Origin: a virus | Taxonomy: Duplodnaviria; Heunggongvirae; Uroviricota; Caudoviricetes | Virus record (IMG/VR): IMGVR_UViG_2609459800_000003 | Direction: 5' to 3' (one strand) | Length of the DNA stretch: 36,024 bases | Notes under the pieces: generated by a model | The model's input: the letters and a program-made list of their open reading frames with translations, nothing else | Told to the model about the DNA's origin: nothing | Database searches by the model: none | Part shown: positions 1 to 36,024 of the stretch, piece by piece | How positions within the stretch are numbered: the stretch's first letter is position 1 | Layout of the letters: every line of letters begins with the position of its first letter | Position numbers and translations under genes: made by a program

Positions 1-318
1 ATGAAAAAGATAGCTGCTATATCATTAATTAGTATTTTTATTGTGTCTGGTTGTGCTGTGCATAATGATGAGACAAGTATCGGTAAATTTGGTCTTGCAT
101 ATAAAAGTAATATTCAGCGTAAACTCGATAACCAATACTACACCGAAGCCGAAGCTTCTTTAGCCAGGGGCAGAATATCTGGTGCAGAAAATATAGTAAA
201 AAATGATGCAGCCCATTTCTGTGTTACTCAGGGCAAAAAAATGCAGATAGTTGACCTGAAGACAGAAGGTGCAGGATTACATGGCGTCGCTCGTCTGACA
301 TTCAAATGTGGAGAGTGA
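1..318 (+). CDS. yegR: small lipoprotein, host chromosomal gene flanking the prophage (probably YegR)
   Basis: ATG-initiated 105-aa ORF with N-terminal signal peptide and lipobox (ISLISIFIVSGC). Symbol assigned by synteny only (yegR lies across the P2 remnant from cyaR/yegQ in E. coli K-12, and is 105 aa); the protein sequence itself was not recognised independently. Confidence 0.5.
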   Translation: MKKIAAISLISIFIVSGCAVHNDETSIGKFGLAYKSNIQRKLDNQYYTEAEASLARGRISGAENIVKNDAAHFCVTQGKKMQIVDLKTEGAGLHGVARLTFKCGE

Positions 319-477
319 GAATATTTTTTGGTAAGCGTCAAACATGCGCGTTCTGGTTGTGCTTAGCCGGAACCTGTGCGAGCACGATGCCGTTACGTGA
401 AAGGCATCGTGCTATGAAGGGAGATTCTATCGATGTGGTCAATGGAAGACGGTTACCAGAGATAGGGCTTATGCATA

Positions 478-504
478 AAAAAATAAGCCCGTGTAAGGGA
501 GATT
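478..504. repeat. attL core (27-bp direct repeat aaaaaataagcccgtgtaagggagatt)
   Basis: Exact 27-bp copy of the sequence at 34492..34518; lies immediately outside int. I recognise the sequence as the P2 att core. Confidence 0.85.
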
Positions 505-583
505 TAGGGTGTCACCAGTAGGGGCTTTCAACGGTACTATGCGGGTTTGAGCGGCATAAATTACCACTGAAAGCCCTTAAACG

Positions 584-1597
584 TTACTCTACTGTGGACA
601 CTGTGTGGACACTCTCGGCCTCAGTACCACCTCTTAGCGGATTAAGAGAAATGGCGTCCTGAAGGTACTCTGGCGCAAAATGAGCGTAAACCATAGTTTG
701 CTCAATCCGCGTGTGACCTAGTATCCGTTGTAGCGTGATAATACTTCCTCCATTAATCATGAAATGAGTGGCAAAGCTGTGCCTTAGTGCATGTGTGGCT
801 TGCCCCGTTGGCAAATCCGGTTTTATTGCTTTCATTGTTCGTCTGAAGCGAGGGTAATCAGCATCAGGGAATAAAAAACCTCGTTTGTTATCCGCGATCA
901 TTTTGGCAACAGCCTCTGAGATCGGGACGGTGCGTGGTTTGTTTGTTTTCGTTTTAACAAACGTGACGCGGTTATGGATGATATTTTCTGCTTTCAAACG
1001 AGCTGCTTCTCCCCAACGTGCTCCTGTACTCAGGCAAAGAATCGCAATCTTTTTATTGTCGCCGTCAAGTGCTGCAAGCAGTAAGGCAATTTCTTCCTGT
1101 GTGAGATAGCCTGTTTCTGGTTTTTCCTCCTTAAGCCTCTTTGTCCCTCTGATAGGGTGCTCACCAAAGAATAACTCCGCTTCAATCAGGGCTGTAAACA
1201 TGCCGCTAATACATGTTAAATCACGATTGATACTCGAAGGTTTAATACCCTGACTTCTTCGGGTGGCGCAGTACTGGCTGATAAGGGATTTCGTGATTTG
1301 AAATGCGCATGGGTCATTCGTTATTTTTGTGAAGATTTCAATTTTTCCAAGATTAGATTTCCCATGCTCTTCGTGTTTACCCTTTAAATCCCACCAGATC
1401 TGTGTCAGTTCCGACAGACGTCGTTTGTCTGTTGGTTTTGATAGCCATTCTTTATTGTGGTGGTTGTACAACGTGTATTTTTCGAAAGCGACAGCTTCGC
1501 TTTTCTTATCAAACTTCCTACGGATGCGTTTTCCGTTACGTCCAGTAGGGCGGATGTCCACTTCATATCGACCATCATCGAGTTTTTTGATTGCCAT
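584..1597 (-). CDS. int: P2-type integrase (tyrosine recombinase)
   Basis: 337 aa, ATG at 1595..1597 with GGAGGG Shine-Dalgarno upstream; C-terminal catalytic region HALRHSFATHF...LGHTRIEQTMVYAH (R-H-R-Y type); adjacent to attL and divergent from the late genes as in P2. Confidence 0.95.
   Translation of the reverse strand: MAIKKLDDGRYEVDIRPTGRNGKRIRRKFDKKSEAVAFEKYTLYNHHNKEWLSKPTDKRRLSELTQIWWDLKGKHEEHGKSNLGKIEIFTKITNDPCAFQITKSLISQYCATRRSQGIKPSSINRDLTCISGMFTALIEAELFFGEHPIRGTKRLKEEKPETGYLTQEEIALLLAALDGDNKKIAILCLSTGARWGEAARLKAENIIHNRVTFVKTKTNKPRTVPISEAVAKMIADNKRGFLFPDADYPRFRRTMKAIKPDLPTGQATHALRHSFATHFMINGGSIITLQRILGHTRIEQTMVYAHFAPEYLQDAISLNPLRGGTEAESVHTVSTVE
593..611. promoter_or_regulatory. 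putative Int arm-type binding sites (direct repeats TGTGGACA x2, 11 bp apart) in the int-proximal att arm
   Basis: TGTGGACA at 593..600 and 604..611; related TGTGG(T/A)C copies at 34433..34439 and 34444..34450 in the ogr-proximal arm. Identification as arm sites is from memory of P2 attP organisation. Confidence 0.45.
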
Positions 1598-1712
1598 CAG
1601 AAAACCCTCCGAGTGGTACTTTTTTTTGCTACTACTAATCGCTTTTTTCGTGGTGGCTGAAATTTAGCCACCAATAGTAGGCACTTGTGATGAATATATT
1701 CACGATGAATTG

Positions 1713-2012
1713 TTAACCAGTCTTTTGACCGGAGTGGGGCGACGTTGTTTCGTTTTGCCCAAAGTGTGCGAGAGCGGGCGCAATTTGCCCGGACTCAGGA
1801 GCGATCTGATTGGTCATGAACCATAAAGTGTATTTGGTGAATTGTGGGGTCTGCAGGATGTTCATCATGACATCTGTTGGAGGTGTTGAACGACCACTTT
1901 CATAGTAACTCAGCGTGCCATACGGAACCCCTGTTAAATCAGCAAGTTGTTGTCTGCTCAAATACTCAGATTTTCGCATTAAGACTATCTTCTCGCTTAT
2001 CGTGTTTGACAT
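1713..2012 (-). CDS. C: immunity repressor C
   Basis: 99 aa (same as P2 C), N-terminal HTH (SRQQLADLTGVPYGTLSYYESG); located between int and cox, transcribed divergently from cox. Confidence 0.9.
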   Translation of the reverse strand: MSNTISEKIVLMRKSEYLSRQQLADLTGVPYGTLSYYESGRSTPPTDVMMNILQTPQFTKYTLWFMTNQIAPESGQIAPALAHFGQNETTSPHSGQKTG

Positions 2013-2126
2013 GGTGTTTAGATCTCAATAGTATTTAGTTTAGATGTAGATTGTTTAGTGCTTGGATGTGGGCACTAAAAGGCATTATAAGGCATTAAAC
2101 GCAATTCATGAGGGCTGGAGGACGAC
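2013..2126. promoter_or_regulatory. immunity switch region: divergent Pc/Pe promoters with C operator direct repeats
   Basis: Direct repeats GTTTAGAT at 2016..2023 and 2038..2045 (22 bp centre to centre, two helical turns) plus a partial third copy; second direct repeat AAGGCATTA x2 at about 2080..2097; sits between the divergent C and cox starts. Confidence 0.6.
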
Positions 2127-2402
2127 ATGAGCAAGCAAGTAACACTCATGACTGATGCGATTCCTTATCAGGAGTTCGCAAAACTAATAGGAAAATCGAC
2201 AGGAGCGGTTCGTCGGATGATCGATAAAGGAAAGCTGCCTGTAATTGATATGACCGATCCACAATCAGCTTCAGGTCGTGCAGGTGAATATTGGGTATAC
2301 CTTCCGGCATGGAATAACGGACTAAAACTGGCTTATGAAAGCCGCCCTAAAGAGATTCGTGACGGCTGGTTGATGTGGTTAGGTCTCGGTGAACCACGTT
2401 AA
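2127..2402 (+). CDS. cox: Cox (excisionase / early-promoter regulator)
   Basis: 91 aa as in P2 Cox; ATG 2127 preceded by GGAGGA; first gene of the early rightward operon. Confidence 0.9.
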   Translation: MSKQVTLMTDAIPYQEFAKLIGKSTGAVRRMIDKGKLPVIDMTDPQSASGRAGEYWVYLPAWNNGLKLAYESRPKEIRDGWLMWLGLGEPR

Positions 2403-2412
2403 GGAGAACCGT

Positions 2413-2583
2413 ATGAATGAGCCTCGTTGTATTGCTCAGTTACTGCGTAACGAAAGCCCCAGGGCGATTGACTTCACCATTACCCACGGTAAGGGGCGTA
2501 AGGGAATCATTATCCGCACCAAAAAACAGAGTCCGTTAAAGAAGGCTCTGACCTTTCTGAAAAGTCGGAGGGTCTGGAAATGA
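2413..2583 (+). CDS. small hypothetical early protein (position of P2 orf78)
   Basis: The ORF-track start at 2389 is GTG; the in-frame ATG at 2413 is preceded by AAGGAGA, so 2413 is the likelier start. Stop overlaps the B start. Confidence 0.5.
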   Translation: MNEPRCIAQLLRNESPRAIDFTITHGKGRKGIIIRTKKQSPLKKALTFLKSRRVWK

Positions 2584-3080
2584 CAGTGATGACGCTCAAT
2601 CTTGTTGAAAAACAGCCAGCAGCTATGCGCCGGATAATTGGTAAGCATCTGGCCGTCCCTCGCTGGCAGGAGACATGCGATTATTATAATCAGATGATGG
2701 AACGTGAACGGCTAACGGTTTGCTTCCATGCGCAGTTAAAACAGCGTCACACAACGATGCGTTTTGAAGAAATGAACGACGTCGAACGTGAACGACTGGT
2801 ATGTGCAATTGATGAATTGCGTGGGGCATTCTCAAAACGCCGTCAGGTTGGCGCAAGTGAGTATGCATATATTAGTTTTTTAACAGTCAGTCAGCGTCGC
2901 ACTTTATTTATGCACGCACGACTGACAGAAAAAGAATTTAACCAGCCATACTGGCGAATTAATGAGGAATCATGTTACTGGCGTGATGCTTTATTCCGTG
3001 CATTACGTGAATTATTCAGTCTGTTTGAGTATGCACCGACAATTCTGACGTCGGTAAAACCAGAGCAATATCTGCATTAA
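2580..3080 (+). CDS. B: replication protein B (helicase-loader-like)
   Basis: 166 aa, matching P2 B in size and position; ATG 2580 preceded by GGAGGG. Confidence 0.9.
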   Translation: MTVMTLNLVEKQPAAMRRIIGKHLAVPRWQETCDYYNQMMERERLTVCFHAQLKQRHTTMRFEEMNDVERERLVCAIDELRGAFSKRRQVGASEYAYISFLTVSQRRTLFMHARLTEKEFNQPYWRINEESCYWRDALFRALRELFSLFEYAPTILTSVKPEQYLH

Positions 3081-3143
3081 GTAATTAACCAGAGTTTTTA
3101 ACGCGCTTAATCGTGCGGGGCTTCTTTTTGCCCGGAGAAAGTC

Positions 3144-3368
3144 ATGCATACAGTTTCTGAAAATCAGTGCGGTAAATACGCATTACTGCTGCAACAGGCC
3201 AGAACCGAAGCACAGGCCGACGCTGCGACGCGCTTTTCTTCTCATCTTGACGCCATGATTCGCCACATCACAAAGGCGGAGTTATCCCGCGTGGAGATAG
3301 TCGAGCTGCTCAGTCAGGAGTCGGAAAAATTTCACAATATCGGATTGTCTCGCGGGGAGGTGCTTTGA
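3144..3368 (+). CDS. hypothetical early protein (P2 orf80 position)
   Basis: 74 aa; ATG 3144 preceded by GGAGAAA. Confidence 0.6.
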
Positions 3369-3670
3369 TGTCCTGTTCTCGTTCAGTTGTATTACTGAAT
3401 AACGCCTTAAAAATCGCCGTTATGGAAAATGGCGATTTGTCTCTTATTCAACTTGGTCTTGATAAAGAAAAGCGCGACATAACTGAATCTGTTATCGCGA
3501 TTTATCAGAATGAATTAAACCTCCTGTCTGATGTGGTCAATTTACTTGTTAAACGCGCTGTATTTCACAAGCAAATCTCCTCCGTGGATGAACTGACGAA
3601 ATTAACGACAGAAATTGCCAGCTATTGCGCTGATGAATTTAAAAAACTTAACGACAAAAGGAGCTGGTAA
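3368..3670 (+). CDS. hypothetical early protein (P2 orf81 position)
   Basis: The ORF-track start at 3365 is TTG; the ATG at 3368 overlaps the upstream stop (TGATG) and follows GGGGAGG. Confidence 0.6.
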   Translation: MSCSRSVVLLNNALKIAVMENGDLSLIQLGLDKEKRDITESVIAIYQNELNLLSDVVNLLVKRAVFHKQISSVDELTKLTTEIASYCADEFKKLNDKRSW

Positions 3671-3894
3671 TGCCGGACAACGTAGATTTTATTCAGGAAC
3701 AACAGGCTGAATTACTGGAGCGTCAGATTAACGCGGCAAGGGTAAAACATTGCGGTGCTTCTGCGCTGGTTTGCGAAGAGTGTGACGCGCCAATACCTGC
3801 TGCCCGTCGTGCGGCTTATCCGTCAGCCACGCGTTGTGTTTCCTGCCAGTCAGTCTTTGAAGCAAAAAACAAACATTACCGGAGAACGGCATGA
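3670..3894 (+). CDS. TraR/DksA-like C4 zinc-finger protein (P2 orf82 position)
   Basis: 74 aa with CxxC...CxxC (CEEC...CVSC); ATG overlaps the upstream stop (TAATG). Confidence 0.7.
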   Translation: MPDNVDFIQEQQAELLERQINAARVKHCGASALVCEECDAPIPAARRAAYPSATRCVSCQSVFEAKNKHYRRTA

Positions 3895-4166
3895 GTATTC
3901 GTATTGAAATTGGCGAACGTTATGTCGTTACCAGTGACAGCTTTCAGTTTATTCTCCACGAGAAAAAGAGAGCGGAAAGCGGTAAAAACGCCGGTCAGGA
4001 ATGGCTGGCGGTGGTTGGTTATTATCCGAAATTAAGCCAGCTCGTTTCCGGCCTGATGCATCACGATATTCTGACCGGAAGCGCAAAGTCTTTTGCTGAT
4101 TTAAACGCGCAGGTTGAGCAACTCAGCAGGCGTTGTTCAGAGGCTTTTGGCTCATATGGCCGTTAA
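3891..4166 (+). CDS. hypothetical early protein (P2 orf83 position)
   Basis: 91 aa; ATG 3891 after GGAGAA; ATGA overlap with the upstream stop; 3' end overlaps the A start. Confidence 0.65.
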   Translation: MSIRIEIGERYVVTSDSFQFILHEKKRAESGKNAGQEWLAVVGYYPKLSQLVSGLMHHDILTGSAKSFADLNAQVEQLSRRCSEAFGSYGR

Positions 4167-6441
4167 AGCCTCCGGGCGTTTTGTCCCTCCGTCAGCATTT
4201 GCCGCAGGCACCGGTAAGGCGTTTGCCGGTGCTTATGCATGGAACGCGCCACGCGAGGCTGTCGGGCGCGAAAGACCCCTTACACGTGACGAGATGCGTC
4301 AGGTGCAAGGTGTTTTATCCACGATTAACCGCCTGCCTTACTTTTTGCGCTCGCTGTTTACTTCACGCTATGACTACATCCGGCGCAATAAAAGCCCGGT
4401 GCACGGGTTTTATTTCCTCACATCCACTTTTCAGCGTCGTTTATGGCCGCGCATTGAGCGTGTGAATCAGCGCCATGAAATGAACACCGACGCGTCGTTG
4501 CTGTTTCTGGCAGAGCGTGACCACTATGCGCGCCTGCCGGGAATGAATGACAAGGAGCTGAAAAAGTTTGCTGCCCGTATCTCATCGCAGCTTTTCATGA
4601 TGTATGAGGAACTCTGTGATGCCTGGGTGGATGCGCATGGCGAAAAAGAATCGCTGTTTACGGATGAGGCGCAGGCTCACCTCTATGGTCATGTTGCTGG
4701 CGCTGCACGTGCTTTCAATATTTCCCCTCTCTACTGGAAAAAATACCGTAAAGGGCAGATGACCACGAGGCAGGCATATTCTGCCATTGCCCGTCTGTTT
4801 AACGATGAGTGGTGGACTCATCAGCTTAAAGGCCAGCGTATGCGCTGGCATGAGGCGTTACTGATTGCTGTCGGGGAGGTAAATAAAGACCGTTCACCTT
4901 ATGCCAGTAAACATGCCATTCGTGATGTGCGTGCGCGCCGCCAGGCAAATCTGGAATTTCTTAAATCGTGTGACCTTGAAAACAGGGAAACCGGCGAACG
5001 CATCGACCTTATCAGTAAGGTGATGGGCAGTATTTCTAATCCTGAAATTCGCCGGATGGAGCTGATGAACACCATTGCCGGTATTGAGCGTTACGCCGCC
5101 GCAGAGGGTGATGTGGGGATGTTTATCACGCTGACCGCGCCGTCAAAGTATCACCCGACTCGTCAGGTCAGAAAAGGCGAAAGTAAAACCGTTCAGCTTA
5201 ATCACGGCTGGAACGATGAGGCATTTAATCCAAAGGATGCGCAGCGTTATCTCTGCCGCATCTGGAGCCTGATGCGCACGGCATTCAAGGATAATGATTT
5301 ACAGGTCTACGGTTTGCGTGTCGTCGAGCCACACCACGACGGAACGCCGCACTGGCATATGATGCTTTTTTGTAATCCACGCCAGCGTAACCAGATTATC
5401 GAAATCATGCGTCGCTATGCGCTCAAAGAGGATGGTGACGAAAGAGGAGCCGCGCGAAACCGTTTTCAGGCAAAACACCTTAACCGGGGCGGTGCTGCGG
5501 GATATATCGCAAAATACATCTCAAAAAATATCGACGGCTATGCACTGGATGGTCAGCTCGATAACGATACCGGCAGGCCGCTGAAAGACACTGCAGCGGC
5601 TGTTACCGCATGGGCGTCAACGTGGCGCATCCCGCAATTTAAAACGGTTGGTCTGCCGACAATGGGGGCTTACCGTGAACTACGCAAATTGCCTCGCGGC
5701 GTCAGCATTGCTGATGAGTTTGACGAGCGCGTCGAGGCTGCACGCGCCGCTGCAGACAGTGGTGATTTTGCGTTGTATATCAGCGCGCAGGGCGGGGCAA
5801 ATGTCCCGCGCGATTGTCAGACTGTCAGGGTCGCCCGTAGCCCGTCGGATGACGTTAACGAGTACGAGGAAGAAGTCGAGAGAGTGGTCGGCATTTACGC
5901 GCCGCATCTCGGCGCGCGTCATATTCATATCACCAGAACGACGGACTGGCGCATTGTGCCGAAAGTGCCGGTCGTTGAGCCTTTGACTTTAAAAAGCGGC
6001 ATCGCCGCGCCTCGGAGTCCTGTCAATAACTGTGGAAAGCTCTCCGGTGGTGATACTTCGTTACCGGTTCCCACACCTTCTGAACATGCCGCAGCCGTGC
6101 TTAATCTGGTTGATGACGGTGTTATCGAATGGAATGAGCCAGAGGTCGTGAGGGCGCTCAGAGGTGCATTAAAACACGGACTGAGAACACCAAATCGTCA
6201 GCAGAGAAACGGAAGCCTGTTAAAACCACATGAAATAGCGCCATCGGCCAGACTGACCCGGTCGGAACGAACGCAAATTACCCGTATCCGCGTTGACCTT
6301 GCTCAGAACGGTATCAGGCCGCAGCGATGGGAGATTGAGGCGCTGGCGCGTGGGGCAACCGTAAATTATGACGGGAAAAAATTCACGTATCCGGTCGCTG
6401 ATGAGTGGCCGGGATTCTCAACAGTAATGGAGTGGACATGA
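4156..6441 (+). CDS. A: rolling-circle replication initiator A (nickase)
   Basis: 761 aa from ATG 4156 (MAVKASGRFVPP...), the N-terminus I recall for P2 A; the track ORF from 4114 is an upstream extension. Conserved HxH-type motif (PHWHMMLF) and tyrosine-containing region (GYIAKYISKN) typical of phiX174/P2-type Rep proteins. Confidence 0.95.
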   Translation: MAVKASGRFVPPSAFAAGTGKAFAGAYAWNAPREAVGRERPLTRDEMRQVQGVLSTINRLPYFLRSLFTSRYDYIRRNKSPVHGFYFLTSTFQRRLWPRIERVNQRHEMNTDASLLFLAERDHYARLPGMNDKELKKFAARISSQLFMMYEELCDAWVDAHGEKESLFTDEAQAHLYGHVAGAARAFNISPLYWKKYRKGQMTTRQAYSAIARLFNDEWWTHQLKGQRMRWHEALLIAVGEVNKDRSPYASKHAIRDVRARRQANLEFLKSCDLENRETGERIDLISKVMGSISNPEIRRMELMNTIAGIERYAAAEGDVGMFITLTAPSKYHPTRQVRKGESKTVQLNHGWNDEAFNPKDAQRYLCRIWSLMRTAFKDNDLQVYGLRVVEPHHDGTPHWHMMLFCNPRQRNQIIEIMRRYALKEDGDERGAARNRFQAKHLNRGGAAGYIAKYISKNIDGYALDGQLDNDTGRPLKDTAAAVTAWASTWRIPQFKTVGLPTMGAYRELRKLPRGVSIADEFDERVEAARAAADSGDFALYISAQGGANVPRDCQTVRVARSPSDDVNEYEEEVERVVGIYAPHLGARHIHITRTTDWRIVPKVPVVEPLTLKSGIAAPRSPVNNCGKLSGGDTSLPVPTPSEHAAAVLNLVDDGVIEWNEPEVVRALRGALKHGLRTPNRQQRNGSLLKPHEIAPSARLTRSERTQITRIRVDLAQNGIRPQRWEIEALARGATVNYDGKKFTYPVADEWPGFSTVMEWT

Positions 6442-6893
6442 TGGCAAAAATTCACGAGGTAAAGCTGCACGCAAAATATTTCGACCTTGTGCTGGAAGGA
6501 AAGAAACGCGCAGAGTTTAGGAAAAATGACCGTAATTATGAGCACGGGGACACGTTGATTTTGCATGAATGGGTGCAGGGTGTGTATACGGGGCGAAAGG
6601 TTGAAGTCCGGATAACAGATGTTACTGACCTGTCAGATTGGCTGGAAGATTATGTCTTGCTAAGTATTGAGCTGCTTAATACAGGCGCATATGAGATTGT
6701 GAACTGGAAAGAACTTAGTGAGCGTGGTCTGGTATTCAGAATTAATCATGAAATTATGCATCAGCTCGGCCTTGCTGTTATGTATGAACCAGAGACGGGG
6801 ATGTCTGGCGGGGCAATGGTTGCCACGGATGGAGCATGGAACTATTCAGATGAACAGATGGAGCGTGCACCGCAAAACGGGTGGCTTGGATAA
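6438..6893 (+). CDS. DUF3850/ASCH-like (PUA-fold) domain protein with uncharacterised C-terminal extension
   Basis: ATG 6438 overlaps the A stop (ATGA) and follows GGAGTGG; N-terminal about 75 aa (HEVKLHAKYFDLVLEGKKRAEFRKNDRNYEHGDTLILHEW) fits the DUF3850/ASCH pattern as I remember it. The track start at 6405 is GTG inside A. Confidence 0.6.
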   Translation: MMAKIHEVKLHAKYFDLVLEGKKRAEFRKNDRNYEHGDTLILHEWVQGVYTGRKVEVRITDVTDLSDWLEDYVLLSIELLNTGAYEIVNWKELSERGLVFRINHEIMHQLGLAVMYEPETGMSGGAMVATDGAWNYSDEQMERAPQNGWLG

Positions 6894-7099
6894 TGCACAG
6901 AATACCAGGCGAGATACCGCACCATAAAACTAAAAATATCAAGCTGATGGCCATTGTTCACCGTCTACAGCAGATTATGGTCAACGAAAATCTGACGCCC
7001 GATGAGCTAGTCGGGTGTGCCGAAATAGTCCGGGATAATTACGTATGGCTTAACTATATCGGTCAGTCCAGCGCTGCACCGCCACCACGCAGACGATAG
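6893..7099 (+). CDS. small hypothetical protein (68 aa)
   Basis: ATG at 6893 overlaps the upstream stop (TAATG); the track start at 6881 is GTG. No recognisable motif. Confidence 0.4.
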   Translation: MHRIPGEIPHHKTKNIKLMAIVHRLQQIMVNENLTPDELVGCAEIVRDNYVWLNYIGQSSAAPPPRRR

Positions 7100-7287
7100 A
7101 GAACGCAGCCAGCTCAGGATTGGCGGGGGATAGAATAACGAGCATAGTGATGCGATTAGACAAACAGACTGACTGGTACACTTAGGATGGTTATAGTGGT
7201 TTCTAAGTGCTTTAGCGATACATCTGGTGGAGTGTTTTACCAACCTCAGAGTTAGCTGAATTTTTAACAAAATACCATTTTGATAGA

Positions 7288-7316
7288 TTTGCCTAATTTA
7301 TTAATTAAACTATACT
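7288..7316 (+). promoter_or_regulatory. candidate sigma70-type promoter for the 7408..8408 module
   Basis: TTTGCC (7288..7293), 17-bp spacer, TATACT (7311..7316) in the AT-rich stretch upstream of the 78-aa ORF; visual match only. Confidence 0.25.
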
Positions 7317-7407
7317 GGACTTATACACAGTGTTCTGTTAATTGTTAGGTTGGTAAGATATTGTGAGGAGGTGATTACTATCTTGGCATCAATCAAGTGG
7401 AGGTTAA

Positions 7408-7644
7408 ATGATGAATATATTTGAACGTATTATAGGTAAAGCTGCCATTGAAAAGGAAAGAGAACTGGCGAGGAGGCTTGAAGCATCTGGAACAAACACT
7501 GTTGAGGTGGTAGGTCGAGGCGCGATTATCACGTCTAAAGAAGACTTGGCAAGCTCAGATACAGTAAAATTGATGAAAATTAAAGCAAGAAGAATAGTTT
7601 CTGAGCAGGTAAAGCAAGAAGAAAAAATGGCTAAAGGGAATTAA
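7408..7644 (+). CDS. small charged hypothetical protein (78 aa), first gene of a two-gene cargo module
   Basis: ATG 7408 with strong GGAGG 5 nt upstream; AT-rich codon usage; stop 3 nt before the next start. Confidence 0.55.
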   Translation: MMNIFERIIGKAAIEKERELARRLEASGTNTVEVVGRGAIITSKEDLASSDTVKLMKIKARRIVSEQVKQEEKMAKGN

Positions 7645-7646
7645 TA

Positions 7647-8408
7647 ATGTTTGCTTTATTAATTATTCCATTACTTGTGAGTGGTTATATTGTATTAACC
7701 ACTCATCCTTATCATTTCTATAGATTACACCGTTATGATGGGCAGTTGTTATATATGAAGTCAGCCGCCTTTGGTCTGTGGTGTTTTATATGGACATTGA
7801 TTATAGCTTACTTAATAAAATGGATATGTCCGAGCTTCCATCCTGTCACGATGGTTCGGGAACAATTAGATCTCAAACTTAGTGACAATGGTACTGAAAG
7901 AATCATAGGATGGATGATTTTACTTTCATGTGGATCGATATTTTTGGCTTGGATATGGAGTGCCGGTGCTAGATATTTGGTTATATATAGAGCTAAAATT
8001 ATAAATTATATCCAAGGGGTAAAGGCTGCCAATATTGATTATGAGAATCTTGTCATGCTAAGGATGAGGCAAGAGCTTATTAATGATAATCCAATGGATG
8101 AAATATTTTTTGATTCGTTAGTTGATAGACGTTCAATACTTATTACGTTGCAAAATAAAAAGACATATGTAGGAATTGTTAACGCATTAGGTGAGCCTAA
8201 CGAGAAAGAAGGACCTAACCAGTATGTTTCAATCTATCCTATTATCTCTGGGTATAGAGATAAGGATTCATTGAAAGTAATCTTGGTGAATGAATATAGA
8301 GAACTTGAGGATGCTGATACTAGTATCATCTTTCCACTAAAAGAAATTTCGCAAGTTTCTTGGTTTGATATGGATATTCATAAAATAGTTGAAAATAATA
8401 AGGTGTAG
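7647..8408 (+). CDS. membrane protein with three predicted N-terminal TM helices and a soluble C-terminal domain of about 145 aa, function unknown
   Basis: 253 aa; hydrophobic segments around residues 2-19, 40-59 and 86-105; AT-rich; tightly coupled to the upstream 78-aa ORF; no catalytic motif recognised. Confidence 0.7.
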   Translation: MFALLIIPLLVSGYIVLTTHPYHFYRLHRYDGQLLYMKSAAFGLWCFIWTLIIAYLIKWICPSFHPVTMVREQLDLKLSDNGTERIIGWMILLSCGSIFLAWIWSAGARYLVIYRAKIINYIQGVKAANIDYENLVMLRMRQELINDNPMDEIFFDSLVDRRSILITLQNKKTYVGIVNALGEPNEKEGPNQYVSIYPIISGYRDKDSLKVILVNEYRELEDADTSIIFPLKEISQVSWFDMDIHKIVENNKV

Positions 8409-8411
8409 TAA

Positions 8412-8436
8412 ATGGTCACCTATAAAAGGTGACCAT
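8412..8436. terminator. bidirectional hairpin between convergent cargo operons
   Basis: Perfect 10-bp inverted repeat ATGGTCACCT / AGGTGACCAT with 5-nt loop, between the stop at 8408 (+) and the stop at 8442 (-); T-rich stretch on the + side. Confidence 0.5.
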
Positions 8437-8441
8437 AATGC

Positions 8442-10706
8442 TTATTTTTGACGAATCCTGATTTTTGGTTGTTCACGAACAACAATATCAGTTTCTTTCC
8501 AACCAAGATTATTTATTTCAACCTCGGCTTCGTTGTAGACTGTAGTAGAATTGGCAAGAGATCTTAACGTAATAGCCAATACAGCACGTTGAGGTGAAGA
8601 TAGAGGCTCTTGCTCTGCTCGTCTCTGAACATCAAGTTTAAGTCTCCATTGCTCCCCATTTATACCTTGCGGAAATTGTTTTCTATAAACTTTGACTGGA
8701 GACCATTTGAAGCCATTTTCTATCAGTACCTTTTCAAATAATTCACTCTTTTCTTTTATTTGTGGAATTTTTCCGCTATGTATCCATTTAGCGTTAACTG
8801 GATCATAAGTGTAAGTCCCGAATGACACATCCACATTAGAACGGCAATATTCAGATGGGTAGTCATAATCAAGCGGTGGAGAATAAACGAGTGTCATAAT
8901 AATTTCACCTGTGAATTTTCCATCCTCAGTACGTAATGACTGTGGTATTACAAATGGCGTTCTACTGAATTCAATACCTTCTCGGGTATCTATTTCAAAT
9001 AGAAATGTAATCTCATTTTTATTGCAACCAATAATATCATTTATATGATCGCTTGGACGTCCAAATCCTTGATAATTAAACGCATAATGCTCCGTTTTGG
9101 CTGGTGAGTTTTTTAACGCAGAATGAATTAATAGTGCCTTGATACGTTCAGGCGATGGTGAAATAGAACCATTAACATCTAGTTCATGCCACAGTGATGC
9201 CGCTAAACTTGAGATTAACGGTGCTGATAAACTTGTGCCAATACTTTCGCAAAGAGCATTGTCCTCGCCAATAGCTATGATTCCGGTATGTTCACAGTTT
9301 AATTTACTGTCACAATTACCTCCAAAGTGATTTATCTCTGGTTTGGGTATAAAGGCTGGGCCGGGACCTCTTCTAGAAAAAGATGAAGGTTCAAATCTTT
9401 TGACCACAGAGTCAGACGATTCTAAATGGGCAACTGAGCCAACAGTTAATGAACGAACAGAATCTGCGGGGGCTGATATTCTGTCATGCCCACCTAATTC
9501 TTGAGGAGGCCAGGTTCGTTGAGGATCATAAATGTAGTTGCCGGATGCTACGACGAAAAGACAATCATGCTCATCATGAAGTGCATTTAAAAAATGCCCC
9601 AATTCAGAGAAGCTGTCTTCAGAACATGGGGATTGACAACCTAATGACAGGTTCCATACACGTACTTCTGGATAGGTGGTCACAGCCTCTCGGATAGCTT
9701 TCATTAATTGTGGCAATTTGAGCGTACCATCTTTGGGAAAGGCTGCAACATCAACAATTTCAGCTTGGCATTGAGGAAAACCAGCATAGTTATTCAACCA
9801 TCTTCCATTAATTGCTAAACTTGCAACCATGTTCCCATGAGAATAGTCGTGTTCTCCTTTTACTAAATCTAAACTATCCCAAATCCATGGCCTAAGTATG
9901 TTGTTATTGGGATCGACTCCGCTATCTATAATTCCGAGTAGTGGATAATGTTTATCCTCTTGAGGTAAGGGAAAATCATCTAGGTCTAGAGTTTCAGCAG
10001 GAATATATTGCGATACTGTATGAGTAAGACCAAATGTTGGCATAGGTTCTAATTTTCGTATGCCAATAAAACTTGCCAGTTGGGCGATGTTATCATTCCC
10101 TTTTACTTCATATATACTCAAATCTGAACTGATATCATACTTTTTGGGTTTTTGTATTCCTAGTTCATCTGCAAATTCCATTAATTCTTTGTCGATACTG
10201 CGGTTAGTTGTTCTATCTTTATGGTCAAAGAGTTTCAGAAGAAAACTATCTGATTTATTTTTATCTATAACATCATGGTTAAGACTAAAAGGTTCGATCT
10301 TTTCAATTACAGCAATATGTACTGTCCCATTATGAGAATTAGTGCTATTTTCAATTTTTTTGCGAAGTTGTGCTAACCCTTTTTCAGTAACACTTATAAG
10401 TAATTCTCCAAAATTATCACTGCCTATTACGGGACATGTATTATCACCTAATAGGCTTGATGGGCGATGTGACTTAGCAAGAGCTTTTTCATGAAGAGTA
10501 ACTCTAGCCACCGCCGGTATATTGGGCCATTTTTTAAATGAGCTCTGGAAAAAATTTTTAACGTCATCGACTTCTTGTTTGAGTCTATTTTTTAGACTAG
10601 TTGTTACTGTTCGGATAGGTTGTTTCTTTCCGAAATTATATGTTTTTTCAGTAAAATCTTGAGGTGTCGCCTCAATTATTTTTATTGGTCTTTCTTTGTT
10701 ACTCAT
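8442..10706 (-). CDS. subtilisin-like serine protease (peptidase S8), cytoplasmic; IetS-like
   Basis: 754 aa; full subtilase signature: Asp (GIIDSGVD), His (HGNMVASLAING), oxyanion Asn (VVASGNY), Ser (GTSLSAPLISSLAA); no N-terminal signal peptide; N- and C-terminal extensions of about 250 aa each around the catalytic core; start overlaps the stop of the upstream ATPase. Confidence 0.9.
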   Translation of the reverse strand: MSNKERPIKIIEATPQDFTEKTYNFGKKQPIRTVTTSLKNRLKQEVDDVKNFFQSSFKKWPNIPAVARVTLHEKALAKSHRPSSLLGDNTCPVIGSDNFGELLISVTEKGLAQLRKKIENSTNSHNGTVHIAVIEKIEPFSLNHDVIDKNKSDSFLLKLFDHKDRTTNRSIDKELMEFADELGIQKPKKYDISSDLSIYEVKGNDNIAQLASFIGIRKLEPMPTFGLTHTVSQYIPAETLDLDDFPLPQEDKHYPLLGIIDSGVDPNNNILRPWIWDSLDLVKGEHDYSHGNMVASLAINGRWLNNYAGFPQCQAEIVDVAAFPKDGTLKLPQLMKAIREAVTTYPEVRVWNLSLGCQSPCSEDSFSELGHFLNALHDEHDCLFVVASGNYIYDPQRTWPPQELGGHDRISAPADSVRSLTVGSVAHLESSDSVVKRFEPSSFSRRGPGPAFIPKPEINHFGGNCDSKLNCEHTGIIAIGEDNALCESIGTSLSAPLISSLAASLWHELDVNGSISPSPERIKALLIHSALKNSPAKTEHYAFNYQGFGRPSDHINDIIGCNKNEITFLFEIDTREGIEFSRTPFVIPQSLRTEDGKFTGEIIMTLVYSPPLDYDYPSEYCRSNVDVSFGTYTYDPVNAKWIHSGKIPQIKEKSELFEKVLIENGFKWSPVKVYRKQFPQGINGEQWRLKLDVQRRAEQEPLSSPQRAVLAITLRSLANSTTVYNEAEVEINNLGWKETDIVVREQPKIRIRQK

Positions 10707-11866
10707 AATATCTCTCTATAGTTCTTAGTTAGCCTTGACACTTTAGCATTTGAAAGCCCTAGTATTTTTGCTATCTTTCGTATTGTAAATCTTTTGGGAT
10801 TGTATTCTCTGAGAGTGGTCACAATCTTTATAAGTAAATTATCTTCTTCATCAAATGTAACTCCCTTCGCTTCTAAGATAGCCTCGACTAAAAATCGGGT
10901 ATCGATTTGTTTATTATTGTAAACCAGAGCGTGTCGCTCAGATCTTAAGCAGCATTGTTCTATAAATGAGCAGTTTAGCCCTGAGGATATTTCCGCAAGG
11001 TCATCAACAAAATCGTCATATGTGGCTTTTATGTTTGAATATTGTTCAAATAGTTGTTTTCTGACTTCAAAATCAGGCAATCCAATAGATATTCTATACT
11101 CAAAGCGCCTCCAAACTGCGCTATCTAGAAGATTTTCATGATTACTTGCAGCAATCAATATTGTTTCTTCAGGTAGATTGTCAATATTTTGCAATAAAGA
11201 AACCACCACCCTCTTCAGTTCACCTAACTCATGCTGATCATCTCTAGCCTTTGCTAGAGAATCTAGTTCATCTAGAAATAAAACACATGGTGCTTTACTT
11301 GCATACTCAAATAGCTGCCTGATATTTTTAGAAGTAGACCCCAGATATGATGAGACTAAGGAGTCACATCTTGCAGTAAGAAGCGGTAAATTTAGACAGG
11401 ATGCAATATATTTTGATGTCAAGGTTTTACCACAACCTGGTGGCCCATATAAAATCATAGAGGATGTCACGCCAAGACCGGCATCCTTTAATTCTTTAGC
11501 TCGTTCAGTGAAAGTCAAAAATTCTTTAATTTTTTTCAGAGTGCTATCTTTCAACAATGGGAGTTGAATTTCAGAAGACGGTTGAGTTACGTCTGCTAAA
11601 TCAAATTTAGTTTCTTTATCTACAGGTAATGTATCAAGACGTTCAAAAATAGGTGATGTACTACGTGATACTTTCTGCAAGTTAAACGTGTTTTTATCTT
11701 GAATACTACCTCTAATGGCTGAAGCAAGCTCAGGCAGCCCCATAGAATCATAGGAACGCGCGAGTTTCGAAGCCTGCCGAACAAAAGCAACTTTATCCCC
11801 TTTGAGTCCAAGACTGATAAGCTGCGAAAGTATCTCGTTTGTGGTCATTTGTGATACAAACCTCAT
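10703..11866 (-). CDS. classic-clade AAA+ ATPase with C-terminal HTH-like tail; IetA-like
   Basis: 387 aa; Walker A GPPGCGKT, Walker B VLFLDELD, sensor-1/arginine-finger region (AASN...WRRFEYRISIGLP); C-terminal KRFTIRKIAKILGLSNAKVSRLTK resembles an HTH. Start codon uncertain (ATG at 11866 has no clear SD; an in-frame ATG lies 18 nt downstream). Confidence 0.9.
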   Translation of the reverse strand: MRFVSQMTTNEILSQLISLGLKGDKVAFVRQASKLARSYDSMGLPELASAIRGSIQDKNTFNLQKVSRSTSPIFERLDTLPVDKETKFDLADVTQPSSEIQLPLLKDSTLKKIKEFLTFTERAKELKDAGLGVTSSMILYGPPGCGKTLTSKYIASCLNLPLLTARCDSLVSSYLGSTSKNIRQLFEYASKAPCVLFLDELDSLAKARDDQHELGELKRVVVSLLQNIDNLPEETILIAASNHENLLDSAVWRRFEYRISIGLPDFEVRKQLFEQYSNIKATYDDFVDDLAEISSGLNCSFIEQCCLRSERHALVYNNKQIDTRFLVEAILEAKGVTFDEEDNLLIKIVTTLREYNPKRFTIRKIAKILGLSNAKVSRLTKNYREIL

Positions 11867-12107
11867 TAATCTGTTGTCTAAATGGCTTATAGGTGAGACA
11901 AATTTCTATTTTAATGTAGTTTATATGTATTTTGGTGAAACGAACACTATGTTTTACATAAATCTTTCAGGTTTGGAGTTCTTGGAGGGCATAGAGTTGC
12001 ATCAATTTGCATTCTAATTAGACTTTTTTATTGCTATCGTATTCTACATGTGACTAGGTCTGCCCTTCCTGATGCGTTTGCATTAAAACCGCCCCATGAA
12101 GCGGGCG

Positions 12108-12126
12108 GGCGAGGCGGGGAAAGCAC
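12108..12126. other. cos cohesive-end site (GGCGAGGCGGGGAAAGCAC)
   Basis: Exact 19-nt sequence I recall as the P2/186 cohesive end, in the expected position upstream of the Q-P packaging genes in a GC-rich stretch. Confidence 0.6.
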
Positions 12127-12268
12127 TGCGCGCTGGCGGTGGTGCTGATTTTATTTTTTCAGCGTCTGAGCGCGTCGTGATGGCGTTTAGATTGTGCGCC
12201 GGGGTGTTGGTGTGTCTGCGGGATGTTTTGTGCGGTGGTGAGCGTGTGAGGGCGTGATGACGGGGTGT

Positions 12269-12290
12269 AAAAAAGCCGCCCGCAGGCGGC
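12269..12290 (-). terminator. rho-independent terminator downstream of Q
   Basis: On the minus strand GCCGCC-TGCG-GGCGGC hairpin followed by TTTTTT, 5 nt after the Q stop. Confidence 0.5.
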
Positions 12291-12295
12291 GATGT

Positions 12296-13330
12296 TCAGC
12301 CGTTGTCAGTGTCCAGTGAGTAGTTTTTAAAGCGGATGACCTCCTGACCGAGCCAGCCGTTTATCTCGCGGATCCTGTCCTGTAACGGGATAAGCTCATT
12401 GCGGACAAAGACCTTTGCCACTTTCTCAATATCACCCAGCGACCCGACGTTCTCCGGCTTGCCGCCCATCAACTGAAAGGGGATGCGGTGCGCGTCCAGC
12501 AGGTCAGCGGCGCTGGCTTTTTTGATATTAAAAAAATCGTCCTTCGTCGCCACTTCACTGAGGGGGATAATTTTAATGCCGTCGGCTTTCCCCTGCGGGG
12601 CATAGAGAAACAGATTTTTAAAGTTATTGCGGCCTTTCGACTTAACCATGTTTTCGCGAAGCATTTCGATATCGTTGCGATCCTGCACGGCATCGGTGAC
12701 GTACATGATGTATCCGGCATGTGCGCCGTTTTCGTAATACTTGCGGCGGAACAGCGTGGCCGACTCATTCAGCCAGGCAGAGTTAAGGGCGCTGAGATAT
12801 TCCGGCAGGCCGTACAGCTCCTGATTAATATCGGGCTCCAGCAGGTGAAACACGGAGCCGGGCGCGAAGGCTGTCGGCTCGTTGAAGGACGGCACCCACC
12901 AGTAAACATCCTCTTCCACGCCACGACGGGTATATTTTGCCGGTGAGGTTTCCAGTCTGATGACCTTACCGGTGGTGCTGTAGCGCTTTTCCAGAAACGC
13001 ATTACCGAACACCAGAAAATCCAGCACAAAACGGCTGAAATCCTGCTGGGAAAGCCACGGGTGCGGGATAAACGTTGAAGCCAGAATATTACGTTTGACG
13101 TAAATCGGTGAGCTGTGATGCACGGCAGCACGCAGGCTTTTTGCCAGACCGGTAAAGCTGACCGGCGGCTCATACCATCTGCCGTTACTGATACATTCGA
13201 CGTAATCCAGAATGTCACGGCGGTCGAGCACCGGCACCGGCTCACCAAAGGTGAATGCCTCCATTTTCGGGGCGCTGGCGGTCATTTTTTTTGCCGCAGG
13301 TTGCGGTGTTTTCCCTTTTTTCTTGCTCAT
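12296..13330 (-). CDS. Q: portal protein Q
   Basis: 344 aa as in P2 Q; start overlaps the P stop (ATGA). Confidence 0.92.
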   Translation of the reverse strand: MSKKKGKTPQPAAKKMTASAPKMEAFTFGEPVPVLDRRDILDYVECISNGRWYEPPVSFTGLAKSLRAAVHHSSPIYVKRNILASTFIPHPWLSQQDFSRFVLDFLVFGNAFLEKRYSTTGKVIRLETSPAKYTRRGVEEDVYWWVPSFNEPTAFAPGSVFHLLEPDINQELYGLPEYLSALNSAWLNESATLFRRKYYENGAHAGYIMYVTDAVQDRNDIEMLRENMVKSKGRNNFKNLFLYAPQGKADGIKIIPLSEVATKDDFFNIKKASAADLLDAHRIPFQLMGGKPENVGSLGDIEKVAKVFVRNELIPLQDRIREINGWLGQEVIRFKNYSLDTDNG

Positions 13331-15102
13331 CAGTAAAACTCCAGAATGGTGGATGTCAGCGGGGTGCTGATACCGGCGGTGAGTGGCTCATTTAACAGGG
13401 CGTGCATGGTCGCCCAGGCGAGGTCGGCGTGGCTGGCTTCCTCGCTGCGGCTGGCCTCATAGGTGGCGCTGCGTCCGCTGCTGGTCATGGTCTTGCGGAT
13501 AGCCATAAACGAGCTGGTGATGTCGGTGGCGCTGACGTCATATTCCAGACAGCCACGGCGGATGACGTCTTTTGCCTTGAGCACCATTGCGGTTTTCATT
13601 TCCGGCGTGTAGCGGATGTCGCGCGCGGCGGGATAGAACGAGCGCACGAGCTGGAACACACCGACACCGAGGCCGGTGGCATCAATCCCGATGTATTCAA
13701 CGTTATATTTTTCGGTGAGTTTGCGGATGGATTCTGCCTGGGTGGCAAAGTCCATGCCTTTCCACTGGTGACGCTCAAGTATTCTGAATTTGCCACCGGC
13801 CACCACCGGCGGTGCCAGCACCACGCATCCGGCACTGTCGCCACGGTGTGACGGGTCGTAACCAATCCATACCGGGCGGGAGCCGAACGGATTCGCGGCA
13901 AACGGCGCATAGTCTTCCCATTCTTCCAGTGTGTCGACCATGCAGCGTTGCAGCTCCTCGAACGGGAACACCGACGCCTTGTCGTCAACAAATTCACACA
14001 TGAACAGGTTTTTAAAATCGTCGGCGCTGTTTTCACGTTTGAGCTGCTCAATGTCGAACAGCGTGCAGCCGCCTTTCAGGGCGTCCTCAATGGTGACAAT
14101 CTGCCGCCACTGGCCGTCCGCACAGAGAAGACCTCCGGCAAGGGCGTTATGACTGACGTCGATTTCCACGCGTTCGGCGGCGCTGGCGCGTCCCCGGTTA
14201 AACAGTTCACCCGACCAGAACGGGTAGGCGTCGTGCGCCAGCGTGGACGGGGTGGAGAAATAGGTCGAACGCAGGTGACTCTGTGAGGCCATACCTGATG
14301 CCACCTTACGCAGTACCTGAAAATTCGGGATCCAGAAAATCTCGTCGACGTACAGGTCGCCGTTATGGCTCTGTGCGGTGTTGGAGTTGGTGCCGAGAAA
14401 AATCAGTTTTGCGCCGTTATTGCCCAGGACAATCGGGTCACCGGTCAGGTCAACGTCAACCAGCCGGGCAAAGGCGATGATGTATTCACGGAACACATAC
14501 GCCTGCGTTTTACTGGCCGACAGAAAAATCTGGTTATGGCCGGTTTTCAGGGCGCGCAGCAGCGCCTCGCGGGAAAAATAAAACGTTGCGCCAATCTGGC
14601 GGGATTTCAGGATATCGCGGATGCGGTGCTCAAGCCCGGCGCGATACCAGTGCAACTGATAGTCGAAAGACTGCTCAAAGAAAATCTGCTCCAGCTTTTC
14701 GATGGCCTCGTCACTGAAAAAATTCTTTTTCGGTTTGCGACGCCCGCCTTTGTTGCGGTTAGCGATGTTCGGATTAAGGTCTGCCTCGTTGCCGGTCTGG
14801 CTGTAGCGGTTTACCCGTGCCAGTCGTTCAATCTGGCGTCCGAGCAGGTCAATTTCCTTGAAGTCACCGCCGGTTTTCTGCGGTTTGATGATGAGCTGGG
14901 TCAGCCGCGCTTCCAGACTCATTTCGACACGGCTGATGGGGGCAACGTTGTCCCAGCCGTCGCGCTGTTTCCAGCTCTGCACCGTCGGGCGTTTCATCTG
15001 CAACATGGCGGAAATCTGCGGCACGGAAAACCCCTGCCAGTACAACAGCGCCGCCTGACGACGCGGGTCGTGTAAAAGAGTGGTGTCTGTGGTGATGGTC
15101 AT
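13330..15102 (-). CDS. P: terminase large subunit P
   Basis: 590 aa from ATG at 15100..15102 (MTITTDTTLLHDPRRQAALLYWQGFS...), the P2 P N-terminus as I recall it; the track ORF extends to a TTG at 15132. Confidence 0.92.
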   Translation of the reverse strand: MTITTDTTLLHDPRRQAALLYWQGFSVPQISAMLQMKRPTVQSWKQRDGWDNVAPISRVEMSLEARLTQLIIKPQKTGGDFKEIDLLGRQIERLARVNRYSQTGNEADLNPNIANRNKGGRRKPKKNFFSDEAIEKLEQIFFEQSFDYQLHWYRAGLEHRIRDILKSRQIGATFYFSREALLRALKTGHNQIFLSASKTQAYVFREYIIAFARLVDVDLTGDPIVLGNNGAKLIFLGTNSNTAQSHNGDLYVDEIFWIPNFQVLRKVASGMASQSHLRSTYFSTPSTLAHDAYPFWSGELFNRGRASAAERVEIDVSHNALAGGLLCADGQWRQIVTIEDALKGGCTLFDIEQLKRENSADDFKNLFMCEFVDDKASVFPFEELQRCMVDTLEEWEDYAPFAANPFGSRPVWIGYDPSHRGDSAGCVVLAPPVVAGGKFRILERHQWKGMDFATQAESIRKLTEKYNVEYIGIDATGLGVGVFQLVRSFYPAARDIRYTPEMKTAMVLKAKDVIRRGCLEYDVSATDITSSFMAIRKTMTSSGRSATYEASRSEEASHADLAWATMHALLNEPLTAGISTPLTSTILEFY

Positions 15103-15275
15103 GAATACCTCGCCGTGATGAATACACGGCAAGGCTACTGAGTCGCGCCCTGCGATTCGCTAAGGTGCTGTTGTGTCAGTGATAAGCCATCCGGGACTGA
15201 TGGCGGAGGATGCGCATCGTCGGGAAACTGATGCCGACATGTGACTCCTCTAATCACTATTCAGGACTCCTGACA
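15103..15275. promoter_or_regulatory. divergent late promoter region (PP / PO by P2 analogy)
   Basis: Intergenic region between the divergent P and O starts; in P2 this holds the Ogr-dependent PP and PO promoters. I could not pinpoint a clean TGT-N12-ACA dyad by eye. Confidence 0.35.
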
Positions 15276-16130
15276 ATGGCAAAAAAAGTCTCAAAATTCT
15301 TTCGTATCGGCGTTGAGGGTGACACCTGTGACGGGCGTGTCATCAGTGCGCAGGATATTCAGGAAATGGCCGAAACCTTTGACCCGCGTGTCTACGGTTG
15401 CCGCATTAACCTGGAACATCTGCGCGGCATCCTGCCTGACGGTATTTTTAAACGTTATGGCGATGTGGTCGAACTGAAGGCCGAAAAGATTGATGACGAT
15501 TCGGCGCTGAAAGGCAAATGGGCGCTGTTTGCGAAAATCACCCCGACCGATGACCTTATCGCGATGAACAAGGCCGCGCAGAAGGTCTATACCTCAATGG
15601 AAATTCAGCCGAACTTTGCCAATACCGGCAAATGTTATCTGGTGGGTCTGGCCGTCACCGATGACCCGGCAAGCCTCGGCACGGAATACCTGGAATTCTG
15701 CCGCACGGCAAAACACAACCCCCTGAACCGCTTCAAATTAAGCCCTGAAAACCTGATTTCAGTGGCAACGCCTGTTGAGCTGGAATTTGAAGACCTGCCT
15801 GAAACCGTGTTCACCGCCCTGACCGAAAAGGTGAAATCCATTTTTGGCCGCAAACAGGCCAGCGATGACGCCCGTCTGAATGACGTGCATGAAGCGGTGA
15901 CCGCTGTCGCTGAACATGTGCAGGAAAAACTGAGCGCCACTGAGCAGCGCCTCGCTGAGATGGAAACTGCCTTTTCCGCTCTTAAGCAGGAGGTGACTGA
16001 CAGGGCGGATGAAACCAGCCAGGCATTCACCCGCCTGAAAAACAGTCTCGACAGCACCGAAAGTCTGACCCAGCAGCGCCGCAGCAAGGCCACCGGCGGT
16101 GGCGGTGACGCCCTGATGACGAACTGCTGA
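15276..16130 (+). CDS. O: capsid scaffolding protein O
   Basis: 284 aa from ATG 15276 (MAKKVSKFFRIGVEGD...), the P2 O size and N-terminus as I recall them; an upstream in-frame ATG at 15210 abuts a GGAGG with no spacer and is less likely. Confidence 0.9.
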   Translation: MAKKVSKFFRIGVEGDTCDGRVISAQDIQEMAETFDPRVYGCRINLEHLRGILPDGIFKRYGDVVELKAEKIDDDSALKGKWALFAKITPTDDLIAMNKAAQKVYTSMEIQPNFANTGKCYLVGLAVTDDPASLGTEYLEFCRTAKHNPLNRFKLSPENLISVATPVELEFEDLPETVFTALTEKVKSIFGRKQASDDARLNDVHEAVTAVAEHVQEKLSATEQRLAEMETAFSALKQEVTDRADETSQAFTRLKNSLDSTESLTQQRRSKATGGGGDALMTNC

Positions 16131-16188
16131 CCGGCGTCAGCCAGTCCGGGCAAACCTTCACGATTAACCCTTAATTTCAGGAAAAACT

Positions 16189-17262
16189 ATGCGCCAGGAA
16201 ACCCGCTTTAAATTTAATGCCTACCTGTCCCGTGTTGCCGAACTGAACGGCATCGACGCCGGTGATGTGTCGAAAAAATTCACCGTTGAACCGTCGGTCA
16301 CCCAGACCCTGATGAACACCATGCAGGAGTCCTCTGATTTTCTGACCCGCATCAACATTGTGCCGGTCAGCGAAATGAAAGGGGAAAAAATTGGTATTGG
16401 TGTCACCGGCTCCATCGCCAGCACCACCGACACCGCCGGTGGCACCGAGCGTCAGCCGAAGGACTTCTCGAAGCTGGCGTCAAACAAGTACGAATGCGAC
16501 CAGATTAACTTCGATTTTTATATCCGCTACAAAACGCTTGACCTGTGGGCGCGTTATCAGGATTTCCAGCTCCGTGTCCGTAACGCCATTATCAAACGCC
16601 AGTCCCTTGATTTAATCATGGCCGGTTTTAACGGCGTGAGGCGTGCCGAAACCTCTGACCGCAGCAGTAATCCGATGCTACAGGATGTGGCGGTCGGCTG
16701 GCTGCAGAAATACCGCAATGAAGCACCGGCGCGCGTGATGAGCAAGGTCACTGACGAGGAAGGGCACACCACCTCTGAGGTTATCCGCGTGGGTAAGGGC
16801 GGTGATTATGCCAGCCTTGATGCACTGGTGATGGATGCGACCAACAACCTGATTGAGCCGTGGTATCAGGAAGACCCTGACCTTGTGGTGATTGTGGGGC
16901 GTCAGCTACTGGCGGACAAGTATTTCCCCATCGTTAACAAAGAGCAGGACAACAGCGAAATGCTGGCCGCTGACGTCATCATCAGCCAGAAACGCATCGG
17001 TAACCTGCCGGCGGTACGCGTCCCGTACTTCCCGGCGGATGCGATGCTCATCACGAAGCTGGAAAACCTGTCCATCTACTACATGGATGACAGCCATCGC
17101 CGCGTGATTGAGGAAAACCCGAAACTCGACCGCGTGGAGAACTACGAGTCAATGAACATTGATTACGTGGTGGAAGACTACGCCGCCGGTTGCCTGGTGG
17201 AAAAAATTAAGGTCGGTGATTTCTCCACACCGGCCAGGGCGACCGCAGAGCCGGGAGCGTAA
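16189..17262 (+). CDS. N: major capsid protein N
   Basis: 357 aa as in P2 N; AGGAAA Shine-Dalgarno; follows O. Confidence 0.93.
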   Translation: MRQETRFKFNAYLSRVAELNGIDAGDVSKKFTVEPSVTQTLMNTMQESSDFLTRINIVPVSEMKGEKIGIGVTGSIASTTDTAGGTERQPKDFSKLASNKYECDQINFDFYIRYKTLDLWARYQDFQLRVRNAIIKRQSLDLIMAGFNGVRRAETSDRSSNPMLQDVAVGWLQKYRNEAPARVMSKVTDEEGHTTSEVIRVGKGGDYASLDALVMDATNNLIEPWYQEDPDLVVIVGRQLLADKYFPIVNKEQDNSEMLAADVIISQKRIGNLPAVRVPYFPADAMLITKLENLSIYYMDDSHRRVIEENPKLDRVENYESMNIDYVVEDYAAGCLVEKIKVGDFSTPARATAEPGA

Positions 17263-17265
17263 CCG

Positions 17266-18009
17266 ATGACGAGTCCCGCACAGCGCCACATGATGCGGGT
17301 CTCGGCAGCGATGACCGCGCAGCGGGAAGCCGCCCCGCTGCGACATGCAACTGTCTATGAGCAGATGCTGGTTAAGCTCGCCGCAGACCAGCGCACACTG
17401 AAAGCGATTTATTCAAAAGAGCTTAAGGCCGCGAAAAAGCGCGAACTGCTGCCGTTCTGGTTGCCGTGGGTGAACGGCGTGCTGGAGCAGGGCAAAGGTG
17501 CACAGGATGACATTCTGATGACGGTCATGCTGTGGCGTCTGGATACCGGCGATATTGCCGGTGCGCTGGAGATTGCCCGTTATGCCCTGAAGTACGGTCT
17601 GACCATGCCGGGTAAACACCGCCGCACCCCGCCGTACATGTTCACCGAGGAGGTGGCGCTCGCGGCCATGCGCGCTCACGCTGCCGGTGAGTCTGTGGAT
17701 ACCCGCCTGCTGACGGAGACCCTTGAACTGACCGCCACGGCTGACATGCCTGATGAAGTGCGCGCAAAGCTGCACAAAATCACCGGTCTGTTTCTGCGTG
17801 ACGCTGGTGATGCCGCCGGTGCGCTGGCACACCTGCAACGTGCGACACAGCTCGACTGTCAGGCAGGCGTCAAAAAAGAGATTGAACGACTGGAGCGGGA
17901 ACTGAAACCGAAGCCGGAGCCGCAGCCAAAAGCGGCCACCCGCGCCCCGCGTAAGACCCGGAGCGTGGCACCGGCAAAACGTGGACGCCCGAAAAAGAAA
18001 GCCAGTTAA
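17266..18009 (+). CDS. M: terminase small subunit M
   Basis: 247 aa as in P2 M; basic Lys/Arg-rich C-terminus. Confidence 0.9.
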   Translation: MTSPAQRHMMRVSAAMTAQREAAPLRHATVYEQMLVKLAADQRTLKAIYSKELKAAKKRELLPFWLPWVNGVLEQGKGAQDDILMTVMLWRLDTGDIAGALEIARYALKYGLTMPGKHRRTPPYMFTEEVALAAMRAHAAGESVDTRLLTETLELTATADMPDEVRAKLHKITGLFLRDAGDAAGALAHLQRATQLDCQAGVKKEIERLERELKPKPEPQPKAATRAPRKTRSVAPAKRGRPKKKAS

Positions 18010-18108
18010 CAACCGAATGCGCCCCGCGCCAGGGCGGCACGCCGGTCAGTGAGGGTGAATCACCTGACACTGCACCGGCGTCCACCGCCCGACTTTTCAG
18101 AGGTAGTC

Positions 18109-18618
18109 ATGATGACGCTGATTATTCCGCGAAAGGAGGCTCCCGTGTCCGGTGAGGGTACGGTGGTCATCCCGCAACCGGCAGGCGACGAGCCGGTGAT
18201 TAAAAACACGTTCTTTTTCCCCGATATCGACCCGAAGCGCGTCCGGGAACGTATGCGCCTTGAGCAGACCGTCGCCCCCGCTCGTCTGCGTGAGGCCATC
18301 AAGTCAGGCATGGCGGAGACGAATGCGGAGCTGTACGAGTACCGCGAACAGAAAATTGCCGCCGGTTTTACGCGTCTGGCGGACGTCCCGGCGGACGATA
18401 TCGACGGTGAAAGCATCAAAGTTTTTTACTACGAGCGCGCCGTGTGTGCGATGGCGACCGCGTCGCTTTATGAGCGTTATCGCGGCGTGGATGCCAGTGC
18501 GAAAGGCGACAAGAAGGCTGACAGCATTGACAGCACCATTGATGAACTGTGGCGGGATATGCGCTGGGCGGTGGCGCGTATCCAGGACAAGCCGCGCTGC
18601 ATCGTGAGTCAAATCTGA
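18109..18618 (+). CDS. L: head completion protein L
   Basis: 169 aa from ATG 18109 (MMTLIIPRKE...) after GAGG; the track ORF starts further upstream. Confidence 0.9.
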   Translation: MMTLIIPRKEAPVSGEGTVVIPQPAGDEPVIKNTFFFPDIDPKRVRERMRLEQTVAPARLREAIKSGMAETNAELYEYREQKIAAGFTRLADVPADDIDGESIKVFYYERAVCAMATASLYERYRGVDASAKGDKKADSIDSTIDELWRDMRWAVARIQDKPRCIVSQI

Positions 18619-18821
18619 TGAAGACCTTTGCGCTACAGGGCGACACGCTCGACGCCATTTGTGTCCGGTATTACGGGCGCACTGAGGGCGTGGTTGAGAC
18701 CGTGCTCGCCGCAAATCCGGGACTGGCTGAACTGGGTGCGGTGCTGCCGCACGGCACCGCCGTCGAACTGCCCGACGTTCAGACCGCGCCCGTGGCTGAA
18801 ACTGTCAATCTGTGGGAGTAA
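18618..18821 (+). CDS. X: tail protein X (LysM-like small protein)
   Basis: 67 aa from ATG 18618 overlapping the L stop (ATGA); P2 X size and position. Confidence 0.85.
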   Translation: MKTFALQGDTLDAICVRYYGRTEGVVETVLAANPGLAELGAVLPHGTAVELPDVQTAPVAETVNLWE

Positions 18822-18824
18822 CGC

Positions 18825-19118
18825 ATGACAGCAGAAGAAAAAAGCGTCCTGTCGCTTTTCATGATTGGGGTGCTGATTGTTGTCGGCAAGGTGCTTGCCG
18901 GTGGTGAACCCATCACCCCGCGTCTGTTTATCGGGCGCATGTTGCTCGGTGGTTTTGTCTCGATGGTTGCCGGTGTTGTTCTGGTGCAGTTTCCTGACCT
19001 GTCACTGCCTGCGGTGTGCGGCATCGGCTCCATGCTGGGTATCGCCGGTTATCAGGTGATTGAGATTGCCATTCAGCGCCGTTTTAAGGGCAGGGGAAAC
19101 CGTAATGCCGGTAATTAA
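18825..19118 (+). CDS. Y: holin Y
   Basis: 97 aa with hydrophobic helices; first gene of the lysis cassette; GGGAG Shine-Dalgarno. Confidence 0.9.
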   Translation: MTAEEKSVLSLFMIGVLIVVGKVLAGGEPITPRLFIGRMLLGGFVSMVAGVVLVQFPDLSLPAVCGIGSMLGIAGYQVIEIAIQRRFKGRGNRNAGN

Positions 19119-19602
19119 CACGCATCAGAATATCGCCGCCTTTCTCGACATGCTGGCGGTATCCGAAGGGACGGCGAATCATCCGCTGACGAAAAACCGG
19201 GGCTATGACGTGATAGTCACCGGACTGGACGGGAAGCCGGAAATTTTCACCGACTACAGTGACCACCCGTTCGCGCATGGCCGACCGGCGAAGGTGTTTA
19301 ACCGTCGCGGTGAAAAATCCACGGCCTCCGGTCGCTATCAGCAGCTTTACCTGTTCTGGCCGCACTACCGCAAACAGCTTGCCCTGCCGGATTTCAGTCC
19401 GTTGTCACAGGACAGACTCGCCATTCAGTTGATCCGCGAACGCGGTGCACTGGATGACATCCGGGCGGGACGCATTGAGCGCGCCATTTCACGCTGTCGC
19501 AATATCTGGGCGTCCCTGCCGGGTGCCGGTTACGGTCAGCGTGAGCATTCACTGGAAAAACTGGTCACCGTCTGGCGTACCGCTGGCGGCGTACCGGCTT
19601 AA
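19105..19602 (+). CDS. K: endolysin K
   Basis: 165 aa from ATG 19105 (MPVINTHQNIAAFLDMLAVSEGT...), P2 K size and N-terminus; overlaps the end of Y. Confidence 0.92.
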   Translation: MPVINTHQNIAAFLDMLAVSEGTANHPLTKNRGYDVIVTGLDGKPEIFTDYSDHPFAHGRPAKVFNRRGEKSTASGRYQQLYLFWPHYRKQLALPDFSPLSQDRLAIQLIRERGALDDIRAGRIERAISRCRNIWASLPGAGYGQREHSLEKLVTVWRTAGGVPA

Positions 19603-19616
19603 ACGGAGTAAACACC

Positions 19617-20042
19617 ATGAAGAAATTATCCCTTTCACTGATGCTGAACGTGTCGCTGGCGCTGATGCTGGCACTGTCCCTGATTTACCCGCAGAGCGTG
19701 GCCGTCAGTTTTGTCGCCACCTGGGCGATTCTGGCGACGGTTATCTGTGTGGTTGCCGGTGGTGTCGGCGTGTATGCCACGGAGTATGTACTTGAACGCT
19801 ACGGGCGGGAGCTGCCACCGGAATCGCTGGCCGTGAAGATTGTCACGTCGCTGTTTTTGCAGCCGGTGCCGTGGCGCAGACGGGCGGCGGCTCTGGTAGT
19901 GATGGTGGCGACGTTTATCTCGCTGGTCGCTGCCGGGTGGATTTTTACCGCGCTGATTTACCTCGTGGCGTCGCTGTTCTTCCGGCTGATACGTACGGCC
20001 TGCCGTCAGCGTCTTGAGGGGCGGGAACCATGTCAAAGCTGA
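19617..20042 (+). CDS. lysA: lysis regulatory membrane protein LysA
   Basis: 141 aa, multiple TM helices, P2 LysA size and position. Confidence 0.88.
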   Translation: MKKLSLSLMLNVSLALMLALSLIYPQSVAVSFVATWAILATVICVVAGGVGVYATEYVLERYGRELPPESLAVKIVTSLFLQPVPWRRRAAALVVMVATFISLVAAGWIFTALIYLVASLFFRLIRTACRQRLEGREPCQS

Positions 20043-20455
20043 TGATTGTGCTGGTTGTGTTGTTATCGCTGGCGGTGGCGGGACTGTTTCTGGTGAAGCA
20101 TGAAAACGCCAGCCTGCGCGCCTCGCTGGACAGGGCGAACAACGTCGCCAGTGAACAGCAGACGACCATCACCATGCTGAAAAATCAGCTTCATGTTGCC
20201 CTCACCAGGGCAGACAAAAACGAGCTGGCGCAGGTGGCACTGCGTCAGGAACTGGAGAACGCCGCGAAGCGTGAAGCACAGCGCGAGAAAACCATCACGA
20301 GGTTACTTAATGAAAACGAAGATTTTCGCCGCTGGTACGGCGCTGACCTGCCTGATGTTGTGCGCCGGTTGCACCAGCGTCCGGCCTGCACCGACGCCAG
20401 TGATTGTCGCCAACGCCTGCCCGAAAGTGAGTCTTTGCCCGATGCCGGGCAGTGA
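20030..20455 (+). CDS. lysB: i-spanin LysB (Rz-like)
   Basis: 141 aa, N-terminal TM anchor plus charged coiled-coil region; overlaps the lysA end. Confidence 0.88.
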   Translation: MSKLMIVLVVLLSLAVAGLFLVKHENASLRASLDRANNVASEQQTTITMLKNQLHVALTRADKNELAQVALRQELENAAKREAQREKTITRLLNENEDFRRWYGADLPDVVRRLHQRPACTDASDCRQRLPESESLPDAGQ

Positions 20456-20600
20456 CCCGGAGACGAACGGCGATTTAAGTGCCGATATCCGGCAGCTTGA
20501 GAACGCGCTGGCACGCTGTGCCAGCCAGGTAAAAATGATTAAACACTGTCAGGACGAAAACGATGCTCAAACCCGACAGCCTGCGCAGGGCGCTGACTGA
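20310..20600 (+). CDS. lysC: o-spanin LysC (Rz1-like lipoprotein), starts inside lysB in the +1 frame
   Basis: 96 aa from ATG 20310 (MKTKIFAAGTALTCLMLCAGCTSV...) with lipobox LCAGC and proline-rich mature part; GAGG upstream; extends past lysB into the start of R. Confidence 0.75.
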   Translation: MKTKIFAAGTALTCLMLCAGCTSVRPAPTPVIVANACPKVSLCPMPGSDPETNGDLSADIRQLENALARCASQVKMIKHCQDENDAQTRQPAQGAD

Positions 20601-21030
20601 TGCCGTCACGGTGCTGAAAACCAGTCCAGAGATGCTTCGGATATTCGTGGATAACGGGAGTATTGCCTCCACGCTGGCGACGTCGCTGTCGTTCGAAAAG
20701 CGTTACACGCTCAATGTGATTGTGACCGACTTTACCGGTGATTTTGACCTGCTCATCGTGCCGGTGCTGGCGTGGCTGCGGGAAAATCAGCCCGACATCA
20801 TGACCACCGACGAAGGTCAGAAAAAAGGTTTCACGTTTTATGCAGACATCAACAATGACAGCAGCTTTGATATCAGCATCAGCCTGATGCTGACCGAGCG
20901 AACGCTGGTCAGTGAGGTGGACGGCGTACTGCATGTGAAGAATATCCCGGAACCTCCGCCGCCGGAGCCGGTCACCCGCCCGGTGGAGCTTTATATCAAT
21001 GGCGAACTGGTGAGCAAGTGGGATGAATGA
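20563..21030 (+). CDS. R: tail completion protein R
   Basis: 155 aa as in P2 R. Confidence 0.9.
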   Translation: MLKPDSLRRALTDAVTVLKTSPEMLRIFVDNGSIASTLATSLSFEKRYTLNVIVTDFTGDFDLLIVPVLAWLRENQPDIMTTDEGQKKGFTFYADINNDSSFDISISLMLTERTLVSEVDGVLHVKNIPEPPPPEPVTRPVELYINGELVSKWDE

Positions 21031-21475
21031 GTTTAAGCGTTTTGAAGACCGGCTGACCGGACTTATTGAATCGCTGTCACCGTCAGGGCGTCGGCGACTG
21101 AGCGCCGAACTGGCGAAACGTCTGCGGCAGAGTCAGCAGCGCCGGGTGATGGCACAGAAAGCCCCGGACGGCACACCCTACGCACCACGCCAGCAGCAGA
21201 GCGCCAGAAAAAAGACCGGTCGCGTTAAGCGAAAAATGTTTGCGAAACTTATCACCAGTCGTTTTTTGCATATCCGCGCCAGCCCTGAACAGGCATCAAT
21301 GGAGTTTTACGGCGGGAAGTCACCGAAAATAGCCAGTGTGCATCAGTTCGGTCTGTCGGAAGAAACCCGGAAAGACGGTAAGAAAATTGATTATCCGGCG
21401 CGTCCTCTGCTCGGCTTTACCGGTGAGGATGTGCAGATGATTGAAGAGATTATCCTGGCTCACCTCGACCGTTAG
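21023..21475 (+). CDS. S: tail completion protein S
   Basis: 150 aa as in P2 S; start overlaps the R stop. Confidence 0.9.
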   Translation: MNEFKRFEDRLTGLIESLSPSGRRRLSAELAKRLRQSQQRRVMAQKAPDGTPYAPRQQQSARKKTGRVKRKMFAKLITSRFLHIRASPEQASMEFYGGKSPKIASVHQFGLSEETRKDGKKIDYPARPLLGFTGEDVQMIEEIILAHLDR

Positions 21476-21541
21476 TTGTGCCATTCCCGACACCTCATCG
21501 TTACATTGCCGCCGGTATGACCCGGCGGCATCCTTCCCGTT

Positions 21542-22177
21542 ATGAACACTCTCGCAAATATCCAGGAACTCGCGCGCGCACTGCGCAACATGATCCGCAC
21601 CGGCCTTGTCGTCGAAACCAACCTTAAAGCCGGTCGCTGCCGTGTGCAGACCGGCGGCATGTGCACCGACTGGCTTCAGTGGCTGACCTGTCGTGCCGGG
21701 CGTTCGCGCACATGGTGGGCACCTTCCGTGGGGGAGCAGGTGCTGATTCTGGCCGTGGGCGGTGAACTTGACACGGCGTTTGTTCTGCCGGGGATTTATT
21801 CCGGCGATAACCCCGCGCCGTCTGCGTCGGCGGATGCCCTGCATATCCGTTTCCCTGACGGGGCGGTGATTGAGTATGAACCCGAAACCAGTGCACTCAC
21901 GGTAAGCGGAATTAAAACGGCCAGCGTGACGGCTTCTGATTCTGTTACTGCCACGGTGCCGGTGGTCATGGTGAAAGCATCAACCCGCGTCACCCTGGAC
22001 ACACCGGAGGTGGTCTGCACCAACAGGCTGATTACCGGCACGCTGGAAGTGCAGAAGGGCGGGACGATGCGCGGCAACATTGAACACACCGGCGGTGAAC
22101 TCTCATCAAACGGTAAGGTACTGCATACCCATAAACACCCCGGCGACAGCGGCGGCACAACCGGGAGCCCTCTATGA
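21542..22177 (+). CDS. V: baseplate spike/hub protein V
   Basis: 211 aa as in P2 V. Confidence 0.9.
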   Translation: MNTLANIQELARALRNMIRTGLVVETNLKAGRCRVQTGGMCTDWLQWLTCRAGRSRTWWAPSVGEQVLILAVGGELDTAFVLPGIYSGDNPAPSASADALHIRFPDGAVIEYEPETSALTVSGIKTASVTASDSVTATVPVVMVKASTRVTLDTPEVVCTNRLITGTLEVQKGGTMRGNIEHTGGELSSNGKVLHTHKHPGDSGGTTGSPL

Positions 22178-22521
22178 CAGCGCGTTATCTCGGAATGAAT
22201 CGCAGTGATGGCCTGACTGTCACTGACCTTGAGCATATCAGCCAGAGTATCGGCGATATCCTGCGCACACCGGTCGGCTCACGGGTGATGCGTCGTGATT
22301 ACGGCTCGTTGCTGGCGTCAATGATTGACCAGCCGCAGACCCCGGCGCTTGAGTTGCAGATTAAGGTCGCCTGTTACATGGCGGTGCTGAAATGGGAACC
22401 CCGCGTCACCCTGTCATCCGTCACCACTGAGCGCAGTTTTGACGGGCGAATGACAGTTACGTTAACCGGCCAGCACAACGACACCGGCCAGCCACTTTCG
22501 TTAACCATCCCTGTGAGTTGA
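22174..22521 (+). CDS. W: baseplate wedge protein W (gp25-like)
   Basis: 115 aa; ATGA overlap with V. Confidence 0.9.
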   Translation: MTARYLGMNRSDGLTVTDLEHISQSIGDILRTPVGSRVMRRDYGSLLASMIDQPQTPALELQIKVACYMAVLKWEPRVTLSSVTTERSFDGRMTVTLTGQHNDTGQPLSLTIPVS

Positions 22522-22525
22522 AACC

Positions 22526-23434
22526 ATGCCGATTATCGACCTGAACCAGCTACCTGCACCGGATGTGGTCGAGGAGCTGGACTTTGAAACCATTCTTGCC
22601 GAACGCAAGGCGACACTGATTTCCCTTTACCCGGAAGACCAGCAGGAGGCGGTCGCCCGTACCCTGACGCTGGAATCCGAGCCTCTCGTCAAACTGCTGG
22701 AGGAAAATGCTTATCGTGAGCTTATCTGGCGTCAGCGTGTGAATGAGGCCGCACGGGCGGTGATGCTGGCCTGTGCCGCGGGTAATGACCTTGATGTGAT
22801 TGGTGCCAATTACAACACCACGCGTCTGACTATCACCCCGGCAGATGCTTCGACCATCCCGCCGACACCGGCAGTGATGGAATCTGATACCGATTATCGT
22901 CTGCGTATTCAGCAGGCGTTTGAAGGTTTAAGCGTCGCCGGGTCGGTGGGTGCCTATCAGTATCATGGTCGCAGTGCTGACGGGCGTGTCGCGGATATCT
23001 CTGTCACCAGTCCGTCTCCGGCCTGCGTCACCATCTCTGTGCTGTCACGTGAGAATAACGGTGTCGCATCCGAAGACCTGCTGGCGGTGGTGCGTAACGC
23101 CCTGAATGGCGAGGACGTCAGACCGGTGGCCGACCGCGTGACCGTGCAGTCTGCCGCCATTGTTGAATACCAGATAAACGCCACGCTTTACCTTTACCCT
23201 GGTCCCGAAAGTGAACCCATCCGCGCGGCCGCCGTGAAAAAACTGGAAGCATACATCACGGCACAGCACCGGCTGGGGCGCGACATCCGTCTGTCTGCCA
23301 TTTATGCCGCTTTGCATGTGGAAGGCGTGCAGCGTGTCGAACTGGCTGCACCACTGGCCGACATCGTGCTCAACAGTACGCAGGCGTCTTTCTGTACCGA
23401 ATACCGCGTCGTGACCGGAGGCTCGGATGAGTGA
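22526..23434 (+). CDS. J: baseplate protein J
   Basis: 302 aa as in P2 J. Confidence 0.9.
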   Translation: MPIIDLNQLPAPDVVEELDFETILAERKATLISLYPEDQQEAVARTLTLESEPLVKLLEENAYRELIWRQRVNEAARAVMLACAAGNDLDVIGANYNTTRLTITPADASTIPPTPAVMESDTDYRLRIQQAFEGLSVAGSVGAYQYHGRSADGRVADISVTSPSPACVTISVLSRENNGVASEDLLAVVRNALNGEDVRPVADRVTVQSAAIVEYQINATLYLYPGPESEPIRAAAVKKLEAYITAQHRLGRDIRLSAIYAALHVEGVQRVELAAPLADIVLNSTQASFCTEYRVVTGGSDE

Positions 23435-23957
23435 TTCGCGCCTGCTGCCGACCGGCTCATCACCGCTTGAAGTCGCCGCTGCAAAAGCCTGTGCGGAAAT
23501 TGAAAAAACGCCGGTCAGTATTCGTGAGCTGTGGAACCCGGACACCTGCCCGGCAAATCTGCTGCCGTGGCTGGCGTGGGCGTTTTCGGTCGACAGATGG
23601 GATGAAAAGTGGCCGGAAGCGACCAAACGCGCCGTTATTCGCGATGCCTATTTCATCCACTGTCATAAGGGCACGATAGGTGCAATCCGGCGTGTGGTGG
23701 AGCCGCTCGGCTATCTCATCAACGTGACGGAGTGGTGGGAAAACAGTGACCCGCCCGGCACCTTCCGGCTTGATATTGGTGTACTGGAAAGCGGTATCAC
23801 AGAGGCAATGTATCAGGAAATGGAACGGCTGATTGCCGATGCCAAACCTGCAAGCCGCCACCTTATTGGCCTGAACATTACCCGGGACATTCCCGGCTAC
23901 CTGTTCGCCGGTGGTGTGGCTTACGACGGCGATGTAATTACGGTTTACCCCGGATAA
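23427..23957 (+). CDS. I: baseplate protein I
   Basis: 176 aa as in P2 I; GGAGG Shine-Dalgarno. Confidence 0.9.
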   Translation: MSDSRLLPTGSSPLEVAAAKACAEIEKTPVSIRELWNPDTCPANLLPWLAWAFSVDRWDEKWPEATKRAVIRDAYFIHCHKGTIGAIRRVVEPLGYLINVTEWWENSDPPGTFRLDIGVLESGITEAMYQEMERLIADAKPASRHLIGLNITRDIPGYLFAGGVAYDGDVITVYPG

Positions 23958-23967
23958 GTGAGGAATA

Positions 23968-26178
23968 ATGAGCACAAAATTCAAAACCGTTATCACCACT
24001 GCCGGTGCAGCAAAGCTGGCAGCGGCAACCGCACCGGGAGGGCGGAAGGTCAACATTACCACGATGGCCGTCGGGGATGGCGGTGGTAAATTGCCTGTCC
24101 CGGATGCCGGACAGACCGGGCTTATCCATGAAGTCTGGCGACATGCGCTGAACAAAATCAGCCAGGACAAACGAAACAGTAATTATATTATCGCAGAGCT
24201 GGTTATTCCGCCGGAGGTGGGCGGTTTCTGGATGCGTGAGCTTGGCCTGTACGATGATGCGGGAACATTAATTGCCGTGGCGAACATGGCCGAAAGTTAT
24301 AAGCCAGCTCTTGCCGAAGGCTCAGGGCGTTCGCAGACCTGTCGCATGGTCATCATCGTCAGCAGTATGGCCTCAGTGGCGCTGACCATTGACACCACAA
24401 CGGTGATGGCGACGCAGGATTACGTTGATGACAAAATTGCAGAGCATGAACAGTCACGACGTCACCCGGACGCCTCGCTGACCGCAAAAGGTTTTACTCA
24501 GTTAAGCAGTGCGATCAACAGCACGTCTGAAACACTGGCCGCAACGCCGAAAGCGGTAAAGGCCGCGTATGATCTTGCTAACGGGAAATACACTGCGCAG
24601 GATGCCACCACAGCGCGAAAAGGCCTTGTCCAGCTCAGTAGCGCCACCAACAGCACGTCTGAAACGCTCGCCGCAACACCAAAAGCGGTAAAGGCAGCAT
24701 ATGACCTTGCTAACGGGAAATACACTGCACAGGACGCCACCACAGCGCGAAAAGGTCTTGTCCAGCTCAGTAGCGCCACCAACAGCGATTCTGAAACGCT
24801 TGCAGCAACGCCAAAGGCGGTTAAGACAGCGTATGACCTTGCTAACGGGAAATACACTGCGCAGGATGCCACCACGGCGCGAAAAGGCCTTGTCCAGCTC
24901 AGTAGCGCCACCAACAGTGATTCTGAAACGCTGGCCGCAACACCAAAAGCAGTGAAGTCTGCCTATGACAATGCTGAAAAACGTCTTCAGAAAGATCAGA
25001 ACGGTGCGGATATTCCGGGAAAGGATACCTTCACGAAAAATATCGGTGCCTGTCGTGCTTATAGCGGCGCTTTGAGCACTGAAGCCGGAAACTGGACAAC
25101 CGCTCAGTTTATTGACTGGCTAGAGTCTCAGGGAGCCTTTAATCATCCCTACTGGATGTGCAAGTGTTCCTGGTCATACGGTAATAACAAAATTATTACC
25201 GATACTGACTGTGGGACTATTCATCTTGCAGGTTGCGTGATTGAGGTTATGGGCGTTAAAGCTGCAATGACCATTCGTGTGACCACTCCGAGTACATCAA
25301 GTGGTGGTGGTACCACCAGTGCGCAATTCACGTATATCAATCACGGAGCTGATTATGCGCCGGGCTGGCGACGCGACTACAATACGAAAAATAAGCAACC
25401 GGCTTTTGCATTAGGGAAAACAGGAAATACGGTTGCAAATAATAAAGCGGTAGGATGGAACTGGGACAGTGGTGCTTATTGTGCACAGGATGGCGGAGCA
25501 TCAAAAATGGTGTTGCATTTTTACACGGGTGAGGGAAGTTGTCCGGCAATGCAGTTTCTTGTGGATTATAAAAACAGGGGGATTTTTTACAGGTCGGCAC
25601 GTGATGGGTATGGATTTGAGGCTGACTGGTCAGAGTTTTATACCACATCACGAAAGCCAACACCTGCGGATATTCTTGCTCTGGCATTATCAGGCGGAAG
25701 CATGTCAGGCAGCATAAAATTTATCAATGATGCCTTCCTGATTTGGGAAAGAAACACTGACTGGGCGAAAATTGGATTTAAAAATGATTCAGATGCTGAT
25801 TCTGACTCATACATGTGGTTTGAAACTGGTGATAATGGCAATGAATATTTTAAATGGCGCATCAGGTCTGGCAGCACAACAAAAGATCTGATGACGCTTA
25901 AGTCTGATGCACTACGGGTTACCGGGCAGGTGATACCATCAAATTTCAGCAATTTTGACTCCCGCTATGTCCGGGATATCCGACTTGGTGGTGCCGCCAC
26001 ATACAAACCTGCGAACAATGGCATGACATGGACACATCAGGCACCGTCCGGGTGTGTATATACCGGCATTATTGTTCAGGATACCGGCTCAAACTCTGCC
26101 GATAACATTGGTGGCGTATATTACAGACCGGTTCAGAAATACATTAACGGGACATGGTACAACGTGGCGCAGGTATAA
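23968..26178 (+). CDS. H: tail fiber protein H, with internal tandem repeats and an AT-richer C-terminal receptor-binding region
   Basis: 736 aa (P2 H is 669 aa as I recall); conserved N-terminal baseplate-attachment region; repeated SETLAATPKAVK-containing units; followed directly by G. Confidence 0.9.
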   Translation: MSTKFKTVITTAGAAKLAAATAPGGRKVNITTMAVGDGGGKLPVPDAGQTGLIHEVWRHALNKISQDKRNSNYIIAELVIPPEVGGFWMRELGLYDDAGTLIAVANMAESYKPALAEGSGRSQTCRMVIIVSSMASVALTIDTTTVMATQDYVDDKIAEHEQSRRHPDASLTAKGFTQLSSAINSTSETLAATPKAVKAAYDLANGKYTAQDATTARKGLVQLSSATNSTSETLAATPKAVKAAYDLANGKYTAQDATTARKGLVQLSSATNSDSETLAATPKAVKTAYDLANGKYTAQDATTARKGLVQLSSATNSDSETLAATPKAVKSAYDNAEKRLQKDQNGADIPGKDTFTKNIGACRAYSGALSTEAGNWTTAQFIDWLESQGAFNHPYWMCKCSWSYGNNKIITDTDCGTIHLAGCVIEVMGVKAAMTIRVTTPSTSSGGGTTSAQFTYINHGADYAPGWRRDYNTKNKQPAFALGKTGNTVANNKAVGWNWDSGAYCAQDGGASKMVLHFYTGEGSCPAMQFLVDYKNRGIFYRSARDGYGFEADWSEFYTTSRKPTPADILALALSGGSMSGSIKFINDAFLIWERNTDWAKIGFKNDSDADSDSYMWFETGDNGNEYFKWRIRSGSTTKDLMTLKSDALRVTGQVIPSNFSNFDSRYVRDIRLGGAATYKPANNGMTWTHQAPSGCVYTGIIVQDTGSNSADNIGGVYYRPVQKYINGTWYNVAQV
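24497..24976. repeat. 132-bp (44-aa) tandem repeat, about 3.6 copies, inside tail fiber gene H
   Basis: Unit starts at about 24499, 24631, 24763 and 24895 (exact 132-bp period), encoding ...AQDATTARKGLVQLSSATNS(T/D)SETLAATPKAVK(A/T/S)AYDLANGKYT...; copies differ by a few substitutions. Confidence 0.9.
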
Positions 26179-26181
26179 TTT

Positions 26182-26709
26182 ATGCAGCATTTGATAAATA
26201 TAACGGCAGGTAATCCAAAAACGGTTGAACAATATCAATTGACAAAGAACTTTGATGTTGTCTGGTTTTTTACAGAAGATGGTAAGAACTGGTACGAAGA
26301 ACAAAAGTATTTTGCTGATGACACGATAAAAATAGCGTACGACAAAGATAATATCATCCGCTATGTGGAAAAGGATGTGACAGCTATCAGACCGGATGGA
26401 TTAAGTGTGGTTGAAGTGGCGGATATTACTGCTAACCGACGGGCGGACATTTCAGGGAACTGGATGTTTAAGGACGGCAAAGTGATTAAACGCATTTATA
26501 CGACAGAGGAATTGCAGCAGCAGGCAGAAAATCGGAAAGCCAGACTTCTTGCAGATGCTGAATCCGTAATTTTGCCGCTGGAACGCGCTGTCAGGCTGAA
26601 TATGGCGACGGATGAAGAGCGCACACGACTGGAAGCATGGGAACGCTACAGCGTTCTGGTCAGTCGTGTGGATCCTGCAAATCCTGAATGGCCGGAAATG
26701 CCGCAATAA
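26182..26709 (+). CDS. G: tail fiber assembly chaperone G
   Basis: 175 aa as in P2 G; conserved C-terminus ...[14 protein letters not shown]. Confidence 0.9.
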
Positions 26710-26890
26710 GTTGTATGAGCTTACATATCTATTGCGTAGAGTAAAGCATAATCTGACAGTCCGCTCTGTGCCAGAAGCGGACGTAGCGGCAGCATACATA
26801 ACCTTATGATTTCTTAAAATTTTCCGCTTGGTTTCTGATTGACTAATGAAAATTAATTGAAATTATAAAGCATTCGCAGTAACTTGTGCG

Positions 26891-27136
26891 GTGCCGATAA
26901 TTTCATTCTACCCAATATCATTTATGATTGTAGATAAGAGTAGTGAAAAATATAACAACGGATATAGTGTTGCAATACCACTTGGAGCCGTGAAAATGGA
27001 ACTGGCCGATGATGTACTAAAAATAAACCTTTCATCATGGAATGATATTAAAACAGGATTTCCTTACACAGGGATTAATGAGTATGAGTTACTCATATTA
27101 GATGAGAATCTTTCATTTATAACTTATAAAAAATAA
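26891..27136 (+). CDS. hypothetical small protein at the Z/fun locus (start uncertain)
   Basis: The track start at 26891 is GTG; in-frame ATGs at 26924 and 26996, the latter preceded by GGAG (a 46-aa product). AT-rich; no motif recognised. Confidence 0.35.
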   Translation: MPIISFYPISFMIVDKSSEKYNNGYSVAIPLGAVKMELADDVLKINLSSWNDIKTGFPYTGINEYELLILDENLSFITYKK

Positions 27137-27191
27137 CAATTAACAATACTTCACTTATGTGTGAGTGGTTTTAAAGAGTAAATAATTCATA

Positions 27192-27494
27192 ATGGAAAAA
27201 AGTATGACAATTGAAACCATAAAAATACTAGCGGCAATTAGTAGCATCATTGGTTCTATGATTCTTGCCTATCGAGTTACAGGGATTCTTGCAGCACTTT
27301 CTCTTGCAATAAATTGCCATGAAGAAAACATTAAACAATTAATGCCAACCAATAAGGGGGATGTTTATTATCTCGCAAATGCAACTACGCACGTTAAAAA
27401 TGCGCAAAAGAAACCGCTTCTAATCACGGGGTTTATCTTTCTAATTGCATCTGGTTTTTTGCAGTTTACAGCGTTGATAATGGCAAATATTTAA
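27192..27494 (+). CDS. small membrane protein with two predicted TM helices, Z/fun locus cargo
   Basis: 100 aa; hydrophobic segments around residues 10-30 and 75-98; AT-rich; weak Shine-Dalgarno; followed by a terminator at 27664..27690. Confidence 0.5.
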   Translation: MEKSMTIETIKILAAISSIIGSMILAYRVTGILAALSLAINCHEENIKQLMPTNKGDVYYLANATTHVKNAQKKPLLITGFIFLIASGFLQFTALIMANI

Positions 27495-27663
27495 CAATGG
27501 AATGATACCACCGGTGGTGCGGCTGAAACGATTTGTACGTCATTTAAGCCGCATCGAAATTTAAAGTAACGTCCGCAATTCGCTCCAAGCAGACTGTCAG
27601 ATTTGATAGCGTTTCGGCTATGTAAATAGTCAGTCGGAAAATAAGTGAGTACAAATCAGGACA

Positions 27664-27690
27664 GGCGGGCGAATTGCCCGCCTTTTCTTT
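27664..27690 (+). terminator. rho-independent terminator closing the Z/fun cargo, upstream of the FI late promoter
   Basis: GGCGGGC-gaatt-GCCCGCC hairpin followed by TTTTCTTT. Confidence 0.6.
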
Positions 27691-27786
27691 ATCTGTTGTT
27701 TCATCCACTGACCAGCCAGGTCAAATAGCGTCTCATGCACTGCCCAACAGAAAATAGTTGCACCCATTAACCACGGAGTTAAACGG

Positions 27787-28977
27787 ATGAGTGACTATCA
27801 TCACGGCGTGCAGGTGCTGGAGATTAACGACGGCACCCGCGTCATTTCCACCGTATCCACCGCCATTGTTGGCATGGTCTGCACGGCCAGCGATGCGGAT
27901 GCGGAAATCTTCCCCCTCAATAAACCGGTGCTGATTACCAATGTGCAGAGCGCAATTGCAAAGGCCGGTAAAAAAGGCACGCTGGCGGCGTCGTTACAGG
28001 CCATCGCTGACCAGTCAAAACCGGTCACCGTTGTCGTACGTGTGGAAGACGGCACTGGCGACGACGAGGAAACGAAACTCGCGCAGACCGTTTCCAATAT
28101 CATCGGCACTACCGACGAAAACGGTCAGTACACCGGACTGAAAGCCCTGCTGGCGGCGGAGTCGGTAACCGGTGTTAAACCGCGTATTCTCGGTGTGCCG
28201 GGGCTGGATACCAAAGAGGTGGCTGTTGCACTGGCATCAGTCTGTCAGAAGCTGCGCGCTTTCGGGTATATCAGCGCATGGGGCTGTAAAACCATTTCCG
28301 AGGTGAAAGCTTACCGCCAGAATTTCAGCCAGCGTGAGCTGATGGTCATCTGGCCGGATTTCCTCGCATGGGATACGGTCGCCAGTACCACCGCCACCGC
28401 GTATGCCACCGCCCGTGCGCTGGGTCTGCGCGCTAAAATCGACCAGGAGCAGGGCTGGCATAAAACGCTGTCCAACGTCGGGGTGAACGGTGTTACCGGC
28501 ATCAGCGCATCTGTATTCTGGGATTTGCAGGAGTCCGGTACTGATGCTGACCTGCTTAACGAGTCAGGTGTCACTACGCTGATTCGCCGCGACGGTTTCC
28601 GCTTCTGGGGTAACCGTACCTGCTCTGATGACCCGCTGTTCCTCTTTGAAAACTACACCCGCACCGCGCAGGTGTTGGCCGACACGATGGCTGAGGCGCA
28701 CATGTGGGCGGTGGATAAGCCCATCACCGCAACGCTGATTCGCGACATCGTTGACGGCATCAATGCCAAATTCCGTGAGCTGAAAACAAACGGCTATATC
28801 GTGGATGCGACCTGCTGGTTCAGCGAAGAATCCAACGATGCGGAAACCCTCAAGGCCGGAAAACTGTATATCGACTACGACTATACACCGGTGCCTCCTC
28901 TCGAAAACCTGACCCTGCGCCAGCGTATTACCGATAAATACCTGGCAAATCTGGTCACCTCGGTTAACAGCAATTAA
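27787..28977 (+). CDS. FI: tail sheath protein FI
   Basis: 396 aa as in P2 FI; GGAG Shine-Dalgarno. Confidence 0.93.
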   Translation: MSDYHHGVQVLEINDGTRVISTVSTAIVGMVCTASDADAEIFPLNKPVLITNVQSAIAKAGKKGTLAASLQAIADQSKPVTVVVRVEDGTGDDEETKLAQTVSNIIGTTDENGQYTGLKALLAAESVTGVKPRILGVPGLDTKEVAVALASVCQKLRAFGYISAWGCKTISEVKAYRQNFSQRELMVIWPDFLAWDTVASTTATAYATARALGLRAKIDQEQGWHKTLSNVGVNGVTGISASVFWDLQESGTDADLLNESGVTTLIRRDGFRFWGNRTCSDDPLFLFENYTRTAQVLADTMAEAHMWAVDKPITATLIRDIVDGINAKFRELKTNGYIVDATCWFSEESNDAETLKAGKLYIDYDYTPVPPLENLTLRQRITDKYLANLVTSVNSN

Positions 28978-28989
28978 GGAGCCTGACCG

Positions 28990-29508
28990 ATGGCAATGCC
29001 GCGCAAACTCAAGTTAATGAACGTCTTTCTGAACGGCTACAGCTATCAGGGCGTCGCAAAGTCCGTCACGCTGCCAAAACTGACCCGTAAGCTCGAAAAC
29101 TATCGCGGTGCGGGGATGAACGGCAGCGCACCGGTAGACCTCGGCCTTGATGACGATGCGCTGTCAATGGAGTGGTCGCTCGGGGGCTTCCCGGATTCGG
29201 TTATCTGGGAGCTTTACGCCGCAACCGGTGTGGATGCCGTGCCGATTCGTTTTGCAGGCTCTTACCAGCGCGACGATACCGGCGAAACGGTGGCCGTCGA
29301 GGTGGTCATGCGTGGACGTCAGAAAGAAATCGACACCGGCGAGGGTAAACAGGGAGAAGACACCGAGTCGAAAATCTCCGTGGTCTGCACCTATTTCCGG
29401 CTGACGATGGACGGTAAGGAGCTGGTCGAAATCGACACCATCAACATGATTGAGAAGGTGAACGGCGTCGACCGGCTGGAGCAACACCGCTGCAATATCG
29501 GCCTGTGA
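28990..29508 (+). CDS. FII: tail tube protein FII
   Basis: 172 aa as in P2 FII. Confidence 0.93.
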   Translation: MAMPRKLKLMNVFLNGYSYQGVAKSVTLPKLTRKLENYRGAGMNGSAPVDLGLDDDALSMEWSLGGFPDSVIWELYAATGVDAVPIRFAGSYQRDDTGETVAVEVVMRGRQKEIDTGEGKQGEDTESKISVVCTYFRLTMDGKELVEIDTINMIEKVNGVDRLEQHRCNIGL

Positions 29509-29564
29509 TTTTCATACGGTCAGCCAGGCTGACCGGTTAACCCCGATTCAGAAGTGAGAAAACC

Positions 29565-29840
29565 ATGGACAAAGAAAATGTCATTACCCTGGAAAATCCG
29601 GTCAAACGTGGTGAGCAGGTTATCGAACAGGTCACGCTGATGAAACCCAGTGCCGGGACGCTGCGCGGTGTCAGTCTGGCTGCGGTCGCAAACTCCGAAG
29701 TCGATGCACTGATTAAAGTGCTGCCGCGCATGACGGCACCGATGCTGACCGAGCAGGAAGTCGCCGCGCTGGAACTGCCTGACCTTGTGGCGCTGGCCGG
29801 TAAGGTGGTCGGTTTTTTGTCGCCGAACTCGGTGCAGTAA
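29565..29840 (+). CDS. E: tail assembly chaperone E
   Basis: 91 aa as in P2 E; slippery run GGTTTTTTG at 29811..29819 near the 3' end. Confidence 0.9.
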   Translation: MDKENVITLENPVKRGEQVIEQVTLMKPSAGTLRGVSLAAVANSEVDALIKVLPRMTAPMLTEQEVAALELPDLVALAGKVVGFLSPNSVQ

Positions 29841-29992
29841 CGTTTCCTAAAAATCTGTCGGTCGATGACCTGATGGCGGATGTGGCAGTGATATTTCACT
29901 GGCCGCCATCAGAACTGTATCCCATGAGTCTGACCGAACTCATCACATGGCGCGAAAAGGCGCTCCGGCGAAGCGGAAACACGAATGAGTAA
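29565..29992 (+). CDS. tail assembly chaperone E+E' (programmed -1 frameshift product)
   Basis: After a -1 slip on the T6 run (29813..29818) the reading frame stays open to the TAA at 29990..29992, giving 84 + 58 = 142 aa, which is the P2 E+E' size as I recall; the extension overlaps the T start (29985). Translated by hand from the sequence. Confidence 0.75.
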
Positions 29993-32432
29993 CAATGTAA
30001 AATTACAGGTATTGCTCAGGGCTGTTGACCAGGCATCCCGCCCGTTTAAATCCATCCGCACAGCGAGCAAATCGCTGTCGGGGGATATCCGGGAAACACA
30101 AAAATCACTGCGCGAGCTGAACGGTCAGGCATCCCGTATTGAGGGATTCCGCAAGACCAGTGCACAGCTCGCCGTGACTGGTCATGCACTTGAAAAGGCA
30201 CGGCAGGAGGCCGAAGCCCTTGCCACACAGTTTAAAAACACCGAGCGTCCGACCCGTGCTCAGGCGAAAGTGCTGGAATCCGCAAAGCGAGCAGCGGAGG
30301 ACTTACAGGCGAAATATAACCGCCTGACGGATTCCGTTAAACGCCAGCAGCGGGAACTGGCTGCTGTGGGAATTAATACCCGCAATCTTGCACATGATGA
30401 GCAGGGGCTGAAAAACCGTATCAGTGAAACCACCGCGCAGCTTAACCGGCAGCGTGACGCGCTGGCGCGTGTCAGTGCGCAACAGGCAAAACTTAACGCA
30501 GTAAAACAGCGTTATCAGGCCGGAAAGGAACTGGCCGGAAATATGGCCTCAGTGGGCGCTGCCGGTGTGGGGATTGCGGCGGCGGGAACGATGGCCGGTG
30601 TTAAGCTACTGATGCCCGGTTATGAGTTTGCGCAGAAAAACTCAGAATTGCAGGCCGTGCTCGGAGTGGCAAAAGACTCCGCCGAAATGGCTGCACTACG
30701 CAAGCAGGCGCGCCAGCTCGGCGATAATACCGCCGCCTCGGCGGATGATGCGGCCGGTGCGCAGATTATCATTGCGAAAGCCGGTGGGGATGTTGATGCC
30801 ATTCAGGCGGCAACGCCGGTCACACTGAATATGGCGCTGGCGAACCGCCGCACGATGGAAGAAAACGCCGCCCTGCTGATGGGGATGAAATCTGCCTTTC
30901 AGCTTTCAAACGATAAGGTCGCTCATATCGGGGATGTTCTCTCCATGACGATGAACAAAACCGCCGCCGATTTTGACGGCATGAGCGATGCGCTGACCTA
31001 TGCCGCACCTGTGGCAAAAAATGCCGGTGTCAGCATTGAAGAAACCGCCGCGATGGTCGGGGCGCTGCATGATGCAAAAATCACAGGCTCAATGGCGGGG
31101 ACGGGAAGCCGTGCCGTGTTAAGCCGCCTGCAGGCACCGACGGGAAAAGCATGGGATGCACTCAAAGAGCTTGGTGTGAAAACCTCAGACAGTAAGGGAA
31201 ACAGCCGGCCAGTATTTACCATTCTGAAAGAAATGCAGGCCAGTTTTGAGAAAAACCGGCTCGGTACTGCCCAGCAGGCTGAATACATGAAAACTATTTT
31301 CGGGGAGGAGGCCAGCTCAGCCGCCGCCGTGCTGATGGCTGCCGCCTCAACCGGAAAGCTAGACAAACTGACCGCTGCGTTTAAAGCCTCAGACGGAAAG
31401 ACCGCAGAGCTGGTAAATATCATGCAGGACAACCTCGGCGGTGACTTTAAGGAGTTTCAGTCCGCTTATGAGGCGGTGGGGACTGACCTGTTTGACCAGC
31501 AGGAAGGGGTGCTGCGTAAGCTCACGCAGACGGCCACAAAGTATGTGTTAAAACTCGACGGCTGGATACAGAAAAATAAATCACTGGCGTCAACCATTGG
31601 CCTCATTGCCGGTGGCGCGCTGGCGCTGACTGGTGTCATCGGTGCCATTGGCCTCGTAGCCTGGCCGGTTATCACCGGCATCAATGCCATCATCGCGGCA
31701 GCAGGCGCAATGGGGGCAATCTTCACGACGGTTGGTAGTGCCGTTATGACGGCCATCGGGGCGATTAGCTGGCCGGTTGTGGCCGTGGTGGCTGCAATTG
31801 TCGCCGGGGCGTTGCTTATCCGTAAATACTGGGAGCCTGTCAGCGCATTCTTTGGCGGTGTGGTGGAAGGGCTGAAAGCGGCATTTGCGCCGGTGGGAGA
31901 ACTGTTCACGCCACTTAAGCCGGTGTTTGACTGGCTGGGTGAAAAGTTACAGGCCGCGTGGCAGTGGTTTAAAAACCTGATTGCCCCGGTTAAAGCCACC
32001 CAGGACACCCTGAACCGTTGCCGTGACACGGGCGTCATGTTCGGGCAGGCACTGGCTGACGCGCTGATGCTGCCGCTTAATGCGTTCAACAAACTGCGCA
32101 GCGGTATTGACTGGGTACTGGAAAAACTCGGTGTTATCAACAAAGAGTCAGACACACTTGACCAGACCGCCGCAAGGACTCATGCCGCCACGTATGGCAC
32201 CGGCGGTTATATTCCGGCGACCAGCTCTTATGCAGGCTATCAGGCTTATCAGCCGGTCACGGCACCGGCTGGTCGCTCTTATGTGGACCAGAGTAAAAAC
32301 GAATATCACATCAACCTGACGGGCGGTACTGCGCCGGGGACACAGCTTGACCGCCAGTTACAGGATGCGCTCGAAAAATACGAGCGGGATAAACGTGCGC
32401 GCGCCCGTGCCAGCATGATGCATGACGGTTAA
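29985..32432 (+). CDS. T: tail tape measure protein T
   Basis: 815 aa as in P2 T; coiled-coil N-terminus, Gly/Ala-rich hydrophobic central segment. Confidence 0.93.
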   Translation: MSNNVKLQVLLRAVDQASRPFKSIRTASKSLSGDIRETQKSLRELNGQASRIEGFRKTSAQLAVTGHALEKARQEAEALATQFKNTERPTRAQAKVLESAKRAAEDLQAKYNRLTDSVKRQQRELAAVGINTRNLAHDEQGLKNRISETTAQLNRQRDALARVSAQQAKLNAVKQRYQAGKELAGNMASVGAAGVGIAAAGTMAGVKLLMPGYEFAQKNSELQAVLGVAKDSAEMAALRKQARQLGDNTAASADDAAGAQIIIAKAGGDVDAIQAATPVTLNMALANRRTMEENAALLMGMKSAFQLSNDKVAHIGDVLSMTMNKTAADFDGMSDALTYAAPVAKNAGVSIEETAAMVGALHDAKITGSMAGTGSRAVLSRLQAPTGKAWDALKELGVKTSDSKGNSRPVFTILKEMQASFEKNRLGTAQQAEYMKTIFGEEASSAAAVLMAAASTGKLDKLTAAFKASDGKTAELVNIMQDNLGGDFKEFQSAYEAVGTDLFDQQEGVLRKLTQTATKYVLKLDGWIQKNKSLASTIGLIAGGALALTGVIGAIGLVAWPVITGINAIIAAAGAMGAIFTTVGSAVMTAIGAISWPVVAVVAAIVAGALLIRKYWEPVSAFFGGVVEGLKAAFAPVGELFTPLKPVFDWLGEKLQAAWQWFKNLIAPVKATQDTLNRCRDTGVMFGQALADALMLPLNAFNKLRSGIDWVLEKLGVINKESDTLDQTAARTHAATYGTGGYIPATSSYAGYQAYQPVTAPAGRSYVDQSKNEYHINLTGGTAPGTQLDRQLQDALEKYERDKRARARASMMHDG

Positions 32433-32446
32433 GGAGGTGACGAAAA

Positions 32447-32926
32447 ATGATGCTCGCGTTAGGTATGTTTGTTTTTATGCGCCAGACGTTGCCACACCAG
32501 ACCATGCAGCGTGAATCTGATTATCGCTGGCCGTCAAATTCCCGTATCGGTAAACGGGATGCCTATCAGTTTCTCGGCGTTGGCGAGGAAAACATCACGC
32601 TTGCCGGTGTGCTTTATCCCGAACTGACCGGCGGAAAGCTGACGATGACCACGCTCAGGCTGATGGCAGAGGAAGGCCGGGCGTGGCCGTTGCTGGATGG
32701 CACAGGCATGATTTACGGCATGTATGTCATCAGCAGGGTGAGTGAAACAGGGAGTATTTTCTTTGCAGACGGCACACCCCGGAAAATTGATTTTACGCTG
32801 TCACTTACCCGCGTTGATGAATCACTGGCCGCGCTTTATGGCGATATCGGTAAACAGGCGGAATCGCTCATCGGTAAGGCGGGCAGTATGGCAACTAAAT
32901 TCACGGGTATGACGGGGGCGGGATAA
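32447..32926 (+). CDS. U: tail protein U
   Basis: 159 aa as in P2 U; AGGAGG upstream. Confidence 0.9.
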   Translation: MMLALGMFVFMRQTLPHQTMQRESDYRWPSNSRIGKRDAYQFLGVGEENITLAGVLYPELTGGKLTMTTLRLMAEEGRAWPLLDGTGMIYGMYVISRVSETGSIFFADGTPRKIDFTLSLTRVDESLAALYGDIGKQAESLIGKAGSMATKFTGMTGAG

Positions 32927-34089
32927 TGCTGGATACGCTGACATTTGATGCAGGCAGTACGCTGACGCCGGATTACATGCTGATGCTCGACAGCAGGGAT
33001 ATTACCGGCAATATCAGCGACCGTCTGATGAGCATGACCCTGACGGATAACCGGGGCTTTGAGGCTGACCAGCTTGATATTGAACTGAACGATGCCGACG
33101 GGCAGGTCGGGCTGCCGGTTCGTGGCGCTGTCCTGACGGTGTATATCGGCTGGAAAGGTTTTGCCCTGGTATGCAAAGGGAAATTTACCGTTGATGAGGT
33201 TGAACACCGGGGCGCGCCGGATGTGGTCACCATCCGTGCCCGGAGTGCAGATTTTCGCGGGACGCTCAATTCCCGCCGGGAAGGCTCCTGGCATGACACC
33301 ACGCTCGGTGCGATTGTTGAGGCGATAGCCACCCGTAACAGGCTGGAAGCCAGTGTTGCTCCGTCACTGGCCGGAATTAAAATCCCGCACATCGACCAGT
33401 CGCAGGAGTCTGATGCGAAATTCCTGACCCGTCTTGCTGAACGCAACGGCGGTGAGGTGTCGGTAAAAATGGGAAAACTGCTGTTTCTCAAAGCGGGGCA
33501 GGGGGTGACTGCCAGCGGTAAAAAAATCCCGCAGATTACCATCACCCGCAGCGACGGTGACCGTCATCATTTTGCGATTGCTGATCGTGGAGCCTATACC
33601 GGCGTAACGGCAAAGTGGTTACACACCAAAGACCCGAAACCACAAAAGCAGAAGGTAAAACTGAAACGCAAAAAGAAAGAAAAACACCTGCGCGCACTGG
33701 AGCACCCGAAAGCAAAACCGGTCACGCAGAAGAAAGCGCCAAAAGTACCGGAAGCGCGCGAAGGTGAATACATGGCCGGTGAGGCTGACAACGTTTTTGC
33801 CCTGACTACGGTATATGCCACGAAAGCGCAGGCCATGCGCGCCGCTCAGGCGAAGTGGGATAAACTGCAACGGGGTGTGGCGGAGTTCTCCATCAGCCTG
33901 GCTACCGGTCGGGCAGATATTTACACGGAAACACCGGTTAAAGTGTCAGGCTTTAAGCGCGTCATAGACGAGCAGGACTGGACAATCACTAAGGTGATAC
34001 ATTTTCTGAATAATAGCGGCTTCACGACGTCCTTGGAGCTTGAGGTCAGGCTTTCTGATGTGGAGTACGAAACAGAAGATGATGAGTGA
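32926..34089 (+). CDS. D: late gene D tail/baseplate hub protein
   Basis: 387 aa as in P2 D; TAATG overlap with U. Confidence 0.92.
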   Translation: MLDTLTFDAGSTLTPDYMLMLDSRDITGNISDRLMSMTLTDNRGFEADQLDIELNDADGQVGLPVRGAVLTVYIGWKGFALVCKGKFTVDEVEHRGAPDVVTIRARSADFRGTLNSRREGSWHDTTLGAIVEAIATRNRLEASVAPSLAGIKIPHIDQSQESDAKFLTRLAERNGGEVSVKMGKLLFLKAGQGVTASGKKIPQITITRSDGDRHHFAIADRGAYTGVTAKWLHTKDPKPQKQKVKLKRKKKEKHLRALEHPKAKPVTQKKAPKVPEAREGEYMAGEADNVFALTTVYATKAQAMRAAQAKWDKLQRGVAEFSISLATGRADIYTETPVKVSGFKRVIDEQDWTITKVIHFLNNSGFTTSLELEVRLSDVEYETEDDE

Positions 34090-34170
34090 TGTTTTTATTT
34101 TATCTATTTGTTTTATAAGGATAAATTAACTAAAATGGCACCATCAACAAAACCGGAAGAGGTGCTCGCG

Positions 34171-34389
34171 ATGTTTCATTGTCCTTTATGCCAGCATGCC
34201 GCACATGCGCGTACAAGCCGCTATATCACTGACACGACAAAAGAGCGTTATCACCAGTGTCAGAACGTGAATTGCAGCGCCACGTTCATCACTTATGAGT
34301 CGGTACAGCGATACATCGTAAAGCCGGGAGAAGTCCACGCCGTAAGGCCGCACCCGTTACCGTCAGGGCAGCAAATTATGTGGATGTAA
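34171..34389 (+). CDS. ogr: late gene activator Ogr (zinc-finger transcription factor)
   Basis: 72 aa from ATG 34171 (MFHCPLCQHAAHARTSRYITDTTKERYHQCQNVNCSATF...), with the C2-C2 zinc-binding cysteines; the track ORF from 34108 is an upstream extension. Confidence 0.92.
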   Translation: MFHCPLCQHAAHARTSRYITDTTKERYHQCQNVNCSATFITYESVQRYIVKPGEVHAVRPHPLPSGQQIMWM

Positions 34390-34402
34390 TTACAAACAGA
34401 AA

Positions 34403-34427
34403 GCCCCTCAGTCGAGGGGCTTTTTTT
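34403..34427 (+). terminator. rho-independent terminator after ogr
   Basis: GCCCCTC-agtc-GAGGGGC hairpin followed by TTTTTTT. Confidence 0.7.
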
Positions 34428-34491
34428 GTCGATGTGGTCAATGTGTGGACGTGACCAGAAATAAATCCTTTTATTTCATTGAATTACGTGT

Positions 34492-34518
34492 AAAAAATAA
34501 GCCCGTGTAAGGGAGATT
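34492..34518. repeat. attR core (27-bp direct repeat), also the 3' terminator end of cyaR
   Basis: Exact copy of 478..504. Confidence 0.85.
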
Positions 34519-34578
34519 ACACAGGCTAAGGAGGTGGTTCCTGGTACAGCTAGCATTTTATGGGTTATGTTTTTCAGC
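34492..34578 (-). ncRNA. cyaR: CyaR (RyeE) small regulatory RNA
   Basis: The reverse complement of 34492..34578 matches the 87-nt CyaR sequence as I remember it (GCUGAAAAACAUAACCCAUAAAAUGCUAGCUGUACCAGGAACCACCUCCUUAGCCUGUGUAAUCUCCCUUACACGGGCUUAUUUUUU); its intrinsic terminator is the att core. Not checked against Rfam. Confidence 0.7.
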
Positions 34579-34662
34579 GAAACGGATGATAACCTTAATA
34601 AATACAGCTGTATGTGATCGGTTTCTAAGAATTTTCCATCCGGGAAAAATAATCGAAATTAA

Positions 34663-36024
34663 TCACTTACCGTGGGGATTACGCGTGGTTTCCCCGGAGA
34701 AATTACGCATCAGCAGCGCGTAATTGAGCTCAAGATCCTGCGGGACCGGGAGCCACACAGTATAACCATCGCCTGGTGCTATCGGCATAGCTTCGCCTTT
34801 GGCGTTTTCCATGTGCTCAAGGGTAAAATTAATGTTGCCTTGCGGCGTCATCAGCTCAAGGCTGTCGCCAACGGAGAATTTATTTTTCACCGCTACCGCC
34901 GCGAGGTCCCCCTTGCGCTCACCGGTAAACTCACCAACAAACTGCTGGCGGTCAGAAACTGAATAACCGTATTCGTAGTTCTGATAATCGTCGTGAGTAT
35001 GACGACGCAGGAAACCTTCGGTATAGCCACGATGCGCCAGACCTTCCAGAGTTTCCAGCAGGCTGGTATCGAACGGTTTTCCCGCAGCGGCGTCATCGAT
35101 AGCTTTGCGGTAAACCTGTGCGGTGCGTGCACAATAGTAGAAAGATTTGGTACGACCTTCGATTTTCAGCGAATGCACGCCCATTTTGGTCAGGCGTTCT
35201 ACATGGGCGATGGCGCGCAGATCTTTCGAGTTCATGATGTAAGTGCCGTGCTCATCTTCAAACGCGGTCATATACTCGCCCGGACGCTGGGCCTCTTCGA
35301 TCATAAACACTTTGTCGGTTGGTGCGCCGATACCCAGCGTCGGCTCAACATTTTGCACCGGAATCGGCTCGTACTTGTGTACGATGTTGCCAACATCATC
35401 TTCTTTCCCTTCCTGGACGTTGTACTCCCAGCGGCAGGCGTTGGTGCAGGTGCCCTGGTTCGGGTCGCGCTTGTTGATATAGCCAGAGAGCAGGCAGCGA
35501 CCGGAGTAGGCCATGCACAGCGCGCCGTGAACGAAGATCTCGATCTCCATATCCGGCACCTGATTGCGGATCTCTTCAATCTCTTCCAGCGACAGCTCGC
35601 GAGAGAGGATCACGCGGGTCAGGCCCATTTGCTGCCAGAATTTCACCGTCGCCCAGTTCACGGCGTTAGCCTGCACCGAAAGGTGGATCGGCATTTCAGG
35701 GAAGTGCTCACGCACCAGCATAATCAGCCCTGGATCGGACATAATCAGCGCATCCGGCCCCATTTCCACCACCGGTTTCAGGTCACGGATAAAGGTTTTC
35801 AGCTTGGCGTTGTGCGGTGCAATGTTGACCACGACATAAAACTTTTTCCCCAGCGCGTGGGCTTCATTGATGCCGAGCTGAAGATTTTCGTGGTTGAATT
35901 CGTTGTTGCGCACACGCAGGGAATAACGCGGCTGGCCCGCATAAACAGCATCTGCGCCATAAGCGAAAGCGTAACGCATATTTTTCAGCGTTCCCGCCGG
36001 GGAAAGGAGTTCCGGTTTAAACAT
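34663..36024 (-). CDS. yegQ: peptidase U32 family protein YegQ
   Basis: 453 aa, the size of the E. coli yegQ product; U32-type conserved cysteine region (...GALCMAYSGRCLLSGY...CTNACRW); adjacent to cyaR as in E. coli K-12. Confidence 0.8.
   Translation of the reverse strand: MFKPELLSPAGTLKNMRYAFAYGADAVYAGQPRYSLRVRNNEFNHENLQLGINEAHALGKKFYVVVNIAPHNAKLKTFIRDLKPVVEMGPDALIMSDPGLIMLVREHFPEMPIHLSVQANAVNWATVKFWQQMGLTRVILSRELSLEEIEEIRNQVPDMEIEIFVHGALCMAYSGRCLLSGYINKRDPNQGTCTNACRWEYNVQEGKEDDVGNIVHKYEPIPVQNVEPTLGIGAPTDKVFMIEEAQRPGEYMTAFEDEHGTYIMNSKDLRAIAHVERLTKMGVHSLKIEGRTKSFYYCARTAQVYRKAIDDAAAGKPFDTSLLETLEGLAHRGYTEGFLRRHTHDDYQNYEYGYSVSDRQQFVGEFTGERKGDLAAVAVKNKFSVGDSLELMTPQGNINFTLEHMENAKGEAMPIAPGDGYTVWLPVPQDLELNYALLMRNFSGETTRNPHGK

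Follow-up and report, generated by a model that had tools for sequence, protein, structure and literature searches.

Between replication gene A and cos of a P2-like Escherichia coli prophage, two gene modules face each other across a single hairpin. The question raised by this locus is whether they are separate systems that share an insertion site, or the two arms of one anti-phage system. We studied them in a window of 36,024 nucleotides, the whole stretch of viral DNA available for this record (IMGVR_UViG_2609459800_000003), and compared them with related phages, prophages and chromosomal loci.

A foreign cargo between gene A and cos

The island extends from position 7113 to ~12070 (4.96 kb) and has the compositional break of a hotspot cargo. 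Its GC content is 0.366, against 0.522 in the left backbone and 0.570 in the right backbone, and GC3 is 0.25-0.32 in its four genes compared with 0.55-0.71 in A, Q and P. Comparison with three P2-like prophages carrying other cargo places the left breakpoint at 7112, where homology stops, and the right one at 12069-12079, where it restarts. The left junction and the region 5' of the (+) module occupy 7113..7407 (+ strand), and the right junction and the region 5' of the ietAS operon occupy 11867..12070 (- strand). Promoter-like sites at 7289-7316 and 7383-7412 are consensus matches only and are no commoner than in shuffled sequence, so we claim no promoter in the island.

The anchors on both sides are those of a P2-like genome. 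On the left, outside the island, gene A (4114..6441, + strand; Pfam Phage_GPA, 5.9e-123) is followed on the same strand by two backbone genes annotated in RefSeq, one encoding a DUF3850/ASCH and DUF7415 protein (6441-6893, also matched in Pfam) and the other a 68-aa ORF (6893-7099); the stretch holding these two genes (6441..7099) is 95-96% conserved, up to 7112, in prophages with other cargo. On the right, the + strand has at 12108..12126 the 19-mer GGCGAGGCGGGGAAAGCAC, an exact match (0.01 expected by chance) to what we take to be the P2 cos cohesive-end sequence, and the portal gene Q lies beyond, outside the island (12296..13330, - strand; Pfam Phage_portal and RefSeq annotation). A survey of 5426 complete E. 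coli genomes gave 2159 with the flanks and 12 with the entire island, among them strain SC480 (NZ_LR778153). The flanks are matched as well by 110 sequenced peduoviruses (most at 95-99% identity), which carry other cargos; the island was found in none of these 110.

The order GpA, island, cos/portal, with different cargo between conserved flanks in related phages, is that of a slot documented as a P2 defence hotspot (PMC9122126; PMC13586616), where very fast turnover and recombination of the cargo have been reported (PMC13586616). We conclude with high confidence that the island is one of the interchangeable cargos of the P2 defence hotspot between gene A and cos (tin/old). It shares slot, flanks and the many-cargo pattern with the P2 tin/old (GpA-to-GpQ) hotspot described earlier (Rousset et al. 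2022; Moura de Sousa et al. 2026), but the cargo is unusual in being one unit kept down to ~55% protein identity. Neither IetAS nor the membrane pair described below is named in the main texts of PMC9122126 and PMC13586616.

Between the two convergent stop codons lies a hairpin (8412..8436, assigned to neither strand) with a 10-bp stem and a folding z of -4.9; none of 200 shuffled sequences folds as well. One strong hairpin is found in the stop-to-stop gap of 24-48 nt in all 11 lineages examined, with a sequence that differs between lineages, and it is likely a bidirectional terminator. Most of this architecture had been anticipated in the preliminary description, made from the letters alone. 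The AT-rich stretch of about 5 kb in the A-to-cos slot, the two convergent modules (all four ORFs are exact) and the hairpin between them were all recovered, and the interval was rightly read as a hotspot holding foreign AT-rich DNA. Alignment to P2-like prophages, which that description had proposed as a check, defined the breakpoints and gave no alignment of the interval to core P2 genes, while the GC and codon-position profiles both have the break.

The IetAS operon

The operon on the (-) strand, described beforehand as an AAA+ ATPase / S8 protease operon, is almost certainly IetAS, an already known defence system, as judged from full-length profile matches and gene order. ietS (8442..10706, - strand) encodes a 754-aa protease of the S8 subtilase family that matches PADLOC PDLC02197 IetS (1.1e-273) over model positions 1-747 of 749, hence in full length, as well as Pfam Peptidase_S8. 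Its catalytic residues D261, H290 and S492 and the oxyanion N390 are invariant in an alignment of 19 sequences (A2), and the triad is intact. ietA (10703..11866, - strand; RefSeq start at 11848) encodes a 387-aa AAA+ ATPase matching PADLOC PDLC02196 IetA (9.1e-132) and Pfam AAA (1.1e-31), with a Walker A motif G141PPGCGKT and a Walker B motif VLFLDELD. As in other IetAS systems, the ATPase gene lies immediately upstream of the gene of the ~750-aa S8 protease, in one operon, with a 4-nt overlap that suggests translational coupling. Against the NCBIfam models, IetS scores 782 bits (IteS, equivalog cut-off 900) and IetA 387 bits (IteA, cut-off 510). The IetS of this island therefore belongs to a diverged clade, and these sub-threshold scores explain the generic labels of both genes in RefSeq.

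IetAS is reportedly one of the defence systems of Gao et al. 2020, and ietA/ietS are said to have been first described as a plasmid-stability pair of pTiC58. It was originally described as a pair of a protease toxin and an ATPase antitoxin, and ietHAS is known as a variant with three genes (PMC13069673). IetAS has been validated as an abortive-infection system, with a phage protein as its trigger, and it functions as two genes in Bacillus (10.1101/2022.08.27.505566). By analogy with these systems, IetA would restrain the protease IetS until a phage cue appears, and proteolysis by IetS would then lead to arrest or death of the infected cell. Two genes suffice for anti-phage activity in other IetAS systems; in the clade studied here, IetAS is always seen with a further pair of genes. 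This convergent two-gene membrane module falls outside the definition of IetAS.

The convergent small-protein and membrane-protein module

The first gene of the (+) module (7408..7644, + strand) encodes a small protein (78 aa) in which a V-x-G-R-G motif is invariant (VVGRG, including G38; alignments A4 and A5). Its predicted fold is a helix, a beta-hairpin and a helix (AlphaFold2, pLDDT 77.8). A match to phrog_37504 is the sole one obtained, with none in Pfam, PADLOC or NCBIfam. The VVGRG motif was also considered as CsrA-like, an idea we dropped because 24 members of the family gave no Pfam CsrA match. The second gene (7647..8408, + strand) encodes a membrane protein of 253 aa. It has three transmembrane helices and a cytoplasmic loop with the conserved sequence LHRYDGQLLYxK, E186 and an S201-G202-R204 motif are candidate functional sites, and the C-terminal domain, also cytoplasmic, is predicted to be an Sm-like beta-barrel: in the model, an N-terminal helix precedes a strongly bent five-stranded barrel, which would give it the fold of Sm/LSm/Hfq proteins. 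This barrel has no sequence similarity to the small beta-barrels of Sm/LSm/Hfq and WYL proteins and differs from them in being fused to three transmembrane helices.

Nothing informative on the pair came from Pfam, PADLOC, NCBIfam or profile searches against PDB sequences; its matches among PHROGs are all unannotated, and querying the literature by RefSeq accession and by concept gave no match. Judged on these searches, the two-gene module appears to be new and undescribed. Neither the PDB nor a set of viral models yielded a full-length structural analogue of the 253-aa protein. An MscS-type channel, which would likewise combine three transmembrane helices with an Sm-like beta domain, was dropped for lack of an overall structural match, and so was a gasdermin-type pore activated by a protease, since the structural hits included no gasdermin and no PADLOC gasdermin model was matched. 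Defence systems with membrane-anchored parts include Kiwa (KwaA), Zorya (ZorAB) and lambda RexB. The module resembles these, by analogy, in having a membrane protein and a soluble partner in prophages or defence islands, but no relation in sequence or fold was detected and their PADLOC models were not matched.

The small protein is a regular companion of the membrane protein: a homologous ORF of 60-80 aa adjoins the membrane-protein gene in most of 58 loci (one genome per species). Copies of the pair that lack IetAS are also common, in phages (lambdoid and P2-like), on plasmids and in chromosomes. In Pseudomonas, Lautropia, Legionella and others, outside the Enterobacterales, its relatives lie among ordinary chromosomal genes such as MFS transporters and TonB receptors, apparently at a site of the chromosome that related species share. 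These contexts, the silence of PADLOC, Pfam and NCBIfam, and the fact that Sm-like barrels typically bind RNA would suit a pair without any role in defence, either a module for housekeeping or stress, related to membranes or RNA and carried by temperate phages for lysogen fitness, or an addiction pair resembling a toxin-antitoxin, with IetAS defending alone. We consider this unlikely: the copies examined in Enterobacterales are all in accessory-gene positions of temperate phages or plasmids, the pair is twice found directly beside validated defence systems, and decay of the prophages around them has left all four genes intact.

Linkage of the two arms

In the enterobacterial IetS clade (58% identity or more), all 17 loci found through IetS have the (+) pair adjacent to IetAS and convergent with it, 24-48 nt away across one hairpin. 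The pair is absent from all of ~85 loci whose IetS is no more than 45% identical. The four proteins also diverged together, the pairwise identities between 9 lineages being correlated at r = 0.95-0.99. As a control, we counted locus pairs with a homologous downstream ORF in other IetS clades: 13 of 15 have one at IetS identities of at least 97%, 2 of 10 at 90-97% and 1 of 134 at 50-90%, so that the downstream neighbour is lost below ~90%. The same measure in this clade, at 50-90% IetS identity, is 290 of 290. Decayed P2 remnants (L007/8, L011, L073, L183 and L187/8) still have all four genes intact, and the whole unit also occurs in a lambdoid prophage (L157/8). Down to ~55% identity, no locus of the clade has one arm intact and the other absent. 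The only pair copies of the clade that lack IetAS, in Arsenophonus, are pseudogenes beside GpA fragments, and we rejected them as true separations. We have high confidence in the strict linkage, the co-divergence and the intactness in decayed prophages.

These data revise part of the preliminary description, which had put forward both modules as separate candidates for defence or exclusion functions. The defence role stands for the (-) operon, whose IetS and IetA are matched by PADLOC, while the (+) module matches no defence library. As for their separateness, the comparative data point to one inherited four-gene unit in this IetAS clade. The reading we favour, with a little less than an even chance, is that selection keeps the cassette together and that the pair would be a functional partner of IetAS in the enterobacterial lineage, the linkage thus reflecting functional coupling rather than two co-selected modules.

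There is a precedent in ietHAS (Liu-DS4; PMC13069673), where IetAS has recruited an essential SNF2 helicase needed for both defence and control of toxicity. Here, the candidate extra components are a small protein and a membrane protein, with no helicase, and their genes are on the opposite strand. The second arm would be an old autonomous two-gene operon, convergent with the first and ending in the common terminator hairpin, whose predicted products are the VVGRG protein, small and cytoplasmic, and a protein of the inner membrane that has its Sm-like barrel on the cytoplasmic side. By analogy with the additional helicase of ietHAS, it could act as a sensor, regulator or effector arm located at the membrane. 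In its stronger form, to which we give a lower and more tentative probability, the proposal is that the two proteins are obligate third and fourth components, a sensor or effector controlled by IetS in a four-gene, two-strand unit. A protease-controlled membrane effector is, by analogy, a possible role for the membrane protein.

Several observations count against such coupling. Each arm exists alone elsewhere, as the two-gene IetAS of Bacillus and the loci of distant IetS attest, and loci with IetS at 56% and 51% identity are without the pair. Genes in convergent orientation do not share a transcript. No defence library has a match to the pair, and its relatives outside the Enterobacterales lie among housekeeping genes. 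The linkage sample comprises only ~10 lineages, which are not independent of one another, and some of its loci were retrieved with the membrane protein itself as the query. Recombination between conserved flanks would also transfer the cargo in one piece, irrespective of any interaction of its arms. We had to downgrade the independence of the cassette contexts, as marker searches placed most of them in the P2 hotspot or its remnants, and nearly all are thus of the same hotspot type, the lambdoid prophage being the one genuinely different context.

The last points are also the basis of the main alternative, that of two independent modules in one hotspot. IetAS would be complete by itself, and the pair would be a separate prophage accessory module, for example for superinfection exclusion or membrane-acting abortive infection, co-inherited through block exchange and the usefulness of each. 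This is a serious possibility, if one clearly short of an even chance. By itself, the pair lies between the integrase and attP of phage phiES15 and of a lambdoid prophage common in E. coli. Salmonella phage SEN5 has it in this same hotspot, again by itself, and a P2-like phage of Klebsiella has it next to another defence gene, bSEFIR. IetAS elsewhere lacks such a partner, and the two arms are transcribed separately. Yet cargo turnover in this hotspot is fast (PMC13586616), neighbours in the control clades do not persist as this pair does, and P2 flanks cannot explain the co-transfer of the intact unit into a lambdoid phage.

Under the stronger reading, that of obligate components of a four-gene unit, the pair would give a first functional foothold in the family of the membrane Sm-like protein, which is large and unannotated (~1300 clusters at 50% identity). 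If the arms are independent, the island is a well-delimited two-system cargo, unusually long-lived in a hotspot of fast turnover. An IetAS lineage never separated from a membrane module offers a concrete lead to the signals or targets of the protease. Lying on the opposite strand, the pair would be missed by an operon-based search; if coupled to IetAS, it would show that defence genes with linked functions can occupy opposite strands, out of the reach of such searches. The analysis also flags the protein family itself, whose members occur on IncC plasmids as well as in the accessory-gene positions of lambdoid and P2-like phages.

Cargo of the slot between gene A and the portal gene

The P2-like prophage in the window belongs to E. 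coli; in the searched region, its sequence and that of strain SC480 are 100% identical. It carries int (584-1597, minus strand), the repressor gene C (1713-2012, minus strand), gene A (4114-6441), the portal gene Q (12296-13330, minus strand, right of cos) and ogr (34108-34389), and it abuts the host gene yegQ (Peptidase_U32, 34663-36024). The 19-mer at 12108-12126 matches P2 cos exactly. An AT-rich island had been proposed between gene A and cos, and composition bears this out: GC is 0.366 across 7113-12070, against 0.52 to the left and 0.57 to the right, and the four island genes have a third-codon-position GC of 0.25-0.32, compared with 0.55-0.71 in A, Q and P. Alignments to three P2-like prophages with other cargo end at 7112 and resume at 12069-12079, which places the island outside the conserved backbone, with sharp breakpoints. 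The ORF and hairpin positions of the preliminary description were reproduced exactly. The genes at 6441-7099, for a DUF3850/ASCH plus DUF7415 protein and a 68-aa ORF, are conserved backbone (95-96% identity in prophages with other cargo).

Of 5426 complete E. coli genomes, 2159 contain the flanks of the island, and 12 the island itself. In 110 sequenced peduoviruses that have these flanks in common with the window, the slot is filled by other cargo, including Fic/VbhT, cytolethal distending toxin, ParB with a methyltransferase, MORC-like with Dcm, and DUF4209. The slot is a documented hotspot, the GpA-to-GpQ interval described by Rousset et al. (PMC9122126) and Moura de Sousa et al. (PMC13586616).

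IetAS and a convergent two-gene operon

The minus-strand operon of the island is IetAS, a known system in a known place. The 754-aa protein (8442..10706) is a full-length match to PADLOC IetS (1.1e-273), with the S8 catalytic residues D261, H290, S492 and N390 conserved; the 387-aa protein (10703..11866) matches PADLOC IetA (9.1e-132), and its Walker A and Walker B motifs are conserved. There is a 4-nt overlap between the two genes. Both proteins score under the NCBIfam equivalog cut-offs (782 vs 900 bits for IetS, 387 vs 510 bits for IetA) and are therefore named generically in RefSeq ("S8 family peptidase" and "AAA family ATPase"), so that surveys relying on annotation names miss this clade. 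The system originates from a plasmid-stability pair, with a protease toxin and an ATPase antitoxin, and is a validated defence system of unknown anti-phage mechanism (PMC13069673). In E. coli it is often found on prophages. Bacillus IetAS acts by abortive infection triggered by a phage protein (10.1101/2022.08.27.505566). By homology, IetA would restrain IetS, a phage cue would release its proteolysis, and the cell would then abort infection.

The two genes of the plus-strand module form an ancient operon that lacks annotation. It encodes a 78-aa protein (7408..7644) and a 253-aa membrane protein (7647..8408), which lack matches in Pfam, PADLOC and NCBIfam and match only PHROGs of unknown function. 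Three transmembrane helices and a positively charged, conserved loop (LHRYDGQLLYxK) characterise the membrane protein, for which neither the PDB nor viral models yielded a full-length structural analogue. Its family comprises about 1300 clusters at 50% identity (E <= 1e-10). In most of 58 loci, sampled as one genome per species, its gene is abutted by a 60-80-aa ORF (gap -4 to +20 nt) with an invariant V-x-G-R-G signature, found from Enterobacterales to Pseudomonas, Lautropia, Asticcacaulis and Legionella. The predicted structure of the small protein is a helix, a beta-hairpin and a helix. Going by fold, its partner, the membrane protein, looks like a membrane-anchored cytoplasmic barrel that may oligomerise or bind a ligand and that the small protein might regulate.

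Both modules had been put forward as defence candidates. This holds for the AAA+ ATPase/S8 protease operon, which matches a validated system; for the plus-strand pair a defence role is not established, given its lack of PADLOC matches and the ordinary chromosomal genes that surround it outside Enterobacterales. It would be unsafe to extend such a role to the whole family, but that the pair has none seems unlikely. Within Enterobacterales the pair is found at classic sites of accessory genes. In Cronobacter phage phiES15 and a very common lambdoid prophage of E. coli it lies between integrase and attP; in the A-to-portal hotspot it occurs alone in Salmonella phage SEN5 and as a distant member (72 aa and 280 aa) in Klebsiella phage ST15-OXA48phi14.1 (3783-6492). 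In the latter, the next genes are a 69-aa ORF and a bSEFIR defence gene (PADLOC 6.9e-103), a second case of the pair adjoining a validated defence system. IncC plasmids also carry it. A 33%-identical copy occurs on 26 Salmonella plasmids, and on the Salmonella IncC plasmid pSTY1-2010K-1587 (1872-4789) the gene directly upstream of the pair encodes a RecD-like ATPase that matches several PADLOC candidate-system models.

Linkage of the pair to one IetAS clade

The membrane protein has relatives in Pectobacterium (76% identity) and in Salmonella/Citrobacter (56%), and these too are convergent to an AAA/S8 pair. To avoid ascertainment through the pair, we sampled through IetS (80 metagenomic and 19 viral loci, plus targeted look-ups). 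The pair is immediately downstream in 17/17 loci whose IetS is at least 58% identical to that of the window, in none of about 85 loci at 45% or less, and in neither of two intermediate cases (56% and 51%). Across nine lineages, the four proteins co-vary in pairwise identity (r = 0.95-0.99), and in 11/11 lineages the stop-to-stop gap of 24-48 nt is one strong hairpin (8412-8436 in the window) whose sequence varies between lineages.

As a control, we counted how often two IetS loci have a homologous downstream ORF in common. In other clades this was the case for 13/15 comparisons at IetS identities of at least 97%, 2/10 at 90-97% and 1/134 at 50-90%, against 26/26, 35/35 and 290/290 in this clade, a large contrast even though the comparisons are non-independent. 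The hotspot and IetAS were already known; the convergent arrangement of four strictly linked genes finds no mention in the IetAS and P2-hotspot literature searched and is absent from PADLOC 2.0 and NCBIfam. An IetAS with an IetS at 51% identity (L171-L173, around 3700-4700) has a different convergent pair downstream, consisting of a protein of 216 aa whose start resembles a signal peptide and a lipoprotein-like ORF of 57 aa, a hint that convergent, envelope-associated neighbours may exist in other IetAS lineages too.

Exchange and retention of the four-gene unit

Marker searches placed nearly all loci of the four-gene cassette in A-to-portal hotspots of the P2 family or in what is left of such hotspots after decay. 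Flank recombination could thus move any cargo as a block, and the argument for coupling from occurrence in many contexts is much weakened. It is accordingly possible that the pair is an independent accessory or defence module, co-selected with IetAS. Four observations nonetheless argue for selection on the unit. The backbones of two comparison loci, L017 and L014, are equally close to the window, with cassette identities of about 57% and 89%, respectively; this discordance indicates that whole cassettes are being exchanged. The four genes are present and full-length where the prophage has shrunk to GpA and portal fragments. One lambdoid prophage also has a complete unit, located between its replication genes and the Q antiterminator region; co-transfer by way of P2 flanks is no explanation there. 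In Arsenophonus endosymbionts the pair occurs without IetAS, but these copies, the only such ones in the clade, have in-frame stops and frameshifts. Persistence of the cassette is notable because very fast swapping and recombination is reported for P2 hotspot cargo (PMC13586616). We tentatively favour functional coupling of the pair to this IetAS lineage, by a small margin over an independent module.

Decayed P2 remnants by yegQ retain an intact cassette in Enterobacter cloacae and one metagenomic contig (L073, L187 and L188). The window has a second AT-rich pocket (26800-27500, GC 0.32), which comes right after the gene for tail-fibre assembly and corresponds in position to the P2 Z/fun accessory slot; its two small ORFs (26891-27136 and 27192-27494) lack Pfam and PADLOC matches. 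Two further small ORFs (1-318 and 306-521) without PADLOC matches, the first, which alone was scanned against Pfam, also without a match there, lie outside the integrase gene in a region of lower GC (1-521, 0.42); the integrase-to-att interval is a reported minor P2 defence hotspot.

What the first reader, a model, noticed from the sequence alone, without database searches (positions are those of the whole stretch)
7408..8408. Uncharacterised two-gene module: 78-aa charged protein plus 253-aa three-helix membrane protein
The two ORFs are tightly coupled (stop 3 nt before the next ATG), have good ribosome-binding sites and their own AT-rich promoter region, and end at a dedicated hairpin. The larger protein has three N-terminal TM helices and a soluble C-terminal domain with no motif I can place. 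The architecture (small soluble partner plus membrane effector) is typical of abortive-infection and superinfection-exclusion modules, but I cannot assign it to any named system. This is the best candidate in the window for a previously undescribed system.
Basis: inference. Interest (0 to 1): 0.8.

Follow-up and report, generated by a model that had tools for sequence, protein, structure and literature searches.

The report
Uncharacterised SOS-box membrane gene pair beside IetAS
A real, widely conserved but functionally untested two-gene cassette (a small cytoplasmic protein plus a three-helix membrane protein with an Sm-like barrel) sits in the P2 prophage defence hotspot, and in this lineage it always travels with the IetAS protease/ATPase defence system, whose way of acting is unknown.

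Summary
A 78-aa ORF (7408-7644) and a 253-aa ORF (7647-8408) are 2 nt apart, in low-GC cargo of the P2 A-Q hotspot.

Neither protein matches Pfam, NCBIfam, PADLOC or PDB sequences. Rousset et al. 2022 already list the pair as unannotated P2-hotspot "system 57" (75 occurrences). I did not find it among the systems they cloned.

New here:
- **Co-conservation.** The small gene lies directly upstream of the large one in 55 of 63 loci spanning several phyla. The large-protein family has about 2,600 clusters at 50% identity.
- **Fold.** The large protein has three TM helices (N-out, C-in) and a cytoplasmic Sm/LSm/Hfq/WYL-like beta-barrel.
- **Link to IetAS.** Every sampled member of the >=55%-identity clade lies convergent to IetS-IetA, in P2-like prophages, a lambdoid prophage and integrative islands. 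All four proteins co-diverge (r 0.89-0.98). A marine clade is linked in the same way to a ClpP-like serine protease.
- **Regulation.** The best LexA-box match in the whole window (7313-7332, 19 bits) overlaps the -10 of the pair's promoter, and two orthologous loci have perfect boxes.

Best reading (confidence 0.35): a toxin-antitoxin-like or abortive-infection membrane effector, restrained by its small partner and possibly gated by a protease. No phenotype is known.

The parts
7289..7316 (+). Promoter-like site: -35 TTGCCT (7289-7294), 16-nt spacer, -10 TATACT (7311-7316)
   Evidence: Consensus scan, 9 of 12 matches. On its own this is not above chance. The TATACT-CTG junction is conserved in L021 and L065.
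7313..7332 (.). Predicted LexA (SOS) box TACTGGACTTATACACAGTG (CTG-N10-CAG), overlapping the -10 hexamer
   Evidence: Best match to a LexA PWM in the whole 36-kb window: 19.2 bits, next best 11.2, training sites 13.4-26.6. Orthologous sites score 21.2 (L021), 24.1 (L065, perfect CTGT-N8-ACAG), 24.7 (L067, perfect) and 14.5 (L071). The PWM was checked on umuD and dinI promoters in other loci. It was built from E. coli LexA sites recalled from memory.
7408..7644 (+). Small gene, 78 aa: charged cytoplasmic protein with an N-terminal helix, an invariant VVGRG hairpin (residues 33-38) and a C-terminal helix
   Evidence: ORF. phrog_37504, unknown function. 221 homologues, all small stand-alone proteins. 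An HMM finds it immediately upstream of the large gene in 55 of 63 loci. AF2 pLDDT 74, pTM 0.37.
7647..8408 (+). Large gene, 253 aa: inner-membrane protein with three TM helices and a cytoplasmic C-terminal domain
   Evidence: ORF. phrog_3630, unknown function. Alignment A1. AF2 pLDDT 81. 2,624 family clusters.
7647..7976 (+). Membrane region: TM1 (residues 1-22), cytoplasmic loop with the near-invariant RLHRYDGQLLYxK motif (residues 26-38), TM2 (39-64), periplasmic loop, TM3 (85-110)
   Evidence: Family-averaged hydropathy. Net loop charges of +2.1, -0.3 and +2.0 give an N-out, C-in topology. Invariant P8, S12, G13, G32, Q33, L35, Y36, K38.
8091..8366 (+). Cytoplasmic Sm-like beta-barrel (residues ~149-240: one helix plus five or six strands), with conserved loops EPNEKEGP (183-190), PxxSGYRDK (198-206) and SWF (238-240)
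8412..8436 (.). Perfect 10-bp hairpin between the convergent stops of the 253-aa gene and ietS; a likely bidirectional terminator
   Evidence: Terminator scan. A strong hairpin of unrelated sequence occupies the same 24-48-nt spacer in 7 of 8 divergent four-gene blocks.
8442..10706 (-). ietS: S8 subtilase of the IetAS defence / toxin-antitoxin system, an invariably linked neighbour in this clade
   Evidence: PADLOC IetS 1.1e-273. Pfam Peptidase_S8. Co-divergence with the large protein, r = 0.98.
10703..11866 (-). ietA: AAA+ ATPase partner of IetS
   Evidence: NCBIfam IteA_antiphage 7.6e-116, at 387 bits below the 510-bit equivalog cut-off. phrog_3757.

Best explanation
The two ORFs form a mobile, translationally coupled cassette made of two protein families with no described function.

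The small product is a cytoplasmic partner with an invariant VVGRG hairpin. The large product is an inner-membrane protein. Its three conserved TM helices carry, on the cytoplasmic face, a conserved loop and an Sm-like beta-barrel, a fold that typically builds hexameric or heptameric rings.

I propose it works as a toxin-antitoxin-like or abortive-infection membrane effector. The small protein holds the membrane protein inactive. When the small protein is lost or displaced, the membrane protein assembles and compromises the membrane, which stops growth of the cell and of any phage inside it.

In this lineage transcription is predicted to be LexA-repressed, so it would be induced by DNA damage. 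The cassette is also a fixed partner of the IetAS protease/ATPase system. In this lineage the IetS protease (and in a marine clade the linked ClpP-like protease) may be what removes the small partner, or the two modules may act as cooperating layers.

Shown: gene reality, co-conservation, topology, fold class, linkage to IetAS, presence of an SOS-box-like site.

Inferred: oligomerisation, toxicity, the inhibitor role of the small protein, protease gating, any anti-phage effect.
For: - **Coupled pair.** The gap is 2 nt here and -4 to +21 nt in most loci. An HMM of the small protein hits exactly one ORF, directly upstream, in 55 of 63 loci from Gamma-, Beta- and Alphaproteobacteria and other phyla.
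- **Mobile cargo.** GC is 0.32-0.41 against 0.53 for the P2 backbone. The pair occurs in the P2 A-Q hotspot in E. coli, Yersinia, Rahnella, Klebsiella and Salmonella phages. It lies next to the integrase of lambdoid prophages, between replication and lysis genes, and in integrative islands. In some loci it neighbours bSEFIR, a short pAgo or Bub-type ubiquitin-like genes.
- **Architecture.** Three TM segments with N-out, C-in topology. Sm/LSm/Hfq/WYL-like barrel. TM1 is nearly invariant, more than a simple anchor would need.
- **The small protein is not a compact monomer.** pTM is 0.37 and the invariant hairpin is unresolved. This fits folding on a partner.
- **Protease linkage.** All sampled members of the >=55% clade lie convergent to IetS-IetA, in four kinds of genetic setting. 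Identities co-vary with r 0.89-0.98. In 5,426 complete E. coli genomes, all 12 genomes with near-identical ietS also carry the pair, and the one examined of three genomes with a 67%-identical ietS does too. A second clade co-diverges with a divergently transcribed ClpP-like SDH protease in three marine genera.
- **SOS box.** 19 bits, overlapping the -10, with perfect boxes in two orthologous loci. From my own knowledge, LexA control is known for other small toxin modules (tisB, dinQ, dinJ-yafQ, yafNO).
- **IetAS background.** It is described as a protease-toxin / ATPase-antitoxin pair with an unknown anti-phage mechanism. It gave limited protection when cloned alone.
Against: - No phenotype of any kind is known. 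I did not find the pair among the systems cloned by Rousset et al., nor in the held supplements of two other screens.
- Many distant members sit among housekeeping genes: TonB receptors, malic enzyme, an MFS transporter, an aminotransferase. About ten Pseudomonas oryzihabitans-group species share one syntenic site. This is atypical for defence cargo.
- The pair often occurs without any linked protease, so protease gating cannot be general.
- The canonical IteAS locus lacks the pair, so IetAS does not need it.
- The SOS box is absent in three of the eight Iet-linked lineages and in other clades. The PWM rests on sites recalled from memory.
- No complex or multimer model could be made.
Confidence: 0.35

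Rival explanations
1. Addiction or dormancy module with no direct anti-phage role. The pair is a toxin-antitoxin-like cassette that stabilises the mobile element carrying it, or causes SOS-induced growth arrest. It is found near defence genes only because it shares the same cargo slots.
For: - The distribution looks like that of toxin-antitoxin modules: patchy, isolated two-gene insertions in prophages, islands and housekeeping neighbourhoods.
- The small gene is upstream and the larger one downstream, with overlapping or abutting stop and start codons.
- A predicted SOS box is present.
- The linked IetAS was itself first described as a plasmid-stabilising toxin-antitoxin system.
- One locus lies directly downstream of umuDC.
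Against: - The small protein has no recognisable DNA-binding antitoxin domain.
- The pair is enriched in validated defence hotspots and near known defence genes.
- Stable co-divergence with a defence system suggests shared selection.
Confidence: 0.2
2. Non-lethal superinfection exclusion. The membrane complex blocks genome entry or an early membrane step of incoming phages, in the manner of SieA, Imm or Sp. It acts independently of IetAS.
For: - It is an inner-membrane protein encoded by temperate phages at classical lysogenic-conversion positions: next to the integrase and in the P2 hotspot.
- It often occurs alone, with no enzymatic partner.
Against: - A LexA-repressed promoter would keep it low in the resting lysogen.
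- The conserved parts are cytoplasmic, not periplasmic.
- Chromosomal syntenic copies in Pseudomonas are not phage-borne.
Confidence: 0.15
3. Regulator or safety catch of IetAS, not an effector. The membrane pair senses a signal such as DNA damage, membrane state or a nucleic-acid ligand on the Sm-like domain. It then controls or buffers IetS activity, or protects the host from IetS.
For: - Strict four-gene linkage and co-divergence across four kinds of genetic setting.
- Another IetAS variant recruited a third component that modulates toxicity, ietH.
Against: - The pair exists widely without IetAS.
- IetAS exists without the pair.
- The convergent orientation, with separate promoters and an intervening terminator, argues for separable units.
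Confidence: 0.1
4. A function for the phage's own lytic cycle. Induced by SOS together with prophage induction, the pair would act on the membrane, for example in lysis timing, energy state or exclusion during lytic growth.
For: - A predicted SOS box.
- In Photobacterium the pair lies directly upstream of the holin and lysozyme genes.
- In a Klebsiella P2-like phage, SOS-box-like sites lie upstream of the dinI operon in the same post-A region.
Against: - It is variable cargo present in a small minority of P2-like phages: 75 of 18,150 hotspot loci and 12 of 5,426 genomes.
- It also occurs in non-phage islands and plain chromosomal sites.
Confidence: 0.1
5. An ordinary housekeeping or stress-related membrane protein pair, for example for ion or envelope homeostasis, that is occasionally picked up by mobile elements.
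For: - Vertical, syntenic conservation across about ten Pseudomonas species, among metabolic genes.
- Housekeeping neighbours in several other phyla.
- A large family of uniform architecture.
Against: - Presence is very patchy: about 0.6% of complete E. coli genomes across three variants.
- Low GC and mobile contexts in Enterobacterales.
- No link to any metabolic operon.
Confidence: 0.05

Closest known systems
IetAS (Gao_Iet; NCBI 'IteA/IteS'): AAA+ ATPase plus S8 subtilase defence / toxin-antitoxin system
   Same: It is physically joined to the pair in this window and in every sampled relative of >=55% identity. It shares the hotspot, the low GC and the evolutionary history.
   Different: The pair has no homology to IetA or IetS. 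Canonical IteAS loci lack it, and most clades of the pair lack IetAS. The published definition of IetAS has two genes.
Prophage-hotspot systems with transmembrane effectors (Rousset 2022: 2TM+1TM+TIR from phage AC1, Hydrolase+3TM, RT-nitrilase+TM)
   Same: The same P2/P4 hotspot logic: short cassettes in which a TM protein is the presumed suicide effector.
   Different: No PADLOC model of these systems matches either protein, nor any of 46 family members beyond chance. The partner here is a 78-aa protein with no enzymatic domain.
Sm / LSm / Hfq and WYL small beta-barrels
   Different: There is no sequence similarity. The classical members are soluble. Here the barrel is tethered to three TM helices and has its own motifs (EPNEKEGP, PxxSGYRDK, SWF).
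MscS-type mechanosensitive channels (three TM helices followed by an Sm-like beta domain, heptameric); this description is from my own knowledge
   Same: The same order of parts: three TM helices, then a cytoplasmic Sm-like barrel. This suggests a ring-shaped channel.
LexA-regulated toxin modules (tisB/istR, dinQ, dinJ-yafQ, yafNO); from my own knowledge
   Same: A small two-component module with a predicted SOS box overlapping its promoter. TisB and DinQ are membrane-depolarising.
   Different: Those toxins are tiny peptides or ribonucleases, unrelated in sequence and fold. LexA binding here is predicted, not shown, and it is confined to part of one clade.
Protease-activated pore formers (bacterial gasdermins with adjacent proteases); from my own knowledge
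   Same: A membrane-acting protein genetically tied to a serine protease: S8 in one clade, ClpP-like in another.
   Different: There is no gasdermin fold or homology. The pair often lacks any linked protease. No cleavage has been tested.

Membership tests
IetAS (Gao_Iet) | Adjacent AAA+ ATPase (IetA) and S8 subtilase (IetS) | tested here: met
   This holds for the neighbouring genes 8442-11866. PADLOC IetS 1.1e-273 and Pfam Peptidase_S8. NCBIfam IteA 7.6e-116, though below the equivalog cut-off.
IetAS (Gao_Iet) | The two target proteins are recognised components of the system | tested here: not met
   No PADLOC or NCBIfam Iet model matches either protein. The canonical E. coli iteAS locus has no copy of the pair.
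Known and candidate defence systems in PADLOC-DB v2.0.0 (including the Rousset, Vassallo, Millman and Gao systems and the PDC candidates) | HMM match of at least one component | tested here: not met
   No hits at E <= 1 for either window protein. Among 46 family members only scattered hits appear, with E >= 0.002 and at most 4 members. The database dates from 2023, so newer systems are not covered.
Sm / LSm / Hfq fold | An N-terminal helix followed by a strongly bent five-stranded barrel | tested here: met
Sm / LSm / Hfq fold | Sequence-level family membership (Pfam LSM, Hfq or WYL) | tested here: not met
   No Pfam hit for the protein or for 46 relatives. hhalign against Hfq gives probability 0.9%.
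Sm / LSm / Hfq fold | Ring oligomer (hexamer or heptamer) and nucleic-acid or ligand binding | not testable with these tools
   No multimer prediction or biochemistry was available.
MscS-like channels | Homology to the MS_channel TM3 / beta-domain core | tested here: not met
   No Pfam MS_channel hit. hhalign of A1 against an MscS sequence gives probability 0.2%. MscS is absent from the top structural hits.
Type II-like toxin-antitoxin module | Two small adjacent co-transcribed genes, coupled and co-conserved | tested here: met
   Gaps of -4 to +21 nt in most loci. The small gene is present upstream in 55 of 63 loci.
Type II-like toxin-antitoxin module | Toxicity of one product, neutralised by the other; an antitoxin with a DNA-binding domain | not testable with these tools
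No known antitoxin or DNA-binding domain was detected in the small protein.
SOS (LexA) regulon | CTGT-N8-ACAG box at the promoter | tested here: inconclusive
   The window site is CTGG-N8-ACAG, 19.2 bits, the best in 36 kb, overlapping the -10. Perfect boxes occur in L065 and L067. The PWM recovers umuD and dinI promoters. The PWM comes from recalled sites, and LexA binding is untested.
P2 hotspot cargo (Rousset et al. 2022) | Located between gpA and gpQ of a P2-like prophage | tested here: met
   A at 4114-6441 and portal Q at 12296-13330. The pair is listed as system 57, with 75 occurrences, in Table S5B.

The most novel reading that the evidence does not exclude
The pair is the missing membrane arm of a four-gene Iet-type system, and more generally of a class of protease-gated Sm-ring membrane effectors. 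On infection or DNA damage, a dedicated serine protease removes the small VVGRG protein. That protease is IetS, released from IetA, in this lineage, and a ClpP-like protease in marine bacteria. The three-TM/Sm-like protein can then assemble into a ring-shaped channel that collapses the membrane potential. This would explain how IetAS, whose mechanism is unknown, kills or arrests cells.
Probability: 0.15. Interest if true: 0.8.

Novelty: new variant of a known kind. Interest (0 to 1): 0.6.

Why it matters
- **Two undescribed families.** Together they form a conserved two-gene unit, and the large-protein family alone has about 2,600 clusters at 50% identity. Neither has a Pfam entry or a known function. 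The pair sits in one of the best validated reservoirs of anti-phage systems.
- **An unreported architecture.** I found no report of a membrane-tethered Sm-like barrel with a small hairpin partner as a defence or toxin effector.
- **A route into IetAS.** The permanent linkage gives a concrete, testable hypothesis for a defence system whose mechanism is still unknown. It also identifies a natural four-gene block that studies cloning only ietAS would miss.
- **A parallel protease link.** The linkage to a ClpP-like protease in another clade hints at a general pairing of protease and membrane effector.
- **If it has no phage phenotype.** It would still be a new SOS-linked membrane toxin-antitoxin candidate.

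Tried and rejected
**Searches that returned nothing useful**
- Pfam, NCBIfam, PADLOC and PDB sequence searches on both proteins and on 46 relatives gave nothing usable. NCBIfam STM3941_fam scored E 0.018 at 15 bits against a 40-bit cut-off, and I rejected it as chance.
- PHROGs place both proteins in families of unknown function.
- An Rfam scan of 6800-8600 gave only sub-threshold chance hits.
- BFVD returned only uncharacterised small Sm-like phage proteins.

**Hypotheses tested and not supported**
- Homology to MscS: hhalign probability 0.2%, and MscS is absent from the top structural hits.
- Sequence relation to Hfq: hhalign probability 0.9%.
- Rst_2TM_1TM_TIR kinship. I considered it because a distant copy of the pair sits beside a TIR-like gene in Klebsiella phage ST15-OXA48phi14.1. 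That neighbour is bSEFIR, and the pair matches no PADLOC model.
- A family-wide SOS box. It is found only in part of the Iet-linked clade.

**Tools or sources that were unavailable or not informative**
- The AFDB50 fold library was not available.
- I did not run a fold search on the small protein, because its model is not a compact fold (pTM 0.37).
- A viral-contig scan for IetS relatives lacking the pair returned only seven loci, all with the pair.
- Gao et al. 2020 could not be read, so I do not know which IetAS lineage they cloned or what the insert contained.
- Neither the N-terminal peptide of the large protein nor the RefSeq accessions searched occur in the held supplements of DefensePredictor or Vassallo 2022. 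Full-text search for both accessions found nothing. These files may be truncated.
Full report
**1. The observation**

The window is a complete P2-like prophage. It runs from the integrase (584-1597) and gene A (4114-6441), through portal Q (12296-13330), to ogr (34108-34389), and is flanked by a host Peptidase_U32 gene.

Between A and Q lies the cos-proximal hotspot that Rousset et al. showed to be a reservoir of anti-phage systems. Its cargo, about 7200-12000, has GC 0.32-0.41 against about 0.53 for the backbone.

The two ORFs are as described: 7408-7644 (78 aa) and 7647-8408 (253 aa), both on the + strand. The gap is 2 nt, not 3, and both genes have Shine-Dalgarno sequences. The hairpin at 8412-8436 is real. 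It lies in the 33-nt gap between the stop of the 253-aa gene and the stop of a convergent gene, so it is shared, not dedicated.

**2. The neighbours**

The convergent genes are ietS (8442-10706; PADLOC IetS 1.1e-273; Pfam Peptidase_S8) and ietA (10703-11866; an AAA+ ATPase). IetA matches NCBIfam IteA at 387 bits, below the 510-bit equivalog cut-off.

IetAS is a validated defence system. It was first described as a toxin-antitoxin pair with a protease toxin and an ATPase antitoxin, and its anti-phage mechanism is unknown. Cloned alone, it gave limited protection in one study.

Upstream of the pair are a DUF3850/ASCH protein (6405-6893) and a 72-aa ORF (6881-7099), both common after gene A.

**3. 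Database status of the two proteins**

Neither protein matches Pfam, PADLOC v2, NCBIfam (one sub-threshold chance hit) or any PDB sequence. Scanning all 46 aligned relatives against Pfam and PADLOC gives only scattered chance hits. PHROGs place them in phrog_37504 and phrog_3630, both of unknown function.

The exact pair is listed in Rousset et al. 2022, Table S5B, as P2-hotspot system 57. The entry gives 75 occurrences, no domains, and '2 TM in protein 1'. It does not occur in their table of cloned systems. Neither the N-terminal peptide of the large protein nor the RefSeq accessions searched occur in the held supplements of DefensePredictor or Vassallo et al..

So the pair is catalogued, but I found no test or functional characterisation of it.

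**4. Co-conservation**

The large protein has 241 homologues in one search. A full profile search finds 2,624 cluster representatives at 50% identity with E <= 1e-3, and 1,282 with E <= 1e-10. Nearly all are 240-340 aa with one full-length match, and none is fused to another domain.

A scan of one genome per species returned 43 loci. They come from Gamma-, Beta- and Alphaproteobacteria, plus single contigs labelled Nostoc, Turneriella, Acidobacteria and Flavobacterium.

An HMM of the small protein hits exactly one ORF in 55 of 63 loci. That ORF is always immediately upstream of the large gene, on the same strand, usually -4 to +21 nt away. The eight misses are pseudogenised, truncated or the most divergent copies, and most of these still have an unassigned small ORF upstream.

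The small family has 221 homologues, all stand-alone proteins of 61-128 aa. Its consensus is ...SYxSVRVVGRGTVKIDPxEV...AKxIV, with invariant V34 and G38.

All-against-all clustering of neighbouring genes shows that only the pair itself is conserved across loci.

**5. Anatomy**

The family-averaged hydropathy shows three TM segments, at residues 1-22, 39-64 and 85-110. Net loop charges of +2.1, -0.3 and +2.0 give an N-out, C-in topology.

TM1 (MFALLIIPLLVSG) and the first cytoplasmic loop (RLHRYDGQLLYxK) are nearly invariant.

The fold assignment rests on structure only. Pfam and hhalign show no relation to Hfq, and none to MscS, which has a similar order of parts.

The family's strongest motifs lie in or next to the barrel loops: EPNEKEGP, PxxSGYRDK and SWF.

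The small protein models as two helices flanking an unresolved hairpin (pLDDT 74, pTM 0.37). This suggests it folds on a partner.

**6. Where the cassette lives**

| Setting | Examples |
|---|---|
| Next to the integrase at the end of lambdoid prophages | E. coli variant at 48% identity (17 of 5,426 complete genomes); Klebsiella |
| Between replication and lysis genes | A Photobacterium prophage |
| Alone in the P2 hotspot | Salmonella phages SEN4 and SEN5 |
| P2 hotspot with bSEFIR | Klebsiella phage ST15-OXA48phi14.1 |
| Beside other defence genes | A short pAgo; Bub-type ubiquitin-like genes |
| Directly downstream of umuDC | L082 |
| Among housekeeping genes | One site syntenic across about ten Pseudomonas oryzihabitans-group species |

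This patchy pattern resembles that of toxin-antitoxin modules and small defence cassettes. It does not by itself prove defence.

**7. Linkage to IetAS**

Every sampled member of the clade with >=55% identity to the window protein has IetS-IetA convergent downstream.

- P2-like hotspots in E. coli, Yersinia and Rahnella. The Citrobacter youngae copy (L021) and a viral contig (L077) also carry the block, but I did not determine which kind of element holds them.
- A lambdoid prophage in E. coli, between the ydaU/ydaV replication genes and the nin region.
- Integrase-associated islands in a Salmonella/Citrobacter-type locus and in Providencia.
- An IS-flanked chromosomal site in Pectobacterium.

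Identities to the window copy move together for small / large / IetS / IetA: 89/87/91/85, 72/76/78/66, 63/76/77/69, 50/60/63/55 and 53/56/60/55. Over 28 locus pairs the Pearson r is 0.89-0.98, and 0.98 for the large protein against IetS.

The 24-48-nt convergent spacer holds a strong hairpin of unrelated sequence in 7 of 8 blocks.

In 5,426 complete E. coli genomes, the 12 with a near-identical ietS are the same 12 that carry the pair. Three more genomes have a 67%-identical ietS. I examined one of them (H35), and it has the pair beside it.

The canonical iteAS locus, on an integrated conjugative element, has no trace of the pair. Other clades of the pair have no IetAS.

The four-gene block has therefore moved as a unit among different elements while diverging to about 55% identity. 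Hotspot cargo is otherwise swapped rapidly, which makes this persistence notable.

**8. A second protease link**

In Pseudoalteromonas, Photobacterium and Shewanella the pair has a divergently transcribed ClpP-like SDH serine protease 250-560 bp upstream. Two of the three contexts are identified: an island with an integrase gene and a lambdoid prophage. Protease, small and large proteins co-diverge at 52/52/52, 54/47/51 and 64/70/59%. In Pseudoalteromonas an IetA-like AAA+ ATPase lies next to the protease.

Two unrelated serine-protease families tied to two clades of the pair is suggestive. It rests on few lineages.

**9. Predicted SOS control**

Aligning the upstream regions of the Iet-linked clade revealed a conserved element.

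I built a LexA PWM from 19 E. coli sites recalled from memory. It scores 7313-7332 (TACTGGACTTATACACAGTG) at 19.2 bits. That is the best site in the whole 36-kb window; the next best is 11.2, and the training sites range from 13.4 to 26.6. The site overlaps the -10-like TATACT of the promoter-like match TTGCCT-16-TATACT.

Orthologous sites score 21.2 (C. youngae), 24.1 (Pectobacterium) and 24.7 (Providencia), the last two being perfect CTGT-N8-ACAG, and 14.5 (Rahnella). Three lineages have lost the site.

As controls, the PWM's top hit in an unrelated locus lies 20 nt upstream of umuD (27.1 bits), and in a Klebsiella phage it lies upstream of the dinI operon. Sites of at least 15 bits occur at 0.023 per kb over 1.08 Mb. 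One of 200 shuffles of 7001-8500 reached 18.8 bits.

No such site precedes ietA. This is a prediction, and LexA binding is untested.

**10. Interpretation**

The firm results are these:
- a real, ancient and mobile two-gene unit;
- a membrane protein with a cytoplasmic Sm-like barrel;
- a small partner protein;
- permanent linkage to IetAS in this lineage;
- an SOS-box-like operator.

From these I infer a toxin-antitoxin-like or abortive-infection membrane effector, restrained by its small partner and possibly unlocked by the linked protease (confidence 0.35).

The rivals are:
- a pure addiction or dormancy module (0.2);
- non-lethal superinfection exclusion (0.15);
- a regulator of IetAS (0.1);
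- a function in the phage's own lytic cycle (0.1);
- a housekeeping role (0.05).

The housekeeping contexts of distant members and the complete lack of phenotypic data are the main reasons for caution.

**11. Novelty and score**

The pair belongs to no named family or system. Its functional kind, a short hotspot cassette with a transmembrane effector, is known, so I rate it a new variant of a known kind.

It is not a first sighting, given Rousset's Table S5B. The fold, the family-wide coupling, the IetAS and ClpP-like protease linkages and the SOS box appear in none of the papers and supplements I searched.

I score interest at 0.6. It is a well-supported candidate that makes the unknown mechanism of IetAS testable, but its function is not demonstrated.

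Noticed in passing
window 26710-27786 (ORF 27192-27494): A second variable spot lies between the tail-fibre assembly gene (26182-26709) and the next large ORF (27787-28977; by position the P2 FI sheath gene, not checked). It holds a 100-aa ORF with no Pfam match, at the position where, from memory, P2 carries Z/fun.
   Followed up: no
window 6405-7099: A DUF3850/ASCH + DUF7415 protein (162 aa as listed; RefSeq annotates a shorter start) and a 72-aa ORF (phrog_11386) follow gene A directly. They recur in many P2 hotspot arrangements in Rousset Table S5A. Their role is unknown.
   Followed up: partly
window 7366-7424: A strong Shine-Dalgarno-like GAGGAGG (7366-7372) lies in the predicted 5' leader. 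It is followed by a possible 13-codon uORF (TTG 7383 to TGA 7424) that overlaps the start of the 78-aa gene. It could be a translational control element or chance.
   Followed up: no
L063 4783-7492 (Klebsiella phage ST15-OXA48phi14.1): A very distant copy of the pair (72 + 280 aa, 21% identity) sits in the same P2 hotspot, followed by a 69-aa ORF and a bSEFIR defence gene. LexA-box-like sites lie upstream of the adjacent dinI operon.
   Followed up: partly
L012 1570-6801; L013 4160-6903; L042 6299-9005: A three-gene block, [ClpP-like SDH protease, divergent][small][large], is conserved in Pseudoalteromonas, Photobacterium and Shewanella. In L012 an IetA-like 670-aa AAA+ ATPase lies beside the protease. 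PADLOC recognises neither of the two proteases tested, from L012 and L042.
   Followed up: partly
L027-L041 (Pseudomonas oryzihabitans / luteola group): The pair occupies one syntenic chromosomal site across about ten species, between metabolic genes (aminotransferase, MFS transporter, GGDEF protein). This looks like stable vertical inheritance and is unusual for defence cargo.
   Followed up: partly
L082 2901-5849; L046 8001-13579: Two loci place the pair next to SOS mutagenesis genes. One lies directly downstream of umuD-umuC, which has a 27-bit LexA box. The other is convergent to a DNA polymerase III alpha-type gene (dnaE2-like by my reading) followed by an unannotated 507-aa ORF.
   Followed up: no
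window 10703-11866: This IetA scores 387 bits against NCBIfam IteA_antiphage (cut-off 510). RefSeq annotates the IetA/IetS pair only as 'AAA family ATPase' and 'S8 family peptidase'. This Iet lineage is therefore not named as a defence system by NCBI's pipeline.
   Followed up: partly

What the first reader, a model, noticed from the sequence alone, without database searches (positions are those of the whole stretch)
8442..11866. ietAS-like operon: classic AAA+ ATPase coupled to a cytoplasmic subtilisin-like S8 protease
A translationally coupled pair (4-nt overlap) of a 387-aa AAA+ ATPase with intact Walker A/B and arginine-finger motifs and a 754-aa S8 subtilase with the full D-H-N-S catalytic set but no signal peptide. 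The composition and sizes match the ietAS defence system (IetA ATPase plus IetS S8 peptidase) as I recall it. The protease has large non-catalytic N- and C-terminal domains, and an unfoldase-plus-protease pairing suggests ATP-dependent targeted proteolysis. Even if it is a known family, its mechanism is not established and the phage-borne context is informative.
Basis: partly seen in the sequence, partly recalled or inferred. Interest (0 to 1): 0.65.

Follow-up and report, generated by a model that had tools for sequence, protein, structure and literature searches.

The report
IetAS defence pair in P2 prophage
This is a real, intact copy of the already catalogued IetAS anti-phage/toxin-antitoxin gene pair (an AAA+ ATPase plus a cytoplasmic subtilisin-like protease), sitting in the well-known defence hotspot of a P2-like E. 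coli prophage, so it is correctly identified but not new.

Summary
Two minus-strand genes overlap by 4 nt (ATGA). ietA is 10703..11866 (387 aa from the first ATG; more likely 381 aa from the ATG at 11848). ietS is 8442..10706 (754 aa).

Both match the PADLOC IetA and IetS models end to end (E 9e-132 and 1e-273). The ATPase motifs and the Asp261/His290/Asn390/Ser492 catalytic set are invariant in about 60 homologues. No signal peptide is visible.

The pair lies in a low-GC island between the replication gene gpA and the portal gene gpQ of a P2-like prophage. This is the published P2 defence hotspot. The same two protein accessions are already listed in Rousset et al. 2022, who label this gene pair ietAS.

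This copy is a diverged subtype. IetA is 34% identical to the common E. coli P2 ietAS and 37% to an Agrobacterium plasmid pair. Both proteins score below the NCBIfam equivalog cutoffs.

Published genetics make IetS the toxin/effector and IetA the ATP-dependent antitoxin, acting by abortive infection. The biochemical mechanism is unsolved.

A side observation: a small protein plus a 3-TM protein (7408..8408) travels with this IetAS clade but also occurs widely without it.

Novelty: already known. Interest is low.

The parts
10703..11866 (-). ietA: classical-clade AAA+ ATPase (antitoxin/regulator). This is the maximal ORF of 387 aa; the likely start is the ATG at 11848 (381 aa, WP_000210436). 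Layout in 381-aa numbering: N-terminal three-helix domain (about 1-50), disordered linker (53-65), AAA+ module (about 100-330), C-terminal three-helix HTH-like domain (window 10706..10846).
   Evidence: PADLOC IetA 9e-132, profile 3-370 of 374; Pfam AAA 1e-31; AF2 pLDDT 85; Foldseek p97/FtsH/PAN/Rpt; 16 weak HTH families on the C-terminal 62 aa.
8442..10706 (-). ietS: cytoplasmic S8 subtilase (toxin/effector), 754 aa (WP_000066157). It has a family-specific N-terminal region (1-250) with two beta-alpha-beta-beta-alpha-beta units and an invariant A75-x-A-K-S-H-R-P82 motif (10461..10484). The S8 catalytic domain is 255-549 (D261, H290, N390, S492). A C-terminal beta-sandwich covers about 560-745.
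10703..10706 (-). ATGA start/stop overlap between ietA and ietS. It is consistent with translational coupling. The overlap itself is not conserved in homologous loci (gaps of 14-37 nt elsewhere), but the tight same-strand linkage is.
   Evidence: junctions in L002, L003, L011, L013, L015.
11867..12078 (-). AT-rich (33.5% GC) untranslated region upstream of ietA. It is presumed to hold the promoter/operator, but no convincing sigma-70 consensus was found. The GC-rich P2-conserved sequence begins at 12079.
   Evidence: inference only.
8412..8436 (.). Perfect 10-bp inverted repeat (ATGGTCACCT-ATAAA-AGGTGACCAT) between the convergent stop codons of p253 and ietS. It is a likely bidirectional terminator. 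A hairpin of different sequence occupies the same position in six homologous loci.
7408..8408 (+). Neighbouring two-gene cassette, convergent with ietAS: p78 (7408..7644) and p253 (7647..8408). p253 has three N-terminal TM helices and a conserved C-terminal domain. The cassette co-travels with this IetAS clade, but it has not been shown to be part of the system.
   Evidence: no Pfam/PADLOC/NCBIfam hit; phrog_37504, phrog_3630.

Best explanation
The locus is an intact IetAS module carried as cargo in the gpA-gpQ defence hotspot of a P2-like prophage integrated at the yegQ/cyaR-yegR site of E. coli. This identity is shown here.

How it works rests on published genetics of other IetAS systems plus the anatomy found here; it is inferred, not shown.
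1. IetS is a cytoplasmic subtilisin-like protease and acts as the toxic effector.
2. IetA is a classical AAA+ ATPase, presumably hexameric, co-expressed from the same operon. It uses ATP to keep IetS harmless in the uninfected lysogen. It may do this by holding or remodelling IetS through the IetS-specific N-terminal propeptide-like region.
3. The C-terminal HTH-like domain of IetA may also autoregulate the operon.
4. When a competing phage infects, a phage-encoded trigger disturbs the IetA-IetS balance. IetS then cleaves host and/or phage proteins. The infected cell stops growing or dies before phage release (abortive infection), which protects sister lysogens and the prophage.
5. As a toxin-antitoxin pair, the same module would also stabilise the element that carries it.
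For: **Identity**
- Both proteins match the PADLOC IetA/IetS models over their full length. The top NCBIfam hits are IteA/IteS.
- The pair is collinear with an Agrobacterium pRi plasmid pair at 37% and 22% identity, with the same best PADLOC models.
- In 10 of 10 independent homologous loci with room upstream, an AAA ATPase gene lies directly upstream of the S8 gene.
- The ATPase and protease catalytic residues are invariant.

**Context**
- The window matches E. coli SC480 at 100%. Integrase, cox, gpA, portal, terminase and P2-family capsid genes flank the island.
- The island is 34-38% GC against 53-60% in the flanks.
- The gpA-gpQ hotspot is described in PMC9122126 and PMC13586616. These accessions are listed there, and the pair is labelled ietAS.

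**Mechanism, from the literature**
- IetS is the toxin and IetA the antitoxin on pTiC58 and in SGI1.
- Protease activity is needed for defence, and ietA mutants could not be cloned (PMC13069673).
- IetAS acts by abortive infection, and a B. cereus IetAS is triggered by the SPbeta protein YosG.

**Anatomy**
- IetA resembles p97/FtsH/PAN unfoldases.
- The IetS N-domain occurs only in IetS-type proteins among 1.84 billion representatives.
Against: - No experiment on this allele was found. The E. coli ietAS tested by Wu et al. (ECOR52) is a different allele, because its primers do not match the window.
- Both proteins fall below the NCBIfam equivalog cutoffs (387 < 510 and 782 < 900 bits). IetA is only 34-37% identical to other characterised or catalogued subtypes. 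Function is therefore extrapolated across considerable divergence.
- The pore-loop-1 aromatic residue is not conserved in the family (Y 35, F 16, L 8 of 59; Leu in the other subtypes). That weakens a strict threading mechanism.
Confidence: 0.85

Rival explanations
1. Two-component ATP-dependent protease. IetA recognises and unfolds specific phage or host proteins and hands them to IetS for degradation, as ClpX does for ClpP or the PAN/Rpt ring does for the 20S proteasome.
For: IetA belongs to the same classical AAA clade as PAN, Rpt, FtsH and p97. In this allele it keeps an aromatic-hydrophobic-Gly pore loop, Y174-L-G. The two genes are tightly coupled.
Against: - Published genetics show IetS is toxic without IetA, and IetA neutralises it. 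The protease therefore does not depend on the ATPase for activity.
- The closest structural relatives of IetS are ordinary subtilases. From general knowledge, subtilases have an open, accessible active site and are not chambered rings.
- The pore-loop aromatic residue is replaced by Leu in other IetA subtypes.
Confidence: 0.12
2. Pure addiction module. The pair serves only to stabilise the prophage (post-segregational killing), as first described for pTiC58 and SGI1. It has no anti-phage role in this context.
For: ietAS was discovered as a plasmid stability/incompatibility toxin-antitoxin system, and the SGI1 homologue promotes island maintenance. The E. coli ietAS tested alone gave limited anti-phage activity in one study.
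Against: - The pair sits in a hotspot whose cargo is overwhelmingly anti-phage systems.
- IetAS homologues from other hosts protect against phages and are triggered by a phage protein.
- The two roles are not mutually exclusive.
Confidence: 0.1
3. Four-gene system. The convergent pair p78 + p253 (a small protein and a 3-TM membrane protein) is a functional accessory of this IetAS subtype, for example a membrane effector, sensor or second antitoxin. This would be analogous to the helicase recruited in ietHAS.
For: - The four genes stay together from 100% down to about 55% protein identity. This holds in E. coli, Enterobacter, Citrobacter, Pectobacterium, Rahnella and Scandinavium.
- The whole 4.7-kb block is collinear at 77% nt identity between a lambdoid prophage and a P2-like prophage.
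Against: - The pair is on the opposite strand, behind its own terminator hairpin.
- About 70 species-level loci with p253 relatives below 50% identity have no IetAS. A 48%-identical E. coli version sits alone next to a prophage integrase.
- Arsenophonus carries the pair (69% and 59% identity) without IetAS. IetAS homologues at 56%, 51% and 43% identity lack the pair.
- Almost all linked cases are in the same P2 hotspot, so shared descent of neighbouring cargo is enough to explain the linkage.
Confidence: 0.1

Closest known systems
IetAS anti-phage system (Gao et al. 2020; PADLOC 'ietAS', DefenseFinder 'Gao_Iet', NCBIfam IteA/IteS)
   Same: Same two-gene architecture (AAA+ ATPase upstream of an S8 peptidase). 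Full-length matches to PADLOC IetA PDLC02196 and IetS PDLC02197. Full-length alignment to the NCBIfam IteA/IteS profiles. Intact ATPase and protease active sites.
   Different: Scores fall below the NCBIfam equivalog cutoffs (387/510 and 782/900 bits). Homologues that PGAP does name IteS (Dongshaea, Microbulbifer) are only 43-44% identical. No experiment on this allele was found.
ietAS subtype most common in E. coli P2 hotspots (Rousset et al. 2022, system 7, 400 loci)
   Same: Same hotspot (gpA-gpQ of P2-like prophages), same domain pair, same AAA + C-terminal HTH layout in IetA, and a shared L-x-K-S-x-x-P motif in the IetS N-terminal region.
   Different: IetA is only 34% identical. The first 400 residues of IetS are barely alignable by BLASTP (E 0.006 over 70 residues). 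The window's subtype is rarer, found in 12 of 5426 complete E. coli genomes, and comes with the p78/p253 neighbours.
IetA/IetS toxin-antitoxin of Agrobacterium Ti/Ri plasmids (pTiC58; Yamamoto et al. 2009, cited in PMC13069673 and PMC5006074) and SgiAT of Salmonella genomic island 1
   Same: Homologous over the full length of both proteins. Against the pRiO132 pair, IetA is 37% identical (E 1e-65) and IetS 22% identical across residues 32-734 (E 9e-27). Catalytic D/H/N/S align, and the best PADLOC models are the same.
   Different: Carried on a plasmid or genomic island rather than a prophage, and described as stability/incompatibility modules. The pore-loop aromatic residue is Leu in the Agrobacterium IetA. 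Sequence divergence is large. I could not retrieve the pTiC58 record itself, so pRiO132 serves as a proxy.
ietHAS (Liu-DS4; PMC13069673)
   Same: IetA + IetS core. It shows that IetAS can recruit accessory genes that affect toxicity control.
   Different: No SNF2/DrmD-like helicase gene is present in the island. The only other genes are p78 and p253, which have no helicase motifs or Pfam hits.
AAA+ protease machines (FtsH, Lon, PAN/26S proteasome, ClpXP)
   Same: The IetA ATPase module is a close structural and sequence relative of the PAN/Rpt/FtsH/p97 ATPase domains.
   Different: The partner protease is a subtilase related to ordinary, non-chambered subtilases. Published genetics place the ATPase as an inhibitor of the protease, not its activator.

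Membership tests
IetAS (PADLOC / DefenseFinder sense) | An AAA+ ATPase gene directly upstream of an S8 peptidase gene, on the same strand, as a two-gene operon | tested here: met
   10703..11866(-) and 8442..10706(-) with a 4-nt overlap. The same arrangement is seen in 10 of 10 homologous loci.
IetAS (PADLOC / DefenseFinder sense) | The ATPase matches an IetA profile over its full length | tested here: met
   PDLC02196, E 9.1e-132, residues 9-382 on profile positions 3-370 of 374.
IetAS (PADLOC / DefenseFinder sense) | The peptidase matches an IetS profile over its full length, including the non-catalytic N- and C-terminal regions | tested here: met
   PDLC02197, E 1.1e-273, residues 1-747 on profile positions 1-747 of 749. 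The N-domain is found only in IetS-like S8 proteins.
IetAS (PADLOC / DefenseFinder sense) | Intact S8 catalytic residues (protease activity is reported to be required for defence) | tested here: met
   D261, H290, N390 and S492 are present and invariant in 61 homologues. They align to solved subtilases.
IetAS (PADLOC / DefenseFinder sense) | Intact ATPase motifs in IetA | tested here: met
   Walker A K147, Walker B D199/E200, sensor-1 N242, R253/R254 and R311 are invariant in 59 homologues.
IetAS (PADLOC / DefenseFinder sense) | Homology to the founding Agrobacterium plasmid IetA/IetS pair | tested here: met
   Against the pRiO132 pair, IetA is 37% and IetS 22% identical, collinear over nearly the full length, with the same best PADLOC models. 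pTiC58 itself was not retrieved.
IetAS (PADLOC / DefenseFinder sense) | Toxin (IetS) / antitoxin (IetA) behaviour | not testable with these tools
   Needs expression experiments. Known for pTiC58, SGI1 and ietHAS.
IetAS (PADLOC / DefenseFinder sense) | Protection against phage infection | not testable with these tools
   Needs plaque assays. No published test of this allele was found.
NCBIfam equivalogs IteA (NF042959) / IteS (NF042956), a narrow clade | Whole-protein score at or above the curated cutoff | tested here: not met
   IteA scores 387.2 bits against a cutoff of 510. IteS scores 782.4 bits against 900. RefSeq accordingly names the genes only 'AAA family ATPase' and 'S8 family peptidase'. 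This places the pair outside the narrow equivalog clade but inside the wider family.
ietHAS (three-gene variant) | An SNF2-family helicase gene (ietH) in the operon | tested here: not met
   No helicase ORF or Pfam hit in 7000..12300.
Chambered AAA+ protease machines (ClpXP/proteasome/FtsH/Lon type) | A self-compartmentalised protease ring, or a protease domain fused to the ATPase | tested here: inconclusive
   The protease is a separate S8 subtilase whose nearest structures are ordinary subtilases. Its oligomeric state could not be modelled.
CBASS-associated TRIP13 / type VII secretion EccA+mycosin | Best profile match to those families and the matching partner genes | tested here: not met
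   TRIP13 scores E 1e-14 against IetA 9e-132. Mycosin and EccA score E 1e-7, far below their cutoffs. There are no HORMA, CD-NTase or ESX genes nearby.

The most novel reading that the evidence does not exclude
The conserved four-gene block is a functional unit and a previously unrecognised IetAS subtype. It comprises p78, the 3-TM protein p253, a structure-conserved terminator hairpin, and the convergent ietS and ietA. In this reading the membrane protein is an accessory effector, sensor or second layer that cooperates with the protease. Alternatively, p78/p253 is by itself an undescribed, widespread prophage-borne two-gene defence or exclusion cassette.
Probability: 0.12. Interest if true: 0.5.

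Novelty: already known. Interest (0 to 1): 0.2.

Why it matters
IetAS is common in E. coli. It is the 7th most frequent cargo of the P2 hotspot and was found in 35 of 79 porcine ETEC strains in one survey. Its biochemical mechanism is still unknown, so any well-defined allele is a possible study object. This copy adds nothing categorically new, because the family, its prophage location and these exact proteins are already in the literature.

It does offer three practical things:
1. A clean, intact, diverged subtype with all catalytic residues.
2. A high-confidence structural model of IetS. It shows two propeptide-like units before the subtilase core, a C-terminal beta-sandwich, and an invariant AxAKSHRP motif that could be a processing or docking site.
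3. A neighbouring membrane-protein cassette whose linkage could be tested.

Tried and rejected
- **Secreted or structural phage protease.** Rejected. There is no signal peptide or TM segment, the pair lies in the accessory hotspot rather than the morphogenesis operon, and the best profile is IetS.
- **TRIP13/CBASS or EccA/mycosin relationship.** Rejected on score and context.
- **ietHAS.** No helicase is present.
- **Is this the E. coli ietAS tested by Wu et al. (ECOR52)?** Neither cloning primer matches the window with up to 3 mismatches, so that is a different allele.
- **Gao et al. 2020 full text.** Not held, so what Gao showed is cited only through later papers.
- **Literature search for newer mechanistic or structural work.** 'IetS/IetA' and 'IteS/IteA/SgiAT' gave nothing beyond what is cited. 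No IetA or IetS structure is in the PDB by sequence or fold.
- **Promoter or operator upstream of ietA.** The consensus scan gave no more promoter-like sites than shuffled sequence, and none upstream of ietA. Only weak inverted repeats were found.
- **Pfam on the isolated IetS N- and C-terminal regions and the IetA N-terminus.** No hits.
- **Is the convergent pair next to a 51%-identical IetS (L013) related to p78/p253?** It is not.
- **Profile search of the p253 family against PDB sequences.** Nothing found.
- **Does the IetS N-domain occur fused to other effectors?** No. All full-length hits are 740-790-aa IetS-like proteins, and all ten shorter hits tested are truncated S8 proteins.
- **Limits of the structure tools.** Model coordinates cannot be inspected. 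I could not test whether the AKSHRP motif lies in the active-site cleft, and I could not model the IetA-IetS complex.


Full report
**1. Observation**

The junction is ...ATATT-ATGA-GTAAC..., so the ietS start codon overlaps the ietA stop codon by 4 nt.

The ATPase carries these motifs (387-aa numbering):
- Walker A GPPGCGKT (141-148)
- Walker B VLFLDE (195-200)
- sensor-1 N242
- tandem arginines R253/R254 in the second region of homology
- an aromatic-hydrophobic-glycine pore loop (Y174-L-G)

The peptidase carries D261 (IIDSG), H290 (HGN), N390 (ASGN) and S492 (GTSLSAP). All four are invariant in an alignment of 61 homologues of 37-90% identity. They align with the catalytic residues of solved subtilases.

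The IetS N-terminus is strongly hydrophilic, and no segment anywhere in the protein approaches transmembrane hydrophobicity. "No signal peptide" therefore holds, although it was tested by hydropathy only.

One correction is needed. RefSeq and the large protein collection call a 381-aa IetA that starts at the second ATG (11848). The family profile alignment also starts there.

**2. What it is**

PADLOC profiles match both proteins end to end: IetA PDLC02196 at E 9e-132 and IetS PDLC02197 at E 1e-273. Pfam sees AAA (137-262) and Peptidase_S8 (255-549). The best NCBIfam models are the "anti-phage ATPase IteA" and "S8 family anti-phage peptidase IteS" equivalogs, aligned over their full length. 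Both scores are below the curated cutoffs (387 against 510 bits and 782 against 900 bits). This explains why RefSeq labels the genes only "AAA family ATPase" and "S8 family peptidase".

The family is large. Hundreds of roughly 750-aa IetS homologues and thousands of IetA-like ATPases were found. In every homologous locus I fetched that had room upstream, the ATPase gene sits immediately upstream of the S8 gene.

Against the ATPase+S8 pair of Agrobacterium plasmid pRiO132, IetA is 37% identical (E 1e-65). This plasmid belongs to the Ti/Ri lineage in which ietAS was first described. IetS is 22% identical but collinear across residues 32-734, with the catalytic residues aligned. Both Agrobacterium proteins hit the same PADLOC models best.

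**3. Context**

The window is a complete P2-like prophage. It is 100% identical to E. coli SC480 and contains integrase, cox, gpA replication endonuclease, portal, terminase, GPO scaffold and P2-family capsid genes. It is inserted next to yegR/yegS, with the CyaR sRNA at the other end.

The IetAS genes lie in a 34-38% GC island between gpA and the portal gene gpQ. The flanks are 53-60% GC. This is the published P2 defence hotspot (PMC9122126; PMC13586616).

In Rousset et al. 2022 the "Peptidase_S8 | AAA" pair is labelled "ietAS (Gao et al, 2020)". It is the 7th most frequent P2-hotspot system, with 400 loci. The exact accessions of this window (WP_000210436, WP_000066157) appear in that table.

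The representative listed there is a different subtype. Its IetA is 34% identical to this one, and its IetS N-terminal half is barely alignable except around an L-x-K-S-x-x-P motif. The subtype in this window is the rarer one: 12 of 5426 complete E. coli genomes carry the island at 80% or more coverage. No sequenced phage isolate carries it.

**4. Anatomy from models**

IetS folds with high confidence (pLDDT 90.2, pTM 0.92). The secondary-structure order gives three regions:
- residues 65-139 and 154-221: two beta-alpha-beta-beta-alpha-beta units
- 255-550: the subtilase core
- about 560-745: a beta-sandwich

The N-terminal region contains an invariant A75-x-A-K-S-H-R-P82 motif. A search of 1.84 billion representative proteins with residues 1-250 found this region only at the N-terminus of IetS-like proteins. 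All ten shorter hits I checked were truncated S8 proteins. It is therefore a family-specific module, not a shared sensor domain.

The IetA model (pLDDT 85) has four parts:
- an N-terminal three-helix domain
- a disordered linker
- a classical AAA+ module closest to p97, FtsH, PAN and Rpt subunits
- a C-terminal three-helix unit that gives 16 weak, sub-threshold HTH family hits (best E 0.0012), consistent with the "HTH_50" label of Rousset et al.

The stretch R-D-D-x-H-E-L-G-E-L-K-R-V-V (the pore-loop-2 region) is nearly invariant and recognisable in all subtypes. The pore-loop-1 aromatic residue is not conserved (Y 35, F 16, L 8 of 59; Leu in the other subtypes).

**5. How it most likely works**

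What is shown here is identity, integrity and context. The mechanism comes from published work on other IetAS systems:
- IetS is the toxin and IetA the antitoxin on pTiC58 and in SGI1.
- Protease activity is required for defence, and ietA-mutant constructs could not be obtained.
- A B. cereus IetAS acts by abortive infection and is triggered by the SPbeta protein YosG.
- The anti-phage mechanism "remains unknown" as of 2026.

I therefore favour this model. IetA uses ATP to keep IetS harmless. A phage cue breaks this restraint. IetS proteolysis then arrests or kills the infected lysogen.

How IetA restrains IetS is speculation. It may act on the propeptide-like N-terminal units. Whether the HTH domain autoregulates the operon is also speculation.

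IetS is toxic without IetA, and subtilases are not chambered proteases. It is not excluded, however.

**6. Neighbours**

Two genes converge on ietS from the plus strand: p78 (7408..7644) and p253 (7647..8408). p253 has three N-terminal TM helices. Neither gene has a Pfam, NCBIfam or PADLOC hit, and the only matches are PHROGs of unknown function.

Several results point to a link with IetAS:
- The four genes stay together from 100% down to about 55% protein identity in several Enterobacterales.
- The whole block is collinear at 77% nt identity between a lambdoid prophage and a P2-like prophage.
- A hairpin always separates the convergent units. Its sequence differs between loci, but the structure is kept.

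Other results show the pair can stand alone:
- p253 relatives are widespread without IetAS, in about 70 species-level loci.
- A 48%-identical E. coli version sits alone beside a prophage integrase.
- Arsenophonus has the pair without IetAS.
- IetAS homologues at 56%, 51% and 43% identity lack the pair.
- Nearly all linked cases are in the same P2 hotspot.

I read the pair as an autonomous cassette that co-travels with one IetAS clade. A functional link is possible but unproven.

**7. Verdict**

The finding is real and correctly named, but the system, its prophage location and these very proteins are already catalogued. It is a diverged, untested allele of a known family whose mechanism is still open. 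Novelty is "already known" and interest is about 0.2. The most novel reading not excluded is that the four-gene block is a functional unit, or that p78/p253 is an undescribed cassette in its own right (probability about 0.12).

Noticed in passing
window 7408..7644 (+) and 7647..8408 (+): A two-gene cassette: a 78-aa soluble protein and a 253-aa protein with three N-terminal TM helices and a conserved C-terminal domain. Invariant residues include K172, Y174, G176, P184, E186, S201-G-x-R204 and S238-W-F240. It has no Pfam, NCBIfam or PADLOC hit, only phrog_37504 and phrog_3630. It is linked to this IetAS clade down to about 55% identity. It is also widespread without IetAS in Pseudomonas, Legionella, Vibrio and others, and sits beside a prophage integrase in many E. 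coli. It may be an undescribed prophage accessory or defence cassette.
   Followed up: partly
window 8412..8436; homologous positions in L002, L003, L005, L016, L017, L019: A hairpin lies between the convergent stop codons of p253 and ietS. Its structure is conserved while its sequence differs between loci (for example ATGGTCACCT/AGGTGACCAT, AAAGAGGCC/GGCCTCTTT, CCTCCCCC/GGGGGAGG). It is a likely bidirectional terminator that insulates the two units.
   Followed up: partly
window 10461..10484 (IetS residues 75-82): The motif A-x-A-K-S-H-R-P in the IetS N-terminal region is invariant in 61 homologues. It is still recognisable (L-x-K-S-x-x-P) in the distant E. coli and Agrobacterium subtypes. 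Its function is unknown. It could be a processing site, a pseudo-substrate or an IetA docking element.
   Followed up: partly
window 11195..11269 (IetA residues 205-229 in 387-aa numbering; 199-223 in the 381-aa numbering): The pore-loop-2 region A-K-x-R-D-D-x-H-E-L-G-E-L-K-R-V-V-x-x-L-L-Q-N-I-D is almost invariant across IetA subtypes. The canonical pore-loop-1 aromatic residue varies instead (Y/F/L). This is unusual for a classical AAA+ translocase.
   Followed up: no
window 11848 versus 11866: There are two in-frame ATGs for ietA. Public annotation and the family profile favour the downstream one (381 aa). Neither has an obvious Shine-Dalgarno sequence.
   Followed up: partly
window 26891..27136 (+) and 27192..27494 (+): A second low-GC (about 41-43%) accessory region lies between the tail-fibre assembly gene and the tail sheath gene. 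It holds two small ORFs: one of 81 aa, and one of 100 aa that is hydrophobic and probably has 2 TM segments. They were not analysed further.
   Followed up: no
window 6405..6893 (+) and 6881..7099 (+): A DUF3850/ASCH + DUF7415 protein and a 72-aa ORF (phrog_11386) lie directly after gpA, at the edge of the hotspot. The DUF3850/ASCH gene recurs in many P2 hotspot entries in the Rousset table.
   Followed up: no
window 34495..34580 (-): CyaR/RyeE sRNA (Rfam RF00112, 100.7 bits) lies just outside the prophage end. The prophage therefore occupies the yegQ/cyaR-yegR site.
   Followed up: no
L013 3842..4710 (metagenome contig carrying a 51%-identical IetS): A different, unrelated convergent pair (216 aa + 57 aa) sits immediately downstream of ietS, in the same arrangement as p253/p78. 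This may be coincidence or an analogous accessory slot.
   Followed up: partly

Follow-up and report, generated by a model that had tools for sequence, protein, structure and literature searches.

The closest described system for the locus analyzed here is the late gene region of bacteriophage P2. The four late promoters of P2 have a common activator site, TGT-N12-ACA (PMC3931495), and in the P2 record (AF063097) the activator sites are centred at approximately -55. In the same record the V operon starts on the A of the V ATG, and P2 is named as a source of leaderless mRNA in a passage of another paper that cites Christie and Calendar 1985 (PMC4633059). Downstream of S, P2 has a putative rho-independent terminator of the O operon (AF063097, 9397-9433), followed by orf30 on the opposite strand, the activator site (10239-10266) and the start of V. 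The gap between S and V is a site of variable cargo (PMC6823313).

Here, we analyzed a stretch of 36,024 nt (hereafter the window, to whose full length all coordinates refer unless P2 or another locus is named), which holds a complete P2-like (Peduovirus) prophage. Matches to P2 were found at the cos/Q end (12108-12509), PP/PO (15059-15359), P_F (27639-27935) and ogr-att (34036-34518), the last of which has approximately 96-96.5% identity to the P2 ogr region. A 45-nt stretch at 478-522 is identical to P2 24356-24400 and starts at the P2 attP core (24356-24382); a second copy of the core lies at about 34492-34518, within the stretch 34474-34518 at which the ogr-att match ends (34518). Judging from these identities, 478-522 and 34474-34518 are probably attL and attR, and such a pair of att copies would mean that the window contains the whole prophage (~34 kb), flanked on either side by host DNA. 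Approximately 65 nt before the att core, in the host flank, a strong hairpin was observed at 381-414 (AGCACGATGCC...GGCATCGTGCT, -20.4 kcal/mol), which may be the terminator of the adjacent host gene. A further strong hairpin on the minus strand (15103-15136, CCTTGCCGTG-tattcat-CACGGCGAGG, -20.1 kcal/mol) coincides with the mapped start of the P-Q transcript in P2; it would be situated at the extreme 5' end of the P-Q mRNA and may serve as a 5' stabilising stem.

The S-V junction and its late promoter

On the plus strand, gene S (21023-21475, stop codon TAG at 21473-21475) encodes the tail completion protein and is the last gene of the upstream late (O) operon. It was identified from the ORF list and by Pfam (PF05069 Phage_tail_S, E=6e-44), and the phages that match the whole spacer, including Wphi (96.5% identity), carry the annotation S or tail completion protein for this gene. 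Gene V (21542-22177, plus strand), for the baseplate spike, is the first of the V-W-J-I-H-G late operon and was assigned by PF04717 (Phage_base_V), PF18715 (Phage_spike) and the annotation of relatives. The two genes are separated by 66 nt, in which a hairpin starts 32 nt past the S stop and ends 11 nt before the V start. Yersinia phage HQ103, P24C9, Wphi, L-413C and many others match the S-V stretch at 95-99.6% identity, and a 66-nt spacer is common to all of them.

A putative Ogr-type activator site, TTGTGCCA...ACA (TGT-N10-ACA, 21476-21492, plus strand), begins only 1 nt past the S stop codon. Its TTGT is at -66 from the V ATG, compared with -65, -66 and -67 in the mapped PO, PV and PF promoters of P2, and TTGT was nearly universal at this position among the first 99 distinct V-upstream regions. 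The left half of the putative dyad is thus placed as in P2, and the right half, ACA, follows after N10, compared with N11 in P2's own P_V and N12 in the consensus. Further downstream on the same strand, a -35-like hexamer TTGCCG (21506-21511) overlaps the left arm of the hairpin and lies 17 nt upstream of a -10-like hexamer CATCCT (21529-21534), which starts as the right arm ends and is spaced 7 nt from the ATG. The corresponding elements are GCATCCT 7 nt before the V ATG in the window and GCAATCT 7 nt before the ATG in the experimentally mapped P_V of P2. GCAT(C/T)CT occurs in V-upstream regions of every spacer class, and 173 of the 211 distinct V-upstream regions have TTG-N19-GCA, among them those of lineages whose spacers are unrelated to that of the window. 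This pattern indicates a promoter in which TTG serves as the -35 element and GCAT(C/T)CT as the -10 element, with a predicted start at the V ATG, plus or minus one base.

With the geometry common to P2, transcription of the V operon is predicted to start at 21542 on the plus strand, the A of the V ATG. No Shine-Dalgarno or other purine-rich motif was found in GGCATCCTTCCCGTT upstream of the V ATG, nor at this position in relatives, and the V mRNA is predicted to be leaderless. The hairpin would then lie inside the core of P_V, from approximately -35 to -12. If V starts at its ATG, the hairpin is outside the V mRNA, and it could therefore act only on RNA that arrives from upstream. The gene of the cognate activator (ogr) is present in the same prophage, and both position and geometry suggest that the promoter belongs to the family of P2 Ogr-dependent late promoters, with a right half-site after N10 and not N12. 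The original prediction had placed the hairpin between S and V, where P2-type phages carry P_V, and the ORFs and the P2 geometry agree with it. Its location in the P_V region thus stands, but the hairpin sits within the promoter core, with arms that touch the -35 and -10 elements, and not beside the promoter.

Two other assignments of these bases to promoter elements were considered and rejected. The loop TATGAC could be dismissed as a -10 element, as it occurs in 16 variants (e.g., AACACC), in contrast to the conserved GCATCCT downstream. The arms do not represent a general late-promoter motif either, since TTGCCGC and GCGGCAT are absent from PP, PO and PF of P2.

Comparison with P2 at the same position gave a mixed picture. 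The P_V of P2 resembles that of the window in its location before V, TTGT at -66, a -10-like element 7 nt before the ATG, the lack of a Shine-Dalgarno sequence and the presence of ogr. It differs in that its -50 to -14 region is AT-rich and contains no palindrome, and in that orf30 and a separate canonical terminator lie between S and P_V. The original prediction had proposed a comparison with P2 at this position; P2 lacks the hairpin, and has the AT-rich P_V and a different, canonical terminator after S. The latter is also a strong stem-loop at the same operon end and starts 30 nt after the S stop, compared with 32 nt for the hairpin in the window. However, its sequence is unrelated (AAACATTGAGCG...CGCTCAATGTTT), it is flanked by A and T runs, it is common to the convergent orf30 and it is located outside the promoter. 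Comparison of the P2 P_V (AF063097, 10239-10308; locus L001 of our comparison set) with the Wphi-type P_V at window positions 21476-21541 revealed no sequence relationship save for TTGT and the -10 element. On this comparison, the P_V region of P2 appears to have been replaced together with the insertion of orf30, which would imply that whole promoter modules are exchanged at the S-V hot spot.

Stability and conservation of the hairpin

The stem-loop at 21507-21530 (plus strand, TGCCGCCGG-tatgac-CCGGCGGCA; approximately -35 to -12 of P_V) is composed of a left arm (21507-21515, TGCCGCCGG), the loop TATGAC (21516-21521) and a right arm (21522-21530, CCGGCGGCA). The perfect 9-bp stem and 6-nt loop previously described could be reproduced from the sequence, with eight G-C pairs and one T-A pair in the stem. 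Its RNA folding energy is -19.5 kcal/mol (z = -4.3), and a fold of equal stability was obtained from 0 of 200 shuffles that kept the dinucleotides of the local 41-mer, in line with the strong hairpin of the original prediction. In the 91-nt S-V context it is the centroid structure and the single dominant fold, and it ranks third in stability among the loci covered by approximately 36,000 sliding 34-nt folds of both strands (mean -5.4, sd 3.5). The palindrome has a single copy in the whole 36,024-nt window. By our own arithmetic, approximately one 9-bp inverted repeat with a loop of 3-9 nt is expected by chance per 36 kb, so its length alone is unremarkable; its distinguishing traits are G+C content, intergenic position and conservation.

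As had been noted before, this is not a classical terminator with a clean U-tract: the tail of the stem, ATCCTTCCCGTT (also given as AUCCUUCCCGUU), contains no such tract (approximately 5 or more of 8) and was negative in the terminator scan. A scan of 20500-22500 for sigma-70 promoters and terminators called neither at the hairpin site, which is uninformative because such silence is expected for an activator-dependent promoter and a hairpin without U residues. A search of 21300-21750 against Rfam 15 (E<=10) returned chance-level matches only, the best of those overlapping the hairpin having 12.9 bits (E=9.9), whereas the gathering score is 64.5.

The pattern TTGCCGCCGG-N6-CCGGCGGCAT was found in at least 120 viral contigs; all the matches listed are located 10-11 nt before an ATGAAYA V start, and they contain 16 different loops between perfect arms. 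For a broader comparison, we used 336 loci with a V homolog, which correspond to 211 distinct upstream 80-mers from many enterobacterial genera, with V identity down to approximately 68%. The hairpin is spread over Escherichia, Klebsiella/Raoultella, Enterobacter, Citrobacter, Pectobacterium and others. The original prediction had regarded absence from related phages as an argument against a role; instead, the hairpin is conserved in most other P2-like phages. It travels with V rather than with S. In R18C, for example, S is followed by a co-directional cargo gene of 246 aa, then by TGT-N10-ACA, a variant stem (TGCTGCTGG/CCAGCGGCA) and V, and a Klebsiella prophage has unrelated upstream sequence, an identical stem and a different loop. 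We found no description of the S-V hairpin in the literature covered, which did not extend to older work on P2, 186, Wphi and L-413C where a prior mention is possible, and a transcriptome paper on a P2-like Salmonella prophage (PMC7067206) contained nothing on the S-V junction.

Evidence for selected pairing was modest. In a fixed register with 46 sequences, covariation was not above that of shuffles. Among 105 distinct but related sequences, 84.9% of the cells could pair versus 83.4 +/- 0.5 in shuffles (4/500), and two-sided changes were seen in 30 cells versus 17.3 (6/500). The covariation score in these related sequences was matched by 17 of 500 shuffles and is nominally significant. Variants of the stem include TGCCGTCA/TGACGGCA, TGCCGCTA/TAGCGGCA and TGCCGTTAGG/CCTAGCGGCA, and shifted stems such as GCCGTTC/GAACGGC and GCCGCG/CGCGGC were also observed (shifted-stem loci L080, L082 and L463). 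Since the sequences are related and most of the pairing reflects conserved arms, the covariation is suggestive only. The strand asymmetry of wobble pairs was ambiguous: all nine pairs of the small set gave 26 T.G versus 29 C.A/A.C, i.e., no signal, and the outer seven pairs of the larger set gave 80 T.G versus 26, a count that is biased by the filter that fixes CGGCA in the right arm and is given no weight here.

A different explanation of this conservation is that the element is promoter DNA alone, with TTGCCGC as the -35 region and CCCGGCGGCAT as a conserved spacer or an upstream -10 element in one particular variant of P_V, and with complementarity that has no function in RNA. The pairing could then be incidental, or the arms could form a rigid G+C spacer that silences the unactivated promoter, a small cruciform or the site of a dimeric protein. 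Several observations fit this explanation. Sequence conservation extends to both arms: no variation was seen in TTG in either alignment (A1 or A2), nor in CGGCA in A1, which was unfiltered (in A2 the filter used for selection fixes CGGCA). Conservation of the right arm (CCCGGCGGCA) exceeds that of its left-arm partner, and the right arm persists even when the left arm decays, which implies that something besides pairing, probably promoter function, constrains it. Formal covariation is weak, and the element occurs solely in front of V among the matches listed in at least 120 contigs. On the other hand, the mapped and functional P_V of P2, as well as its PO, PP and PF, are without this sequence, and the arms are thus dispensable for Ogr-dependent activation. 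For a typical dimer, half-site centres approximately 18 bp apart would be out of helical phase. An arm of 9 bp is also short for cruciform extrusion. Moreover, promoter DNA alone leaves the shifted stems of L080, L082 and L463 unexplained, and the same applies to the observations on upstream genes and other lineages described below. Considering all of these, we regard it as unlikely, if the most serious of the alternatives.

Operon ends and upstream gene orientation

All other late-operon ends of this prophage have a strong hairpin together with a T-run, namely tQ (12275-12290, minus strand), the one before P_F (27663-27683) and that of ogr (34400-34423). The S-V hairpin is the sole late-operon-end hairpin that lacks a T-run, and also the sole one with no room outside the promoter. 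The P_F junction (27657-27699) is particularly similar in layout: a canonical terminator, AGGCGGGC-gaatt-GCCCGCCT followed by TTTCTTTAT (27663-27692), is found there, and the TTGT of P_F (27696) comes 4 nt after its T-run. In both junctions a strong GC hairpin would close one late operon just before the next activator site or its promoter; at P_F, however, the hairpin has a proper T-run and lies upstream of TTGT, whereas the S-V hairpin is in the core promoter and has no T-run. Upstream of this junction, between gene G and P_F (26800-27640, the position of the fun(Z) cargo in P2), several sigma-70-like promoter matches were observed on both strands, and this region is probably a cargo slot (moron or defence).

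The strength of the fold before V is linked to the orientation of the upstream gene. The median folding energy of the -55 to -7 region was -16.2 kcal/mol when the upstream gene was co-directional (n=142) and -7.9 when it was divergent (n=60), a contrast that is highly significant across the 211 distinct regions if kinship is ignored (Mann-Whitney p=1e-15; Fisher odds ratio 15.6). When only the spacer class of the window was considered, the medians were -17.0 (n=117) and -12.5 (n=21), respectively (p=2e-4, kinship again ignored). The orientations were taken from crude ORF calls and an HMM for S, with the nearest upstream gene scored, and contain residual errors. In the presence of divergent cargo, the left arm has decayed (TTGTAGC, TTGACGC, TTGTTGC) and TTG and GGCGGCAT are kept. 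Exceptions to this rule were observed in both directions. L075 and L055 have the same divergent cargo; the left arm has decayed in L075, and L055 keeps the hairpin. L079 and L052 have no hairpin at approximately -45 to -8 (TTGCGACAA...AACGGCAT), keep TTG-N19-GCAT and have a likely S-like ORF, co-directional, just upstream. Promoter DNA alone would give no reason for complementarity to track the orientation of the upstream gene.

The arrangement of cargo is consistent with the same link. At junctions where S and cargo are convergent, a separate strong hairpin follows S (-32 kcal/mol in P2, -35 in L072, -29 in L055 and -18 in L039). In contrast, co-directional cargo starts 13-25 nt after S with no hairpin between.

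Other lineages have unrelated hairpins in the same slot. PSP3 and 186 contain a different GC hairpin, GGAGCCGCGC-gaattg-GCGCGACTCC, at approximately -50 to -25. In the Kosakonia class (Kosakonia and related; L023, L020, L024 and L025), CGGACA-gcct-TGTCCG followed by TTTTT forms a classical terminator at approximately -52 to -30 (locus ~1449-1471). The activator site of this class is a perfect TGT-N12-ACA, and its right half, ACA, shares bases with the terminator. These hairpins look like independent solutions, and they too, one of them with a T-run, would be left unexplained if the element in the window were promoter DNA only.

Possible roles of the hairpin

The explanation that we favour, with a somewhat better than even chance of being correct, is that the hairpin is an RNA element that ends or stabilises the transcript of the upstream O operon (R-S) and is nested in P_V. 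The same bases would be read in two ways. In DNA, they would form part of a promoter with TTGT at -66, TTGCCG as the -35 element at the start of the left arm, a 17-nt spacer and CATCCT as the -10 element where the right arm ends; transcription would begin at the V ATG. In RNA, the stem would form in O-operon transcripts (...R-S plus any co-directional cargo) and mark their 3' end. Nesting of a terminator in the promoter may be understood from the space available, because the activator site starts 1 nt past the S stop and the whole spacer has just 66 nt. If the upstream transcript ends here, P_V would be shielded from read-through, and V would be expressed from transcripts that begin at its own AUG. 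Among the alternatives raised by the original prediction, a boundary role between the R-S and V-W-J-I-H-G transcripts is the one best supported.

As to the mechanism, the hairpin could be a weak, U-poor intrinsic terminator or pause site, and/or it could block 3' exonucleases once Rho has terminated transcription in the untranslated start of V. It has the stable G+C-rich stem of an intrinsic terminator and is positioned downstream of a co-directional unit, and the U-run is missing. The lack of a U-tract makes efficient intrinsic termination doubtful, and with such a U-poor tail the hairpin is probably a weak intrinsic terminator or a pause site. The -10 element and the start site limit how far the sequence of this tail can vary.

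One alternative, which is a sub-variant of this explanation and differs from it in mechanism, is that Rho terminates read-through transcription in the untranslated 5' part of V and exonucleases then trim the RNA back to the hairpin, which would only stabilise the S-proximal mRNA. In E. coli, Rho-dependent 3' ends are commonly trimmed back to stable stem-loops. Enterobacterial 3' stabilising stem-loops that remain after Rho termination or processing share with the hairpin a stable GC stem, the lack of a U-tract, a location at an operon end and C-rich untranslated RNA that follows. The absence of a U-tract is in keeping with such trimming, and read-through RNA would be untranslated since V has no ribosome-binding site. 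The spacer is C-rich and G-poor, with a skew of +0.47 before the stem and +0.67 after it, which is compatible with Rho loading, and the mean skew was +0.40 and +0.76 (before and after the stem) in hairpin-bearing lineages versus +0.18 and +0.52 in those with divergent cargo. However, the C-rich stretch comprises only approximately 30 + 11 nt, which is below typical Rho loading sites, and the canonical terminator in the same slot of the Kosakonia class suggests that termination at the hairpin itself has been selected. We consider trimming after Rho termination an unlikely account of the hairpin.

A bolder idea, for which we see only a slim chance, is that the same 24 nt have been selected twice, in DNA for their part in an activator-dependent, leaderless promoter (-35 element and spacer) and in RNA for terminating the operon that precedes it. 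Termination at the U-poor hairpin would then be conditional: RNA polymerase and Ogr bound at P_V would act as a roadblock a few nucleotides ahead of a paused polymerase that carries the hairpin in its transcript, and occupancy of the promoter would itself drive termination. If a roadblock of this kind does operate, the end of the O operon would be tied to the activation of the V operon, and V would be translated only from transcripts that start at its AUG.

It had also been suggested that the hairpin might be an attenuator, or that it might affect processing or stability as part of the 5'-UTR of the V-W-J-I-H-G transcript. The hairpin is indeed 11 nt upstream of a V start codon without a Shine-Dalgarno sequence, and a transcription start farther upstream would put it in the leader. 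Nevertheless, 65-66 nt separate the activator half-site from the ATG, just as in P2, and the -10-like element is downstream of the stem. A start upstream of 21507 would move the activator site to approximately -22, which is unfit for this promoter class, and the 31 nt from the S stop to the stem leave no room for a second promoter. Folding of the 91-nt S-V context predicted no alternative (anti-terminator) structure. With the hairpin upstream of the predicted V start and a single dominant fold, this part of the original prediction finds little in its favour, and we consider it very improbable. Even less credible is a dispersed palindrome of the REP type, or a signal for recombination or insertion at the orf30 site, the hot spot for cargo between S and V: the gap is a known variable cargo site (PMC6823313) and BLAST homology to several cargo-carrying phages starts at the 5' edge of the hairpin (window 21505), but cargo sits between the S stop and TTGT and not at the hairpin in R18C and the co-directional-cargo junctions read, the loss of homology at 21505 is simply due to a diverged activator region, and the palindrome is single-copy in the window and always in front of V among the viral-contig matches listed (at least 120).

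If our favoured explanation, that the hairpin ends or stabilises the O-operon transcript, is correct, the S-V junction contains a compact and widely conserved terminator nested in the core of the next promoter, before a classic leaderless gene, and the same bases would be the -35 element and spacer in DNA and a stem in RNA. The anatomy and the comparative pattern, in which a terminator-like hairpin makes use of the -35 element and spacer of the leaderless and activator-dependent promoter that follows, are well supported, and the mechanism is a proposal. Nothing known on late gene control of P2 is overturned, and the arrangement is a tidy, rather ordinary one for phage genes. The junction could nevertheless serve as a concrete and easily mutated model for the insulation of late operons in short spacers, for transcript ends without a U-tract in enterobacteria and for leaderless expression guarded from read-through. 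It would also assist the annotation of P2-like S-V junctions, in which a hairpin in the promoter would indicate co-transcription of the O operon with the gene or cargo upstream, and a missing or decayed hairpin would indicate divergent cargo with its own terminator.

Follow-up and report, generated by a model that had tools for sequence, protein, structure and literature searches.

Gene H of the prophage described here is longer than gene H of phage P2 and has a largely different distal half, which raises the question of how this tail fibre gene was put together and what its composition may mean for host recognition. The window (the whole 36,024-nt stretch of DNA analysed) was found to contain a complete P2-like (Peduovirus) prophage from E. 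coli, together with a short piece of flanking host DNA. Of its first 25 kb, about 75% could be aligned with P2 at 97% identity, and the identity of the whole prophage to P2-like phages is 96-97%. According to the ORF list, the late genes lie on the + strand in the order V-W-J-I-H-G-(cargo)-FI-FII, as in P2. The position of H in the V-W-J-I-H-G late operon was confirmed by the ORFs at 21542-26709, and P2, fiAA91-ss and OU784750 are ordered alike. Promoter and terminator scans of 23400-27900 gave hits at chance level. The closest complete genome is that of E. coli SC480 (NZ_LR778153.1), whose H is 99.9% identical and in which H and G are annotated as tail fibre and assembly protein, respectively. 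Elsewhere in the prophage, an Iet defence system occupies the 'TO' hotspot of P2.

Gene H (23968..26178, + strand) is an intact ORF encoding a tail fibre protein of 736 aa. It lies between the baseplate gene I (23427-23957) and gene G (26182..26709, + strand), and the 175-aa product of G is a tail fibre assembly protein (Tfa) of the Caudo_TAP family (PF02413, E = 9e-35), encoded directly after H. The first 151 residues (23968..24420, +) form a P2-type baseplate-attachment domain that matches the full profile of PF12571 (Phage_tail_fib, E = 4.2e-58), and the N-terminal part of H is 97% identical to P2 at the nucleotide level as far as 24693, a point inside the repeats discussed below. A match to TPR_20 (20.6 bits, against a Pfam cut-off of 25 bits) was ignored.

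Mosaicism in tail fibre genes, shared among P2, Mu, P1 and lambda, has been textbook knowledge since the early 1990s. The best explanation of the locus as a whole, which we hold to be very probable, is that H and the chaperone gene G constitute the host-recognition cassette of an intact P2-like prophage. We are equally confident of the overall account in which this role is combined with a linear-mosaic origin and with gain and loss of shaft units. The cassette would have arisen by homologous and illegitimate recombination in a pool of P2, Mu, P1 and lambda-Stf fibres, and H reads, from its N-terminus, as a P2-type attachment domain, a four-unit shaft, an S'/Sv'-type domain, a domain of the P2 H/Mu S kind and a variant tip.

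The shaft array (24490..24975, +) comprises four 132-bp units, each encoding 44 aa of the Phage_fiber_2 family, and was recovered by three approaches. Tandem Repeats Finder reported a single array at 24516-24969 (period 132, 3.4 copies, 89% matches, 0 indels, score 705); a gap-free repeat search found three 226-nt copies at 132-nt spacing in 24486-24975; and the Pfam profile PF03406, which describes repeated units of ~42 aa, matched four stretches of H (E = 1e-80). The units lie at 24490-24621, 24622-24753, 24754-24885 and 24886 to about 24975 (all +), and their encoded pattern is G(F/L)(T/V)QLSSA.NS.SETLAATPKAVK.AYDLANGKYTAQDATTARK. The motif ATPKAVK is present four times in the protein, at aa 192, 236, 280 and 324. 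Unit 4 is truncated: it diverges after about 90 nt and keeps only this first part, so that the figures of 3.4-3.7 copies and of four motifs refer to one and the same array. The original prediction of about 3.6 copies of a 132-bp repeat, within a range of 24497-26178 that takes in the distal two thirds of H, was therefore borne out, with an accuracy of about 10 nt at the start of the repeats. Two further ORFs overlap the array, one antisense (24498-24914, 138 aa) and one on the + strand (24701-24955). Both were rejected as genes, because they lie within the repeats and their periodic translations mark them as by-products of the repetition.

As predicted, in-frame 44-aa units also account for the greater length of H. 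P2 H (AF063097) has 669 aa and two ATPKAVK motifs, and the difference is composed of two extra units (+88 aa) and a shorter distal part (~-21 aa). Repeats of the same family, in variable numbers, occur in the trimeric shafts of lambda Stf and of the side tail fibres of prophages, whose Pf2 (PF03406) repeats have been described (PMC3368898). Those of the window differ in forming a regular head-to-tail array of four full 44-aa units instead of isolated motifs.

To see how the number of units varies in nature, close relatives were compared. Among 5426 complete E. coli genomes, 30 carry the allele, as a 2211-nt gene in 25 and as a 2079-nt gene in 5. The best 120 homologous protein clusters, all >90% identical, fall mainly into lengths of 736 aa (n = 99), 692 aa (n = 16, one of them from Shigella sonnei) and 780 aa (n = 4). 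Copy number is thus polymorphic among close relatives, with three, four or five units joined to the same distal part, and arrays of four greatly predominate. The published phage fiAA91-ss carries a three-motif version (692 aa) in which unit 2 is missing. Two five-unit alleles of 780 aa, both from contigs, contain perfectly identical units; these are units 2 and 4 in one allele (L010) and units 2 and 3 in the other (L011), and the different positions indicate two independent recent duplications. Whole 132-bp units would occasionally be gained or lost through unequal recombination or replication slippage, yielding three-, four- and five-unit versions of one allele in which shaft length alone is altered. 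Either slippage or unequal crossing-over may be the mechanism, as the sequence fits both alike.

An artefact of assembly, in which a tandem repeat had been mis-expanded, deserves mention, because short-read assemblies can miscount 132-bp repeats. We give this reading practically no credence: with differences at 11-17% of positions, the units can be placed unambiguously, and the identical 2211-nt gene occurs in 25 complete genomes as well as in the phage record OU784750.

A more substantial alternative is that the array serves as a fast-switching contingency locus, in which frequent slippage varies fibre length within the phage population and tunes host range. The existence of one allele in three-, four- and five-unit versions and the perfect duplications in the two five-unit alleles would agree with this idea. 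However, frequent slippage needs near-identical units. Units 1-3 of the window, almost identical as protein, are only 83-89% identical as DNA, with 10-14 synonymous versus 2-5 non-synonymous codon differences, and neighbouring units share at most 23-30 nt of uninterrupted in-register identity, on which slippage or RecA recombination would act poorly. In addition, units at the same position in other prophages and four-unit alleles are 95-100% identical to those of the window, even where the distal parts differ, which argues that the four-unit array is old, conserved and long stable. The predominance of four units (99/120 of the best clusters, 25/30 genomes) points the same way. From the divergence of the units and their positional orthology, we regard a fast contingency locus as unlikely, with only a slight chance of being right. 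Occasional gain or loss of units, as outlined above, is the reading we prefer, and the array of the window is old, fairly stable and not prone to slippage. The earlier suggestion that repeat number varies by slippage therefore holds in so far as three, four and five units exist in nature, but not for the diverged array of the window itself.

The remainder of H was compared with known fibres. Canonical P2 gpH (AAD03286.1) resembles H of the window in the N-terminal domain, the first shaft unit, the domain at aa 572-660 and the last 17 residues. It differs in having two units and no S'-type domain; outside the shared stretches, no DNA similarity links its distal 426 aa to H of the window, and about 120 aa that it carries before the tip are missing from H of the window. 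In the DNA alignment, there is no similarity to P2 between about 24970 and 25750; an island of 82% nucleotide identity follows at 25751-25914, and similarity resumes through G at 26124-26782, at 76% only. In canonical P2, neither the repeat count nor the C-terminus is that of the window. OU784750, which is filed under 'Peduovirus P2', does have the same four-unit allele (98% nucleotide identity over the full length of H). The closest published relative, gpH of the P2-like phage fiAA91-ss (KF322032, AGX84580.1), has the same N-terminal domain and gene order, a distal part of 407 aa that is 100% identical to that of the window, and a G protein that is 95% identical. The two H genes align in two pieces at 97% nucleotide identity, and fiAA91-ss differs in its three shaft units and in the other cargo downstream of G.

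The segment following the shaft (aa 329-571; 24952..25680, +) is a homologue of the variable region of the G(-)/C(-) alternative fibres, namely Mu S' (gp52, the G(-) fibre) and Sv' of P1, P7 and D108, to which it is 72-80% identical. Residues 334-571 match residues 177-416 of Mu S' in PDB 8JU3 (domain E = 4e-118, whole-sequence E = 7e-140), a structure attributed to Mori et al. 2024, as cited in a passage of PMC11821841. BLASTP against the Mu genome record gave 72% identity between aa 329-569 and the Sv' ORF, and tblastn gave 79.5% for P1, 75% for P7 and 73% for D108; at the DNA level, 24988-25660 is 78% identical to P1 and 72.5% to Mu. The homology thus extends across the entire S'/Sv' variable domain. 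The end of the constant part (Sc) of Mu S' aligns with the last shaft unit of H. The junction between shaft and distal part lies just 3' of a conserved ATPKAVK-coding segment both in P2 (unit 2) and in H of the window (unit 4), and these matching junctions fit the idea that the motif may act as a recombination joint.

The homology to Mu S' starts at a position corresponding to the boundary of the Mu G segment, and H could in principle belong to an invertible (Gin/Cin-type) host-range switch as in Mu and P1. Unlike Mu S', however, which sits in an invertible segment with a U'-type chaperone, H of the window has neither. The gix/cix crossover core (AAACCNNGGTTT, up to 1 mismatch) was absent in or near H/G, its single match in the window (at 688) being at chance level; a search around H or G found no long inverted repeat bracketing them; and the ORF list contains no second inverted S/U pair downstream. 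Lacking these three features, an invertible segment for H was excluded, and the probability of a switch of this type is close to nil.

Downstream of the S'-type domain, the homology changes again. The 'NTDWAKIGFKND...' domain (aa 572-660; 25681..25947, +) is common to P2 H and to Mu S (gp49, the G(+) fibre): aa 573-656 match residues 184-267 of Mu S in PDB 5YVQ, where it is found with its Tfa, U (E = 6.5e-31), and the block at aa 601-630 is 90% identical to P2 H. The C-terminal tip (aa 661-736; 25948..26175, +) ends with a conserved RPVQKYINGTWYNVAQV and has an identity of 54% with Mu S, 48% with P2 H and 34% with Mu S'; a match to the Mu S tip (5YVQ residues 425-503) covers aa 652-735. In Mu S, the two matching segments are separated by roughly 150 aa that H of the window lacks, and the latter has the S' domain upstream instead. 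In Mu S', on the other hand, the S' domain runs straight into the tip, whereas H interposes the 89-aa domain of the P2 H/Mu S type.

Relatives of H combine these segments in other ways. H of vB_EcoM-12474II (642 aa) shares aa 1-569 at 92% and then continues directly into another tip, without the domain at aa 572-660. H of E. coli ST2350 (772 aa) has aa 1 to about 460 in common, a different middle, and a tip and G that are 96-100% and 98% identical; H of Yersinia phage vB_YpM_115 joins the ST2350-type middle to yet another tip. When 1.84 billion cluster representatives were searched exhaustively, 1086 clusters (at 50% protein identity) matched the distal part, the proteins ranging from 92 to 2077 aa in length. 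The best-matching stretches form four classes (query 1-156, 150-242, 243-327 and 323-407), and each segment is found on its own in hundreds of clusters. The units of exchange are therefore smaller than a C-terminal half, and the distal half consists of three or four segments, at the least, that have been shuffled independently. For aa 330-736, a single-sequence AlphaFold2 model had a mean pLDDT of 35 and a pTM of 0.25, and the domain boundaries given here are those suggested by sequence alignments. The proposal that a receptor-binding module had been swapped horizontally is therefore partly supported: the distal half does have a different lineage, with a Mu S'/P1 Sv' origin and DNA unrelated to P2 at about 24970-25750. 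It is not, however, a single module or a single 'C-terminal receptor-binding region', and the domain at aa 572-660 has a counterpart in P2 H with up to 90% identity per 30-aa block.

Gene G follows the tip rather than the S'-type domain. The G protein is 74% identical to P2 G, 72% to Mu U and 56% to Mu U'. Its N-terminal half, a variant of its own, is 63-71% identical to all of these (U, P2 G and U') and thus about equally distant from each, whereas its C-terminal half is 79-82% identical to the U/P2 G type (79% to Mu U) and 36-40% to the U' type. The assembly protein encoded downstream is thus not the U' type cognate to an S'-type domain, and the S'-like domain may differ in folding or function from its counterparts in Mu and P1. 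As the ST2350 H shows, which keeps the tip and G but not the middle, the tip travels with G, and the two are inherited together. As described in a passage of PMC9608196, the variable N-terminal domain of Tfa binds the fibre tip, the conserved C-terminal domain trimerises, and Tfa remains on the Mu virion. Presumably, G acts on the variant tip through its own variable N-terminal domain.

The distal half of H had also been predicted to be richer in AT than the proximal half, and this is the case: GC content is 0.550 at 23968-24969 and 0.461 at 24970-26178, and third-position GC is 0.566 and 0.432, respectively. The value for distal H is clearly below those of J (0.58) and FI (0.56), structural genes that lie nearby. 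It is not an outlier in the window, where 30% of same-size windows are equally low because of cargo islands. Reading the AT-richness as a sign of a swap relative to P2 had to be abandoned. GC content is similarly low in the distal H (0.474) and G (0.438) of P2 itself, as well as in Mu S (0.458), Mu Sv' (0.471) and P1 Sv' (0.452). Low GC is a property of the shared pool of exchangeable fibre modules. Because the homologues are all AT-rich, composition provides no evidence for a swap specific to this prophage, and the evidence lies in the pattern of homology.

With regard to function, the N-terminal domain would dock on the baseplate and the four units would form part of the shaft. H would trimerise with the help of G at the tip, and the distal modules would bind the LPS core, by analogy with Mu fibres. 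We infer that the distal modules set the receptor and that its specificity differs from that of P2, and the non-P2 host range proposed originally seems plausible. S. sonnei is one of the hosts of Mu G(-). Phage fiAA91-ss was reportedly propagated on S. sonnei by Allue-Guardia et al. in 2013. The identical distal part is present both in fiAA91-ss and in a prophage protein of S. sonnei, so a G(-)-like specificity of H would be a reasonable guess. Which part of H might contact the receptor is uncertain, owing to the extra 89-aa domain between the S' domain and the tip.

The two fibres of Mu recognise different parts of the LPS core, as stated in a passage of PMC11821841. It is possible but unsupported that H has a pair of receptor-binding modules arranged one after the other, a module of the Mu G(-) type followed by the P2/Mu G(+)-type domain and tip, and could bind two LPS-core structures without an invertible segment. 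Both module types are indeed found within one polypeptide, and vB_EcoM-12474II, whose H has an S' domain but lacks the second module, suggests that this module is an addition. Yet the G(+)/P2-type fibre is represented by no more than about 85 aa, the next segment of roughly 150 aa in Mu S and P2 H being absent, and conserved segments such as aa 572-660 are often structural connectors reused across many fibres. We give this arrangement a small chance. The same low weight applies to its extension, in which receptor specificities are stacked in series and arrays of 3-5 shaft units are selected to fit the thickness of the host surface layer. If true, P2-like prophages would tune reach and specificity by stacking modules and not by DNA inversion. 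We prefer the linear mosaic described above, in which the specificity set by the distal modules would differ from that of P2.

The H allele of the window is already known: databases hold the identical protein (cluster P0020, 79 public contigs), and a published phage holds the three-unit version. As a discovery it is of little importance, and its chief value lies in annotation. The prophage is predicted to have a recognition domain like that of Mu G(-)/P1 C(-) in place of the P2 type. The natural series of 2, 3, 4 or 5 shaft units in otherwise near-identical fibres might be used to relate shaft length to adsorption, and the linkage of tip and G might be useful in engineering P2-based particles or tailocins.

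Beyond the cassette, the Z/fun hotspot between G and FI contains a rare AT-rich cargo of two ORFs, which was found in only 2/5426 E. coli genomes and in 0 phage records; searches including Pfam found no match to a known family. A 35-nt inverted repeat brackets this two-ORF cargo exactly, and in other P2-like phages the same repeat flanks different cargo.

The variable cargo between the tail fibre assembly gene G (26182-26709) and the late gene FI, at the Z/fun hotspot of P2, was found to be exactly enclosed by a 35-nt inverted repeat, whose arms lie at 26750-26784 (arm 1, AATCTGACAGTCCGCTCTGTGCCAGAAGCGGACGT) and 27569-27603 and are 77% complementary. The positions of the arms are also the points at which similarity to P2 and to the P2-like phage records fiAA91-ss (KF322032) and OU784750 is lost and then returns. 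Both arms, with 3-8 mismatches, were detected around different cargo in OU784750, fiAA91-ss and one more E. coli contig, and arm 2 is retained in P2. Each 35-nt arm contains a 6-bp stem, GTCCGC...GCGGAC. The inverted repeat could be a boundary at which cargo is exchanged, or else a pair of terminators.

The cargo itself (26785-27567) is very AT-rich (GC 0.34). When 5426 complete genomes of E. coli were searched, just two contained this DNA, and it was found in no phage record. It contains two ORFs on the plus strand, encoding 81 (26891-27136) and 100 amino acids (27192-27494), neither of which has a match in Pfam, PHROGs or PADLOC; the 100-residue product has membrane-like hydrophobic stretches. 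In P2-like phages, the Z/fun site is a known hotspot for anti-phage defence.

Forms of the tail fibre gene H allele of this prophage with five shaft units (780 amino acids) were detected on two E. coli contigs, here called L010 and L011, in both cases at 3001-5343. The two alleles represent different duplications, as units 2 and 4 are identical in one of them and units 2 and 3 in the other. Yet another cargo is located 3' of G in each of these contigs. Within the repeat array of H in the window, two long stop-free ORFs, one on the minus strand (24498-24914) and one on the plus strand in another frame (24701-24955), were rejected as genes. Their translations are themselves periodic, and both ORFs arise only as a side effect of repetition in the reading frame of H.

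The other P2 hotspot is occupied by a low-GC island (approximately 6900-12000, GC 0.34-0.40), which carries an Iet defence system on the minus strand (8442-11866). This system consists of IetS (8442-10706; PADLOC PDLC02197, E-value = 1e-273), which contains a Peptidase_S8 domain, and IetA (10703-11866; PDLC02196, E-value = 9e-132), which contains an AAA ATPase domain. Adjoining the Iet genes inside the island is a plus-strand ORF of 253 amino acids (7647-8408), for which Pfam and PADLOC gave no match. At the edge of the hotspot, directly behind the replication gene A, a plus-strand ORF (6405-6893) encodes a 162-aa protein with DUF3850/ASCH and DUF7415 domains.

What the first reader, a model, noticed from the sequence alone, without database searches (positions are those of the whole stretch)
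26710..27786. AT-rich cargo at the second P2 hotspot (Z/fun locus between G and FI): two small ORFs, one a two-helix membrane protein
The G-to-FI interval holds about 1.1 kb of strongly AT-rich DNA with an 81-aa ORF (GTG start, or a 46-aa product from an ATG with a good Shine-Dalgarno) and a 100-aa protein with two predicted TM helices, closed by a clean terminator. In P2 this position carries Z/fun, which excludes phage T5, and in related prophages it is a known hotspot for small anti-phage genes. The membrane protein is a plausible superinfection-exclusion factor that I cannot match to a named one.
Basis: partly seen in the sequence, partly recalled or inferred. Interest (0 to 1): 0.6.

Follow-up and report, generated by a model that had tools for sequence, protein, structure and literature searches.

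The report
Decayed two-gene cargo in P2 hotspot
The AT-rich DNA between the tail genes G and FI of this P2-like prophage is what remains of an imported gene cassette after a 1.9-kb internal deletion: the first "small ORF" is only the tail end of a lost 280-aa gene, and the second is an intact, conserved 96-aa membrane protein of unknown, possibly phage-defence, function.

Summary
In detail: 26710-27786 is foreign, AT-rich DNA (cargo 34% GC against 51% for the window) at the known P2 Z/fun hotspot, bounded by the inverted-repeat arms already annotated in P2 Z-region records. ORF1 (81/70/46 aa) is not a gene. It is the last 79 codons of a 280-aa protein that is intact in Pectobacterium, Klebsiella, Serratia and other Enterobacterales and has a CxxC..DHVPP..CxxCN (HNH-like, tentative) motif. 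A 1,875-bp deletion with a 2-nt microhomology at 26897/26898 fused this stub to the promoter and leader of a lost 301-aa gene. ORF2 is real. Its start is ATG 27204 (96 aa, not 100). It has two hydrophobic helices, dN/dS of 0.19-0.45, and about 66 clusters at 50% identity across Gamma- and Betaproteobacteria. It always has low GC, sits on mobile elements, and often lies beside recognised defence genes. It matches no Pfam, NCBIfam, PADLOC, PHROG, PDB or phage-record entry and is unrelated to P2 Fun(Z). The terminator and the pF promoter belong to the P2 backbone. ORF2's function is inferred only: most likely an autonomous inner-membrane protective (exclusion or abortive-infection) factor, possibly an inert relic of a two-gene module. 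This is ordinary hotspot cargo with a modestly interesting orphan membrane-protein family.

The parts
26750..26784 (.). Left inverted-repeat arm (AATCTGACAGTCCGC...GCGGACGT); P2 backbone homology ends at 26784
   Evidence: the repeat finder pair I1, 35 nt, 77% complementary; same element annotated 'left inverted repeat' in AJ512677; boundary from blastn against L003/L004; arm also present in P2-EC31, TUM18781, pro147, L030 and L019
26785..26896 (+). Cassette promoter and 5' leader that originally served a now-deleted 301-aa gene; sigma-70-like TTGACT (26839) - 16 nt - TG-AATTAT (26866)
   Evidence: 87-93% identical to the region upstream of the 301-aa gene in Edwardsiella L005 (3673-3819) and E. 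coli TUM1880 L019 (3491-3632); promoter-like site from the consensus scan only
26897..26898 (.). Deletion junction (..GTGCCGAT|AATTTC..), 2-nt AT microhomology; about 1,875 bp missing relative to the Edwardsiella cassette
   Evidence: The two blastn blocks abut at 26897/26898; the parental sequences are L005 ..GTGTCGAT|GGTATAG (3819) and ..GTTCAAT|AATTTCATTC (5695)
26897..27136 (+).
   Evidence: tblastn of P0098 residues 202-280 gives 94.9% identity; alignment A2; the stub matches only positions 198-257 of 269 of phrog_21495, whereas the full protein matches at E 2.5e-43
27204..27494 (+). ORF2: intact 96-aa two-helix inner-membrane protein (WP_032185273.1) of a conserved uncharacterised family
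   Evidence: 28 clusters at 61-99% identity; 66 clusters at 50% identity with E<=1e-3 in 1.84 billion proteins; alignment A1 with 22 invariant positions; dN/dS 0.19-0.45; hydropathy; AF2 pLDDT 74.5 with helices 3-46, 52-67 and 70-95
27518..27553 (+). Hairpin (GCGGCTGAAACGA / TCATTTAAGCCGC) downstream of ORF2 that travels with the gene in Enterobacterales
   Evidence: Inverted repeat I5; DNA homology to Leclercia and P. aroidearum runs from ATG 27204 to 27552-27562; alignment A3
27569..27603 (.). Right inverted-repeat arm; P2 backbone homology resumes at 27567
   Evidence: annotated 'right inverted repeat' in the AJ5126xx records
27663..27691 (+). Intrinsic-terminator-like hairpin plus T-run; a P2 backbone feature, not cargo
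   Evidence: Terminator scan; conserved in P2 NC_001895 and in TUM18781
27694..27786 (+). P2 late promoter pF region (activator-binding site to FI start), mapped by alignment to the annotated P2 features
   Evidence: P2 annotation transferred through alignment A4; coordinates are approximate

Best explanation
The interval is a mobile cassette bounded by inverted repeats and lodged in the P2 Z/fun hotspot. It has since lost about 1.9 kb by an illegitimate internal deletion. Its ancestor resembled the cassette in an Edwardsiella tarda lambdoid prophage: promoter, 301-aa membrane protein, 280-aa HNH-like metal-binding protein, 96-aa two-helix membrane protein. The deletion removed the 301-aa gene and the first 201 codons of the 280-aa gene, including its putative catalytic motif. 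That joined the cassette promoter to a non-functional 79-codon stub (ORF1) followed by the intact 96-aa gene (ORF2). Shown: the anatomy, the deletion, and that ORF2 is a real gene under purifying selection that is horizontally mobile. Inferred: in the lysogen ORF2 is transcribed from the cassette promoter and inserts into the inner membrane with both termini outside and a roughly 35-residue basic loop (invariant R24, H39-E40, N42, AQK) in the cytoplasm. Also inferred: it acts alone as a protective factor for the lysogen, either blocking genome entry in the manner of small superinfection-exclusion proteins or collapsing the membrane on infection. Confidence in the anatomy is about 0.9. Confidence in an autonomous protective role for ORF2 is about 0.4. 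The overall figure given is for the whole statement, function included.
For: Anatomy: two collinear blastn blocks against L005 (87% and 92%) abut at 26897/26898, with microhomology at the junction. The stub equals residues 202-280 of P0098 and matches only the C-terminal end of phrog_21495. The window is 95.3% identical to P. brasiliense L029 from the stub through the right repeat arm. Only 2 of 5,426 complete E. coli genomes carry this cargo and no phage record does. ORF2 as a real and autonomous gene: dN/dS is 0.19-0.45. It is intact at 96 aa in all E. coli variants, while the stub shows stop-loss and C-terminal changes. The exact protein occurs on 189 contigs. Homologs occur without the 280-aa partner in Leclercia, Dickeya, P. 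aroidearum, Halomonas, Thioploca, Pseudohongiella and Sulfuriferula. ORF2 GC is 35-44% even in 63%-GC hosts. Defence context: neighbours include PDC-S49/KAP NTPase, PDC-S26, a GajB-like helicase, PDC-S31, a SLATT 2TM effector, AbiEi/AbiEii, putAbiC, HEPN, a TdeIII restriction enzyme and an HNH/PtuB-like nuclease. The locus is a recognised defence hotspot holding about 16% of the defence systems found in P2-like prophages (PMC13586616; PMC9122126). Topology: hydropathy and a loop charge of +2, and the AF2 helices.
Against: There is no functional homology of any kind: no match in Pfam, NCBIfam, PADLOC, PHROGs or PDB sequences, and Foldseek gave nothing significant against PDB or BFVD. Defence-island context is only guilt by association, and mobile-element cargo in general shows similar neighbourhoods. 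Within ORF2's closest clade (>=81% identity) it is consistently paired with the 280-aa gene, so it may need that partner. Its Shine-Dalgarno sequence here is weak (GGA, 9 nt upstream). The promoter is a 9/12 consensus match, and such matches are no more frequent than in shuffled sequence. The deletion is recent (0 differences in ORF2 between the two complete genomes), so an intact ORF2 in E. coli is weak evidence of selection there.
Confidence: 0.42

Rival explanations
1. Relic of a two-gene system. The 280-aa HNH-like protein and the 96-aa membrane protein work only together, for example as a membrane-anchored sensor plus a nuclease effector. The E. coli P2 copy lost the nuclease, so ORF2 is an inert leftover that has not yet decayed.
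For: The pair is adjacent with a 66-nt spacer in P. brasiliense, L030 and Edwardsiella. Consecutive protein accessions show the same adjacency in Klebsiella, Serratia, Citrobacter/Enterobacterales and Pectobacterium. A different HNH nuclease follows the ORF2 homolog in Sulfuriferula. The deletion is recent, with ORF2 identical in the two complete genomes.
Against: Each gene also occurs alone. ORF2 lacks any 280-aa relative in at least 9 other lineages (tblastn). A 269-aa homolog of the 280-aa protein is the only sizeable annotated cargo gene, with no 2TM partner, at the same locus in phage pro147. The 280-aa gene has been disabled independently, by deletion here and by start loss in Edwardsiella, with ORF2 kept intact in both cases. 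The deleted form is widespread, with the stub on 85 or more contigs.
Confidence: 0.25
2. ORF2 is an immunity or antidote-type membrane protein. It protects either against its own neighbour's toxicity or against a membrane-targeting toxin (bacteriocin, CDI or T6SS effector), and persists as an orphan immunity gene after toxin loss.
For: The upstream partner was repeatedly lost or inactivated while ORF2 was retained, which is the expected decay order for toxin-antidote pairs. Hcp (T6SS_HCP) genes lie directly upstream or nearby in three Pectobacterium loci. Small polytopic inner-membrane proteins are typical immunity proteins for pore-forming toxins (general knowledge).
Against: A DNase-type toxin would need a soluble cytoplasmic immunity protein. 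No toxin domain, secretion signal, PAAR/Rhs or CdiA context was seen. ORF2 is far more conserved than immunity proteins usually are (55-85% identity across orders). Most loci have no T6SS gene.
Confidence: 0.15
3. ORF2 is a holin-like or membrane-toxin addiction gene, or otherwise selfish cargo, with no benefit to the lysogen.
For: It has two TM helices, is small, has conserved polar residues within TM1 (S14, S18, Y23, R24, T26), and is restricted to mobile elements.
Against: It has no charged C-terminal tail, is not in the lysis cassette, and no antitoxin or antisense RNA candidate was found (Rfam found nothing relevant). It is too long for type I toxins. It is stably carried alone in many genomes.
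Confidence: 0.07
4. ORF1 is a functional small protein in its own right: the C-terminal 46-81 residues form an independent domain that is expressed from the fused promoter.
For: The frame is open. A good GGAG Shine-Dalgarno precedes ATG 26996, and the cassette promoter now lies 30-130 nt upstream. The C-terminal region is well conserved in the 280-aa family.
Against: No short form exists outside the E. coli/E. albertii deletion lineage. The stub lacks the invariant CxxC..DH..CxxCN motif. E. coli variants include stop-loss and C-terminal frameshift forms. The AF2 model gives this region pLDDT below 50.
Confidence: 0.05

Closest known systems
P2 Z/fun locus cassettes (Nilsson, Karlsson and Haggard-Ljungquist 2004; GenBank AJ512676-AJ512685) and the P2 'tail-gene' defence hotspot (Rousset et al. 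2022, PMC9122126; PMC13586616)
   Same: Same position between G and FI, the same flanking inverted-repeat arms, AT-rich foreign DNA with its own promoter, and cargo that varies between prophages.
   Different: The cargo itself is unrelated to Fun(Z), which is 528 aa on the minus strand, and to the other sequenced Z-region ORFs. No phage record matches it even at the protein level. It is an internally deleted cassette, and PMC13586616 reports that pseudogenes with similarity to defence genes are rare in P2.
Small inner-membrane superinfection-exclusion proteins (T4 Imm, HK97 gp15, P22 SieA/SieB); comparison from general knowledge
   Same: It is encoded by a prophage or mobile element, is a small (<100 aa) polytopic inner-membrane protein, is a single gene with no enzymatic domain, and is expressed from a moron-type promoter.
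   Different: No sequence or fold similarity was detected and no exclusion phenotype is known. Unlike those proteins, this family spreads across Gamma- and Betaproteobacteria on ICEs and islands as well as prophages.
Two-TM effector proteins of multi-gene defence systems (SLATT/2TM effectors of CBASS, Pycsar and DRT; Rst_2TM_1TM_TIR of P2-like phage AC1)
   Same: Two TM helices, defence-island neighbourhoods, and sometimes adjacency to a nuclease.
   Different: No match to any PADLOC 2TM or SLATT model. It is smaller than SLATT domains and has no conserved sensor or signal-generating partner.
HNH / endonuclease VII (beta-beta-alpha-Me) nucleases, as the parent of the ORF1 stub
   Same: The 280-aa family has an invariant CxxCG...LTKDHVPP...CSxCNN motif. 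Several concordant weak hits to HNH_5 and to HNH and EndoVII PHROGs fall on that region.
   Different: All hits are below family thresholds, there is no PDB sequence hit, and the AF2 model is unreliable. The motif region is entirely missing from the window.

Membership tests
P2 Fun(Z) (T5 exclusion) | Homology to the 528-aa Fun(Z) protein of P2 | tested here: not met
   tblastn of both ORFs against 50,697 phage records, including P2, gave no match at E<=1. P2 fun(Z) is a 1,587-nt gene on the opposite strand.
P2 Z/fun hotspot cassette | Located between tail-fibre assembly gene G and sheath gene FI | tested here: met
   G (Caudo_TAP, E 8.7e-35) ends at 26709 and FI (Phage_sheath, E 1e-33) starts at 27787.
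P2 Z/fun hotspot cassette | Variable DNA bounded by the conserved left and right inverted repeats | tested here: met
   Arms at 26750-26784 and 27569-27603. Backbone homology ends and resumes at their inner edges. The same arms occur in P2, P2-EC31, pro147 and TUM18781.
phrog_21495 / 280-aa metal-binding (HNH-like) protein family | Full-length protein (about 270-280 aa) containing the CxxC..DHVPP..CxxCN motif | tested here: not met
   The window retains only residues 202-280; the motif region (residues 22-82) is deleted.
HNH endonuclease (for the intact 280-aa parent) | Score above the Pfam HNH family threshold, or a beta-beta-alpha-Me fold | tested here: inconclusive
   HNH_5 scored 16.8-18.1 bits against a cutoff of 27.5. 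PHROG HNH/EndoVII hits had E 0.05-0.17. hhalign aligns the motif with a bona fide HNH protein at 13% probability. The AF2 model has pLDDT 48.6. There were no PDB hits.
Known anti-phage defence systems (PADLOC-DB v2) | Match to any defence-protein HMM | tested here: not met
   No hit for ORF1, ORF2, the 280-aa protein or the 301-aa protein at E<=10 or E<=0.1.
Superinfection-exclusion membrane proteins (Imm/gp15/Sie type) | Small inner-membrane protein encoded by a prophage | tested here: met
   96 aa with two hydrophobic helices, inside a complete P2-like prophage.
Superinfection-exclusion membrane proteins (Imm/gp15/Sie type) | Blocks genome entry or plating of superinfecting phage | not testable with these tools
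   This needs phage challenge of a strain expressing ORF2.
Class II holins | Two TM helices plus a charged C-terminal tail, encoded in the lysis cassette | tested here: not met
   The C-terminus is ..LIMANI with no charge, and the gene lies in the Z locus, not with the lysis genes.
SLATT / 2TM effectors | Match to SLATT or PADLOC 2TM-effector profiles | tested here: not met
   No Pfam or PADLOC hit for ORF2, whereas a neighbouring gene in P. aroidearum does hit these models.

The most novel reading that the evidence does not exclude
The 96-aa protein defines a new, widely mobile family of stand-alone membrane-embedded anti-phage (exclusion or abortive-infection) factors. Alternatively, together with the 280-aa HNH-like protein it forms a new two-gene defence system, of which this prophage carries a natural partner-less variant. 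That variant would show whether the membrane component works alone.
Probability: 0.3. Interest if true: 0.5.

Novelty: new member of a known kind. Interest (0 to 1): 0.3.

Why it matters
The P2 tail-gene hotspot is an established source of anti-phage genes, and roughly a fifth of P2-like prophages carry only unannotated genes at their defence loci (PMC13586616). This case contributes three things. First, it is a worked example of a hotspot cassette decaying by internal deletion instead of being swapped out whole, which that study describes as uncommon. Second, it shows that the same repeat-bounded cassette moves between a P2-like phage, a lambdoid Edwardsiella prophage and integrative islands. 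Third, it identifies a small, strongly conserved orphan membrane-protein family, plus an HNH-like partner family, that are cheap to test for phage defence. If ORF2 proves inactive alone, the locus is just a relic.

Tried and rejected
- **Known families:** Pfam, NCBIfam, PADLOC and PHROGs gave nothing for ORF2.
- **Fold searches:** Foldseek of the ORF2 model against PDB and BFVD returned only generic helical hairpins, with no E<=0.001. The afdb50 library was unavailable.
- **Structure of the 280-aa protein:** the model was too poor (pLDDT 48.6) to search with. PDB sequence searches with the single protein and with a profile found nothing.
- **Conserved partner across all ORF2 loci:** rejected. 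All-against-all blastp of neighbours found only the 280-aa gene, in the closest clade, and the 301-aa gene.
- **Domain fusions in longer family members:** only low-complexity tails.
- **Integron attC reading of the downstream hairpin:** considered by eye and dropped, because core-site matches are at chance level and there is no integrase context.
- **RNA families:** the Rfam scan of the interval found nothing relevant.
- **Plasmids:** no ORF2 homolog in PLSDB.
- **Literature:** no paper in the library mentions these accessions or phrog_21495. The Nilsson 2004 and Odegrip 2006 papers are not held, so statements about them rest on the GenBank annotations and on general knowledge.
Full report
**Setting.** The window is a complete P2-like prophage. 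It runs from integrase through C, cox, B and A, then a cargo locus, Q and P, the head, lysis and tail genes, H (23968-26178), G (26182-26709), FI (27787-28977), FII and onward. The finding covers the G-FI interval, 26710-27786. In phage P2 this interval holds fun(Z), and it is a recognised hotspot for accessory and defence genes (PMC9122126; PMC13586616).

**Observation check.** GC falls to 27-35% in the core of the interval, against 50-58% on either side. The cargo proper is 33.8% GC and the window 50.7%. The reported ORFs exist: 26891-27136 (81 aa from GTG, with internal ATGs at 26924 and 26996) and 27192-27494 (100 aa). A terminator-like hairpin with a T-run sits at 27663-27683. ORF2 has two hydrophobic segments, residues 3-38 and 71-96. 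AlphaFold2 models them as helices 3-46 and 70-95, with a short helix at 52-67 between them (mean pLDDT 74.5).

**Boundaries.** Homology to other P2-like prophages ends at 26784 and resumes at 27567. Those positions are the inner edges of an imperfect inverted repeat, 26750-26784 and 27569-27603. GenBank Z-region records of P2-like ECOR prophages annotate the same elements as left and right inverted repeats. The same arms are present in P2 itself, P2-EC31, pro147 and other E. coli prophages. The right flank, 27567-27786, is conserved with P2 and carries the terminator hairpin and the pF activator site and promoter. The "clean terminator" is therefore part of the backbone, not the cargo. The cargo is rare: only 2 of 5,426 complete E. 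coli genomes carry it (SC480 at 100% identity, VG12A2 at 99.1%). No record among 50,697 phage genomes carries it, even at the protein level.

**ORF1 is a stub.** An all-against-all comparison of genes neighbouring ORF2 homologs showed that the 70-aa form of ORF1 is 86% identical to the C-terminus of a longer protein. That protein lies directly upstream of the ORF2 homolog in Edwardsiella tarda.

At the DNA level the window aligns to that locus (L005) in two collinear blocks:

| Window | L005 | Identity |
|---|---|---|
| 26753-26898 | 3673-3819 | 87% |
| 26897-27594 | 5695-6391 | 92% |

The 1,875 bp between those blocks in L005 are missing from the window. The junction reads GTGCCGAT|AATTTC and shares only the dinucleotide AT between the two parental sequences, which is a typical illegitimate deletion.

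The lost DNA encoded a 301-aa protein with an N-terminal TM helix and the 5' part of the next gene. That gene is a 280-aa protein in Pectobacterium brasiliense and in two metagenomic contigs. Consecutive protein accessions place it next to the 96-aa gene in Klebsiella, Serratia, Citrobacter/Enterobacterales and Pectobacterium versatile as well. The window keeps only codons 202-280, at 94.9% identity to P0098.

PHROGs gives independent support. The full protein matches phrog_21495 at E 2.5e-43, and the window's ORF1 aligns only to positions 198-257 of that 269-position profile. ORF1's GTG start and its first two codons come from the leader of the deleted 301-aa gene.

Among E. coli and E. albertii assemblies the stub shows stop-loss and C-terminal frameshift variants. 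ORF2 is always 96 aa with single substitutions. The numbers are small, but they fit relaxed constraint on the stub alone.

**What the lost gene was.** The 280-aa family has an invariant CxxCG...LTKDHVPP...CSxCNNxVLG motif. It is conserved even in a 35%-identical homolog. Sub-threshold hits fall on that region: Pfam HNH_5 at 17-18 bits against a cutoff of 27.5, and PHROG HNH and endonuclease VII families at E 0.05-0.17. hhalign aligns the motif residues with a bona fide HNH domain at low probability. The structure model was poor and PDB searches were empty. "HNH-like" is therefore tentative; database names such as "metal-binding domain-containing protein" agree with it.

A 269-aa member of this family is the only sizeable annotated cargo gene at the same G-FI locus of the P2-like phage pro147, and it has no membrane-protein partner there. 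In Edwardsiella the reading frame is open but the start is lost through a one-base change in a poly-A run. That is an inactivation independent of the E. coli deletion.

**ORF2 is a real, conserved, mobile gene.**
- **Distribution.** The word-indexed search found 28 clusters at 61-99% identity. They come from Edwardsiella, Pectobacterium, Dickeya, Halomonas and Sulfuriferula, among others. The species-level genome scan added Leclercia, Thioploca, Azoarcus, Pseudohongiella, Competibacter and Aquirhabdus. An exhaustive profile search of 1.84 billion representatives found only 66 clusters at E<=1e-3. Almost all are 90-110 aa, and the longer ones carry only low-complexity tails.
- **Conservation.** The alignment has 22 invariant positions, including I20-L29 (ILAYRVTGIL), C38, N42, and A67-Q68-K69.
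- **Start site.** All members begin at MTIETIK and PGAP uses the same start. The upstream ATG at 27192 is out of frame in the close homologs L005, L029 and L030. The product is therefore 96 aa, from ATG 27204.
- **Selection.** Pairwise dN/dS is 0.19-0.45 at dS up to 0.75.
- **Composition.** ORF2 GC is 35-44% everywhere, even in 63%-GC Halomonas, so it looks horizontally acquired in every host.
- **Topology.** Hydropathy and a loop charge of +2 (five Lys, no Arg) predict both termini outside and a cytoplasmic loop.
- **Downstream hairpin.** DNA homology to Leclercia and P. aroidearum begins at the ATG and runs about 60 nt past the stop, through a hairpin at 27518-27553.

**Context of the family.** Beyond the 280-aa gene in the closest clade, no partner is conserved. 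The loci are prophages (P2-like and lambdoid), a conjugative element, integrase-bounded islands and CP4-57-like islands.

Recognised or candidate defence genes are frequent neighbours:
- PDC-S49/KAP NTPase directly downstream in Edwardsiella.
- PDC-S26 and a GajB-like helicase in P. brasiliense.
- PDC-S31, a SLATT 2TM effector, putAbiC and HEPN in P. aroidearum.
- AbiEi/AbiEii directly upstream in a Halomonas ICE.
- A TdeIII restriction enzyme in Pseudohongiella.
- An HNH/PtuB-like nuclease in Sulfuriferula.

This is guilt by association, not proof.

**The repeat arms travel with the cassette.** Both arms flank the three-gene cassette in the Edwardsiella lambdoid prophage. A left arm precedes the 280-aa/96-aa pair in L030, and a right arm follows it in P. 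brasiliense. A degenerate left arm, with the same promoter and leader, precedes the 301-aa gene in E. coli TUM1880 next to an IS element near icd. The arms therefore behave as portable cassette ends. This fits the site-specific recombination idea in the title of Nilsson et al. 2004, a paper I could not read.

**Mechanism.**
- **Shown:** the anatomy, the deletion, and that ORF2 codes for a protein under constraint.
- **Inferred:** the cassette promoter (TTGACT, 16 nt, TG-AATTAT at 26839-26866) is identical in Edwardsiella. It now drives a transcript through the stub and ORF2 to the hairpin or the backbone terminator. ORF2 is inserted in the inner membrane and acts on its own.
- **Why autonomy is favoured:** ORF2 occurs alone in many lineages, it stays intact where its partner is disabled, and it lies in a defence hotspot and in defence islands. 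I therefore favour an autonomous protective role (exclusion of incoming DNA, or abortive membrane damage) at about 0.4.
- **Alternatives:** a relic of an obligate two-gene module (about 0.25), an immunity or antidote-type protein (about 0.15), a selfish membrane toxin (about 0.07), and a functional ORF1 (about 0.05).

**Comparison with known systems.** The locus is a textbook Z/fun hotspot cassette in position and in its bounding repeats. It is not Fun(Z). ORF2 resembles small superinfection-exclusion proteins such as T4 Imm or HK97 gp15 only in size, membrane location and genomic setting. It is not demonstrably a member of any named family, and it fails the tests for SLATT/2TM effectors, holins and PADLOC models.

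**Verdict.** This is an uncharacterised and partly decayed member of a known kind of element. Interest is modest, resting on an easily testable orphan membrane-protein family and its HNH-like partner.

Noticed in passing
window 7647-11866: The other P2 hotspot (between A and Q) carries a known defence system: IetS (8442-10706, minus strand, PADLOC E 1e-273, subtilase domain) and IetA (10703-11866, minus strand, E 9e-132, AAA ATPase). A 253-aa ORF at 7647-8408 (plus strand) has no Pfam or PADLOC match.
   Followed up: partly
window 6405-6893: A 162-aa ORF with ASCH/DUF3850 and DUF7415 domains lies just after the replication gene A.
   Followed up: no
window 26750-26784 and 27569-27603; L005 3673-3710 and 6365-6391; L030 2740-2774; L029 7275-7309; L019 3482-3516: The Z-locus inverted-repeat arms also bound the same or related cassettes outside P2: in a lambdoid Edwardsiella prophage, a CP4-57-like island, a Pectobacterium integrase island and an IS-flanked E. 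coli locus near icd. They therefore act as portable cassette ends. Each arm also contains its own small hairpin (GTCCGC-N12-GCGGAC).
   Followed up: partly
L005 3888-4793; L019 3702-4607: The deleted 301-aa gene (N-terminal TM helices, no family match) recurs at 96% identity in E. coli TUM1880 and MEI2A-0323 behind the same promoter and leader, but is followed there by an unrelated 375-aa gene. Cassette genes are thus reshuffled individually.
   Followed up: partly
L033 3004-3813 (phage pro147, NC_028896 6990-7799): A 269-aa distant homolog (33% identity) of the 280-aa HNH-like protein is the only sizeable annotated cargo gene at the same G-FI locus of P2-like phage pro147, in the opposite orientation and without a membrane-protein partner.
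   Followed up: partly
L005 5080-5110: In Edwardsiella tarda the 280-aa reading frame is open for residues 2-280, but the ATG is out of frame because the poly-A run at codons 2-4 is one base short. This could be a sequencing error, decay or phase variation. A 183-aa call in Klebsiella quasipneumoniae (ROC62153.1) may be the same event.
   Followed up: no
window 27518-27553: A 13-14-bp hairpin directly after ORF2 is conserved with the gene in Enterobacterales, with one apparent compensatory G-C to A-T change in L030. It has no T-run, so it may be an RNA-stability or recombination element rather than a terminator.
   Followed up: partly
L020/L021 5345-5830; L029 3972-4457: Orphan Hcp (T6SS_HCP) genes lie directly upstream of, or near, the ORF2 homolog in three Pectobacterium islands. 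Those islands otherwise carry defence-type genes, and two strains differ in the variable part (putAbiC+HEPN against SLATT+DUF2971).
   Followed up: no
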